This document shows positions 1 through 64,000 of a stretch of 64,000 nt of DNA, one piece after another; the first letter of the stretch is position 1; each line of letters begins with the position of its first letter. Both the position numbers and the translations under genes were made by a program. The stretch covers positions 40,109,020-40,173,019 of the forward strand of contig JAUZTB010000002.1 in assembly GCA_034780895.1 (NCBI GenBank), written 5' to 3'. The notes below the pieces were generated by a model, which saw nothing but the letters and a program-made list of their open reading frames with translations, was not told the origin of the DNA and searched no databases. The DNA is from Rhynchobatus australiae (taxonomy: Eukaryota).

Positions 1-66
1 AGGTCCCAAGAAGCGAGGAGCGAGTTTCTTGGGCTCATCTTTGAGGGGGATGTCCTCAATGACAGA
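1..66 (-). mobile_element. Gypsy/Ty3 LTR-retrotransposon integrase fragment (GPY/F region), truncated by window edge
   Basis: Minus strand reads ...EDIPLKDEPKKLAPRFLGP, matching the DIPLK..KKLAPRF(I/L)GP(Y/F) motif of fish Gypsy integrases. Very short. Confidence 0.55.
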
Positions 67-399
67 ATCAGTCACGACTTGCTACTCTCACCATCTCCTA
101 AGAGCATGAATTTCCCTTCCTACTTGTTCACTGGTTTTCACAGATTGGTTTTAAATCTATCACTCTTTGAAGCACACTTGGGTGACCATTCTAGACAAGA
201 TGGTAAGTTTGTCATGAGCAATGTTATCCTGACACTTTTGAATTCTACAAACAGCAATAATATCACCATTTACCCTTCACATGTCCATTAAGAATTTATG
301 TAATTGTTCCTTGATATGATTCTTTCCATTCTGCGATTTATTTTGGTTTCCTTCTCAGTTAATGCAATATCATTTTTGAGCTTTTATTTGTTTATTTTT

Positions 400-900
400 G
401 GGTTATGGATATCATAGGTAAGGTCAGCATTCATTGACCATCCTTAATTAACCTTGAGACAATGCATTCCTGAATTACTACAGTCCTCTGATGAAGATAC
501 TCCCACAATGCTGTTGGATTGGCAGTTCCAGGAATGAGACTCAGATGTAGGAATGGGAAAATATTTCCAGGTTGAGATCAAATGCAGCTTACAGGGGAAC
601 CCGTAGATGGTGGTGTCTTTGTCTGTCTTGATGGCGTTGTTCACAAATTAAGGAGATGCCATTGAAGTAATCTGCTGTGCATTTTGTAGGTAGTACAACG
701 TATTGCTACACCACTCCAGTAGGGGAGGGAATGAATGTTTAGTTTTCTTATTAAGCAACCAAGTGTGGATGTTGGAGTTACACTATTCAGGCAAATTGAA
801 TATGTTCCATCACACTTCTGGCTTGTGACTTGCAAATGGTGGAAAGGTTTTGAGACGTCAGGTGAGCCAATCTCACAGTTTACCCAGCATTGACTATGTA
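400..900 (-). mobile_element. Degraded 3' part of a CR1-group LINE (same family as 44290-45900)
   Basis: Reverse complement resembles the 3' tail of the copy ending near 45900 (cagcattcattgaccatccttaattaaccttgag versus aataaatgctggc). Confidence 0.55.
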
Positions 901-1014
901 ATGGACTGGAGAACTATTCAATTGTATCATAGCCACTACATTAAACAGAAAATGGAGAAAGCTGCATTTACCACCTGGCATTGATCAAAGGACTGAATTC
1001 AGACACACCAGTGT

Positions 1015-1110
1015 CGTTACAATCTGCTGGAAGAATTCAATGGGTCGAGCAGTCTCTGTGGGAGGAAAGGAATCCCCAACATATTGGGTTGAAACCCTGC
1101 ATCAGGACTC
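1015..1110 (-). repeat. Penelope/MER6-like short repeat end
   Basis: atctgctggaagaattcaatgggtcgagcag...gaaaccctgcatcagg; related copies near 10850-10950 (opposite strand) and 55015-55075. Confidence 0.5.
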
Positions 1111-1784
1111 CAATGTCGTTCCCATCTGCAGTGACTAAAACTATATTCCAAGTGTCATTATTCCAATAATTATTGAAGTGCAGCAGCAGCACTAGTTCAC
1201 CAGTGTAGCTGAATACTGTCCTCTTAATGCAATATCTAACTTGCACTGTTAATTTCATCCATGACTGGTTATAATAACTTCAGGGTCCCACATAATTTAA
1301 TAACAGCTGTTTCAGGCAACTCATAAATCTTTAACATTTTAAAGAATCACACCCACTGAAAACTAGATTTGAAAAGATAAAGGCAAGAATTTGCTAAGAA
1401 CATCCTGCAGAGTTAAGTGCTGCTCATCATCATTAGTGGCCTGGAATTTGTTGGTAAATGCTGGCAGCACAGTTGGGGAAAGTCTCAGCCTCGCTGGCTG
1501 ATCTCCACCAGCAACGTTTCAGCCACGGGCTTCCTGTGAAGTCCAATCATGGAGCAGAAGCTTGTTGAGATTCTCGAGCAGGCACACTGGGAAATCTGCT
1601 CTTGGATCCTGCATTGAGTTATATCTGCCACCGGATCCACAAGGTTGAATAAGGATTGTAGGGTACAAAGGGGAAGAAAAAGCTAAGTTATATTTAATTA
1701 TTCATACGTTTTATTGCTTTTAATTATTTAAAAATGGATAACAATATGAGCAATAGTGACGATAGCAACATGAAACTACAAGGA

Positions 1785-1930
1785 TTAGAGTAATGCTATT
1801 ACAGCACCAGCAACCTGGGTTCAATTCCCGCCACTGTCTGTAAGGAGTTTGTACGTGCTCCCTGTGCCTGCGTGGGTTTCCTCCGGGTGCTCCGGTTTCC
1901 TCCCACATTCCAAAGACGTACAGGTTAGGA
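1785..1930 (+). mobile_element. tRNA-derived V-SINE (HE1-like)
   Basis: B-box gggttcaattccc followed by V-domain gtgggtttcctccgggtgctccggtttcctcccacattccaaagacgt. Confidence 0.8.
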
Positions 1931-1949
1931 GTTAAATAAATAAATATCT

Positions 1950-2400
1950 TAAAGAAATAGAAGCAGGAGTAGGCTAATTAGGCCCTTGAGCCAATTTGCC
2001 CATTTCATAAAACCATAGCTGATGTGATCATTGGCCTCAACTCCACTTTCTTGTCTGCTTCCCAAAATCCTCAAACTACCTGCCAAAAATCTGAATATAC
2101 TTAATGGATTAGTATCCACAATCATAGTAAAATACCTGACCTTCTGAGAAAACAAAAATTATTACTCACCCGCCTCTCTGACTATCCTACCAGGAAAAAT
2201 CATGTCACAGCATCTACCACGTCAAACCCATCATCCTATCTCACCTAATTCCGCCCTGATACCTCATTGGTTTCAATATTTTTTTCTCCATATTTCTAAA
2301 CTCCAGAGAGCATAGACTCAACCTTTCTTCACAAGATAATTACTTTCTCCCTGGAACCAATTCAGTGAATCTTCTCTGCACTGCAATCTGGTTTACGAAT
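1950..2400 (-). mobile_element. CR1 LINE 3' end, degraded
   Basis: aagaaatagaagcaggagtaggc...ggcccttgagcc is the reverse complement of the typical chondrichthyan CR1 3' tail. Similar short tails near 4590, 8810, 26200, 32610 and 33680. Confidence 0.6.
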
Positions 2401-2779
2401 ATCCTTTAGGGAAGAAAATATGCTACTCTTTTCTGGTCTGGCCTTCAGGCGGATGACTCTTGCCTGTCCTCTGAAATAGCTTGACCAGCTTTTCTATTCA
2501 GGAGACAAAGTTGTGTAAACACTCCAAAACTTTTCTCAACCTTTCATACAATAATGCTACTGCAGGGAAGCTAATCTACAGGGAAACTGTTCAATTTACA
2601 TTGCCTCCATTCCAGAATGAACTTCAGTCTTAGAACTTGTTCTTGTGCCCATTCAAAGGCCAAACTCCAAGTCACCATTGACTAATTCACTGAGGCATTT
2701 AAAAGATTGGGCTTATATTAAACATCAAAAGCTCCCTACTCCAAACTGTCTTCACAGCATAACACAGTCCTACAATGAT

Positions 2780-3480
2780 AAAAGAAAACAACACCATAGA
2801 AAATGTAATACTACTTCTAACATCTTGGCAGCCACCAGTCAGTGAAAACAGACGTTGAAATTTACTTCCAATGGGTCAGAACGGTCTTTGGCAGTTTGAA
2901 GAAAAGAGTATTTGAAGATCAAGACCTCAAACACAGCATAAACCTCATGGTCCACTGGGAAGCAAAGATCCTTTCTGAGACTTGGACAACCTACACCTTA
3001 AAGCACTGGAGAGGTACCATGAATGCAGTCTCTCACAAAATCTATCAAATCCAATGGCAGGACAGATGAACTGATGCCCTCTCCCTGGCTTACATTAAGG
3101 TTAAAATTCCACTCAGCTGGCTCTGATGAACAGAGTTTTCCCATGCCCAACACCAGACTCAGGACAAGCACGCTATTCAAAGCTTAATCGTGGCCAGAGA
3201 TTGCCAGGAAAATAAAGGAAACATTTGAAGGATGTTCTCAAAGCCTCCTGGAAAAGCATAACATCCTCACCAACTCGTGCAAATCCTTGGCTCAGGACTA
3301 CTCTAAATAGAGGTGGAGTATCTGCAATGGAACTGAGAACCTCAAGACTCTTCGGGGGGAAAAATGTGCAAACCCAGCCCAAACAAAAGAGAAGTGCACC
3401 ACCTCTCATGCTATCCACCTACCTTCCCCTCACCTGTGATAGAGTGAGCAGTCTCACAACGTCATCAACCATCCCAGAAT
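2780..3480 (+). mobile_element. RTE-clade LINE fragment (C-terminal to RT), degraded
   Basis: ORF 2842-3069 DVEI..VRTVFGSLKKRVFEDQDLK...ETWTTY...KIYQIQWQDR and 3225 KDVLKAS match RTE/BovB-type ORF motifs. Confidence 0.75.
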
Positions 3481-5639
3481 CCACAGAACTAGAGCAGAAA
3501 TACAGCATCCTCCACTTCAAGGTTGGAGGATGAGCAAAATAGAGGACAGAGGGATGGAGGGAGAAAATGAGAGTGAGAAAGAGACAGAGAAAGCAAAAAA
3601 GAGACACGGTAAGAGAGAGAGAAGAAAGGAAAAACACAATATTAAATTATATGGAAAAAAAGCAGAATTGCAGTTGAGCAATCCTCCGGAAACCAAAAAT
3701 TTCTTTAAATAATTAAGTTATTCTTAAACAGAAAAAAAAAAGAGACAGTAGTTTGGAAACAGAAGCTTTAGTTCCAGTTTTGTGGAAATGTCAATCTCAG
3801 TCAAAATGAAATGTTTCATGATATTAAAGAAACATAATTGACTTCTTATGATTTTTGGCATGAAAGAGTTCACATTTCACTCTCCTAGACCCTCAGTTTA
3901 ATGTTTCCAAACAATCCTACCCTAAGAAGAGGCAGATGCCAACATTATCCCAAGAACAACTCTGTGGCGGTTTACTCAATACACGATAATCCTGCAGAAT
4001 GACCCAGTATGTTCAGAAAACACATTCCTGTGAAATTTGGAAATGAATGTGACAGGCATATGTGTAATTATAAAATTGTACTGATGGTTTTCCATTTGGT
4101 TTTGGGAACATTCAAGCAAAGTTTTATATTTTCTACATTCTAGAATACAAATAAAAATTCCAGATGGTTTGGTGCTCAATGCAAGGCAAAAGTCTTAACC
4201 TTTTAATACCGCCAAAGGCAACATTGGTGAAATCAATCATATGGCAAAAGGAAAAACAGATGCTTCTCAACCTGCACCTGACACTCACCCTCAGTCTTCC
4301 TGACAATCCCACATCCCTGTGTTATGGTTCAATACCCACAGTGCTCTGGTACCTTCTGACACTTTACACATGGTCGAGATCCAAGTACAAACAACTCATT
4401 CATGCACAAGTGATATTCCTTTCACTGACATTATCATGGATAAACCACGAGTTTATTTTTTTGGATTCAGGTTCGCAAACACTCATGTTCACATTGTCTA
4501 ATGACATTTGGAGAAATGATCACAAAACTCAGATGTTTTCTCAAAATCAGTATTCAATATTATCAAATACTGACATACAAATCTACAGATTAGGAGCAGG
4601 AGTAAGTCACTGAGCCCCTTGAGTCTGCTTCACCACTCAATAAGATCATTGCTAATTTGATTGCACCCTCAACACTGCATTCCTGCTTTCCCCAGTAGTT
4701 ACTCAGTAATCAGATTCTGCCTTAAAAATATTCAAAAACTCTGCTTGCACTGGAGTAGAGTTCTAAAGACCTCACAATCCTCTGAGAGAAAACAACTGTT
4801 GAATCTAGAATCAAGAATTTCTGGAAACTGTATACTCTTCTCTTGCTCAGATAGATTTAAAGCCAATTTATTCACACACTGATAATCTTGGTGGATTCCA
4901 AGTTGATTTATGAAAATCTTCTGCCATTCTGATAAGAAGAGTCCTGTGCAAAATGAAGTAATTTAGCCAGCTGCATTACTCTGTCCTTTGTGAATTGTCC
5001 TGATTTGCCATTCGCTGTTAATATGATTGAGTCAGTCAATTTTGCTGCTGTAGTAGGTGGTTGTTACTCCACCTACATGAGGTGAAAATTTGCTGTTGAT
5101 CAATAGAAGTAAGACTAAGAAAAGGCTATCAGAAAGTTGGAAGGGGGGAGGATACGAGTAAAAAAATTTAGAGAAAACCACAAGATTGGTGTTGCATGAT
5201 GCTGGGAATAAAAATAAGGACAAAGGCACTAAAGACATAGATAAGGGAAACGGCACAGTGGTAGTTGACAAAAACAAGAGTGATTTGTTGAGGATTTTAA
5301 CTAGTGTAGAAGCAAGGGCTGGCTATATCACCCCTCAAGCCTGTTTCACCAATGACTGATCCTGTGTATGGCTGAACACTCTGCGGTAGAAAATTCCATC
5401 AGTTTATGACCTTCTACTTAAAGCCTAAAATGCACAAAGGAAATTAGGTTAAATCTAGTGCAAAGGGCCTGGGAGAAGATGATGACCACTGCATATATTA
5501 GTAGCTTTTTAACCTTCACTAATTGTTTGAATATTTCATACACACTACAGCTCTGATAGAATATTAATTAGTGTTTGTCTTCATTTTCTTCTGAAACATT
5601 CATTCACCATTCTTTTAACTTATCTACTCTAAAATGTTA

Positions 5640-5875
5640 GATATTTATTTATTAGTCACGTGTAGATCGAAACACAGTGAAAAGCATCTTTCCGCATTAC
5701 TGAGAATGTGCTGGGGGCAGCCCACAGGTGTCACCACTCTTCTGGCGTTAACATAGCCTGCCCACAGTTCCTAACCTGTACGTCTTTGGAACGTGGGAGG
5801 AAACGAGCACCGGGAGGAAACCCACACAGACACTTTGGGAGAACATACAAACTCCTTACAGACAAGACTCCTTTC
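5640..5875 (-). mobile_element. V-SINE, reverse orientation
   Basis: acgtctttggaacgtgggaggaaacgagcaccgggaggaaacccac...aaactccttacagac is the reverse complement of the 1785-1930 SINE body. Confidence 0.8.
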
Positions 5876-6789
5876 AGACTTCTTTGTTTCTCTGCTACCT
5901 GCTCTTTTAATATTTCCCTGTCAAGTATGTCCCCCATCCAATTTTTCTCTATTTATGAGTTTAGCTGAATCCTTTCATAATCTCAGAATATTGGCATCAA
6001 TTCATTTCAAAACTGATTCCACGAAGTTCCAAAACTGCATGAAGCTCCATGCCACAAAAAGGTTTGCCAAGAAGTAGAGTCAATATAGATCTCATCAATC
6101 AGTTCCATGACAGAAGATTTTCATTTGACAACATGACTCAAAGGTTCACAAATAGAGTTGGGAGGTTAAATGAACAATTTGGAATGTTGTTTGGAAGACA
6201 TTTTACAGTTTGTCACAGTGCCAAAATAATGCATATTTTCTGCCTTTCTCCATTGTAACAGTACATTTTACAGAAATATTTTATAATTGTAATATGTGTA
6301 ATATGGGCAGTTTTCAATCTACCCTGACCTCAAACAGTCTGCAATGTGTAATTTCTCTTCCATTCACAGCAGTAAGCAATAGTAAAATCAGAAAAGAAAT
6401 TATCTCATATTGCATGCAATGGAGCTAAACAGAAAGATATTTTCCGTATTTTCATTTAAATCAACAATGGGATAGAAATTTGTTCTCAGTCATACATGTG
6501 GAACATGCTACATGCACATTGAACTCTGACTTCAATGGTACCAAATTTTGGAGGCTGAGTTCAAAATACATAGATTGCTATACTGTGAAGTTACAACATA
6601 CAACAGAGGAAATGTTTTACCCTGCTCTTAGTTTTAGCCATCATTTCTGCTGAAGCGGAACTGTTAATCATTTCTGATTGATAAAATACATTTACTCATG
6701 ACAAGATGAAATTGCCTCCATGTTATCATTAAGATGTAACAAATGCTGCTGCAGTACTTTTAAACACCTGGGAAATTATATAACACGTG

Positions 6790-6980
6790 AAAACTGAGTG
6801 GGTGGTCGAGGAAGGTATTCTTACAGCATTTAGGAAGCATCTAGATAATCACTTCAAATGCCAAAGCATAATAGGCTATGGGCCATGTGCTGGTAAATGG
6901 GATTAATATAGCCAGATACATGATCGTCGGCATAAAATTAGTGGGCCAGATGACCTGTTTCTGTGCTGTATGACTCTAAA
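6790..6980 (+). mobile_element. CR1 LINE 3' tail
   Basis: gtggtcgaggaagg...catttaggaagcatctagat...cctgtttctgtgctgtatgactcta; same tail as 44100-44245 and 61340-61565. Confidence 0.65.
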
Positions 6981-9654
6981 GGATTGCTGTGATAAGGAAG
7001 ATTTGGCAATAACAAGTTTCCTGTATGTACAAAACAGAGAAATAATACAAATGCTGTCTTCTCCACAGATGTGCCGAATCATTGTATTCCCATTCTATTT
7101 CTAATAGGGCTGCAAGCCCAATGTTGTGTTTTATTCTTAAGAGCGGAAAACTAGGTGCAATATATTGCAATATAATTTTCTGATCACAAAGACCAGTAGC
7201 ATATGGATCGTAAACCATTGATGCATTCTGAAACATTTTTAAATTAAATTTGCAGAGAGATTCTCTGAACCTGTTAATTAGTTTCCCTGAGGGTGTGGTT
7301 TCTATTATTCACAAATGAACAAACAATGAAGTCTAACTAGATTTGATCCAGCCTACTGACTGAGACATTTCTACCTCATCTAAATGCTCTTACTGTTCAA
7401 TAACACTTATCAGAAAATACCTTAAAAACAAGCACCAATTATTTCTATTCCAGTTCTCCACAGCTAAAAAATTACTGCCAAGGTTTTTCCTAGTTCATTA
7501 GCCTCTCATGAACAGAAATGCCAAAGTTGGACTTAACTGTGCAAAAAGATGAGGATTAGGATAGTAATGTTGCAAAACTATAAGAACTAGTTAAAAGAAT
7601 AATCCAAATATGCTTGTAATACAGGTCTTAAAATGCACGGTTAGGTAACAAAGCACATTGCTTGACATCGCTTTGTTACTTGTTTCCTTAAAGTGCAACG
7701 TGTGGTGGGCAAAGCAGGATTCATGTTGCTGGTTGGGGCTACGCTCTGCTCACTGACAGCAAGAGCTCTGTCCCTTTCAGTTATATTGCATACACTTCTT
7801 TATTATGTTACAAAAAAGCAATGTGGCACATTCAATTTTGCAACGTATAAATATTTGTACTCTTCAGTGAACAGCAGGGGTTGGAAATTGCATTACTCTC
7901 TTTTAAAAGCATCAAAACAGTTATCCTAATGCTGCCTGTCCAAGTTGCAAAAAGATCTAAATCTTTAATTGAGAAGTTTGCAGAACAGTATTGTTGGGTT
8001 TCCCAGTGTAACATCCTGCCGCACAAGTGACACTATCAGTTATAGCAGGGTGTTCCAAATAGGTGGGTTGCAAGTTCAGACATAAAGCAAATAGCAATCT
8101 TCCAACTACCAGGGAGTTTGCTGAATAAATGGATGCTGTAATGATGGGAGGGGAATGGGAGAGTGCTCCCAGGGAGTGAGAGAAAATTGAATGGGTTTGT
8201 CAAGAATAGTGATTTAAGGATACATAATCTTTGTGCAAGGGGGCCACAGGGATTCTCCATGGCCATAGCCAGGAGATTGACAGACAGATTGCAAGGAAAT
8301 GACAGGATGCATTTTGGGGAAACCTGAAAAGCAGCTCCTGAGTGCTGAAAAACTAAGTAGAAGAAATCTTCTTTCCCAAATGTGGAATTTGGGCCATCTC
8401 CCTGGCATAGAAATGAGCTGTGAAAGAGCAATGGCAGCAGATTGAAATGACCTTGAGGCTGGCAAATTGAGAAAGATTGTGACACTGACTTCCAAAAACA
8501 AAGTATTCCAGAAAAAGGGCGAGGCTGTTCTTGAGGTCAGAGATTTCAGCAAAGACTAACAATGCAGTTTGAGTGTTCCATTCACTAAACTATATTGTTT
8601 CAGAGGAAAAGAGTTCAGAAAGACATTGCTAAGTGAGTCAACAAGAAATGTCCCCATCAGTAAGGCTGAAATTTCCATTGCAGACAAACCCTGCATGTTG
8701 CACCACCATTGGCATCATTTGGGAGATTTTTGCACTGTAAATAGGATGGAAGGGTGAAAGAAAATCCCACTGAAAAGTCAGGAATTGACTTTACTGATAC
8801 AAGAACACAAGAATAGGAACAGGAATAAGAACAAGAATAAGAATAGGAATATCTTGTGGCCTGTCATTCAGCATTATCATGGCTGATCTGAGCTGATCTC
8901 TACAGTTCCCTTGAGGCAGAGAATTCCACCAAGACATTCAGAAAAGTGTGCATAATTGCTCCACTGTGTGTTCAATCAATTGTCAATGGAACAATTCTGC
9001 CTTATTTTGGAAAAAAAACTGATTAATTAGTTATTATCACATTCCAGTTGGTGGGAGATTGTTGTGTNNNNNNNNNNGTCCGTTAGTTATTCTGCTCGAG
9101 GCTTAGACTGCTGGAGGACAAACTGACCACATTTCCTCTCTCTGCTGCTTCTTTACTTGCTCTACTACACGTGTTAGAGTTTGTATTTATTTCCATCTTT
9201 AATTTATTGTTTTCTTTGAATTAAAAGACTTTCCAGGCCTTTTTATTCTAAAGACTTTTGACATTGGACTATAATTATGCACTGCCAAGGTCAACAGGCT
9301 TTCAGAGAAATAAAAGACCTTTAAGTAAAACCACAGACAAGTAGCAAATGGCCAAATACTTTTGGTGGGTTTTGCATGTTTACTTTTTTCATATGACCAC
9401 TGCTACATATTAAACATATGTTTAGCATTTATAAAAAAGAAAGCTAAAATTGGAATGGAAAGCAGAAGAGGACTGAGGTGTTACAAACTGACTAAGCTTT
9501 TAACCCACAGGGTTAACATAATTGGTGTTTGTTTATAAATGTTTAATATTTTCACAATTTTCACATGAAGATATTTCCTCACCTCTATTCCTCTCTCACA
9601 GTTCAGTTACAGTTTGATTCATTCACAATACAGCGAAACATTCAAATAAGAAAT

Positions 9655-9850
9655 GCGGGTGCTCCGGTTTCCTCCCACATTCCAAAAGAAGACATATGGG
9701 TTCGGAAGTTGTGGGCATGCTATGTTGGCACTGGAAGCGTGGTGACACTTGCTGCCCCCAGCACATTCTCAGACTGTGTTGGTTGTTAGTGCAAAAAGGC
9801 ACATTTCACCATGTGTTTCGATGTACAGTACATGTGACTAATACATAGAT
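9655..9850 (+). mobile_element. V-SINE 3' portion
   Basis: gggtgctccggtttcctcccacattccaaaag...ctgcccccagcacattctcag...catgtgactaata; complements the 5640-5875 copy. Confidence 0.75.
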
Positions 9851-10849
9851 ATAAGTATAAAAATGCTCTAACAAACCTGTAGGTCAATGCCAAAATTAAT
9901 AATTTGCTGAAACATTAAATTGTACACAACCTGTTAGTCATCATCAACAAAACTATTCGTGTTTTATTTAAATAAAATCTTTAAAATAAACAACACTGAG
10001 ATTGAACAAAAATCAGATCAGATTTAATCGTTTGGCAGCTGAAGCACTTAATCTGTTTTAAAATTAGCAATTTCTAATAGTTACTTACATTTATTTTACC
10101 TAAACATCTAATAACTAGGGAAATCAAGATAACTTCTGAACAGTAACCATTTACGATTCTTCTTAAATATGGTACCTGGATAATATGTTTAAATCAAGTT
10201 TAGTTTAATGTTAAGTTTAAATTTGAATTTCTGTTTTATTTTTAAATAAATATAGAAACATTTGAAGGAAAAAATGAAATCCAGCAATTCCAAAGAGAAT
10301 TATTTTAAATCATACAACATAACTGCCATGTATTATTTCTACATTAATAAACACTTACTGTCTGAAAACTGACTTCTTCCCAATCTAAACTTAGAAGGTC
10401 ATTTACCCTAAATGTTAATTCTGTTCCTCTCTCCAAACATGCTGCCCAATCTGCTGAGAATTTCTTTCATTTTCTACTTTGGTTTCAGCTTTCCAGAATC
10501 AGAAGTATTTTGCTTTTAAATTTGAAATTAATAAACTTTCTACAACCCTTTTGTTTGTTTGATATATGGGCAGAATCTGTTACAAATTTCAGCTATTGAA
10601 TAACTGTCACAATTGTCTTTTGATGATTGGTCATAAAATAAATGAAGCTACATAGCATGTAAAGTTCTTTTCCTTCGTAATCAGTCCTAGGACTTGAGGA
10701 TGACTATCTTCTACTCCAGTTCTGATATTAAATGGAAGATGCTTGAGTAGGATTTCTTTTTAATGGGGAATGGGCATTGCATTCTGGTGTCCACACAAAA
10801 TTGATAAGAGCGATATCTTGAACCAATGACAAGCTAGTCCAAGACAACT

Positions 10850-10955
10850 GAAAGAAGGGTCCTGAAGAAGGACCTGACCCGAAACGTTGACCGCCTGCTT
10901 TTCTCCATGGAAGCTGCCTGGCCTGCTGAGTTCCTCCAGCATCAATGTATTTTTC
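10850..10955 (+). repeat. Penelope/MER6-like repeat end
   Basis: gaagaaggacctgacccgaaacgttgac...gctgcctggcctgctgagttcctccagc. Confidence 0.6.
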
Positions 10956-12117
10956 AACTGAAAACCTGACCTTCTGTGTGGACTTACACATAAATAGATA
11001 CCTAGCCACACTGTGTCTACAGTCACACTAAGTTCTTACCCATACTTTCTTTTTTGGCTTCCTCTCACAGGCCGCCCCCCACCCCCCATCCACACTTCTT
11101 CTCCATCAATATCCCACCCCAAAACCCTCTCTCTCTGTCCTTCCTCCTCCAATGTTTACCAGTCCCTTCCCCTTACACATTCTACTCACAGCACGGCAAC
11201 TCACCAATGACCATAAATGAAGGTTATTGATTATGTTAGTATATAAAGCAAACACATGGTTTACCCCATCAGTTGCAATGAAAAAACTACTGTGGCCTCA
11301 CTTCTTTTCAAGGAAGATACTTTAGAAGCTTAAGTTGGCAATACATTAAAATTTAATAGCTTTTAACCAAATTCTGACATGCAATCTGTTACCTTGCAAA
11401 AGGTTACCCCTGAATGACAATCATTTCTACTTCAGTCATTGAAAAAATGTAGCCACTGCACACAAATACAATTTGCCATCTGATAGCACAGACTTGGATG
11501 GGAATATTGTGCTTCTGAAAGGTTTGCACTGTAAGGAGCCATGTGATCCTCGTCCATTCTGCTGTATACACTGTGCCACAATAGGGCAAATGAGCAGGAA
11601 CTTGGTCGCAGATGTGGCTTTAAACAAATGTCTTCAAGAAACAATAAGGGTTACAGAGACAGAGATGTGCCGGGAGGGAATTCCAGAGCTGACAGCCTTG
11701 AGAGATGAAGTTATTCAATAGATGAAACTCGGAAATGATCAAGAGATTAAAATTTGAGAAGCGCAGATTGCAGGACTGAAGAAGGTTACTGAGACCGGGA
11801 GGAGTAAAGTCACAAAGGGATCTGAAAACAGTGGGTTGAAAACTTCAAAATCAAAACTGTGATGAAGCATGGTGCAGTAGATGAATAATGTAAACAACAA
11901 ACTCTAATGGATAACCGTTCAGAATATATTTTCAATTGGATTCTCTTGATGTATGAATCTCTATTGATTAAAATGGTAAATTTCTGGTCAGAAGACTGGA
12001 CCAGAAGTATTAACTGCTTCTATTCCACACATTATACCTGACCTACTTTGTGTTTACAGCATTTTCTGTTTTCAAAAAACGCAAGATACTAACCATTTTG
12101 TAAGGTATCAAGTTTGG

Positions 12118-12470
12118 GACAGCACATTGGTGTAGCCAGTAGAGCTGCTGCCTCACAGCTCCAGTGAGGGGGGTTCAATCCTGACCAGCTGTGCTGTCAG
12201 TTTAGAGTTTGCCATTCTCTCTGTGACACATGGGATTCCCCTGTGTGCTCCATCCAGTTTCCGTTCATATCCTAAAGATGTGCAGTTTGGTAGCCACTGT
12301 AAATTTTCCCTAGTATGTGGGTAAGTGATAGCATCTGGAGAGGGGGTGGGTGGGCTGGAAATAATTGATGAGAACTCAGGGTAAATAGGTTACAAGGAAA
12401 ATCAGTGGGAGAATGGCATTGCTATAAGTCAGCATAGACTTGATGGCCCAAAATAATCTTCTTCTTTGTT
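12118..12470 (+). mobile_element. V-SINE, diverged
   Basis: A-box-like tggtgtagccagtag, gctgcctcacagctccag, B-box gggttcaatcctg, then V-domain. A more decayed copy lies at about 13455-13740. Confidence 0.7.
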
Positions 12471-15400
12471 ATAAGGAAATATGGAAAATATGGAAAATAT
12501 GGACCATCTCAGGAAGAATGCTTTTGGCTTATTCACTTTTACATAATAAATCAAAACACTAAATAGCAAAGAGACATTCATGAAATTAATCATATTTTAG
12601 TGTGTTGTAAGATTCACAAAAATTCTGGCAAATTTGATTACTTCTGGAATGACTATATTCATGCAGGAGAAGACACATTTGGGAAATACAGCAAGAATAT
12701 AAAATAGATAAATATGTAGTTACAGAATAAATATGACAAGACTTTGGAAAGTAACAGCTGTATAGATCCAGTGTTGGAATGTAGTCTATATTTGGTTCAA
12801 TGAAAGCAAATTTGCCTTTTATATTTCGTACTATAAATGTGTTTTATACTTAGTACTAATATATTTACGACCATACACATGATCTGATCCGATGTGATCT
12901 GACCTAATACTTTAATGATAATAAAATCTTTTGAATTATTTCACTGAATATAAAGTATTCAAATGAAATTTTGGAAATTTATCTTTCTTTGTGAATGATT
13001 AAAATGGCCGGTATGTGAAAATCAAAATATTTCTGTCTTACACCCAAAAGTAATCTCAAGACACTTCATATATGTTGATTAGAAATTCAATAATTGCAAT
13101 TGTGGAAGCAAGCACATCTATACTTGTTTCCAGAAAGAACCCACAGCAGCATAAACTCCACTGATCTGTTTTCTGTTGATGCTGGTTGGGAAGGAAATGC
13201 TGGTCAGGCACAACATGAAGCAACATATTTTAAAGTAAACAATTACTAACTTTTTTACAGTATATGTACAGCAGAAATCACTTTATGAATCTTCTTGATT
13301 ATATGGCAAGGTGGCAATCAATATGGTGTAGCAAGTGTGCTAAGCCATTTGCATAATGCTGCCATTTCACAATTTACCAAATTTCTCATCAGATCTGCTT
13401 AGTGGGAAAATGGTAATTCCTTACAACGTTTGAATGCATAACATTTATATAACATTAGGCACAGCAATAAGATCTGCTGCCTCACAGTTCTAGTGACCCA
13501 GATCCAATCCTGAGCCATGGTGCTGTGTGGAATTTCAATATTTTCCTTCTGACTGCATCAGTTTTCCCCAGATGCTCCAGTTTCCATCCACATCCTGAAG
13601 GGGTTGGGGTGGGGGAGAAGGGGAAGACTTAATGTGCATATGCGAGGAATGAGTTACAGAGAAAAAAGTGGAGGAATGAGATGAGGGGATTGCTCCGAGT
13701 ACCTACATAGACTCAATGGACCAAAAAGCCCCATTCCATCCAGTAAGTGAAAATGTACTGTACAGAATCCTGCTCTCTCATCCAGGAAATGTATAATGTG
13801 TCAGAAGTTTTCAAAAGAGTTAAGAACAAAGTAGCAATGGCAACAAGCAGATGTTGGTGAATATAATCAGAGTTTGCAGTGTTGTCAAGAGCTTATTCAC
13901 AAGCCTAAGTTAGTGCTTTCTATAGTTTGCTTTACTTTTAGCAGCTTCAATTCCTATTAAACAATGATACAAATAATTCTAACTATGCTACATGTTCACT
14001 GCAGATTCACTTTTGGTATTGGGCAATCAAAAGTCTAATTTGATATGTCCTTGTCATTCTTACCAATTAAGTAACACAGAGAACAGAGTTGTGATGAGGA
14101 GACCCGAAGATTAAAAGAAAACTTCACGCATTGGGATTCTAGCAATGAAAAAAGTGAGTCCTAACAAAAACTACCAAATTCGAAGCGGAATTCACAAAAA
14201 TAAAATGTAATATTCTATAATAAATAATATTCTAAATATTATAATGATTAATTGGTCCCAAGTCTGACTGACCAGTCAGAACCTAACATTTCTCTAAACC
14301 AGCCATGTGATATCACAGAGCAATCAGATTCTCCCACAAAATATAAGGCAGCTGTTAATTTAATTTTGGCTTTTCTTTTCCCTCAGTTTAAATAATGTCT
14401 TTCCACCTTTCATCAAAGATCTGACCTTCTCTGCCTAAGAAATGCATTAAATGGTAAACTTCTGATTTCAATACCTAATGTGAGTTCTCAATCTTCTGTT
14501 TGTAGATTTAACACCTTCCAGTTTAGCCTATCTAAGTGGCAAGTACTTTATTATAAACAACCTTCCATCTTTCACACCCTGGGCGATAGCCTTTGGACCA
14601 GGCTCACTTATCTATGCCTCACTGTCTGTTGAGCACTTTTATCANNNNNNNNNNNNNNNNNNNNNNNNNNNNNNNNNNNNNNNNNNNNNNNNNNNNNNNN
14701 NNNNNNNNNNNNNNNNNNNNNNNNNNNNNNNNNNNNNNNNNNNNTCATCCATTTTCCCACCCATGAAGTACAATAGTTCAGGCCAGAGAATTCCCCATTG
14801 AATACTGATAGGACTCTCCCTTTAATTGCTGCATTTTCCATTTCAACCTACGCACTGCTTCTGCCTTTGCTTTCCCACCCCCATGGAAAACCTGAATGGC
14901 TGCAGGTGGCTTCCATAAGCCATTACAAAGCTGCTTATTTTTTTTCCTTTCACAATGAGACATTCTGAAAAGTATTTCCATCCATTATCACTACTAATAG
15001 CACTTTGCATTTTACCAGTGGCTGAATAATCCATCCTTCAATCCCTTTTCCTCTCTGATGTACATTTTCCCCTTCTTCATGTACACCTTGTCTCCCTTGT
15101 GCTCCTTTTCCTTTCTTTCCCATTCCATTTATTTATCCTTCCCTCTCATACCATTCCTCAATAATCCCCCCCACCACCCAAACCTCTGGCCCCTTTCTTC
15201 ATTCTTACTGCTCTATGCTCATTTCTCTCTATATTCCCTGTTCCTCCAATCTGCCTCCTCCTCGTTATCTTCTGACAATTCCCTGATTTCTCATCTGGTC
15301 ATGCTATCATCCATCCATCTTGCTCAATATAAAGAAACTCAGATTGGAAGGGTTCCTCCACGGAAAGTGACAGAAGTTCGTTCAAATTCATAATATGTAT

Positions 15401-15579
15401 TTCTGTGAATTTACTCTGAGGGTGTGCCTTTAAACTGGTTGCAATGTGTTGCTCACCTCTTCAACAGATTATCCATTCCATTGGTTTAAAAAGCTAAAAG
15501 TGAAAATTATGCCCTTGTATGTACATGAATGTACAGAGTGATAAAACAAAGAAGAAATTTGTCCTCAGTTGCTAACTCT

Positions 15580-15606
15580 ATACACACACACACACACACA
15601 CACACA
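15580..15606 (+). repeat. (CA)n microsatellite
   Basis: Uninterrupted CA run. Confidence 0.9.
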
Positions 15607-18600
15607 AAGTACAAACAGCTCTACATTGCATTCTACTTCCTCAATGCTTCAATGCCATTGACATCATAGGGTCTACAGTTCAGATGAGTACAATGCATAA
15701 CCACTATTGTATTACCTGTTAAGCATAGGAACTGAGGAAGAAATTTGAGACATACAAGTCTGAGGCATAGGCTGTCTGCCTGAATAGCTTAATCATCATT
15801 TCCTGTGAAGTGTTTAAATGAATTAATTATTTACCTCATATGCCAGTGACTAATATTCATGCCATGGATAGGACTTGAGTAAAGTATCAATATCTCTGAA
15901 TTCATAATTGAATGCCACTGTGGGGTGATCAGCACCCAAAATTAGCAGTGATTCAAGAAAGTAAACCACAAATTCACAGTGAACGGGGATGTAAAGGAGT
16001 GATGAAACTTACCTATATTGCTCATAGTCCAAGAAGAAATTTAGAATTACATACTTTGTTAAGAAGATTTCCAGTTAATATAAATTTGTAAGAATATTAG
16101 TAAAGCAATAGAAAATAAAGAATATGATTTTGTAAGTCTTGAAGCCCGCTCTCTATATCTAATATGCTGTTACTGGACAGAATATGAGTTATTGATGCCT
16201 TCTTTCCTGGCTACACTTCTCATTATAAGTCATGTTTATAATTCTGATCACCACTTGTCTTCCCCTCCAATTTGTTTGGTACCTATGTGTCCTCCACATA
16301 TTCCATTCATGAATTTCCTTTAAAATCCTTATTTTCATGACATTTCTGCACCTGCTAAACCTGTCTCCATCTTTTTCCAAGATATCTTCCTTCAGCTTCT
16401 TCACAAGCATCATCTCACATTGCTTCTCCCATTCTTTGATCCACACACATCTGCTCTCCATCGTGGAATATTTTTCACTAATCCACTTTAGGTTTTTATA
16501 ATGCATTTCAAACTTGCAATCTCTGAACTAATGATCTGCTTAACCACCCCTCCCCTGTCCTCAGTAAATATTTACTGTCTCCGTCCTTGATTATTGCCCC
16601 GTCTTTTATCTCTAAGGAAGTTCAGGTTGTGTAAGTTTGAGTGTATTTGGCTTCACTGTTCATTAACTGTTCTAATGAAGTGGACTTCTTGGTTAATGAA
16701 ACCATTTGCAATGGAGGTGGAAGCTATAGAGTACAAAACTTGCTCCTGTCAGCCCACGTTCCAGCTTTAACATCCAGGTTGCCAACCCAAGAGTTAGACA
16801 CACCAAATGGGATCCCACCCCATCCAGCTCATTAATATACATGTTGAAGATGCCGTTAAAAGCCTTCCTCCATATACTCCTAATTTCTATTCACTGTATT
16901 GTCTAAAGAATGAGGATGAAAAGCGCGACCTTCACCAAGCTCCTCAGCTTAATCCACATAATGCTCTAAGAACAACCTGGTGAGCAAGAATGCTTTCCTC
17001 CATTAACAATCATCTGTTCAAATCCTTTCCTGCACCCATTCCATCCTTAATGCCTACTCTTACTTCCTACAGCCAATCAAGTGAAACACCACCTTGAGCT
17101 TCTGTTTTACTCCACCTCTGAGAGCTTGTATCTTTATTTAGTTCCTTTCCTATCTCTAAGGTTGTTTAGTTCAAGGAACAAAAAGCTTGCTCCCTTCATC
17201 TCATTTCAACTCAGCCTTCCCAACTAATTTTCCTTCCTGACCACATTCTCAGGTACAGTCATCCTCATTATCTGAATTCAAAACTACCAGTCCCAATCTG
17301 CTTTACAAAGTCCACTCTCAGCACCGATCTACTGGTCCATTTTCCAAATCCTGAGTGCATTGATGCCTCTCAAACCTGTGTTTATCTCTCCAACATCTCC
17401 AAATCATAATCTTAACAGTTACTTTTATATAGAAAAGGCACTAATAAAAGACACAAAGTACAGCATGAGCTTGTGCACTTTCTTCCCATCCTAACTGCAC
17501 CCCGCAACCTTTCAGCCACATCATTCTTCTCCATTGTTCATCTCCCTGGAACACTCTTCACTTGGTTTGACTGTTAGGTATACAACTGCAGCCAGGTCAC
17601 TTCCAGCACTGGCCTTTCTTACCGCTTCCACACAAATGCATCCAAGCCCCATTCTTTTCCAGATCTCCTTGATAGTCTTTAGTCAGTTCCAAAGATGTAA
17701 ATGCTGAAAACACTCAACTCAAGGTCTGCGACAATTATTTCAATTTCTCTCCTGCCTCCATTGTATCAAACTTCTTGTCAATATCCTGTCTTGAATGTCA
17801 CAATTTCCTCTAGTTAAATGCTTTAAACCAAAGCCACGGTCTTTGGCCTCATTATAAGCTCTACCTTTGCTCATTCCAGATTTAGTTAGCAATCTGACAG
17901 TAAAGGAAAACCTGAGATATACCAGGTATATCATTACAGAATTTTAAATTAGGTTTGTGAAGGAAAGAGCAGTCACAGACTAATATGTTAAACTTAAGTT
18001 AGGCAAAGTTCAAAGTACAAGAAAATAACTCTGGAGTAAACTGAGCTAATTATTAACATTAGAACAATGGGAAGTGTTCATTGAAGTTCCTGGTAAATAA
18101 CAAAACATATATCCCTTAAAATCAAAAAGACACAAGTTGTAAAACAATAACACTCAAAATATGAAATGAGAGTAATTAGTGATGAGAAAAAGCAAGCACA
18201 AATCTAATGAAAGGTGGAAACCAAAAAGATTGAGTTATAAAATATGATATAAGATTGCAAAGCAAGAAATAAGTGGTCCTAAGTATATATGCACATGGTC
18301 TTTAGGATGTAGTTCTAAAGAGTGAGTTACTCATATCTATTATCGCCACGAATAACCATACTCTTGGACATATGTGAACCAATATAAGAGAATCAGTAGG
18401 TCAGGTATAAAAAAGTACATCCATTCCAAGGAAGATAAATCAGAAAATTTTGATCAAGACATGCTGTGATATTAAAAAATACAGAGGAGCTTGGTCATTG
18501 CGAAGTGAGTAGTATTCATCATTTGTCCAAGTCAAAAGATTGCAGACTCAAATGCCACACTGAGACTTGAGCACAAAAATCTTGGCTGCCATCACATAAC

Positions 18601-19102
18601 AATAATGAGTGGATGCTGCAGTGTAGGAGTATCAGCCAATGGATGTATTTATGTCCCACATACTTGATTCCATAGAAGTTAATGGGAATTAATGTGTAGA
18701 AGTAAGTATAACTTCTGGCCAATACTCTTTTGTGACTGTTAGTGACTGTCTTCTTTTGTTTTTTGTTATTGTCCTTTTTCTCATATAATCACAATTTTGT
18801 CATGGCAATTGTACAACAGGGAGCATGCAATGAATGGCTGAGAAATTTACCAGCTAGTTTTGATGGACATGTTTGGAACATCCACATACCTAACTTAAAA
18901 TATGTTTAAATTACAATGTTTGAGACAAGGTTAATAGCACAGATCTATGCTAGTGCTCACTATTGTTTACAAGTAGATTTCTAAATCCAAAGTATGCAAA
19001 TCATTCAAAACTCAATTCAGAAAGCTGTTCAACATTTACATTTGCAATTGTCTGCAATGAGAAGAGCAATGCCAATGAAGTCAAGGCAACTCAAAACAGA
19101 AG

Positions 19103-19222
19103 AAACCACAAACCTGATACAACTTGTCAATGTGAAAAATGAAGCAGCATAATTGGTATTTCCACTTGAAAGGAGGAGCTACTGAATTTACTGTTGTGTG
19201 AGTAAGCATCCTCATATAAAAA
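19103..19222 (+). promoter_or_regulatory. col10a1 copy A proximal promoter (RUNX consensus AACCACA 19104-19110, GGAGGAG block, TATA box 19215-19222)
   Basis: Blocks aaaccacaaacctgat / cagcata..ttcca.tt.aa.ggaggag / ctcatata align colinearly with 46600-46716 upstream of copy B. The TATA lies 117 bp before a GT donor, versus 116 bp in copy B. Confidence 0.75.
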
Positions 19223-19244
19223 GCAACATGTATTGTTTCTGAAA

Positions 19245-19332
19245 AGACTTCTTCATCAGACACCCTAGTATTTCGTAGGATAAATTATTGGGAGACTGCA
19301 CTGAATCAACATTTTGAAGATTAAAAACATTG
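19245..19332 (+). other. col10a1: col10a1 copy A non-coding exon 1 (start approximate)
   Basis: Begins about 30 bp after the TATA and ends at donor ttg|gtatgt. Intron 1 is 382 bp (376 bp in copy B, same gtatgtt donor). Confidence 0.65.
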
Positions 19333-19729
19333 GTATGTTTGTTAAACTTTGAATGTCATTCTTGCTCTACAGTACTACATTACTTATTAACAGCATGTTT
19401 GGTTTCTGGAATCCTTCTTAAATGTGAAGTATATACTAAATACACTGGCAGATTATTGTTAAGCAACATATAATGTAATAAATTAAATGTTTTAATTGTT
19501 AGTAGTTTTAAAACTAAATGGTTTTTATCTTTCAAATATGTTAAAGGTGAATGCAATGTTTCACAGATTTTACAAAGTATTATTTTCTTGTAGATAATGT
19601 GTTTCCTGCTAATAGCTTTATCTCTAACACAGTGCTACTCTGGATTTAAGATAATTACATTAGTTCACACCTTCCTTCCCATCAGTATTCAAAAATTCTA
19701 TAAATACTTTACAGATCTGAACAACAAAC

Positions 19730-19829
19730 ATGGCTCCAAAAGAGGGTGGTGCAATTCTGTTGCTATTAACTGTTACCTTGGTCAATGGACTTGGATATTA
19801 TAGATATAATAATGCACACAGTCCCAATG
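19730..19829 (+). CDS. col10a1: Collagen X alpha-1-like copy A, first coding exon (signal peptide + NC2 start): MAPKEGGAILLLLTVTLVNG-LGYYRYNNAHSPN
   Basis: Acceptor tttacag|19715, ATG 15 nt into the exon, hydrophobic core ending LVNG (human LVHG), phase-1 donor G|gtaagt, in frame with the large exon at 28943. Confidence 0.9.
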
Positions 19830-22474
19830 GTAAGTGTTCATGTTGCAGTCACTGTGAGTTTTAATAAACCAAATCATTCAAAATGACAACATGGTGCCGC
19901 TCTATTGATGCTTCAGTGCTTTGTTTCTTGTTTCTGAACGATAGTTCCGGCAACTAATATTTAATTTTCATTTTCTTTCCAATTCCATACCCAAAGCTTA
20001 TTTTTCTATATCCTCTTTGTAAGACTCTCACATTGTGCATCACTAAATTGGGCGGTGAAACCTTTCAAGCTTCTGCTGATGCACTCTTCCAGACAGCATG
20101 GAATGTAAAAGGGTTAAGATTGACATGTTCTCCAATTTTCTGTCCCTCCCAAAGCCAAATACTTCACCAACTCCCCAGACAAATGGGATGAACCTGGGTC
20201 ACTCCCGTACAAACTTGCAGCCAAGCAATTACTGGCATAACATGCTGGTGCACTGCTTCATCAATCCACATCTTAATTCAAATTGTCTTTGTGAACATAG
20301 ACAATAGACAGATTAAATATTTGATCACCACTATTGCCAAATTACAAACAATAGGATATTATCCTTATGGATGAAGAATCCTAGGAACAGCTTTCTTTAA
20401 TGGACTATGTTAAGACTTTACAATTCTTATGATAAATAATTGCAAATCACAAAATATTAGTCTTTCTGCAGGCACTCTGTCATCATAGTGGCATATTTAA
20501 ACTTCACTAGCATGCATGATCTTCAACTGAACTATTTTTGAGAAATGGCAAAAGGCATAAGTTTGTGAATATTTGATACCAAATAAGATGAAATGTCAGA
20601 TAAATTCACAAGACAGAAATTAAAATAAATGAAAATGTGTATCTGCACAAATAATTTTTTCATCTATTTTTAATGTAAATTTCAGTTTGAATTCTAGCAG
20701 TTTTTAAAATGTGCATCAAAACTGGTATACTCATGTCAGAAAAGGGGAAAGCACTGCTTGGAGGATCAGCTGGCTGGTGTTGAATAATGAAAATAGGAAG
20801 TTAGATATTAAATGGTGATAGATTAGATAATGTTAGGTACTTTGAAGTTTGTATGGCTCAGTTACAAATTTTGTTTTCTAATGTGTGAAGTGCAATGGGC
20901 TGTTTTACAAGGTTAAAGATGCTACATAATGCAAATTGTTGTTGATGTACATAATCCATAGGAGAGCTGCTTTATTGCTTAAAACTAATCAGTCTAAACT
21001 AACTTAAACATAGCAAGTTACACCAAACTTGTTTAAAGTCAGATATGAATTGGTGGAAGTTAAGGGCCATGGACATTTACCGTAAATTTAATTGCACATT
21101 TAATTATATTTTAGAAGAACAAATGCCTACAATAATCTACATAGAAGACATTAAATGATATACAGACTATGAGGCCATGCTAAATGTGCAAATTCTTCTT
21201 AAAGTTGTAAATCATTGTCTCTTTCAGCAAGTTAATCCAGAATTTCTTTGGAATCCCACTAGCATTTCTTGAAATGTTAAAAATTACAAAATGGAACATG
21301 CTTAAAGGATTGTATTAAATGTGTGTGATATTACTTTTTACATCACTTATAAAGCATAAAGATTATTGAAAACCTCTAACTCTGAATAAACCCATGGACA
21401 CCTTTCAAATTTGGATGTAAATTATTCTTATGCACTAAGGGTTCAATCAGAGCTGCAGAAAAAATAATGTTGGCCTCAGTGGGAAGAAATAGTTTACCAA
21501 ATGTATATATAAAACAGAAATTCAAATTTATATCCCACTGCAGCTAAAATACATAGCAAACTCAGAACTAGTGTAAATTCAAAAACAATTCTTGTGAGTT
21601 GCATTTATCCTTGGAAAAGAAGTATAGAAGTAAAAAAGAACTATATAAAGAAAAAAAAACAGAGGATTTCCATAACTCAGGTTTCATAGAATCAGGACAA
21701 AATATCAATAATGTCACTAACATAGAATAGTACAGGCCTTACAGAACAGAACAGAACAGTATGGGCCCTTCAGCCTGCAATGCTGTGCCCGACTTACACC
21801 CAATGCTAGAACATTACATTCAATGTTCCAAGATTTACACCAAAGCAAAGTATAATACCGTAATTTTAACATTGTTTTCAGCAATTTTTTCAAGAAATGT
21901 TAGGCAAACAGCTTTTAACAATCATGAGGCCACAACTGAGGACAAAACAATGCAAGAAAAAAAACATTTTAGTGGCACTGATACATTCCCACTTAAAATT
22001 AAATTTCTGAACTTAAAATTGTCTTTCAATTACCTCCCCCATATAAGGCACCAGCAGAAAACATGATAAGCACAATGGACCATGATCACTGCTGACCATT
22101 TCATATTGATAATTTAGAATTGCTAAGATAACCTATTTGCAGGATGTAAAATGCAATGGTCGATCCCTTATCATTCATTCTTTATTAATATGAGTCTCCT
22201 AGTTTTTCCACATCCAAAAGATGTGCTGGTTTTTAGGTTATTAGGTTATTGTTAAAATATCTCTGGTGGAGGTGGGTGGTAGGAGAATCAGTTGGGGGAT
22301 GATGACTGTTGCATACAAATCCTTATTGTGAAAATTCTGAGTAGCATCAAGGGCAAAGTACTGAACATGGACCATTATCATGGGGGTAAAGAACTGAGTA
22401 CGACATTTGCTTATTATAAGGTGGCAAAAAAGACACAGCTCTAGTCGACCATTAACTATCATGGACATTGAGAA

Positions 22475-23090
22475 GCTGGTACTGGTTTATTATTGTCACA
22501 AGTACCAAGATACAGTGAAATGAGTTTTATTTCGCAGCCATTCAAACAGATTATGCTATACAAATGCACGTCAAGGTAGTCAAAAGGAAAACAGAATGCA
22601 GGATATAGTATTACAGTTACAAAGAAAGTGCAGTGCAGGTAGACAATAAAGTGCAAGGGCCACAACAAGGTAGATTGCGAGATCAAGAATTCATCTTTTA
22701 GCATATGACAGGTCCACTCAGGAGTGTGATAACAGTGGGATAGAAGCTGTCCTTGAGCCTGATGGCACGTGCTCTCAAGCTTTTGTATCTCCTGCCTAAA
22801 AGGAGAGAGGAGAAGAGAGAATGACTGAGGAGGGAGGGGTCCTTGATTATGTTGGCTGCTTTTCCAAACCAGTGGGAAGCGTAGACAGAGTCAATGGAAA
22901 GAAGGCTAGAGTGTGTGATGGACTGGGTTGCATTCATAAATCTCTTGGGCAGAGCAGTTGCCATACCAAGCTGTAAGGCATCCAGGTAGGATGCCTTTTA
23001 TGGTGTGTCTGTAACAATTGGTAAGAGTCATCGGGGACATGCCAAATTTCCTTAGCCTTCTGAGGAAACAGATGCATTGGTGTGCCATAA
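22475..23090 (-). mobile_element. Rex1/Babar-type LINE 3' part
   Basis: Minus-strand ORFs FLRRLRKFGMSPMTLTNCYRHTIKGILPGCLTAWYGNCSAQ and IIKDPS..HSLFSSL..GRRYKSLRAR..RLKDSFYP. Confidence 0.85.
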
Positions 23091-25368
23091 ACTTATACCA
23101 ATACCAAGCTGTGGTCCCTTCTTGGCCACATTCATCAGGGGCAGACATAGACGATCTATCTTGCTCTCCCTCTGCATCTTGGAAATGAAGAGCAGTGACG
23201 AGGTCTAAGGTAGTGCAAAGGCCCATCCCCAGAATGCCCTAATATGGTTTGACAGAAGGCAAAGCTGAGGGTGGGGCTTTGGTTTCTGTCAAAGCTGTGG
23301 GGAGTTTCAAAAAAACTTCCAGGACCCATTAAAATTATGTAAATTTTCTGTACAAAGTTAATTAAACAAATGTTACTGGAATTGTAAATCATTAAAAACA
23401 TTAAAGTAAAATGATTTTTAAAAAATTATTCTGTGCCCAATAATCACTACTGAAATGAATGATGTCTTCAACCGTACTTCAGCTGATAGTGAAGAGGAGA
23501 GGCAATTTCTAGTTTATCACTCAGTACCTCCAGCCATTGTTGTAAAATCTGTTACTCAATCAGTCCCAGACTAACATTGGTCCACATAAAACCATGACTT
23601 CCATTTGAGTTAATTAACTTGGGTATTTTCCTTTGGACANNNNNNNNNNNNNNNTGTCCCAAATGCTGTGCTATTTTGAAAAAAAAACAGGTGAATTAAA
23701 GAGGCAGGAAATCTACAAAACAATAAGTACCATGCAGGTATGAATACCTACAATGAGGTATCAGTTGCTAGTAATTAGTTATTGATGAAACAATTGACCA
23801 GAAGGAAAATAAACTATCATGGCAATAATGAAACAAAACAATTGTGCTTAAATTTAAGACACCCATTATTCTTAAGTACACTTCTAATTTAAATTACTTT
23901 GCAGTATTCCTTGTAGTAATCATTTTGGCTGATGCTCATGGCATCAACATCATGTGCAGTTCAGATAATAGACCTCAGACTTCCACCTGGGTTTTCCAAA
24001 TGAAGCCTTTTTCTCAAAAACTGTCCACCGAAGCAATGAGCTCCAATAAAGAATAAATGTAATCAAACATGCTATTATAATACAATTTTAATTTGGATGA
24101 CAGATATTCAACATTATTTAAAAATCATTGAGGTGTACCAATGTGTTTTGCAGTCTTTTTTTAGCTCAGTGAATGTGTCTGTCTAACTGTTGTTAAGAAA
24201 GAAAATTCTGTTAGTTCCACAATTGATTCATGAATGATGTCATTCCTCTGCTCATAATTGGTTAAATCTTCACCACATAGTGCTGACATGGCTTAGTTGG
24301 TAACAATCTTGCCTGAGTCAGAAGGGTGTGGTGCGTGCTCATGGTCAAAGCAGACAGTCCAGTGTAATGAATGTGGCATTGTCAGTGGTTAAGATATTTG
24401 GGCCTGTGCATTCAAATTCAACCCAAAGCATTGATTTTATTAAGAGGATAAAATAAAAACTAAAAAAACTTTAAACATGTTGTATGATCATTGCATAAGT
24501 ATGATCAATTAGATACTGGGCTACAGAAAAATAATTATTTAGTACAAACAACAAAATATGAATTAAACTGAATATCAATGGTAAGCTTGCTTTAATGAAG
24601 TAAAAACATAATTCCTATTATATAGCTAATATGGTCCATTGTCTTTTATAAGTAACAACATTTTTTCTTAAGTAAACTATCTGATTTTAAGCATAAGCAT
24701 AGATAAAATAAAATTCAGTGTTAGTACTTCTCATCATCAAACCCCTATATGGGTTCATTTTTTTTGATTTTTTTGTTTACTCTTACTCACATACAACTTG
24801 ATTAAAATCAGCACAATTTTATTTAGCAAGGCAGGGAAAAGCAATAAGAAAAGACGTGTCAGAATCTTCTACTAGAGAAGTGATGCAAATAATTTTGCAG
24901 GAGCAACCTTTAAGAGGAAAGGGAAAAACAACACAGAGTTCAGTGCAGAGAATCTATAGCTAGAAACTTTTTATATTTATATATTTTTATATTTAGAAAC
25001 TAATTATATTTTATATAATTAAATTATTAATTATTTCTTCAATTTTGTCAATATAACATTTTATTACCCTCTTGAAGCTTGAACACAAATCAAAAATTGC
25101 CTTGGCAAGCAGAAGTTCTACTCTTTTTAATAAGGTACTAAGTACAAACTCTTACTGCAACATTCGCTGCATGCGTGCAACTGAGAGAATTTTAACCATC
25201 GCAATTTACAGAATTTCTTCTTCACTAGGGACAACATAAATTATTACAGGACAGCCAAAAGATCACTTGCGGCAATCCTTCCGCTAGTGTGCTCTTGTAT
25301 GAACCCAAAGTAACGAATGAAAATATTCGTTAAAGTTCCATTGTGATTTGTTGACTTTTCCTAAACAG

Positions 25369-25440
25369 GTCAGCGAAATATAGATCGAAGTTCTGAAAGC
25401 TCGGAAGAAAATCGAGTGTCTACTTTCTCTGTCCCCAAAG
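25369..25440 (+). CDS. col10a1: Candidate extra coding exon of col10a1 copy A: (G)QRNIDRSSESSEENRVSTFSVPK, SxE phosphoserine cluster
   Basis: Acceptor ttgacttttcctaaacag|, donor AAG|gtgaga, 72 nt, phase 1-1, no stop in the frame set by the flanking exons, non-random SSESSEE motif. No transcript evidence available. Confidence 0.7.
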
Positions 25441-28199
25441 GTGAGAAGTAGGCTTATATTACACAGAGAATTGCATTGTCCATCATTAATTCTCAATAGA
25501 ATCAAGATTATTGTAGGGGAATAAGAAATCTAATTTAGTCATGTGATATGTTTTTGTCCCATCTACACCCATTATACCCTTAATTTGTTATTAAACTTCC
25601 CTATCCATTTTACTCACTTCTTAATGAGTCCTTCATGTTAACTTTCCAAATGAGTGTGCTGTGCCACTTATCACTGTGGTGTTGGGTAAGCCATTTTAAA
25701 CTCCAACTTCCGAGCTTCCCATTGCCACTATCAGTTTGCTGCCATCTGTAAATTTATCTTCCCACAGACACCAGTTTCTCTTTTCACAATTAGACCTCTG
25801 ATTATCAAACACAATCACTGTTATTCTGAAGTCTCAAAAAAAAATCTCTCTCCACCACTGTGATTTGCCCCAACCATCAAAATCAGCTGACAAATTCTGA
25901 ATTGAATCAAGGCTACATTGTTCCTGGTTGCAAAATGAGGGAAGTCTGGTCAGAGCTGAATGGGGGATAAAAGTCCAGTATTAGTGAGGTCAGTATGCTT
26001 TGACACTAATGGGAAAAAATTCATCCCATTGAGAAAGCATAGGATACCACCCCATTTACTCCTGCACATCCAACCATACCTAAACTGTGGACCAGTTTCA
26101 TAATAAAACAAAGCACAAGTCAGCAGCAACCTACTATCTACTTTAATGCTTCCCTAGGGAAAGAATTCAGCTATTCAGACAATAAGCCTGATCCACCAAT
26201 CAATTAGACCATGGCTGATCTGTTTCTCAGCTTCATTTACTCTCATTGCTTTTTATCTACAGATCTTCCTCCATGCAAACTCTCAGTGTATTGATCCACT
26301 TGTTCTAGAGTCTAAATCCAGAGTCTAAAGCATTTTGGAGAAGATTATTCCTGATTTCCAGTTCCCCTTGTGTGAAGTCATGCTTCCTGACATTACCCTA
26401 AAACAATCCATGGCTAATTTTAAGATTGTAATCCTTTGCTCTGGAATCTCTTACCAGTTTCTTTCTAAGTACTCTATTAATAAATCATCATAAACATTAG
26501 ATTGTACTTCAGTTTTCCACAGTCAAGAAAGTGCAGGCCTAGCCTCTCCAACGTCATAATAAATTAATACTTTCAGCCCTCCACCACCCCCCCCCCCCCC
26601 TCAAGCAATACTACTACTCCTCATAACCTTGCAATCTAGGAACTTTCACATTACAACAATACCTCCCCCAATCCTTTCATCAACATACTGTTGCAATAAC
26701 AGCTATCACTTACTGATAATCCAGCTCAAAATTTTTGGAACAACCTCCTTGTTAACTACACCTTTACATTCTATATTCTCTCTCTACCTCTCTCTCATTC
26801 AACAATCAACCCTATGGGGAGCTCCATAAATAGCTACTGTTAGTCATTTGTTACAATCTCAGTATTGGACATGGTTCATGTTGTCATGTTTGTTTTACCT
26901 TTGGCTTAAATTATACTGTGAAAACAAATAAAGCCACAAATGATTAGTTTCCACATCAATATCTGTATCAAATGTTGAGAACTTCTTTATTCTCCTAAAC
27001 CCTCTGTAAGTTTATGGATCATTTGAAAGACAGAGCAAAAACTCCCAACAGTAATTAAAAAGCACAGTGAAACATGAAATCTGAAATAAAAACATAAGAT
27101 TCTGGAGATGTCTGCAGAATCTCCAGCAATTTCTGTTTTTGCTGTACCATGTAGCTTTGGACAAGTGACAGTCTGAAAGGGACAGAGAAGTAATAGGACA
27201 CAGGAACTCAAATGGCTAAAAGTAATCACAGCATCATATAAACAGCAAACCAAGTACTGGAGCTCATTTTGACAGATGTCAAAAATCAGAGAACTTAGGT
27301 TGAAATTTTATCATTTAGATGGCACTGAGAGCAAAAGGCAGTCTTCCAATCATCATATTATAACAAGAAAATGAAATCTTTGAAGGAGGTACAAAATAAT
27401 TTACAAGGACGATACCAGAACTTGAAGATTATACACTATCGAGAAAACTGAGCAGACTAGGGCATACTTGTCTACAGAGGAAAAGTCTGAAAACTTACCT
27501 GGCAGAGACTGGGTAAACGTGGAGAAGTTTCTTTTGCTGATGGTTGCAGAAATTAGTTCCTGGACTTGTTGCCAGATGCACAGACTATAAATCTCGAGAT
27601 TCATGTAAATGCAAGTAATTAAATAAACTAGTAATAAAAACCAAACATCAGGCATGGTGGTGGCAATGAAACCATTGTAGTATTGCAAACACCTATTTGC
27701 TTTACTTATGCCCCTGAGAAAAGGAAATCTGCCAACATTATGCAGTCTGTGACTCCAGTTCCTGAGTATTGTAATTCACTCTTAATTGTCCTTTGAAACA
27801 GCTTAGCAAACTATTCAGTTTAGAGGCATCCAAGAGTGAACAATAACCAACAATTATGAAGTGAACAAGTGAAACAAAAACATGTGAGGTAGTCCAAAAT
27901 TAGGAACAATAAATATAAAATAAAGACAATATGGAATTCAGGGGAAACTTTTTGTCCAGTGAGTTATAAAAATATGGAATTCACGGGAAAGCTAGATAAG
28001 TGGAGAAGCAAGACGTTGTGGCCTGCTTCTGCTGTACCATTGTTGCAACAATTTAAGCAAGGTACTAGCAGTAAATCATGGGCACAAGTGGGAAAAGTAA
28101 TCACAATATGATGAACTATATAAGGGAATAAAAATATTAGCTTGGTACACAAACTTAATCTATGGCCTGCTGCAAATTTTCAATCAATGAAGTACTTAT

Positions 28200-28515
28200 T
28201 GCTATATTGTCGTGGGTGTTATACTGGAAATAAAGAAGGCAATTTGTGCACAGCAAGTCTCTAAAAATAGCAATGTTGCAATGACCAGGTATTCTAATAA
28301 TTGAGGTATAACTATTGCCCAAGACATCTCTTGATCTATTCTGAGAAAGTATAATGGATCTTTTACATCCACCAGAAGAGATGGGCTGGTCCTCTGTCCA
28401 ATGTCATAGCTAAATGAAGCCACCTCTGACATCCTGGCAATCCCTCAGCGTGACACTATAGTGTCAGCCTAGACGTTCGTGCCCAAGTATCCAGAGTGGA
28501 ACTTGATCTCATAAG
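28200..28515 (-). mobile_element. Deu-domain SINE (SacSINE1/AmnSINE1 superfamily)
   Basis: gcaatttgtgcacagcaag...atggatcttttacatccacc...cacctctgaca..tccctcag..gtgtcagcctaga..agagtggaacttga matches the reverse-complemented DeuSINE body and tRNA-derived head. Confidence 0.7.
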
Positions 28516-28942
28516 GAGGTATACAAACCTGGCATTATTATGTAATTCATTCTACATGTAAAAATTTGTGAACCCAAATTTTGAACATATTAAACACAAT
28601 TTAATTCTATTTCAAGGATTTGTTCTTTGCTAAAAAAACTGAAGAATTAGCTCAAGTTCTTTGAATACACTTACTCACCCCCCATTATTTTTCATAAAGC
28701 TTCCAAATATCTGCTTGTTTGCCAGTATAGCTCATGATACTAAACTGCTAATTTTTGTAAATATGAAAAAAAATCATAATCAGCTTCACATTATTGGCCA
28801 TTTTTTATTCATCTTTCAAAATGTACATCCTAGAAAAATAAAGGGTAATATTGAAATCAGTTCAACGCTTATAATGAAGCACTATATAATATAAATACTA
28901 ATACCATAATCTAAACCAGATCTCTTCATTTTGTGTTAACAG

Positions 28943-30777
28943 TCAGATGGTATCGAGGGCCAGCAGGTCCACCAGGACAACGTGGTCCACCAGGCCCACC
29001 AGGATACCCAGGAAAATCAGGTGCCGGAGCTCCAGGACCACCAGGTCAACCAGGGCAGCCAGGTCCACAGGGGCTACCAGGCATGGGGAAGCAGGGTATT
29101 CCAGGAGCACCAGGAAAGCCAGGTGAAAGAGGGTATCCTGGACCAAAAGGGAGCATGGGACCTCTTGGCATGCAAGGACAGAAAGGTTTACCAGGTCCAA
29201 GAGGATTTCCAGGGCCAAATGGATTGTCCATTCCTGGTAAGCCGGGTGCACAAGGGCCGCCAGGTGCTTCAGGACCAATAGGTCCACCTGGGGAAAAAGG
29301 AGAACCAGGGTACCCTGGTCTAATTGGTGCAAAAGGAGAAAAAGGAACTGGAATACCAGGGCGTGCAGGAGAAAGGGGCCCTCCGGGACCACCAGGACCA
29401 CAAGGAATTCGTGGTGAATCAGGATATGGAAAACCAGGAGCCCCGGGCCTTCCTGGCAAGCCAGGAGAAAAAGGTGAAAAAGGCTTAGCAGGTTCACCTG
29501 GATACTCTGGTGCACCAGGTCAAAGAGGACCGCCTGGGCTACCTGGACCACCAGGTATTGGAAAGCCTGGAGTGGATGGCACACCAGGGTTACCAGGACC
29601 TCCTGGACGCCAGGGTCCCTCTGGTTCCCAAGGCTCACCAGGTGAACCCGGACTTCCTGGTTTTGGAAGACCAGGCCCACCAGGACTTAAAGGGGACACA
29701 GGTTCACCAGGCCCTGCCGGATATCCTGGAGGGAAAGGAGAAAAAGGTGCCCCAGGTAATACAGGAGCTTCTGGACTTTTATGGCCATCCGGTCCACCTG
29801 GGCCTCAAGGTCTACGTGGTGCACCTGGTGCACCGGGTGCACCAGGAGCTAAAGGGGAACGGGGCTCAGCAGGTGCTCAAGGATATCAAGGACAAAAGGG
29901 TGAGACAGGTCCTGGGGGTGCCCCAGGTAAATCAGGAATTCCAGGAGAACCTGGTCTGCCTGGGCCAGAGGGTCCAAGGGGACCTCCTGGCCAAAAAGGT
30001 GCCATTGGACCCATTGGGCCACCTGGAGAAACAGGTGAAACTGGTCCTCCAGGTCTTACAGGGCCACCAGGATTCTCAGGTGAAGTTGGATTGAATGGAC
30101 CCCCTGGACCTCCAGGTTTAAGAGGACTGCCTGGTTACCCAGGTCCTCCAGGATTCCCTGGAGAAAAAGGAGATCCAGGATCTCCAGGGCCACCAGGACC
30201 ACCAGGTCTTTCTTCCAGCTTCCATGAGAAGTTACCTCAAGGACGACCGGGCCCTCCAGGCCCAGAAGGTCCACCAGGTCCACCTGGGCCCCCTGGTGCA
30301 CCAGGGCCTCCAGGGGAAGGTGCACATTCAGGAAAGTATGGGGGCTACAATGGTTACATCATGCCAGGAGTCACAAATTCATATCCAGCTTTTACGGCCA
30401 TTCTTTCAGAATCCTTTCCAGCAGCCCAACAACCTATAGCATTTGATAAAGTACTCGCCAATCAAAATAATGATTATGATCCTTCAACTGGAATATTTAC
30501 ATGTAAAATGCCAGGTATCTATCAATTTACTTACCATTTACAAGTCAAAGGAGGAAATGTTTGGGTTGGACTGTTCAAAAACAATGAACCTATAATGTAC
30601 ACATATGATGACTATACAGAAGGTTATGTTGATCAAGCCTCAGGAAGTTCTATAATACACTTACGTGAAAATGACCAAGTTCATGTTGAGTTACCTTCAG
30701 CTGAGTCCAATGGCTTATATTCTTCTGATTATATGCATTCATCCTTCTCAGGATTTTTAATTAGTCAAACTATTTGA
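28943..30777 (+). CDS. col10a1: Collagen X alpha-1-like copy A, large terminal coding exon (triple helix about 28957-30321, C1q/NC1 about 30385-30774). Full protein 644 aa, or 668 aa with the 72-nt exon
   Basis: Acceptor ttaacag|tc in phase 1; about 455-aa Gly-X-Y domain with 8 interruptions in a single exon; NC1 PAFTAILS...[46 protein letters not shown]...[17 protein letters not shown]. Short NC2 and SSxY(V/M)H favour type X over type VIII. Confidence 0.95.
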
Positions 30778-31843
30778 TGCACATCAATCATACTGGCAAT
30801 TCCCCCAGCCACCCGCCATCACCCACAACCATCCCACCTCCAACGTAGCGGCGAGTTGTTTATACATGCTCGCGGAGTCCCAGCAATTCACACAGAATAC
30901 TTTAAAAAGGCTTCACGACTAAAATGTTTTGGGTCTCTTGCAGGACACCATAGGGAAACATGGCACGTTTTCCACCCACCATCTACCCAGGGTGGGCTCT
31001 GGTTGAAACTCATTTCAAAAGTGCTTTATCGAACTGTCCCATTACTATCTCTGGTGAAATGGCAGTAAGGTTTCTCACCGTGTTTGAGAAAGTTCATGGA
31101 AAATACATTGCAAAATACATATCTATTGCCCACTGTTTCTAAGGAAATTTAGTGTCATTCACTCATCTCCATCCTACCAAAGAAAGACAGCGGAGAATTA
31201 CCATTATTTCAAATAACTTAGTTAAAATGTATTTCTTCAAGAGTTTATAATGATCTATCACATAATGGTTTACTTGACTAACTGATCAATGCTTATTTTC
31301 GTCCACATCAACATCAAGCATTATATCCCTTCAGATGGAACCTAGAGGTATTTTCCAAATAATTACAACATGCAGCCATTTCTCATGGTAGCAAAAAAAT
31401 AAGAGAACCCATTGTGTCACAGTGAATTATCTTTAAAGTAGCAAGTGCAAGTTTTGAGAAATATACTGTCAAAAAATTGAACAAACTAGATTTTTCATAT
31501 TATGTTGTCTTAAACTGAAATATCACAATATAAATGCAATTTTTAAAGAAAAATTCATACTTTTCTGTTTTCCACACAGACCTACTCAAAGCCAATCTGC
31601 TCCACACCAATAATTATCTTAAAGATTTGACAAATTCTAAAATTAATTATTCCACAATTAAATCACAGAGAGGTGCTTTGGATAAGAGAGTTCCTTCTCC
31701 ATTTCCAAAATAACAGGAAGCAACTGGCAATATTGTACAGTAAAATATGTTGAACCTTTTTTTATAAACCCGAGGCCTTAGAAACTGTATCAAAATGCAT
31801 TAATAGCCACAAAGCATTTTATTATTTCAGAATGTGTATATAA

Positions 31844-31849
31844 AATAAA
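31844..31849 (+). terminator. Probable polyadenylation signal of copy A
   Basis: AATAAA about 1.07 kb after the stop, similar to the distance in copy B. Confidence 0.5.
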
Positions 31850-34744
31850 ATTGTTTATGATGCTACTCTAAAGCTCGCTTGCTTCTGTTAAACCAGAATT
31901 ATGGAAAATAGCCTCTGGAGGTGCTCAATCATTATAAGTTTAGCCATGCTGAGCCACAGATTGGCAAGAACGGCACATGACTTCTGAGCAAGTGTGGAGG
32001 TGGAGGGCATAGATTAGGGTTTCAATGGCTTGTGGTGAGTGGATAGGAATGGATAAGCCTGGTGGTGGGGCTCACCCGCTGTCAATCTCGAGAAGAAATT
32101 GGTCACTTGCAAGTTCTTCCACTGCACTGGGCCTTGCTGAACAACAGGGAAGTAGAACTGTCCACCAAACAGAAGACTACACATGGGACCTTTCAAGAAG
32201 AAAGCCTGCATCCAAGGGCAAGTATTCAGCATGCTGGACAGTAGAGGATCCAGCCCCTGAGTTTACTGTCAAACTCAAGGCCATGAAAATGGATGAATAG
32301 TCAAAGTGTTAAATCAGGCTCAAATGACAACCAAGGCAAAGATTTATAATGCTCACATCTGCAATATTCAACTGGTAATGAGCTCAGGATGTTTTCTCAA
32401 AGGGACAATGGACTAACACAAAAGTTGTGGATCTATACATTTAAATTCAGTTGTGATATACAAAAAACAATTTCAACATCAGGTGTTAATTACTGGAGCT
32501 ATTTTTTATGGCTATTTAGTTTCCTTTTGATTATTTTGTAATTTTTGCTCTGTGATCCTTGATATGAAATATGAACTTTTGCCTCAGCAAGTGCATACAA
32601 ATATTAGGGACAGAAATGGGCCAAAAGATTCTTCAACCTGCTCCACCATTTGATAAGGTTATGGCTGCTCTTCCATCTCATGTCCACTTTCCCATCTGAT
32701 CTCCTCATTCTTTCATTCCTTTAGGGTTAGATTGCAGACTTGAATAACTGTGCAACAATAGTTCCCTGCTCGTTACCAAGCTTCTCAAGGATAATTAGAG
32801 TTATATAATAAATGCTGGCCTTACCAGCAGTGCCCAGTTCCCAGAAAATTAATGCTAAAACGTGCTGCCTGAGCTGCTGAATAAATCCAGCATTTGCTGC
32901 TGCTATTACTCCTACTCTAGCTCAAAGCTCTGTGTAAATGCAGCAAGATTGTACTTCAATCTGCTTGCAATATAGTCTAATGTACTACAGCTGCTATCCT
33001 AAAGCCTGCTGTACCTCCATGCTACAGATCTGCACTGTAGAACCAACACATCAAGATTGTTTTGCATAAAAATATTTCTTACCATTTTTACAAAAGAGAG
33101 TTTGAATTTCTTTAGCATTGTACAATAATTTTGTATGTTGCACAGAGGAATTAATTTTAAAATGATTGGCTCTCGGTGTGCACTTCTGAACATTTGTTCT
33201 TGGTCATATAAGCATATGACACACATATGCCACAGAATACCAGGCACACATAGTGAATTCAGGGTGCACCACAGACCTTGAAATCATATACCCTAAATTC
33301 ATTTGTGCATTCAGACCTTCTTAATGGCATGGGCCAATCATGCTGAATCAGGCCATTCCTATTTACCTTGAGATTTAATGTCTCCTTTAGTGTTACACCT
33401 GGTCCATTATTGGGGATCTAATGTGTCAATCTTCTGACAGACAGGGCCATTTACAGTATTATGCTTGGTGTTCCCTCCATTCCTGACTCCTTACAATTAG
33501 AGCCCCCAATACCATGCTCTACCACCTCCCTACCTCATCCCCAGATCTCTGCCATATCATGGGACAACTGCCTACCTACTTCTTGGACCTCAGCCCAAAG
33601 AGATGAGTGCCTTTTCTTGAAACGGATCTCTCTCTGAAGTTCCCCATCCACACCTCTCTTCCACCATCCTCTCAACGCCATAAGAAACCACATAGAGACA
33701 AAGTAGGCCACATGGCCCTTCAATCTTCCTCAACAATTTATTAAAATCATGGCTAATCCTATATCTCAAGACCACTTTCCTACAAAGTAGAAGGCAGAGG
33801 GAAAATTTTTTTTTTAATTATTTCAAATCCTGCAGGATTTTCGAAGTGCCTTGTACCAAGTCTCTTTTAATTTCTCCACACCCAGTTACATGAGGAAGAA
33901 ATAACAAAGTGGGAGAAAAGAATGATTTTGTTGGCAAAATATAAATAAACTAGATTGCATCATTTACAAATTTGAAAATGTTTTAATAAGCAGCAGAAAA
34001 GAGCATGTTAACATAATTAAATGTGCAGATATATTGAAAAGTAGCATCACATTGATAATTTACCAAAATGAACATATTAAGGGAATTTATAGCATCATTA
34101 TTTCAATGGCAAAAAAGTTCAATTTCAGTTTTAGCTAGCAGTATGGAATTGCTGAGAAGCAATGCAGTTTATGCTAAACAGCTCCTGTAATTAATTTTTT
34201 CTGTTGGTTAATGAAACCTCATTATTCAAGAAGAGGAACAACCCAATAAAGATAAAGCTTAGATGAAATAATGTCCAAAAACAACGTATAAAACTAGAGG
34301 AAATGCAGCTTTTCCAAGTGAATTTGCCACAGTAAAGTTATTGTTAAAAAAATCTGGGTGCTATAAACTGCTATCCTTCATGTATTTCAATATTTCACAA
34401 ATCAGTGTGAAGAAATGACAAAATGAAACATTAGTTAAAATAATAATTGTCATTTAAAGGTTATAAATGAAATTGGTTTAATTTTGTTCAAAGTGCAAAA
34501 TTTTCACAGTAATGCTTTTAATTTGCTCATTGAAAATATTTTGAATGTTCAGTTGTTTGATCATTTATCATCAGCAAATAAATAATATGTCACAATACTA
34601 TGCACATGGATTGATCAAGAGCCATTTTCATTTTGTCAATCATTTCTTGTGCAGTACCTCACTAACTGCCCAGGCAAAATCCATAAGAATGTTCTGAAAA
34701 GTTAAAAACTTCAAACTTCATATGGTGGAAACCTGGAATACGAA

Positions 34745-35207
34745 CAGAAAATGCTATGAACACTCAGGTCAAGCACCTGTGGGAAGAGAAAAAGAGTTAA
34801 CATTTCAGGTCAAAGAACTTCCAGCAGAACTGGGAAAGAGAGAAGAGCAAGCTAGCTTTTAGTTGCAGAAAGGATGAGAAGAAAGGGAATATATCTGATA
34901 AAGTAAGGCCAGGATTAATATGGGAATAAGCTGTGCATGAATTCATCCAGCTAATGAGACAACGGAGGCAAGAAACACTGTTTCCATTAACTCATCAACA
35001 AGATATCCTGTTTTACACCTCAATTCTAAAAACTACCTTATATTCCTTTTGAACTTTCCATCCCTCCCTCAACCTCTCTACAACATAAAACTAACTTATT
35101 TTCTCTCTTTCCCTATTCTAAAGAAGGGTGTTCGACCTGAAACATCAACTCTGTTTCTCTCTCCATTGATGCTGCCTGACCTGCTGAGTGTTTCTAGCAT
35201 TTTCTGG
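34745..35207. repeat. Inverted pair of Penelope/MER6-like ends (arms about 135 bp)
   Basis: cagaaaatgcta..aacactcag..gagaaaaagagttaacatttcaggtc at the left is the reverse complement of gacctgaaacatcaactctgtttctc..ctgagtgtttctagcattttctg at the right. Confidence 0.65.
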
Positions 35208-35984
35208 TAAGACATATCTGATCCCCCATGTTCTAAAATTTCAACTATATTAGTATGACATTACTACCTTTTATAATCAATTCACATTGTCTCTCATCAT
35301 CTCATATTTATTCAAGTACTCAAGCACTTTGCTCCTGATGACAATTCCAAACATCTTCCTAGAACTGACAAAACTGAAAGATCGATAGTTTCTTTCTCAT
35401 TTCATCTTAAATAAAAATGGCATTAACATTTTTCAAGTCAACAAGCATTAATCTCATTTTTTTAAAAATTGTAAAATTACAAATAATGCAACTGCGATGT
35501 CCTTTTGTTTACTACCCTAAGTTGAAAGCCATTAGATCCTAAATATTGTGACAGAAAAGATTCTGCAGATGCTGGATAATTGTCTCTCCTATGTCCCATT
35601 ACTTTATCCAATACCATTTTGCTTAATTGAATTAAAACTCCTTGATGTGCTTTTGACTTTCTTATGAAAGTGGTATTTCATCCTCTTCCACTGTGATGAA
35701 AATATTCATCTAATATATTTGTCATATCCTTCTTATAGAATATGATATCAAATACTACCTTTATATAATTGGTTTGCATTACTCCAGCTCTCCTAATATA
35801 TCAATGAAAACTTTTACTACTGGCTTTGAAAACTCTTGTAAACTTTTTCACTCCACTCTTATGCACCACACTGCATTTTCCCTGTCCCTCTCTCTTCACT
35901 TCCAGTGCAGGCAGTGGAAACCTGGAGGAGGTTACAGTTGGTAGGCTACTGGAATAGCATGAAACCAAAATCATTGGTACAAGT

Positions 35985-36315
35985 GTATGGTGGCTAGATT
36001 AATGGACTGGTTTCTGGAGACCTGGAATATTAATTCAAAGGTAAGTGAAAATCCCACCATCGCAACTGGGGAATTTAAATTCAAATAAGTCTGGGCTAAA
36101 AAGTTTGTACTTTTAATAGTCATTTGGTTCACAAACTTCCAACAGGGAAAGGAATCTGCTGCCCTTTATGTGACACCAGATCCACACTAGTATGGTCGAC
36201 TTTTAAAGGCCCTCTGAAATGGCCAAGCCAGACACACAGGTCGAGGGGTATTTTGGAATGGGCAATGAACAGTGGCTTACTGTCATCACTCATTTCATGT
36301 GAATAAATTAAAAAC
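35985..36315 (+). mobile_element. Chondrichthyan SINE sharing its 3' tail with the CR1-group LINE
   Basis: aatcccacca..ggaatttaaattc..ggaaaggaatctgc..gccctctgaaatggcc..atgggcaatgaa..gtgaataaattaaaaa; partial copy at about 27710-27860. Confidence 0.55.
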
Positions 36316-39300
36316 AAAGTCAGGATGATCTTAACCCACCATTTTATAGGATGAAATGTATAGGAAATTGGATTGACAACAGGAATCAGAATATTGGTAA
36401 ATAGGTATTGCTTGAATTGAAAAGGGGATGATTATGGTTTGCCACAACTCAACGCTGAATCTCTTGACATGCACAAATGGCTTGTGGCTCATCAAAGTTA
36501 AGATGAATTTAAAATCTGAAATCACAACATATATAGATTTTCCAAATGCCAAGGAGTGGTTTTAAAAGCCCAGTCAAAACAACTAGTTCAGTGGACAAAG
36601 ATAACAGGTGGAAATTACATTCTAATGTCAACAGGTAGGAGATAATAAATTTTGGAGATAAACCATGAATGACAGAATACACTCAATGGAAAGATGCCAA
36701 AGGTTGCAAATGAACTTCAAATGAATAAAAGTTGAAATTCTGAGTATAAAATAATTAAAGGTATTTTTGATTCTACAAACAAGCCCATAAAGGAAATATT
36801 AATGATAATTCTGAACAAAACATTGATTAGGTTTCCATCTGTGTGTAGCATGGAATTCAGGGCTCTCAGTTGTAGAAGGAACAATAACATCATCGAGCAT
36901 GTAGAATCAACAAGATGATGCCAAATATGGTAAACCAGAATATTAAGGGACTTTGGGTACTTGGACTGTTTCCATCCATGCAGAAAAGTCACATAGGAGA
37001 TTTTATAGAAACTTTAAACAAGTACTGAAGATCCTAATTGTGATTAAACTGAGTCTATTTTTTCCCAGTGGCTGCAGAGTCCATGAAGAAGGATATTGAT
37101 CTAAAATTGTCAATGAAGGAATAAGGATTAAGCCCAGAGAAATTTCTTAGTGAAAGGTGGTCAGATACCACATCAGGAAGTGGAGGAAGAGACCTTTGCC
37201 TTATTAAACTAAAATGAGATAAATCCCAGCAGCTATATTGCCACTGGGGTAGTGAAGTGGGAGTTATTTGAGGACTGGCACTCAGAGAGTGCCATGATTA
37301 TTGCCAGAAATTTGGGTTCAGACCTCCATGGCTTGCTGCTTGTGGTCACAAATAAATTATATCTTGAGCAAATAGAAGCCATCCCCATTCAAGGACTGTG
37401 CTGATCTGTGATGGTGAATATGTAGAGCCACTACAGTTGGTANNNNNNNNNNNNNNNNNNNNNNNNNNNNNNNNNNNNNNNNNNNNNNNNNNNNNNNNNN
37501 NNNNNNNNNNNNNNNNNNNNNNNNNNNNNNNNNNNNNNNNNNNNNNNNNNNNNNNNNNNNNNNNNNNNNNNNNNNNNNNNNNNNNNNNNNNNNNNNNNNN
37601 NNNNNNNNNNNNNNNNNNNNNNNNNNNNNNNNNNNNNNNNNNNNNNNNNNNNNNNNNNNNNNNNNNNNNNNNNNNNNNNNNNNNNNNNNNNNNNNNNNNN
37701 NNNNNNNNNNNNNNNNNNNNNNNNNNNNNNNNNNNNNNNNNNNNNNNNNNNNNNNNNNNNNNNNNNNNNNNNNNNNNNNNNNNNNNNNNNNNNNNNNNNN
37801 NNNNNNNNNNNNNNNNNNNNNNNNNNNNNNNNNNNNNNNNNNNNNNNNNNNNNNNNNNNNNNNNNNNNNNNNNNNNNNNNNNNNNNNNNNNNNNNNNNNN
37901 NNNNNNNNNNNNNNNNNNNNNNNNNNNNNNNNNNNNNNNNNNNNNNNNNNNNNNNNNNNNNGCTTTATTTGTATTTTGGTTCTATGAGTCTGTTTATCAT
38001 TAAAGCAAGCTTTGAGGTTTAGGTTAAACACTGGTCAGACTGATGGTATGAAAGTCCCTTCTGTCCACTAACTCTATTGGTCTGTTGTGAAACGAGCTTG
38101 GATCAACTCAATCCAATTTCAACAATAAATTGAATCTAATTCCGAACTATTTGGCAGTAACACGGGAAGAGGCCACCCAATAAGGGAAATGGAAACCAAA
38201 GTTACACTAGTATAGCTGGATAGAGATGTAACATAACGAAAAGAAGCTTTAACCTACATCTGGTTATGTTACAGCTGATGTAATGGAATTGGGAAGAGTT
38301 TCACTTCCCAGCAATAATATCCCTCACAATATATGAAAACACAACAGCAATTTTATTTTCAAAAAAACAATGGAGTTAGATTAATGGCCAGTTACAAACA
38401 TCAAGACAAGGGGAGATGAGCTTTTGAATTAAATTGTGTTTTCCAGTCACAACTTCTTTAGGTTTCACAGATAACACAACAGATGAGTACTTATGGAGTC
38501 ATAGAACTGGGACCAGGGAATGGAAGGGTGATCGCTGTAGGAAGCTAATTTCAGTAAGGTGAGATAAAATTTGCAAAATCTTTGCTGAGAACCTTAAAAG
38601 GAGTGCAGGAGTGAATAGATAATGGAAGAGATTTAAGTTATTCGCAAATTATATGTGGCACATATTTTTATGATGAAATCTAGGGTGTAATTTTGCTTGC
38701 AACTTGCCAAGTTTATAGTTATATTCTACAATATCTCATTCAGTTTAAGTAATAATGATCTTTTATGCTGCTTTTCTGCATTGATTTAGCAGGTAAGAAA
38801 GACAAATTTGTGCATCTACACTATCATTATTTTAAAAACCTCTCTTTGGCCACTGCTTGTTCCTTTCCCAATTGTTATAAACTCTGGTTTTATTCTTTTT
38901 TTGCAACATCATGGTGTTTGCATAGCTTTGCTTATAATAAAGTGAACAATTAGAATCCACGTTTGATCTAATGAAGACTTGCTACAAGTTCAACATAATT
39001 TCTGTACTTTTGAATTCTAGATATAAAAATCCAGTTATTGGGTTGCTTTTCATATGGCCTTATTAAATTGCATTCCTTGTTACAGTCATTTGTACACTTA
39101 AGTCAGTTAGCTACTCCATCCTATTTAATTATTTTCTGTATAAGATGTGAACTTTGTTATATTTCTCCCCAAAATGTACTACTTCAGATTTAGTGTTGAT
39201 ATTCATATGTCCCTTCCACGTTTTTAATCATCTCCTCTTGTAATTTGCTCCTTAGTACTCAAGAATCAGAAAATATCTACTCTCCTCAATTCTGGACTCA

Positions 39301-40199
39301 TCTGGTGTAACAACCTGCCTTTTCCACCAACTCTTATTTGCACCTGGTTTCCCATTGCTTTCTTGCTCAAACGCTTGTTCATTCAATCTTTGTTCTATTT
39401 CCTGCAGAATTAACAATTGAATTAGTTAACATTTAAGTCAAATTTCCCATTTATGAGCAAATATGATGGACTGCTGTAGCACTTCCATGAAGGTGATAAT
39501 GATCTTTCTCGTCAATATTTTGGTTGCAGAGTGAGAGGAGTCATCTTGTATGTGGGATTCCAGTCAAACAAAGTTTATTGCAAAGGAAACTTCCTTCCAT
39601 AGTGATATAACATCAATTAATTCAAAGCTGTACCAGCAACTGCATCAATGTGGCAATTTCATTTGCCACACCAGACATATTTGTGGTGTCTCTGTGTAAT
39701 AATGCTAATTCAGGACCAAATTATCAGTAATTTCCTATCTACTTCATGCACATAAAACTGGCTGAGAGCAGCCAAAAATCCATTTTAATTTGATCTTTTA
39801 CATCATTACAGGGAAGTTATTTTCATCCTGTTGATTTGAGCTTGATTTAGAACCAGATTCCAGGTATGAAATATTTTTAATCGATCCCACTCCAAATTGT
39901 CTTCATAAAAAAGTCAATATTTGGAAGTCATACTCGACTTTTATGTTTTAATTCATGGGAAACACTACGTGTGCATGTAATAGAAATTAAGTTTACTTGG
40001 ATAAGTCATTTCAATAATCCCTGATACTAACAGTGATACAGTCAATGCAAAGGATACAGAAGGAATAGAATTCCTACACTACACTCAGAACAATATTTTT
40101 ACCCTGTATGTTACAAATTAAACAATTGGCACTGGTGATAGTGGGGCATGGGGAGTGAGAGGTGCAATTTCTAATCCAGTTTTAAAGATTCAGTTTTGT

Positions 40200-42125
40200 G
40201 AACAAAAAATGTTACTAGACCAAGAAGTGATTTAGCAAAGGGGGTCAGGAAGCATCAACTTTAAGGTAAATCAGTCTCACAAGAACAGGACGCATTCAGG
40301 AAGGAAGTCAGGGTAAACATACCCCTTCACAGGAAAAGGATGGGTTGCCAAATCTGAAGTCCTTTGTAAATCTGAAGTGGATTATAATGTACATTGAGGA
40401 TAGATTAAGTCAAAAAAGAGAAATTTATGTCAGACAGAGAGAGATTAATACATCAGAAAGCCTGGAAGAGTACAGGAATTGTAGGTATAATATCAAAAGG
40501 GGAATTTGGAAAGCAAAGAGGATAAGAAAAATATTGGTATATATAAATCAAAGCATGCAGGTACATAAAAAGCCAGAAGATAACTAAAGAAAGAGGAAGC
40601 CTATTAGAGTAAAAGAAAGATAACGTGTGTCAATGTGAGGGTATGTATAATATTTCACAATTGCCTTAACAAAGGAGGGGGATGATGCCAATGCTGTGTG
40701 TTTAGCGGAACAAGTGTGAAATGTTGGACTGGGTAAGCATAGTTAACAAAAAGGATACGTGAAGGAGTTTGGTATCTTTGACTATGAATAAATTGCAGGT
40801 CTGGATGAAACTGTAGAGGTTATGACTACACATTTTCAAATCTCTCTGATTACAGAGCACTGGAGGATTGCTAATGGTGTTTAAAAAGGGAAAAAGGGAT
40901 AAACCAAGTAATTACACGTTACTGGTAAACAAATTATTGAAATCCATTCTAAGGGACAATATCATTTAGAAAGGCACAGATTAATAAAGGACAGTCAGCA
41001 CTGATTTATTGAGGGAAGATCATGATTGCTAATTGATTAAATTTTTTGAGGAAGTAACAAGGAGCATTGATGATGGCAGTGTGTTTGATGCAAGCCTTCT
41101 GTCAGGGTCTAGTATGGTAGGCCGGTCAGTATAGTAACAGCCATGGCATCCAGAGGAAAGTGGCAAATTGGATGCACATTGAATTCAATAGCCAGAAGCA
41201 AAGGGTAAATGACTGATGAGTGAATTTTGTGATTGTAAGCTTGTGACTAGTGGGATGATTCTGTGCTCTGTCTTTTGCTTCTTGTAGTGTATATTATTGA
41301 TTTACACTCAAGTGTATGATAAACAAGTACGCTGAAGATACAAAAATTGGTTGTGTGGTCAACAGTGAGAACAGCTTCAAACAAAGTGGTATGAGGCAAT
41401 GCATTTGGGAAAGTGCAACAAGCAAAGAAATATACAATAAACTGCGGGATATTGCGTGGTGTGGCAGAACGGAGAGACTTTGAAGTATATGCCCACGGAT
41501 CCCTAAAGGCAGCAGGACTGGTTAATAATGTGGTTAAAAAGGAGTAAGGGAGGTTTTATTCCTTGATAGAGACATAAAACATAAAACCCAGGGGAAGTTA
41601 TTCTCGAACTGTATACAACATTTGTTAGGGCACAGCTGGAGTACTGTGTACCGTTTTGGTCACCACGACAGGAAGGATGCGATTGCACTGGACAAAGATG
41701 TTGCTGTGATCGAAAAATTGTAGCCATGAAGGAAGGCCGAAAATTTTCTTTGGTGAGGAGGCTAAAGGGTATTTAGTTAAAGCATATAAAAGTACAAGGG
41801 GCTGAGTAGGAGAAATGGGAAGATCCTATTTCTCCTAGGGGAGGGGTCATAAATCAAAGGACATAGATTTAAAGTAATCAGAGGAGTTAGAAGGAAAATC
41901 AGGAAAATACCTTTTGCCCAGAATGTAAAGCTACTGTCAGAAAGAGTGGTTGTGGCAGAAGCCCTCAATAAATTTGAACAATATTTGGATATGCAACTGA
42001 AGAGCTACGATCTGGAAGGACTACAGACCAGGTGCTACAAGTTTGGACCAGGCTGGGTCGCCCTTTCTCGACTGGCATGGATTGAACGGCCTTCTTCTAT
42101 ATTGTACATTTTCTATGATTCAATG
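40200..42125 (+). mobile_element. CR1 LINE ORF2 remnant, heavily degraded
   Basis: Recognisable CR1 segments (ctggaggattgctaatg, aaggacagtcagca..gggaagatcatg, gatacaaaaattgg, ttgttagggcacagctggagtactgtg, 3' tail ttctatgattc) with many stops and frameshifts. Confidence 0.75.
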
Positions 42126-43189
42126 AAATACACCACTATAATTTCATATTCTTGAAATAAACTTAATATTGCATGTAAAACTGATTCCGTGAAGTGCTAT
42201 GTCTTCACCACACTTCGCTTTATAAGGAATGAGCTTCATTCTTGTAATAGCACTCATATTTAATTCTGTAAAGATTATTAAATCAATATGGTCAATAATA
42301 TTGAGTTTTTGTTCCCCTTAAGGAGAATACGCCATTCTATCAACTCCTCTTCCTCCTCCAATGTACATCTTGCATCATCACTCCACTGAAACCAAGATTC
42401 ATCACATTTCTCATTCTTTCTCTACCTTTTGCTGGAATCAAAATTCTCTATCATTCATTCCTTTTTACCTCACACAATATTTAGATTTTCAAATTCCAGT
42501 TTTGCATTACAATTCATTATTTCTACACTTACTTCAGATTTCCCTTTCTTCAACCATGGCAATGCCTTGGCTCATTAATAGAAAATTAAAAACTTGCTCA
42601 AGATAAGTATTGTTATGCGTGACATCGTTAGAGGATAAGGACATAAATTAAGAACACAAGAACACGATGATACATAGGTGATAAAGGCTCACTACTCAAT
42701 TACATTTCTTTACAATAAAGCAATTTTTCAAACCACCTATTTAACCTATTTGGGGGTTTACTAACTATAAGACAAATAAATTTGGTCCCTGTAAACATGT
42801 TGCTTCAGACCTCAAGCCCAAAATATAATATTACAAGAGTTTTTGCTCTGTAAAACTGCATTAAAAATTGAAGGAACTCGAGACAGAAGTTTCAAATCTG
42901 ATATTGCTCCAGTTAAAAAGGTAAATAGTCATCAATTTAAGATAAAAGGTTTAGAAAAGTTATGCGATCAGGTAATCCAGGTGATGAATATTTGGACGTA
43001 TTAAATGAGTGAAACTCACCAATGGTAGCTCCAATTAACTTCCTTATCAAATATTACTGTTAACAAAGCATCTTAAAGTGAGCATATCATGAGTTTGACA
43101 ACGAGTGCATGCTATTCACTCACAATAGCATATTTTCTACCATTCCCTGATCGATCATGCAACAGACAGTGTTAAATGATTCTACGCAC

Positions 43190-44245
43190 AATTGGGGCAG
43201 CCAATTGGATTCGACGTTGGCCTAGTGGGAGAAGCCAGAGAGTAGCAGTAGATTGTTGTCTCTCTAACTGGAGGTCTGTGATGAGTGCTGGGTCCGTTGT
43301 TGTTTATCATCTATATTTATAATTTAGATGATAATGTGGTAAACTGGATCAGCAAATTTGTGGATGACACCAAAATTGGGGGTGTCGTGGACAGTGAGGA
43401 AGGCTTTCAAAGCTTGCAGCATGATCTTGACCATCTAGAAAAATGGGCTGGAAAATGGCAGGCGGAATTTAATGCAGACAAGTGTGAGGTGTTACACTTT
43501 GGGAGGACAAACCAGGATAAGACTTATACAGTGGTAGGGCTCTGAGGTGTGCAGTAGAACAAAGGGACCTGAGAATACAGATCCGTAGTTCCTTGAAAGT
43601 GGCATCACGGGTAGATAGGTTTATAAAGAGAGTTTTTGGCACTTCAACCTTCGTAAATCAGGCATTGAGTACAGGGGTTGGGAAGTTATGTTGAAATTGT
43701 ACAAGATGTTGGTGAGGCCAAATTTGGCTTATTGTGTGCAGTTCTGGTCATCTACCTAAAGGAAAGATATCAATAAGCTTGAAAGACAGCAGAGAAAATT
43801 TACAAGGATGTTGCTGGGACTTGAGGACCTGAGTTAAAGGGAAAGGCTGAATAGGTTAGGAGCACAGGAGAATGAGGGAAGATCTTATTGAGTTATACAA
43901 AGTTATGAGGGGAATAGATAGAATGAATGCTTTTTCCCCTAAGGTTGGGTGAGACTAGAACTAGAGGTCAAAGGTTTAGGGTGAAAGGTGAAATATATAA
44001 GGGGAATCTGAAGGGGACCTTCTTAACCCAGAGGGTGGTGGGAGTGTGGAATGAGCTGCCACCGGAAGTAATAGATGTAGGTTCAATTGTAACATTTAAG
44101 AGAGGTTTGGATAGGTACATGGATGGGAGTGGTTTGGAAGAATATGGTCAGGGTGCAGATAGATGGGACTAGACAGATCAGGGTGGCGTGCACTAGATAG
44201 GCCAAAAGGCCTGTTTCTGTGCTGTAGTAATCTATAACTCTAATT
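43190..44245 (+). mobile_element. CR1 (HER1-like) LINE, 5'-truncated RT + 3' tail
   Basis: LGPLLFIIYIYNLDD..ISKFVDDTKIGG..LQHDLDHLEKWA.KWQAEFNADKCEVLHFG; RTRG..F.V.G..FLTQRVVGVWNELP; tail ctataactcta. Confidence 0.9.
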
Positions 44246-44289
44246 GATCAGATGGTACGCTCTGTAGCCCTGTCCCATCAATTCATGAA

Positions 44290-45900
44290 TAGTGGTGGAT
44301 GCTTTAGTAGCTAACAAGAGGAGACAGTACCAAGAAAATTCCCATCCTCAATGATGGTGGGGCTCAGCATATAAGTACGAAAAAAAAGCTATTTCATTCA
44401 TAACCATGGTCAGTCAGAAGTGCTGAGTGGATGATCCATCTTGGCTTCTTCCCAAGATCCCACTATCACAGGATCCAATCTTAAACCAACTCAATTCAGT
44501 TCACATGACATCAAGATAAGATTGAAAGTACTGTATACAACAGAGGTCCATGGGACTAGATAACATTCTGGCTGTGGTACTTAAAACTTGTGTTTCAGAA
44601 CCAGCTGCACCTCAGCCATGCTGCTAACAGAGCTGGCATCTGTGCAACTGGAGGAAAATTATCCAGTTATCTCCTATTCATAAAAAGCAGATCTAATCAA
44701 GATGACTAATTACCAACTAATTTATTATCAATAATCGGCAAAGTGATGGAATGTGTCGCTAATAATGTGAAGAAATGGCACTTTCATTCCAATAATCTGC
44801 TCCCCAATGCCAATTTTTGATTTTGCTTACTCTGCTTAGCTCTAGTCCTATCACAGCCTTGATCCAAATGTAAACCAAGAGCTGAATTCCAGTGACAGCC
44901 CTTGTCACAAAGGCAGGACTTGATTAGATGTGGCTTCAAGTCAGTGAACTCAGTGGGCATCAACTAGAAGGTATCCAATGGTTGGAAGCATGATGTGTAC
45001 AGAGGAAGATGATTGTAGTTATTGAACCTCAATCATATAAACCCCAGGACACTACTGCTGGAGTTGCTCAGGGATGTTCCCCAGGCCCAACTATCTTCAG
45101 CTACTTCATCAATGACCTTCCTTCCAGCATAAGGTTAAATGTCCGAGGCAGCTTGCAGGTATGAGCTGCTAGGTGGGAAGTATTATTCATGCCACAAAAG
45201 TATCATTCTTTCAACCAGTGAGAGAATCTAACCACTGACCTTTGATATTCAATGGCATTACTAAGGCTGAACCTTCCATATCTACATCCTGAAAGTCACC
45301 ATTGACCACAAGCTCAATTGGATCAGCCATACAAATACCAACTGTGAGGGCAAATCAGACACTGGGTATCTTGTAGCAAATGACTCATTCCTTGACACCC
45401 CAAGGCCTCTCCACCATCTGCAAGACACAAGTCAGGAAGACAATGGTATACTTTCCACTTGCCTGAATGAGCCCAGCTCCAGACAACACTCAAAGAGTTG
45501 CTCCCCATATTCATTTCCTCTACCACCGATGTGTTGTGACTGCTGTGTGTACCATCTAAAAAAGGCACTTCAGTTACTCACCTAGACTACTCCAAACACA
45601 CCTCTTAAACCTGCAGCCTCTGGGGATAAAGGCAACAGGTGCATCGGAAGAGCATCACCTGCAGGTAAGTACCTCCACCCACCCCCTCCCTCCCAAGTAA
45701 CACATCATTATGGCAAATATATCTCACTTTACCTTCATTGTTGCTCTGTCCAAATCTTGGAACTGCCTATCCTACAGAACTATGGAAATACCTTCACCTA
45801 AAGGAATGCTATAGTTCAAGGAAGTGTTTTGCCAGCATCCTCAAAGACAAATAGCTAAGAACAATAAATGCTGGCTATGCGAGGGATACTTACATCTGAC
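44290..45900 (+). mobile_element. CR1-group LINE of a second family, degraded RT to 3' end
   Basis: cccatcctcaatgatgg, ggagttgctcagggatgttccccaggcccaactatcttcagctacttcatcaatgaccttcc (GVPQG..LGP..F..FINDL motif), tail aataaatgctggc. Another fragment at about 53550-54300. Confidence 0.75.
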
Positions 45901-46599
45901 TAGATTTTTCAAGGCCAATTCCACTGGTTTATGCTTCATTTATTTACCATACAAAATTTTATTGAGAGAAAATCTTTCAAAATGTGTCACTTCACTGCAT
46001 ATCTGAGTTCACTGTTTTCTAGCATGCATGTCCAGGTTGAGGGAATTCAATCTCACCATCTCAGGAAATGATAAGTTACATTTATGTTGGTTGGATTCAA
46101 TCTGTGCCTAGGCTAATACTCAATAATATAGGCACTCTTGATTAAGCAACTGTGCCAGATATTAGAGGTAGAATTGCATTTAGTATTTATGAAGTATGGT
46201 TCAAATTTGCTATTTTGATTATCACAATTAAATCAGTAATTTCTGTAATTTCAGGTAAATAAGCAAATAAAGGCAAATAAATTTGTCAAATTATGTGAAT
46301 AAAAGTCTTCCAATCTTATGTATTCTGATTAGCCAGGGTCCAGATGCCATAATGTTATTAAATGTTTAAAATAAACTTACTTGGATGAGATTAATAAAAA
46401 AAAGTCATTGATGGAAAGTACTGAAATGGTCCCTCAGTAGCCCAAATTTGAAATATNNNNNNNNNNNNNNNNNNNNNNNNNNNNNNNNNNNNNNNNNNNN
46501 NNNNNNNNNNNATTGAAGATTTATAGCAGATTTGGTTTTAAAAACTGTCTGCATGGTCATGTTGAACACCAATCTGAAAGGAGACAACATACCAGAACA

Positions 46600-46716
46600 A
46601 AACCACCAACCTGATGCACTTTAAAAGTTAAAAGAAATCAGCATAGTTATTACTTCCATTTAAAGGGAGGAGTTTTAAAATTCACAGCTGTTTATGTCGG
46701 AGTCTCTCATATATAA
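46600..46716 (+). promoter_or_regulatory. col10a1 copy B proximal promoter (TATA box 46710-46716)
   Basis: Colinear homology with the copy A promoter: aaaccaccaacctgat, cagcatagttattacttccatttaaagggaggag, ctcatatataag. Confidence 0.75.
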
Positions 46717-46739
46717 GTACCAGCATTTATACTTTTGCA

Positions 46740-46826
46740 TTTCTGCTTCAGATGTTCCAAGATATCAGGGAATAATCCAATAGGGGATGCAAAACTGAAA
46801 TACGGTTCAGAAGAGAAAACATACTG
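46740..46826 (+). other. col10a1: col10a1 copy B non-coding exon 1 (start approximate)
   Basis: Ends at donor ctg|gtatgt 116 bp after the TATA; 376-bp intron to the acceptor ending at 47202. Confidence 0.65.
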
Positions 46827-47217
46827 GTATGTTGCATTTCAATTTTTAATTATGTTAGCATGCAAAGGAGCAAGAATGTCATGTCACAGATTTCAATCAA
46901 TTTCAAACAGGTTGGATTACTACATATGTATACTTCTTCCTTGTAATCCTCTGCAAATATATTTGAAATAATAATTGGAAACATGGACAGTAAGAAAGAC
47001 ATCATCCATGGAGATGTTCAATAATTTGTTTGAAACATGGCCTAATCAAGACTTTTCAAAGTCAGTTTCTCATGAAGGACATAACTATTGGTTATTGTTA
47101 GTCTCAAATTTTCATTTTGATAGTAAATTTCATTATGCTATTAAATATTTATTATTTTATTTGTTAGTGATTATAAATACATTTCTATTAAAACTTTTAC
47201 AGACTATGCCTTCAAAT

Positions 47218-47326
47218 ATGATTTCAAAGGAAATTGGTGCACTTCTGATGTCTATGTCTGTTACCCTGGTGTATGGAATAGGATATAAAACCTACAATCA
47301 ATCACCCTATAATACAAAAAGTCTTG
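47218..47326 (+). CDS. col10a1: Collagen X alpha-1-like copy B, first coding exon: MISKEIGALLMSMSVTLVYG-IGYKTYNQSPYNTKSL (alternative in-frame ATG at 47206)
   Basis: Acceptor ttttacag|47203, ATG 15 nt in as in copy A, homologous signal peptide (KE.GA.L....VTLV.G.GY), PYNTKS resembles human PYTIKS, phase-1 donor G|gtaagt. Confidence 0.9.
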
Positions 47327-49829
47327 GTAAGTTTTTCATCTCATATGGAAACAACTATATGAGATTGCTGTGATTTACACTAATTAAAAGATGCACCAAT
47401 TTTGGCTACTGTACTTTGTAGTATAGCCCAAGTTGAAGTTACTAGTTTACTGTCAATCTGGGTGATATTTTTGTTTTTAATTTTACGTATGATGAAAATT
47501 AGTGAAAATGGTTCTTCACTCCGCCTTTGCTCAAATAAACTCGTAGGCAAGGCACATACAAATACAGCTCATTCAACTTCTAATTTACCTATTCTCATCA
47601 AAAGCATCTTCTGATCTCCAAAAAATGACTTGAATTATATAGAATAACTTCACTTATATACACCTTTTGCAGTCCAGTTGCTGTGAGTTCAGTGATTAAT
47701 GCCAAATACAATCAATGCCTTCATTTCACTTTACAGCAGGTGATCAACCCATAGTATTTTTCTTTAAAATTTCCTAATTCTACAAAGTGCATCCCTACTT
47801 GCCTTGCCAGTGGTGGCAAACAGTTGCTGCTTAAAATTAAAAAGTTAAAAATTAAAATTAAAGTGGGACACTTTTAATTTGCCCTCTGGGCATTCAAGCT
47901 CAGGAGAGTTTCACCGCATGTTTCTGCATGTACCTGGTGGGGAGGCATCAGGCCTAAATGACTTGCTGGGACTACCGCAAATATTGATTTTGTAAGAGGA
48001 GGGACAAATGTGCTGAAGAGCTTACATACTGACAGAGTTACACCCACTGCACCGATGTTGCTCCCTTGCTGATGAAGATCATCATTTCTTCCGGTATGCA
48101 TGACAGATAATGGTCAACTCCCTTCAAAACTCCTTCACTGTATAGCCAGGGCAGCTATCTAAACTACCAGGAATGCTGAACAGCATGCAAGTACGATTCC
48201 TGTGGGCAACCAAGTAATGAAGCCATGTACTCATTTGCTTGTTCTCTTTCTCCACCATCATCCATTCATGACAATGTTTCCTAATATCCTTCATGATATC
48301 GCTGGATCCAAGTAGGCAATTTAAAAAAAACAACTTGCTTAGGATTATTCAGGCATTTTATATCTCAACCAAATATCTGAGGCTACAAAGCAATATCACA
48401 GAGGCTTGATGTGGTGGCCACACACAACCAAGTGGTAAAACTTCTTGGCCTGTCCTTCAACATCTTTTACCACTATTTTTCTGAGGCCTCCATATTTTTT
48501 TTCTTGTCCTGAGCTCTCAGAGACTTCACTCCTGCATTCCATAAAAAAAAGAGTCCCACATTCGCCAATGAAGTTCCTCGTGGGCTGTATCTGCCATTTG
48601 TATCTTCTGCTGGATATTGGTGCAAGTTGCTTCAACATGCCTTAGAACATTTTAAGTCACCTAGAATGTGCTGGTATCTGATCTGATACCTGGAAGAGTG
48701 GGTAACCTGACAGTATATTGGAAGACTTTTATTTACGTAGTTTGACAATGGATTCCACTTCTCAGAGTTATGTTCTTTTGTAGAACTCCCTTTCCTAAAA
48801 GAAAAATCAAGTAGAAATTCCAACCTCATGTTAAGTATAGTCAGGAAATTCACTACAATGGCAGACTGTCCAATTCTTTGTGTGACTGGTAGGACAACTT
48901 GTCCTTAAAATGTTAATGAGCGTCATTATTTAAAGTGACCCATGCCTCAGGCTAGCAACATTGTGGAGGCTGGTTTCATCTTTTGGGGCCTTTCTTTCAG
49001 AAAGTAGTATTTTCCTGAATGAAGGACTTTGAACATTTTATTTAGATTTGGAAAGTAGTCTGTGATAGTCCTGCAAAAAGAGCGTATGGCATCATGTTAA
49101 CTTAGGCTCAGCAAGTCAGTAACAAGCAAAGGAGATATTATCTCAAATATCATCTATCTAAGATATCTAGAAAGACGCACTGTGAAGTTCATTTTCCTAG
49201 AAATGTTACTAGTATTAAGAAAGTGTGATAATCTTAAGCCTAAATTTTAGCCAAAAGATTAACATAGATGACCTGGCAATAAGTACTTGTGCTCATTTTT
49301 GTGTATCACAGCCTGGGAGATATTTCTTTTCCCACCCCAGTTTTTCAGTCCTCAGGTATTTACTTTTGACTTAGTCACACAGAACAGCCTTTACATCTTC
49401 TGAAAATCAGTGGAATCAGTGGGAAAATCAGTGGGCTAGACAGCAGGATGAGGTATTTGTAAGATTCCAACAAGTGAGTTGCTTACTGGGCAATATTAAA
49501 AATGTCAAAGATGGAGAAGAAGAGTCTGTTTTAAAATCACAACAAAAAAGCAAAATGTATAATGGTTGCAAGATCTTCTTTTGAGGGCAAAAATATATTT
49601 GCATTCTTCCTTTCCAATATATTTTTATAAAGTTTTATATCAATCTGAAATAATTTTATATTAACCAATATTTACATACAACAAAGGAAATAATGTGTTA
49701 ATATGTTGAAATGCATGTAACCTTAAAAACTCCCAAGATTCAGATGCTACATTTCAGTTCTTTATTCAGAAATGTAATTATATTGTGCTAGCTTTCATTT
49801 AACTTAAAATGTGCTTTACCATACAGGTT

Positions 49830-51030
49830 ATGAATTAAAAGGGCATCAATACCAGAATCTTGAAGATAATGCAAAGGGTATCATGGGTAAGGAACAACAA
49901 TGTTTAAAGGAAGATGAATATAAATCTTTTACTTTTATGGAGCTGTGGAAATTCTTTGTTCAAAAATTGTAAGAAAATCAAGCAGAAAAATTTGATTTCT
50001 TGAAAAGGACATGGTGTTTGACAAGTTTACTAGAGTATGTTGAAGATGTAATAAACAGGGTGGGTGATGGGAACTGAGTGGATATAGTATATTTGAATCT
50101 CCATAAGGCATTTGATAATGTGCCAATAAATGTTACTGCACAGGGTAAGGGTGCACAAAGTTGTGGGTTATAAATTTACTGGGATTGTCATTTGACTAAT
50201 TGACAGAAAATCAACAGAGAGTCAGACATAAATGGGTCATTTTCAGATTGGCAGCCAGTAACTAGAGGCTAGCAATGAGACCTCAACTACATACTATCTA
50301 CGTTAATGACTTGGATGAAGGGACCAAGTGTAGTGTGGCCAATTTTGCTGAAGGTACAAAGATAAGTAGATTAGCAAGTAGTGAGGACGCTAGGTCTGTA
50401 TAGATGTTAAGCGAGTGGGCAGGAAGTTGGCAGTTAGAACATAATGTGGGAAAATGTGATGTTATCATTTTGGAAGGAAGAATAAAACAGCAAATTACTT
50501 AGATGGGATGAGACTACAAAATGCAATGGTTCAAAGGGATCTGTGGTACATTGAACACAAAAGGTTAGCACAAAAGTACAGGGCACAGGAGAGACCACAT
50601 TCGGAGTACTGCAAACAGCTTCGGCCTCCATATTTGGATTGTGGGCAGTGCAGAGAAGGTTCACAAGTGAACCATATGAAGACAAGTAGAGTCTACACTC
50701 ACTGAAGCTTAGAAGAATGAGAGGTGATCCTATTGAAATATAAGAGATTCTGAGGGGGAGTTGACAGGTTGTATACTAATAGGGTTTTCACTGCTGGGGT
50801 TATCCAGAACTGGGTGCCACAGTTTCAGAAAATGGAATTGTCCATTTTGGACAGAGGTGAGGAGGAGAGTAACATATCTTTGGAATTTGCTACCTCAAGG
50901 AGCTGTTAAGGCAGTCATTAAATATATTCAAGGTGGAGACTGAAAGAATCAGCTATGATCTAATTAATTGGCAGGGCATTCTCAAGGAGCCAATTGGCTG
51001 CAACTCCTGTCTTTATTTTATGTTCTCCAT
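49830..51030 (+). mobile_element. CR1 LINE remnant
   Basis: aatgacttggatgaagggacc..ttttgctgaaggtacaaagata (NDLD..FA..TK), agaagaatgagaggtgatc, 3' tail ctcctgtctttattttatgttc. Confidence 0.7.
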
Positions 51031-51399
51031 GAAATAACATAGGATATCAAAGATATTAAACTACATATTGTCTGCAGAACTATTTGTGGATTTATGAATT
51101 GGTGGTTTGGTATCCAAGGAAGGCTATACTAGATTACAGATGATCTACAATTCCCCTCACACTCATATTTACAGAATAGGTTGCATCCACCAAAAAACAT
51201 CCATAGCAATAGATTTTTGAGCTGCTCTTGATAAAGGTCAAACTGACCAAAAAGACTGACAAATGCTGCAAGAATGACCTGGCAAAATTATTCAAAGGCA
51301 AATCACTTCCAAATATTACAAATCTGCCAATGATGACATCAATAGCAAACAGATGTATCAATTATGTCAAAGATACTCTGCTTAACATGGGCCAGTAAA

Positions 51400-52410
51400 T
51401 TAAATTGGTAAATTGGTTTATTATTGTGACATGTACTAAGGTACAGTGAAAAACTTTGTCTTGCCTGCCATCCATGCAGATCATTTCATCACATCAGTAC
51501 ATTGAGGTAGTACAAGGGGAAAGCAATAACTGAATGCAGAATAAAGTGTTACAGTTACAAAGAAAGTTCAGTGCTGACAGACAATGAGGTGCAAAGCCAT
51601 GACGAGGTAGATTGTGAGGTCAAGAGTCCAACTTATCATACAAGGGGACTGTTGGACTGTTCAATAGTCTTATATCAGTGGGATAGAAGCTGTCCTTGAG
51701 CCTGGTGGAACATACTTTCAAGCTTTTGAATCTTCTTCCTGATGAGGGGGTGGGGGGCAGAGAAGAGAGAATGTCCAAGGTGGGTGGGGTCTTTGATTCT
51801 GCTTGGTGCTTTACTGAAGCACTGAGAAGTATAGACAGAGTCCATGGAGGGGAGCCTGGTTTCCATGATTTGCTGAGCTGGGTCCACGACTCTCTTCAGT
51901 TTCTTGCGGTCACAGGCAGAGCACTTGCCATACCAAGCAGTGATGCATCCAGATAGGATGCTTTCTATGGTTCATCTATAAAAATTAGTGAGGTCAAAAG
52001 GCATATGCAAATTTCTTTAGCTTCCTGAGGAAATAGAGGCGCTGGTGTGTTTTCTTTGCCATGGCATCTACACAGTTGGACAAGGACAGGCTATTGGTGA
52101 TGTTCACTCCTAGGACTTTGAAGCCCTCAACCCTTTTGACTTCGGCACTGTTGATATAAACAGGAGCGTGTGCGCCACCCCGCTTCCTAAAGTCAATGAC
52201 CAGCTCTTCTGTTTTGCTGACATTGAGGGAAAAGTTGTTGTCATGGCACCATGCCACTGTGGTCTGTATATCCTTTTTGAACTCTAATTCTTCATTATTG
52301 GAGATTTGGCCCCCTACAGGGGTGTCATCTGCAAACTTGTAGATGGAGTTAGAGCAGAATCTGGCCACGGAGTCATGAGTGTAAAGTAGGGGGCTGAGTG
52401 TCCACTGACT
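51400..52410 (-). mobile_element. Rex1/Babar-type LINE, RT C-terminus to 3' end
   Basis: LSPLLYTHDSVARFCSNSIYKFADDT..LNVSKTEELVIDFRK..FKVLGVNI..KKTHQRLYFLRKLKKF; same family as 22475-23090. Confidence 0.9.
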
Positions 52411-55400
52411 ACCAACAGCAACATTACACTGTACAAATTTACTAAATGTCAGAATTCCCAAAGCCAAGAAGGCTAGGGATCACAGGTTTTATGTGCTCCA
52501 CTATCTACACAAGTCAGAAAAGAAATGCACCTTGGAATGACCATTCAGTTAATTTTTGAAAGGTTAACGAAAATTATTTTTTGTTTCAGACAGCTATCAC
52601 ATTAAAGGCAATCCAAAGTACCATTAATCGTTTACTTAAAAATACAAGTGCCTAATTGTTTCCAGGGCAACAAAGATATAGCCTGGAACCATGGCTCATG
52701 ATACCTCAGTGATCTTCCAGGACACCATCCCTGAAAATATACCCTGCCTAAAATCACAAAAGACAATCACTCCGAGTCCAATGCATTTTTGTCCTCATTT
52801 CCCTGATCTCTCCATGATGTTTGACAGATCAAATATGCCATCCTCCCTCACTGCCTCTCCTCTTATCCAATTCCATTAGATTGCCTCACTCTTCCTTAAA
52901 TGTACTCATCACATTTTCAATTGATTTTCTTCTACCATCATAGTCAACCCTGGATTTTCCCAAGGATGTCAGCCTGGCTCCCACCCCCTTATGTAATTAT
53001 CCACAGGAATGGATATCATCAGCCACTGTGTACGCTGACAACAAACATATGTACCTGCGCAGAACTTGTCTACACCACATCATTATCACCATGCTGTTAT
53101 AAGTGTCTGACATCAATTTGCGGAAAAATCAGTTTCTCTTTTAATTGAATGCTGAATCCACTGAAGGCTGTTCTCTGTTGCCAAAGATTCCATTGCTCCC
53201 GCTGGCCAGACTCTGAGGCTGAATCAGACAGTTTTATAATCTTGGCATCCTGTTTTACCCAGGCTGAATCTCAAACCACATACCATATTTATCAAGACCC
53301 TGCACCCTGCTTCTTACTGCACACCTCACCTCTCCTGCTGCTCAAACTCTCCTAAATGCTTTCATCACTTCTAAATTCAAAGTGAGGATGCTTAAACACA
53401 GGTGAGAGAAATGCAGACTGACCTTCAAGCTTTGGGCATTGGTGAATCCACACATACCATGGTGAAGAATAATGCGTTAAATAAACATCCTGCAAGGCTG
53501 TGTACTTATGGCTAGCTGACTCACCAGTAAACTGCTCACCATCACAGTTCAGCTTCTGCCAGCCCTACTTGAGACAAGAAGTTATCATAATCTTAATCCA
53601 TGCATGGACACAAGAGCTGAATATCATAGGAAATGTCAAGGCAACAATTACCAAGTACAGTGCAAATAGCTCCTATGAAAACTAGTAAATATAGTAAATA
53701 AGCATCTTTTTAAAAAATTCTTCATTGACTGGAATTTTACACAACCTGAGAAAAGGGTTGCAGTTGTTAAAAGCCAGTCATCACTGCTCTGGCAATATTA
53801 CTTCAGGAATTCTTCACTAGAGGGTCCTTATGCCAACCATCATCAGCTGCCTTCATTCATGACTTTCTGTCTGATAGGAGTGTAGCTGTTGGCTGACAAT
53901 ACTATTGTATTCATCTCAGCCACCAATTCCAGTAAAGAAACAACCTATGCTGATAAACAACAGGATAGTAACAACATCCAAAGTTGGGTCAATAGATGTG
54001 ATGAATTTTATCTGTTTCTAAGTGCCAGACATCGACCATGTCCAACAAAAATGCCAAATAATGTCTCACTGACCTTCATCTGCACCACTATTATCATATC
54101 TCAGCACTGAACCTGTGGGGCCAGAAGGTTATCTGGATCAGCCACTTTAACATTGTAATGACAGAGGACAGGCAAGATACATTAAAATAAGTAATTTGCT
54201 TTTTAGTCTCTCAAAGACTTCACCATCCACAAGGCACAAGCCAGAAGTTTGAGACATATTCAAGATGCTCAATATTATTCACATTGGGCCTGTTTACTGG
54301 ATTGACCCCACTCACTATGATGTCCAATACGGGAGGACTGCAGCTCCAGCATGCATAGTCTTCAACAATTTCTGTGTCTTTGGGACTATCACGGGAAAGC
54401 TTCTTGAAAAAAATACTGCTACTAACTGTATCCTATACTTAATGGACATATTAAATATGATTTAAGGCAGTATGAAGAAAAGAAAATTATAATTGCCAAG
54501 GATGGTTAGTGCACTAAGTTAATGGAAGTGCGTTCCTTTCCTTTGGCTGACCTTGTAAAGTCACCAAGTGTTCATTCATTTCCTCCAGATATATGATACT
54601 TTGTAATGGTGGCTGCATTGGTTGGCATCTCCTGCTACTCCTATTTGACAACTTCTCTATGGACCCCTCAGTAAACGGCCCTGAATAGAGTCCTCCAGCA
54701 TCTCACTACATCTGTCATAATTCCTGACCAAATGAAGAAAGCAGCACTTTTTGACCTTCAACGGCAGACCCTTTTTTGGAACTTTGAGTTCCTGTTTATG
54801 TCAGAAGAGGTTGAAATGAGTGTTACACAAAAACTGATGTCAGTAAAGTTGCATCTGATGCTGGGAAAACTTTGGGTAGTAGCCAGAAGTGCTCCGACAA
54901 ATTACGTAATTGATGTTATTTCACCTTTTTATTTAATGTCTCTAATTATGAAGGTTAACACTTCAAACTTTTTGATTATATTTGTACCTAATCACTACAT
55001 TTTAGTGCAACAAACAATCTGCTGGAGGAACTCAACGGGCTGAGCAGCATCTGTGGTGGGAAACCCTGCATCAGGGATAAAAATACTACAGGACTAAAAC
55101 TAAGACTAACTACAAAGGACTACTAGTCCACTACATTTTATGCAGGACCTTCAAATCTTTTTGTTTCTCCTTCAACTTTGAGCTAAAAAAGATGAATTGG
55201 TCTTTCTGGTTCTGGTCCAATATGAATGATCTGAAATTTTGCTGTATGGAAGTCCATCTGCTGCTTAATCTATAGACACCTCTTCCTAATTTTATGTTCC
55301 CAGTATACTACCAGTCATTGCATAATTGGCATGGGATATCAGGGTCTCTATTGCATTAGCCAGACAATTAATACATTTTAGTTTGTGTAAATAAGTGTGG

Positions 55401-56234
55401 ACAACACTATATGATGCCTTTACTCTTGTGTATATTGTTGTATGTATGTACACAGTTTGAGCAGAACCTTGAATAAACTTCATTCATCATTTAGAACCAG
55501 TGTTTCCTACTTGCACACTCAACATTGCACTCATGACTAGAAAGGCACTACACTGTCTTGAGGATGGAATGGAAGGGAAGCAGCTGTCTGAAATAATGAA
55601 GACGCTGAGTGCATCGGGCTGTTGTAGCTGTTAGAGGGGAACAGTGCAAGGTATCAGATCTGATTCAATCTGGCTTTACAAGAGCTGGAGCTTTAAAATC
55701 TCGTGAGCTCTTCAGTTTTTGTGTCGAAGAGCTGAAGGTTTTCTGCTGGGAAAATGTTACAGTTGAAGTGAAATACAAAGGTGAAGGTGTGCCTGCTCAA
55801 AATGATGCCATTCAAGAGAATAAGAAAGCAGTGTTACTAACAGAGATGACTGCAGGTGGGTATATCACTTAGTAGAACTCCTGGATGCACATAGGACAAA
55901 AGACATCTCAGACAATGGAGAGAGAAAGAGGTTGCAGAATCATTTAAAATCAGCTTTTAGAAATCACAGAAAGGTACAAATTTGAGACCAGAAACCAAAA
56001 GTCAGGCAAGACATTAGTGGTGCCAATGAACCTGACTTAAGACTGTAACTTTGATGCCTTCCTGAAGCAAACACTGTGGAACATGTTTATGCATCTACTT
56101 TGGTTACCAACTGCATGCCCTTGTAACCATTCTTGGATCCAAGTCTGCACTTCTCCAGAATACTGCAATGAGCCAGTATCCCAATGAGAATGGAAATCAA
56201 TCATCGTTACAGAATATCAAAGTGGATGCATTTT

Positions 56235-56434
56235 AAATTGGTAATTTTGTTTATTATTGTCACATGTATTGAGGAACAGTGAAAAACTTTGTTTTATATG
56301 CCATCCATACAGATCATTTCATCACATCAGTACACTGAGGTAGTACAAGGGAAAAGTAATAACAGAATGCAGAATAAAATGTTACAGTTACAGAGAAAGT
56401 GCATTGCAGGCAGACAATAAGGTGCACGGCCATG
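56235..56434 (-). mobile_element. Rex1/Babar LINE 3' end running into an assembly gap
   Basis: Near-identical to 51400-51600. A further short copy lies at about 61155-61240. Confidence 0.8.
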
Positions 56435-57731
56435 NNNNNNNNNNNNNNNNNNNNNNNNNNNNNNNNNNNNNNNNNNNNNNNNNNNNNNNNNNNNNNNNNN
56501 NNNNNNNNNNNNNNNNNNNNNNNNNNNNNNNNNNTTTCCTTCTCTTTCTTCCCGCATCTCTACTTAAAATCTGTTATAGGTCTATATTATTCCAGTTCTG
56601 TTGAAACCATCTCCACAATAGGAGGAAGAATAATCTCAAACTACAAACATAAACTATGACACATTGACAAATTGGTTGACAAATATCACTCTAGCAAGAA
56701 TTCAAAATCAAAACACCCTCAAAATTTACTCTTTTACAAATGGAATTTATAGCATTCAAGTCCAACTCTCTCAGTTTCATAGGTCTAAATGTTCTTTAAG
56801 CATTTATCCATTTGTGCTTGTTAAACAATTTTTAAAAGCCACATTTCAACAATAAGCTTTAACAGAAACCTGAATTGAATAAACATATTAATTTTGTTTA
56901 CCATGTTTTCCCACTTTGAGTACAATCAGCTAGTTTTGGGAAATTAGTTTCTATGTTCAATATTTCACTTCAACTGATTTGCATGTCACCACACATATAA
57001 TACTCTGTGGACCAGCAAAAGTAGTCTGTCTTTTACAATGTAATTTATTAAAAAAACATTAGTAATATTCTTTGAGTTCTATTAAGAGTTAAAATGAGTT
57101 ACCATGTAAAACGTAAACTTTTGGAAAACGAGGTGTCCATTTTAAATAATTGAAAATTACTGTAGAATACCCATACAGAAGCCTCATTTATCAGTTGCAT
57201 TAGTCAGTTTGATTGCAAAATATAAAAGCTTTCAAAATGTGTCCATCAGTATTTTGGAGCCTCCAAATTTACAATGACGTTGCTTCTCAGAAGTCCATAA
57301 AATGGAATTTATTTGATCACATGGTACGGCAAATTTTGTGAGCAGGACTGGTTTCTCATGCTATAATTTTTATATAATGCAAAAGATTACAGAAATTCAG
57401 CCTGCACGGAAGTTCATTTGAGACTGCCATTCTTTAATCTTTTGACTAGTTTGGCAACTTTGTGATAAGATAGCATGAAAAATCCATACAAACTAGCAGA
57501 AAATCTCACCCCTTTGTTCTAACCATTTTAAAATTGTGATTCATTTTTACATTTCTCAAGCCAGTGTAAGATAAGCAAATTGGTATTTTCACCTTCCCCA
57601 ACCAAAACTTATTTACACAAACATGAAGTATGACTTGTTTTAATTTTGCTCACAATTCTTTTTTTAAAGAGAGGAATAAATATTAACTATGAAAGCATAT
57701 TATATTTAGATGCAACTTTCTACCTTCACAG

Positions 57732-59563
57732 TGAGCGGAGATCCAGGGTTACCTGGACCACCTGGACCTCCAGGACCACCAGGACCCCCAGGCCAAGCAG
57801 GATATCCAGGCAAGCCAGGTATTGGGCTGAAAGGAGCTCCTGGCGATCCAGGACAACCAGGACCACAAGGACTCACTTTAAAGGGTGCTCCAGGCATTCC
57901 AGGATCACCAGGACAGCCAGGAAGAATAGGATATCCTGGACCAAAAGGTGATCCAGGAGTTCAAGGGATACAAGGGCAGAGAGGCAGTCCAGGGCCTCCA
58001 GGAAATCCTGGACCAGCTGGATTGTCAGTTGTTGGAAAACCAGGTCCACCAGGGGCATCAGGATCTCCAGGCGTACCTGGATTACCTGGAACAAAGGGAC
58101 ATCCAGGTTATCCTGGTCCTGCTGGGCCAAAAGGGGAAAGAGGAATTGGTATCCCAGGGCCTGCTGGTGAGAAAGGACCTCCAGGTTCCCCAGGGTCACC
58201 AGGAATCCCAGGACCAGTGGGATTAAGTGCACCTGGAGCTCCTGGTCGCCCTGGGGAACCAGGTAAGAAGGGTGCAATTGGACCACCAGGCCCATCTGGT
58301 TTCACAGGTGCACCAGGTCAAAAAGGGCCACCAGGTCTACCTGGACAACCTGGAATTGGAAAGCCTGGAGTGAATGGTTCACCAGGATTACCAGGGCCCC
58401 CTGGTTTTAAAGGTCACCCTGGCTTACAAGGTTTGCCAGGGGCACCAGGCTTGCCAGGTATTGGAAAGCCAGGTGATCCAGGATCCAAAGGAGAACCTGG
58501 TCCAGTTGGTTATACTGGATATCCTGGAAAGAAAGGAGAGATGGGACCAATTGGGAAACCAGGACCTCCGGGATTAATGGGACCAGCTGGTATACCGGGA
58601 TCAGAAGGCCTCAGAGGTTTACAAGGAATTCCTGGCTCACCGGGAATGAAAGGGGCACCAGGGCACATGGGTATACAAGGCTACCCAGGATCAAAGGGTG
58701 AGAGAGGACCAACTGGTAGCCCAGGTATATCAGGACTTCCAGGAAAACCAGGTTCAACAGGTCTACCAGGACCAATTGGACCTGTGGGTCAAAAAGGTGA
58801 TCCTGGGCTTACTGGTCCATCTGGTAAATCAGGAAGCCCTGGTGCTCCTGGCCCTCAAGGTCCATTAGGTTTTCCAGGTCCAGTAGGTCTGAGAGGACCT
58901 GCGGGAACACCTGGTCACAAAGGCTTGCCTGGTTTGAAAGGTGCACAAGGGCTTCCTGGAAAAGATGGTGCTCCAGGAGCTCCAGGACTACCAGGACCTC
59001 CAGGCATTGTTAGCAGACAATTAATCAAGGGGTCACCGGGTGCACCAGGTCAAAATGGAGCAGTAGGCCCTCCAGGTCCACCAGGTCTTCCAGGCCCACC
59101 AGGTTTACCTGGTGAAATTTATGTCCAACCAGAAAAATCTGTACAGCCACCACCTGGATTATTAAGTCCTGTTCCAGCTTTTACAGCCATTCTATCTCGG
59201 CCATATCCACCAGTAGGTCAACCAATTATGTTTGACATACTAGTGACCAATTCAAATAACAACTACAATCCAGCATCTGGTGTATTCACATGTGAAATAC
59301 CAGGGCTTTACCAATTCAGTTACCATGTACAAATCAAGGGGGCAAGTGTCTGGGTTGCATTATATAAAAATGGAAAACCCATCCTACAAACATATGATGA
59401 TTACACAACAGGGTATGTTGATCAGGCTTCAGGAAGTATTATAGTACACCTACATGATAATGACCAAGTCTATGTATTGCTACCTTCAGAAGAAGCCAAT
59501 GGTTTATATTCATCTGATGAGAAACAGTCATCTTTCTCAGGATTTTTGATTAGCCCTTCATGA
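57732..59563 (+). CDS. col10a1: Collagen X alpha-1-like copy B, large terminal coding exon (triple helix about 57737-59119, C1q/NC1 about 59174-59560). Full protein 646 aa
   Basis: Acceptor ctttctaccttcacag|tg in phase 1; about 461-aa Gly-X-Y domain with 8 interruptions in register with copy A; C1q domain ending [11 protein letters not shown]. Confidence 0.95.
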
Positions 59564-60716
59564 TTTGCTTCAGTTAATGATAATATATCTGATCAGGTTT
59601 GACAGGACAAATCCTACTTGATAAACAATGCAACCTCATTAAGCAATCAATAGAAGCCAAAAAGGGACAATTACTATCAAGCTAATAAGTCACCACTGTG
59701 TTATTTTAAAATAAAGTATATCTGTGGAATTAATGTTATTCTTCCTATACTGCACATATGCTTTTGGATCATCTAAGTTTACTAAATACAATATGTTTTA
59801 TACAATGCACTGATGTACGAGATACACTTAATGAAGCAGAAAATTATATGCATTTTTATAGCTTATTACCTTCATGAGGAAGAAACGTGCTCTGTTTTTA
59901 AAAACCAAAAAGCTGTTCAGTCTGTATGATATTTTGTTTTCTTTTCTGAATCAGCATCTTTGGGGAAATTATGCTAAAATAAGAAATATGTTTGATGATA
60001 CAAAATTAGTGTTTCCTACCCAAAATTAGACTGCAGTCCTCAATTTTAATGCTGTTCATGGAATTACACTAATTGTTTTGCTTCCAGATTTTATCTATTT
60101 CATCATTAATGTATACTATTTCAGAGTTCATAATTTTAGTTGCTCCATATTTGGTTATTTGGTTTATAACCAATTGGTTTATAACCAATAGCTGCTTTTT
60201 CATTTAAAATACTTCAAATGTGTTTATTACAAAGAAAATGTAAATATTTTTTTCATGAGTAACTTTTTAATGTATAGAAATTTTCTTTGTTCTTTTTTGT
60301 CATTGCCATTTATGGACCATCTGAGGTTTGTTCGTTGGTTATCCATCAGCCAACTTGGCAGTGAAGATACCACTTTTGATCCATAGTCCTTTAAGAACAA
60401 AGGTGAGGGGATGAGTAACTGTAATTGGCTTGGTGTTCTGGATCAGAATTCTAGCAAACATTATGGGAATGTGTGCCTTTCACCTTGCAAAGAAGTAGGC
60501 TTAGTTATGATGTCAAAAACAGTCGAACACTCTGGAAGCACAGAAGAAAGACCAGCTGATTCAGACTGCTAGACAGCTGTTAGCATCCATAGAACAGTAT
60601 TTCAGATGAATCAGAGGTAGAAAATAAGTGCACATGGAAAGCTAGTATAACTTATAACAACAATCTACTGTATTGTTTTGTATTACCTCTGCTTATATAT
60701 TTATTACGTGCTGTCA

Positions 60717-60722
60717 AATAAA
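60717..60722 (+). terminator. Probable polyadenylation signal of copy B (alternative AATAAA at 59710)
   Basis: AATAAA about 1.15 kb after the stop, followed by a T-rich downstream tract. Confidence 0.5.
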
Positions 60723-61057
60723 TTTTTGAAACTGGATTCTAATGGGTTCTTTTTTCAATTTTTTTCTTTGCAATATTTTTTTTAATTAGGAGTTCATCAG
60801 TTTATTTATAATTAAAATTGTCACACGAAAATCCCAGAAGTTCTCTGCTTCCTGTTGTAACTAAAGAAGTTCCATGAAATGCAATGGAATTTCAGAACCA
60901 ACTTTTAAAGGAACCATGTTCACCAAAATTTAAGTTGTACTGGCTTTGCACAGTAAACACAAAAAAGGCACATAACATTTAGAACAATAGTTATCTGGGA
61001 ACAAATCAACAGCAAATGCTGACTATCTAGGTTCATATGGAATGGCCACCTGAGCAG

Positions 61058-61133
61058 ATGCAAATGTGCAATTCCAAAGGGATTTAACTCCCTTAATGCA
61101 AATGTGCAATTCCAAAGGGATTTAACTCCCTTA
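61058..61133 (+). repeat. Perfect 2 x 38-bp tandem duplication
   Basis: atgcaaatgtgcaattccaaagggatttaactccctta occurs twice in direct succession. Confidence 0.9.
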
Positions 61134-61339
61134 ATGGCAGAGGTAGAGGAAATATGGAATTGGTTTATTATCACTTGTAACGAGGTACAGTGAAAAACTT
61201 ATCTTGCATACTATTCATACAGATCAATTAATTACACAGTGATTATTATCACTTAACTGTGCAAATAATGGAAATCCAAAGTAAATATCCTTCCCAATTT
61301 TTGAAATGATCGTCTTCAGCAACAGAATGATTTCAGAGA

Positions 61340-61565
61340 GTAAAATCACACAGAAACTGGTTGGAATCTAGAACGTGCTGTCTGAGGATATGGTGAAGGC
61401 AGATACTTTCACAACATTTCAGAAGGATCTAGACGAGCACTTGAATCACCAATGCATGAAGGCTATTGTCCTAATGCAAGTAAATGGAACTGGTATAGAG
61501 GGAAGCAACGGCCAGCGTGGACATGGTGAGCTGAAGGGCATGTTTCTGTGACATACGACTATAAG
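61340..61565 (+). mobile_element. CR1 LINE 3' tail
   Basis: ggttggaatctagaacgtgctg..acaacatttcagaaggatctagacgagcacttgaat..ctgaagggcatgtttctgtg..gactataa. Confidence 0.7.
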
Positions 61566-64000
61566 ATTCAAGTCTAATTGTGTCTTTTTTTTTAGGTATA
61601 ATGCATGCAATCCTCAGAAATGAAGTCTGGCTGTCTGCACTTGTCCAACAGTTGGCCAGTGGCCATCAATATGAGAGACTCACCATTAATTTAAACATAT
61701 AACTTGTCATAATCATTATATACTTCTTATGGGTGCATTTACATTTCTTTCTTTGATCAAACCTTTGAAATTAAAAAGCCTTTTAAAAACAAACATACAG
61801 AATGATTTTCATGTGATAACTGAATGTATGTGTTAAGCTGGTTATGATATCTAGCAAAGAGGGAATTCTTCTGCTTTGAACCCAACCCAAGATCATTAAC
61901 GTTGAGAGGATATGACACAAAATGCAAAAAGATGCTACTAGCAAAGGAAGGAAAATGGACATGGGAATGGGGTGTGGTGGTTGCATGAGGCTATAATCCA
62001 GTGGGGATTTAAATACATGGATTTCAGACTTAAGGTGTTAAGGGATGGAACCAAGTAAGTCAATGAGCACAGGGTGGGTGAGTGAACAAGACATGGCAGA
62101 ACAGGGAAGAAGAAACGCAGCAAAAATTTGGAAGAACATGGATGATAGTGGATGGGAAGCACTTGTTTCAGTTTTTTACAGCTTGTCCTAAGCTGCAAGC
62201 AGTAACAGTTCATCCAAGCTTGGACATCACTACTGAGTAGTCAGAAGAGGCTATAGAGAAATCTTGTGTATTTATAAGTACACTGATGATATACATACTT
62301 AACTATGAGTGATACATGCATGGCATAGATTTGATTAGATTTCATTAAGTTTGCAAAATCAGAAAACATTGCCACTTGAACATACCCAGGTGAATACAAT
62401 CATTCACTAATATCATGAAAATCATTTCTTATGTTTCTGCAAGTCATTTTACATCAATAATTCATTCAATGATTGAAATACTAATGTGCCATTAATAGGT
62501 AAACAATTGTTGCAGAAAGGTCCATTTACTCTTTGATAATTCAGACTGGGAGTGAATCTTGTGCTGGCTAATAATGACATCCACACTTCTGCTTGTGAAA
62601 TGTTGCAAATCATCACAAGAGGATGAGAATCATAAGGAGGAGGTCTTGATAAACCCTTGGGGCATTTCAGAAATGGCAATAGAGAAGTCAGGGGGAAAAA
62701 AGCCAATGTCAAAACATTCTAGCTACAATAGCTATTGCATATCTCGGTCCATCTTTCATAATCAAAACTATGCATGATTTTGCATAAAATAAGAACCACA
62801 AATGTTGGAAATATACAGCCAGAATATTTAGAAATCCAAAAGAAAGGATCAGATACTGCAAACTGATGGTGTAAGTTTGACTTCACTGATCTCATTATCA
62901 ACTAGTGCAGATGTTTTTTCCTGATGCATGAAAAATGGAGAGAATACAAGCTGATGTCTATGGTAATCCCAGGAAACTCAGGCAAAATACATCTGCAAAT
63001 AAGCAAGAAGTTGTTCCTACGATTTAACAATCTGTGCAATCAAGTCAAAGCACTGATGACAAAAATGGGTTTGTAAAGATAGAAAACTCCTAAATCAGAG
63101 AAGCAAATCAATTTAACTTCCATATTTTGTGGGATCAGGAATGATTGCTAAAGATCAGAAAATGACAAGGATCACTCCATTACAAAAATGGGATCAAGCA
63201 ACAAAAATTTTAAAATGGCTTAATTTATTGATTATGAATATTTATTGGACAAGGATAATGATGTTGATCTGTGCAACAGATTGTTAGCCTATAGCCCAAG
63301 CCAATAGTGTTGAAAACTTTTGGTCCAAAACTAGATATGGTCTCTAGTCCAGTTGTTGTTGTATTGCCACAACACTGGCATGTACCTGACAAAGTGAAAA
63401 TTGTCCAGGAAAACTCTCCACAAAAAAAGACAAATCCAATAATCCATTTAATACCCCTCAGCAATCAAGTGGGCTCAAGACCTCATTATAGGCTTAAGCT
63501 AAACATGCATAAAAGTGATTTAATGTCATAATATCCTTAACATCAAAACTGAATTTGGCACCATGGAATCCCAGTAATATGTAAGTCAATTTAAGACCTT
63601 ATGTTGGTTACAGTCATAACTGGCACAAAGGAACATGCATGTAACTGTTGCTTTGACAACCATAATAATGAAATTAGGTTGATTTTCCTCTTCACTGCAC
63701 CTAGCAAACACTGCATCAGGCATCTGGATCACCCCAAACTAGGAATAAGTTAACTGGCTAGCACAACCTAGTACCACATCAGTTTGCTGCAACTATCAAT
63801 CACCCAATGAGGCCTGAGTAAAATCATCACTCAGACTTTAGAATCATGAAGAGTGCTTCAAATAGCCCAAAGACAAAGGATGGAATGAAACAAGAGAAAT
63901 GTTAACTTTAAGGAAATACTTTAAAATACTCAAAATGCAGAGGTAATGGGGAACAGAACACGTTCATGTGTACATTATTAGGGGGAGAAATTGAGTTCAA

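Follow-up and report, generated by a model that had tools for sequence, protein, structure and literature searches.

Introduction

The closest described relatives of the locus reported here are the chondrichthyan duplicates of the type X collagen gene. Debiais-Thibaud et al. 2019 (PMC6759074) recognised six elasmobranch and five holocephalan Col10a1 duplicates and mapped the exons of all six copies in the thorny skate. They described a short domain, 'S/D S/D DSSEE', between the signal peptide and the helix of Col10a1.2. At the same place Col10a1.5 was found to have an SE domain resembling that of DMP1, for which they proposed convergence with the SCPPs, and Col10a1.4 a further acidic motif. 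The Col10a1.2 motif is given as common to the species studied. In the passages of that paper cited here, the motif is not described as an exon of its own and Fam20C is not named; the word-start 'phosph' occurs twice in the paper, and the passage shown has it within the name of a protein family.

The expression of Col10a1.2 is known to us from catshark embryos only. There the gene is active in tooth and scale ameloblasts, at the secretory as well as the maturation stage, no vertebral signal was seen by in situ hybridisation, and the 7 TPM found in vertebra RNA-seq were blamed by the authors on contaminating scales (PMC6759074). According to the same passages, Col10a1.4 alone marks endoskeletal mineralisation, none of the duplicates was detected in Meckel's cartilage at that embryonic stage, Col10a1.3 is also expressed in teeth, and Col10a1.5 is expressed in odontoblasts. 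Fam20C targets S-x-E/pS in secreted proteins. In catshark, ameloblasts of both stages express fam20C (PMC9122587). These are the cells and stages that express Col10a1.2, so transcripts of kinase and candidate substrate occur in the same cell type.

Two further systems invite comparison. The SCPPs (caseins, DMP1, SPP1, and the elasmobranch scpp of Leurs et al. 2022, PMC9122587) share with Col10a1.2 secretion, clustered S-x-E and ameloblast expression with fam20C, but differ in their sparc-L locus and phase-0 introns, whereas Col10a1.2 has phase-1 introns and joins the cluster to a collagen helix and C1q. SxE has also accumulated on unrelated folds in other mineralisation proteins of cartilaginous fish, namely the Spp2 duplicates (cystatin-like) and Sparc-L (Kazal/EF-hand; PMC13188829, PMC9122587). 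Osteichthyan COL10A1 likewise combines a signal peptide and a short NC2 with a helix and C1q encoded by a single large last exon, and it is syntenic with Frk, as Col10a1.2 may be too. It is a single-copy gene, however, and in mouse it comprises three exons, of which exon 3 is the last. In mammals two of the COL10A1 exons are coding, and we know of no SxE cluster in the NC2.

Here we follow up a sequence-only reading of 64,000 nt from Rhynchobatus australiae (contig JAUZTB010000002.1, 40,109,020 to 40,173,019; hereafter the window), which proposed that a 72-nt exon hidden in a collagen X intron encodes an SCPP-like phosphoserine cluster. The Col10a1.2 motif, its paralogue and the SCPP analogy are already known, and our addition at this level is modest, namely an exon-level map.

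Results

A six-copy Col10a1 array and the gene model of copy A

We found six tandem Col10a1 copies on contig C2 at 40.14-40.36 Mb, designated A to F. By resemblance to the published rows, their order is.2,.3,.4,.5,.6 and.1: copy B matches the Col10a1.3 rows by eye, and C to F resemble.4,.5,.6 and.1. Copy F is the most divergent and the last, and it falls outside A-E, with weak support, in a C1q tree of this genome. About 70 kb beyond the last copy, an SH2 exon pair on the + strand (C2:40425984 and 40434281) is consistent with Frk. Type X collagen genes lie nested in intron 6 of Nt5dc1; for this neighbour, a PF05761 search gave 25 matches, 0 of them on contig C2, and this model may miss NT5DC1 exons.

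Copy A encodes a signal peptide, a short NC2, a Gly-X-Y helix and a C-terminal C1q domain, the architecture of a type X collagen. Its position in the six-copy array and its SSESSEE motif, with one conservative D>E change, identify it, as judged from sequence, as Col10a1.2, the first of the six tandem copies. By eye, its N-terminus matches the published Sc/Rc/Rt Col10a1.2 rows, its signal peptide and helix start match the Sc/Rc/Rt/Le rows, and its NC2 matches the catshark probe; the helix gives the impression of resembling the published skate rows. The features of the gene are as follows.

19715 to 19829, + strand: signal-peptide exon of Col10a1.2, with ATG at 19730, 100 coding nt and a phase-1 donor
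25369 to 25440, + strand: middle coding exon of Col10a1.2, 72 nt, phase 1-1, 24 codons of NC2
25386 to 25412, + strand: conserved core RSSESSEEN, the published 'S/D S/D DSSEE' motif of Col10a1.2
28943 to 30777, + strand: last exon of Col10a1.2, with 5 NC2 residues, triple helix, C1q/NC1 domain and stop
28945 to 28956, + strand: R-W-Y-R just before the helix, fitting the minimal R-x-x-R proprotein convertase pattern (putative) and identical in catshark

The acceptor of the signal-peptide exon (19714/19715) is inferred from sequence, and its end at 19829 is supported by a joint in an RNA-type contig. The last exon matches PF01391 and PF00386.

The 72-nt segment stands out in its intron

All the structural particulars proposed for the middle exon were confirmed on the sequence: its coordinates, its length of 72 nt, its acceptor (..CCTAAACAG/G), its donor (AAG/GTGAGA), its AG/GT boundaries, its phase 1-1 and its open frame. 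With it, copy A encodes 668 aa without an internal stop. The frame is also kept when the exon is skipped, so that frame alone proves nothing. On a generic splice-site score, however, the segment ranked 1 of the 285 open phase 1-1 AG..GT segments in the 9.1-kb intron of copy A, at 10.4 bits against 3.7 bits for the runner-up, and under a stricter filter it was one of two that passed among 103 segments. Four Fam20C-type serines per 24 codons occurred in only 5 of 28,717 overlapping open windows elsewhere in the 64-kb window. The match within the intron is thus more than expected by chance. With the exon, and with signal cleavage estimated by eye, NC2 of copy A has ~41 aa, near the 38 aa of human NC2; it would have ~17 aa without.

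Spliced joints in RNA-type contigs of a relative

We placed sequencing-run contigs on positions 19500-31000, using four of the seven runs listed. Two probable RNA runs of a related organism (X1 and X2) contain 21-28% of the sampled last-exon words. Their RNA nature is the tool's guess, for which the support here is intron-free coverage: X1 and X2 have zero depth across most non-repeat (single-copy) intron bins, whereas the DNA run X4 covers all 30 bins, the pattern expected of RNA. An X1 contig of depth 446, which covers 28941-31000, carries the joint 19828>25368, i.e. 19829>25369 with the GT..AG cut one place to the right, followed by a joint 25437>28941 with one G between. We interpret the latter as the joint 25440>28943 combined with an A>G substitution at position 25438 (Lys>Arg). 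The first joint, 19829>25369, is also present in X2 at depth 3.9.

The junctions that the sequence-only reading put forward as a check are therefore found in the relative's contigs, 19829>25369 in both runs and 25440>28943 in X1. The skipping joint 19829>28943 is absent among the 15 joints shown; a further 386 rows are hidden and contigs drop rare forms, and minor skipping of the exon may occur. Of the DNA runs, X5 has zero cover over the exon bin, and X4 has 11 differences within 25298-25636 whose positions are not placeable.

These joints, together with a catshark cDNA probe and the top splice score, bear out the proposal of a spliced coding exon: the 72-nt segment is a real exon, the middle coding exon of Col10a1.2, and it is probably constitutive. 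That it is merely a chance AG..GT segment has practically no probability left: no RNA run of this exact species was listed, but the relative's spliced joints, the 72-nt catshark cDNA segment and the splice score largely refute it.

A conserved SxE core shared with catshark

In the catshark Col10a1.2 riboprobe cDNA, the corresponding position is occupied by a segment of 72 nt (24 codons) that encodes RSSDSSEEN (supplement of PMC6759074). Compared by eye, the copy A exon shares 11/24 residues with it. The identity is concentrated in the core, where 8/9 residues agree (RSSESSEEN vs RSSDSSEEN) and the codon changes comprise four synonymous and one conservative (E/D), while only 3/15 residues of the exon flanks are identical. 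Since core and flanks differ so widely, selection appears to be focused on the SxE motif. Conservation of the exon across species draws on the catshark cDNA, the contigs of one relative and the consensus given in PMC6759074. Copy A is the same paralogue as the published Col10a1.2, with the same motif between signal peptide and helix and the same 24-codon length as catshark, but with E in place of D at the third position, by which the first serine of the core becomes a direct S-x-E.

Three serines of the core are direct S-x-E sites and the fourth fits solely as a primed site (S-x-pS), so the earlier count of four Fam20C-fitting serines stands in full only when priming is allowed. The unphosphorylated exon peptide has a net charge of 0; its acidity would therefore need phosphate.

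Database searches for the exon and its gene gave little. The 23-aa exon peptide had no match in Pfam, DMP1 included, and the other exon peptides submitted to Pfam were likewise assigned to no family; in its own genome the copy A peptide matched only itself at E<=10. In the protein database we found no full-length shark Col10a1.2: the C1q region had 3 matches of 98 candidates, the helix region retrieved other collagens among the 120 listed, and the signal exon gave 0/19. A representative protein search returned a single mis-fused Heterodontus model (XP_067876004.1, collagen alpha-2(IV)-like), in which middle exons were sought within the stretches displayed. This model joins a retroelement fragment to two Col10a1 paralogues, a misannotation of the cluster in that genome. 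Exons as short as these readily go unnoticed, the sole shark Col10a1 model retrieved being a mis-fused prediction. Among the literature matches listed, none besides PMC6759074 dealt with the motif of Col10a1.2 or with the exon that encodes it; subscription papers or genome annotations may show the exon, and both the multi-species Col10a1.2 motif of PMC6759074 and any exon drawing in its Fig. 1 could bear on the exon-level claim.

Middle exons in the paralogues

Predicted phase 1-1 middle exons were found in every copy except F, i.e. in five paralogues, with lengths of 72 nt in A, 60 nt in B, 72 nt in C and 117 nt in E. In catshark the.1 probe joins the signal exon straight to the helix, as predicted for copy F, and the predicted C and E exons resemble catshark cDNA probes (supplement of PMC6759074).

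47218 to 47326, + strand: coding part of the signal-peptide exon of Col10a1.3 (copy B), with a phase-1 donor
49827 to 49886, + strand: predicted middle exon of Col10a1.3, 60 nt, phase 1-1, rank 1/481, without SxE
57732 to 59563, + strand: last exon of Col10a1.3 (helix and C1q), matching the Sc_Col10a1.3 row by eye
L002:6839-6910: predicted acidic middle exon of Col10a1.4 (copy C), 72 nt, rank 2/483, Glu/Asp-rich, net charge -8
L006:5328-5375, L007:7033-7107, L007:9252-9326, L008:2-76, L008:771-845, L008:3160-3237 and L008:5738-5827: predicted phase 1-1 exons of Col10a1.5 (copy D)
L010:2304-2420: predicted acidic middle exon of Col10a1.6 (copy E), 117 nt, rank 1/293, GND-S repeats, net charge -10

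The sequence-only reading had found no counterpart in the intron of copy B, which is probably wrong. The 49827-49886 segment is similar to the.4 and.5 middle exons (p 0.002 and 0.0005) and has a blastn match to the 48-nt exon of.5 (E 4e-4), and it carries LEDN where its siblings carry SEEN/SEEE. Copy B thus probably has a counterpart exon that lacks SxE.

Copy D is predicted to have at least four near-identical 75-nt exons (RRSSEE) as well as 48-, 78- and 90-nt exons, and ~6 kb of its intron is N. The exon peptides resemble the published ray Col10a1.5 repeats, and the Col10a1.5 SE domain seems to consist of phase 1-1 exons that were duplicated in tandem. A further partial copy of the repeat exon lies near L007:4644-4691. 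Col10a1.2 shares with the.5 SE domain and the.4 acidic motif a Ser/Glu/Asp-rich NC2 insert, in.4 and.5 on predicted phase 1-1 middle exons with SEE motifs, but.5 has at least four 75-nt exon repeats and is odontoblast-expressed, while.2 has one exon and is ameloblast-expressed. For Col10a1.6, the text of PMC6759074, in the passages cited, names no acidic domain.

The middle exons of B, C and D are mutually similar (p 0.0005-0.05 for the best pairs). The E exon matched no sibling middle exon, and for the A exon none of the comparisons with its siblings stayed significant once corrected for multiple testing (best uncorrected p 0.022 of 8 comparisons). The idea that the 3' end of the signal exon gave rise to the middle exon found no support (best p 0.026 of 54 comparisons). 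Position, phase and motif nevertheless suggest a single origin of the middle exons.

In copy C, we also observed an in-frame TAA near the C1q start (L002:8687-8689; C2 ~40191706), which reflects either a mistake in the assembly or a genuine loss of function.

Discussion

The novelty claimed for the exon does not hold, since the motif in Col10a1.2 and, for Col10a1.5, the convergence with SCPPs and DMP1 are already in PMC6759074; nor is the module confined to a single duplicate, given that acidic or Ser-rich NC2 segments occur in.2,.4,.5 and.6. What the present data add is the exon-level map, the link to Fam20C through co-expression, and a serine-less natural control (Col10a1.3). They also confirm, by splice evidence in a further lineage, the presence of SCPP-like Ser/Glu clusters in the collagen X duplicates of sharks and rays, and provide an exactly defined small substrate for the study of chondrichthyan enameloid mineralisation without bony-fish enamel proteins.

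How might the cluster work? We consider it rather probable, from the motif and its expression, that NC2 is phosphorylated by Fam20C and forms a collagen-tethered calcium-phosphate-binding patch in forming enameloid. In this scheme, Fam20C in the Golgi would phosphorylate the three S-x-E serines and then the primed fourth. The exon peptide, which carries no net charge beforehand, would thereby make the short NC2 arm at the N-terminus strongly anionic, with up to 12 phosphoserines per trimer if the protein is a homotrimer. The secreted collagen X network would present these patches in the forming enameloid, where they could bind Ca2+ or calcium phosphate and help to position or restrain apatite growth. 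Several points weigh against the mineral-patch reading. The cluster is a single short motif and does not come near the SE domain of.5 in size; and according to a review, chondrichthyan enameloid mineral begins in tubular vesicles and its crystals show no concentration along fibrils (PMC12120383), which makes a role in fibril templating less likely. In addition, human collagen X has been reported as dispensable for ossification in an iPSC model.

Would such a patch make Col10a1.2 an SCPP? The exon has clustered S-x-E Fam20C sites (three direct and one primed), as SCPPs do. Both introns of copy A are in phase 1, however, where SCPPs have phase-0 5' introns (PMC9122587); the exon lies within a Col10a1 gene in a Col10a1 array, not at a sparc-L/SPARCL1 locus; and instead of a D/E-rich protein without a folded C-terminal domain, the peptide has net charge 0 and is fused to a helix and C1q. 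We therefore place the exon product outside the SCPPs, on account of its phase-1 introns, its unrelated locus and its fusion to a collagen helix and C1q, although it may function in the manner of an SCPP cluster. On the same grounds of intron phase (1, not 0) and locus we reject an origin from an SCPP exon. The patch would thus act like an SCPP phosphoserine cluster that arose independently of the SPARC-L/SCPP family. The role as an SCPP analogue that had been suggested for the exon is plausible in view of the Ser/Glu core and fam20C co-expression, with phosphorylation and mineral binding as its inferred parts.

Among the other explanations, the one that survives best, though we judge it unlikely, is that the serines are phosphorylated but serve secretion, solubility or assembly, e.g. 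through Ca2+-bridged NC2-NC2 contacts that set the spacing of the network, rather than mineral control. Fam20C phosphorylates most secreted phosphoproteins, many of them unrelated to mineral; the cluster is a short one; and.3, likewise expressed in teeth, has a predicted exon without SxE. Against this, four paralogues of odontodes or mineralising tissues have acidic or Ser-rich segments at this same position.

About equally unlikely, and perhaps a shade more so, is that the NC2 module is released. ASARM-type peptides of SIBLINGs are soluble crystal-growth modulators; by analogy, a furin-type convertase would cut after R-W-Y-R and free a ~40-residue phosphopeptide as a soluble modulator of crystal growth, leaving a bare collagen X network. 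The RWYR immediately before the helix is identical in catshark, whereas the preceding six residues are poorly conserved, and in copy E (.6) a basic KR stands at this NC2/helix border. Copies B, C and F, on the other hand, have no such site at the border, and none of the literature matches listed reported that NC2 is processed. An R-x-x-R motif that lacks a basic P2 is, moreover, a weak convertase site. The tethered patch remains the reading that we prefer.

It is improbable that the exon acts chiefly in tesseral (endoskeletal) cartilage mineralisation. The 7 TPM for Col10a1.2 in catshark vertebra RNA-seq (PMC6759074) could be taken in its favour, and Col10a1.2 might compensate for Col10a1.4 if the in-frame TAA at the C1q start of the latter is real. 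But.2 was not detected in vertebrae by in situ hybridisation, the 7 TPM were ascribed to scales and.4 is the only endoskeletal marker in the passages of that paper cited here, and the Col10a1.4 stop may be an assembly error. The sequence-only reading had named tesserae, denticles and teeth as sites of action: ameloblasts of teeth and scales are supported by catshark.2, and the tesseral part is not supported, with no signal by in situ hybridisation in vertebrae and none in Meckel's cartilage of catshark embryos.

More improbable still is that the exon is real but a neutral spacer, with its serines unphosphorylated or unimportant. Its flanks do diverge fast (3/15 identical to catshark), but the core is conserved at 8/9 residues with mostly synonymous change, and the motif is shared across the species of PMC6759074.

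At the level of the whole array, we tentatively put forward a history that is possible but on balance doubtful, drawn from position, phase and motif. One phase 1-1 phospho-module exon would have entered collagen X NC2 once, in stem chondrichthyans after the split of Col10a1.1, and then been tuned in each duplicate: SSESSEE would have been kept in the ameloblast gene.2, the serines lost in.3, the module made Asp/Glu-rich in.4 and.6, and amplified to at least four tandem 75-nt exons in the odontoblast gene.5, while the.2 module may be cut at RWYR as a free enameloid phosphopeptide. If this were true, the array would hold an exon-level dial of phosphate charge, independent of the phase-0 SCPP toolkit.

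Other features of the window

Three further observations concern the surroundings of the exons. The intron of copy A contains a very high-copy repeat at ~22480-23070 of the window, where depth in the DNA runs is orders of magnitude above the flanks; the repeat is also found in the RNA-type runs. In the intron of copy B, an open reading frame on the - strand at 51994-52479 looks, by eye, like a fragment of a LINE reverse transcriptase with a YADD-like 'FADD' motif. Finally, the X1 contig has 5867 nt and continues through 30778-31000 of the window to ~3.6 kb beyond position 31000, which implies a long 3' UTR of Col10a1.2 in that relative.
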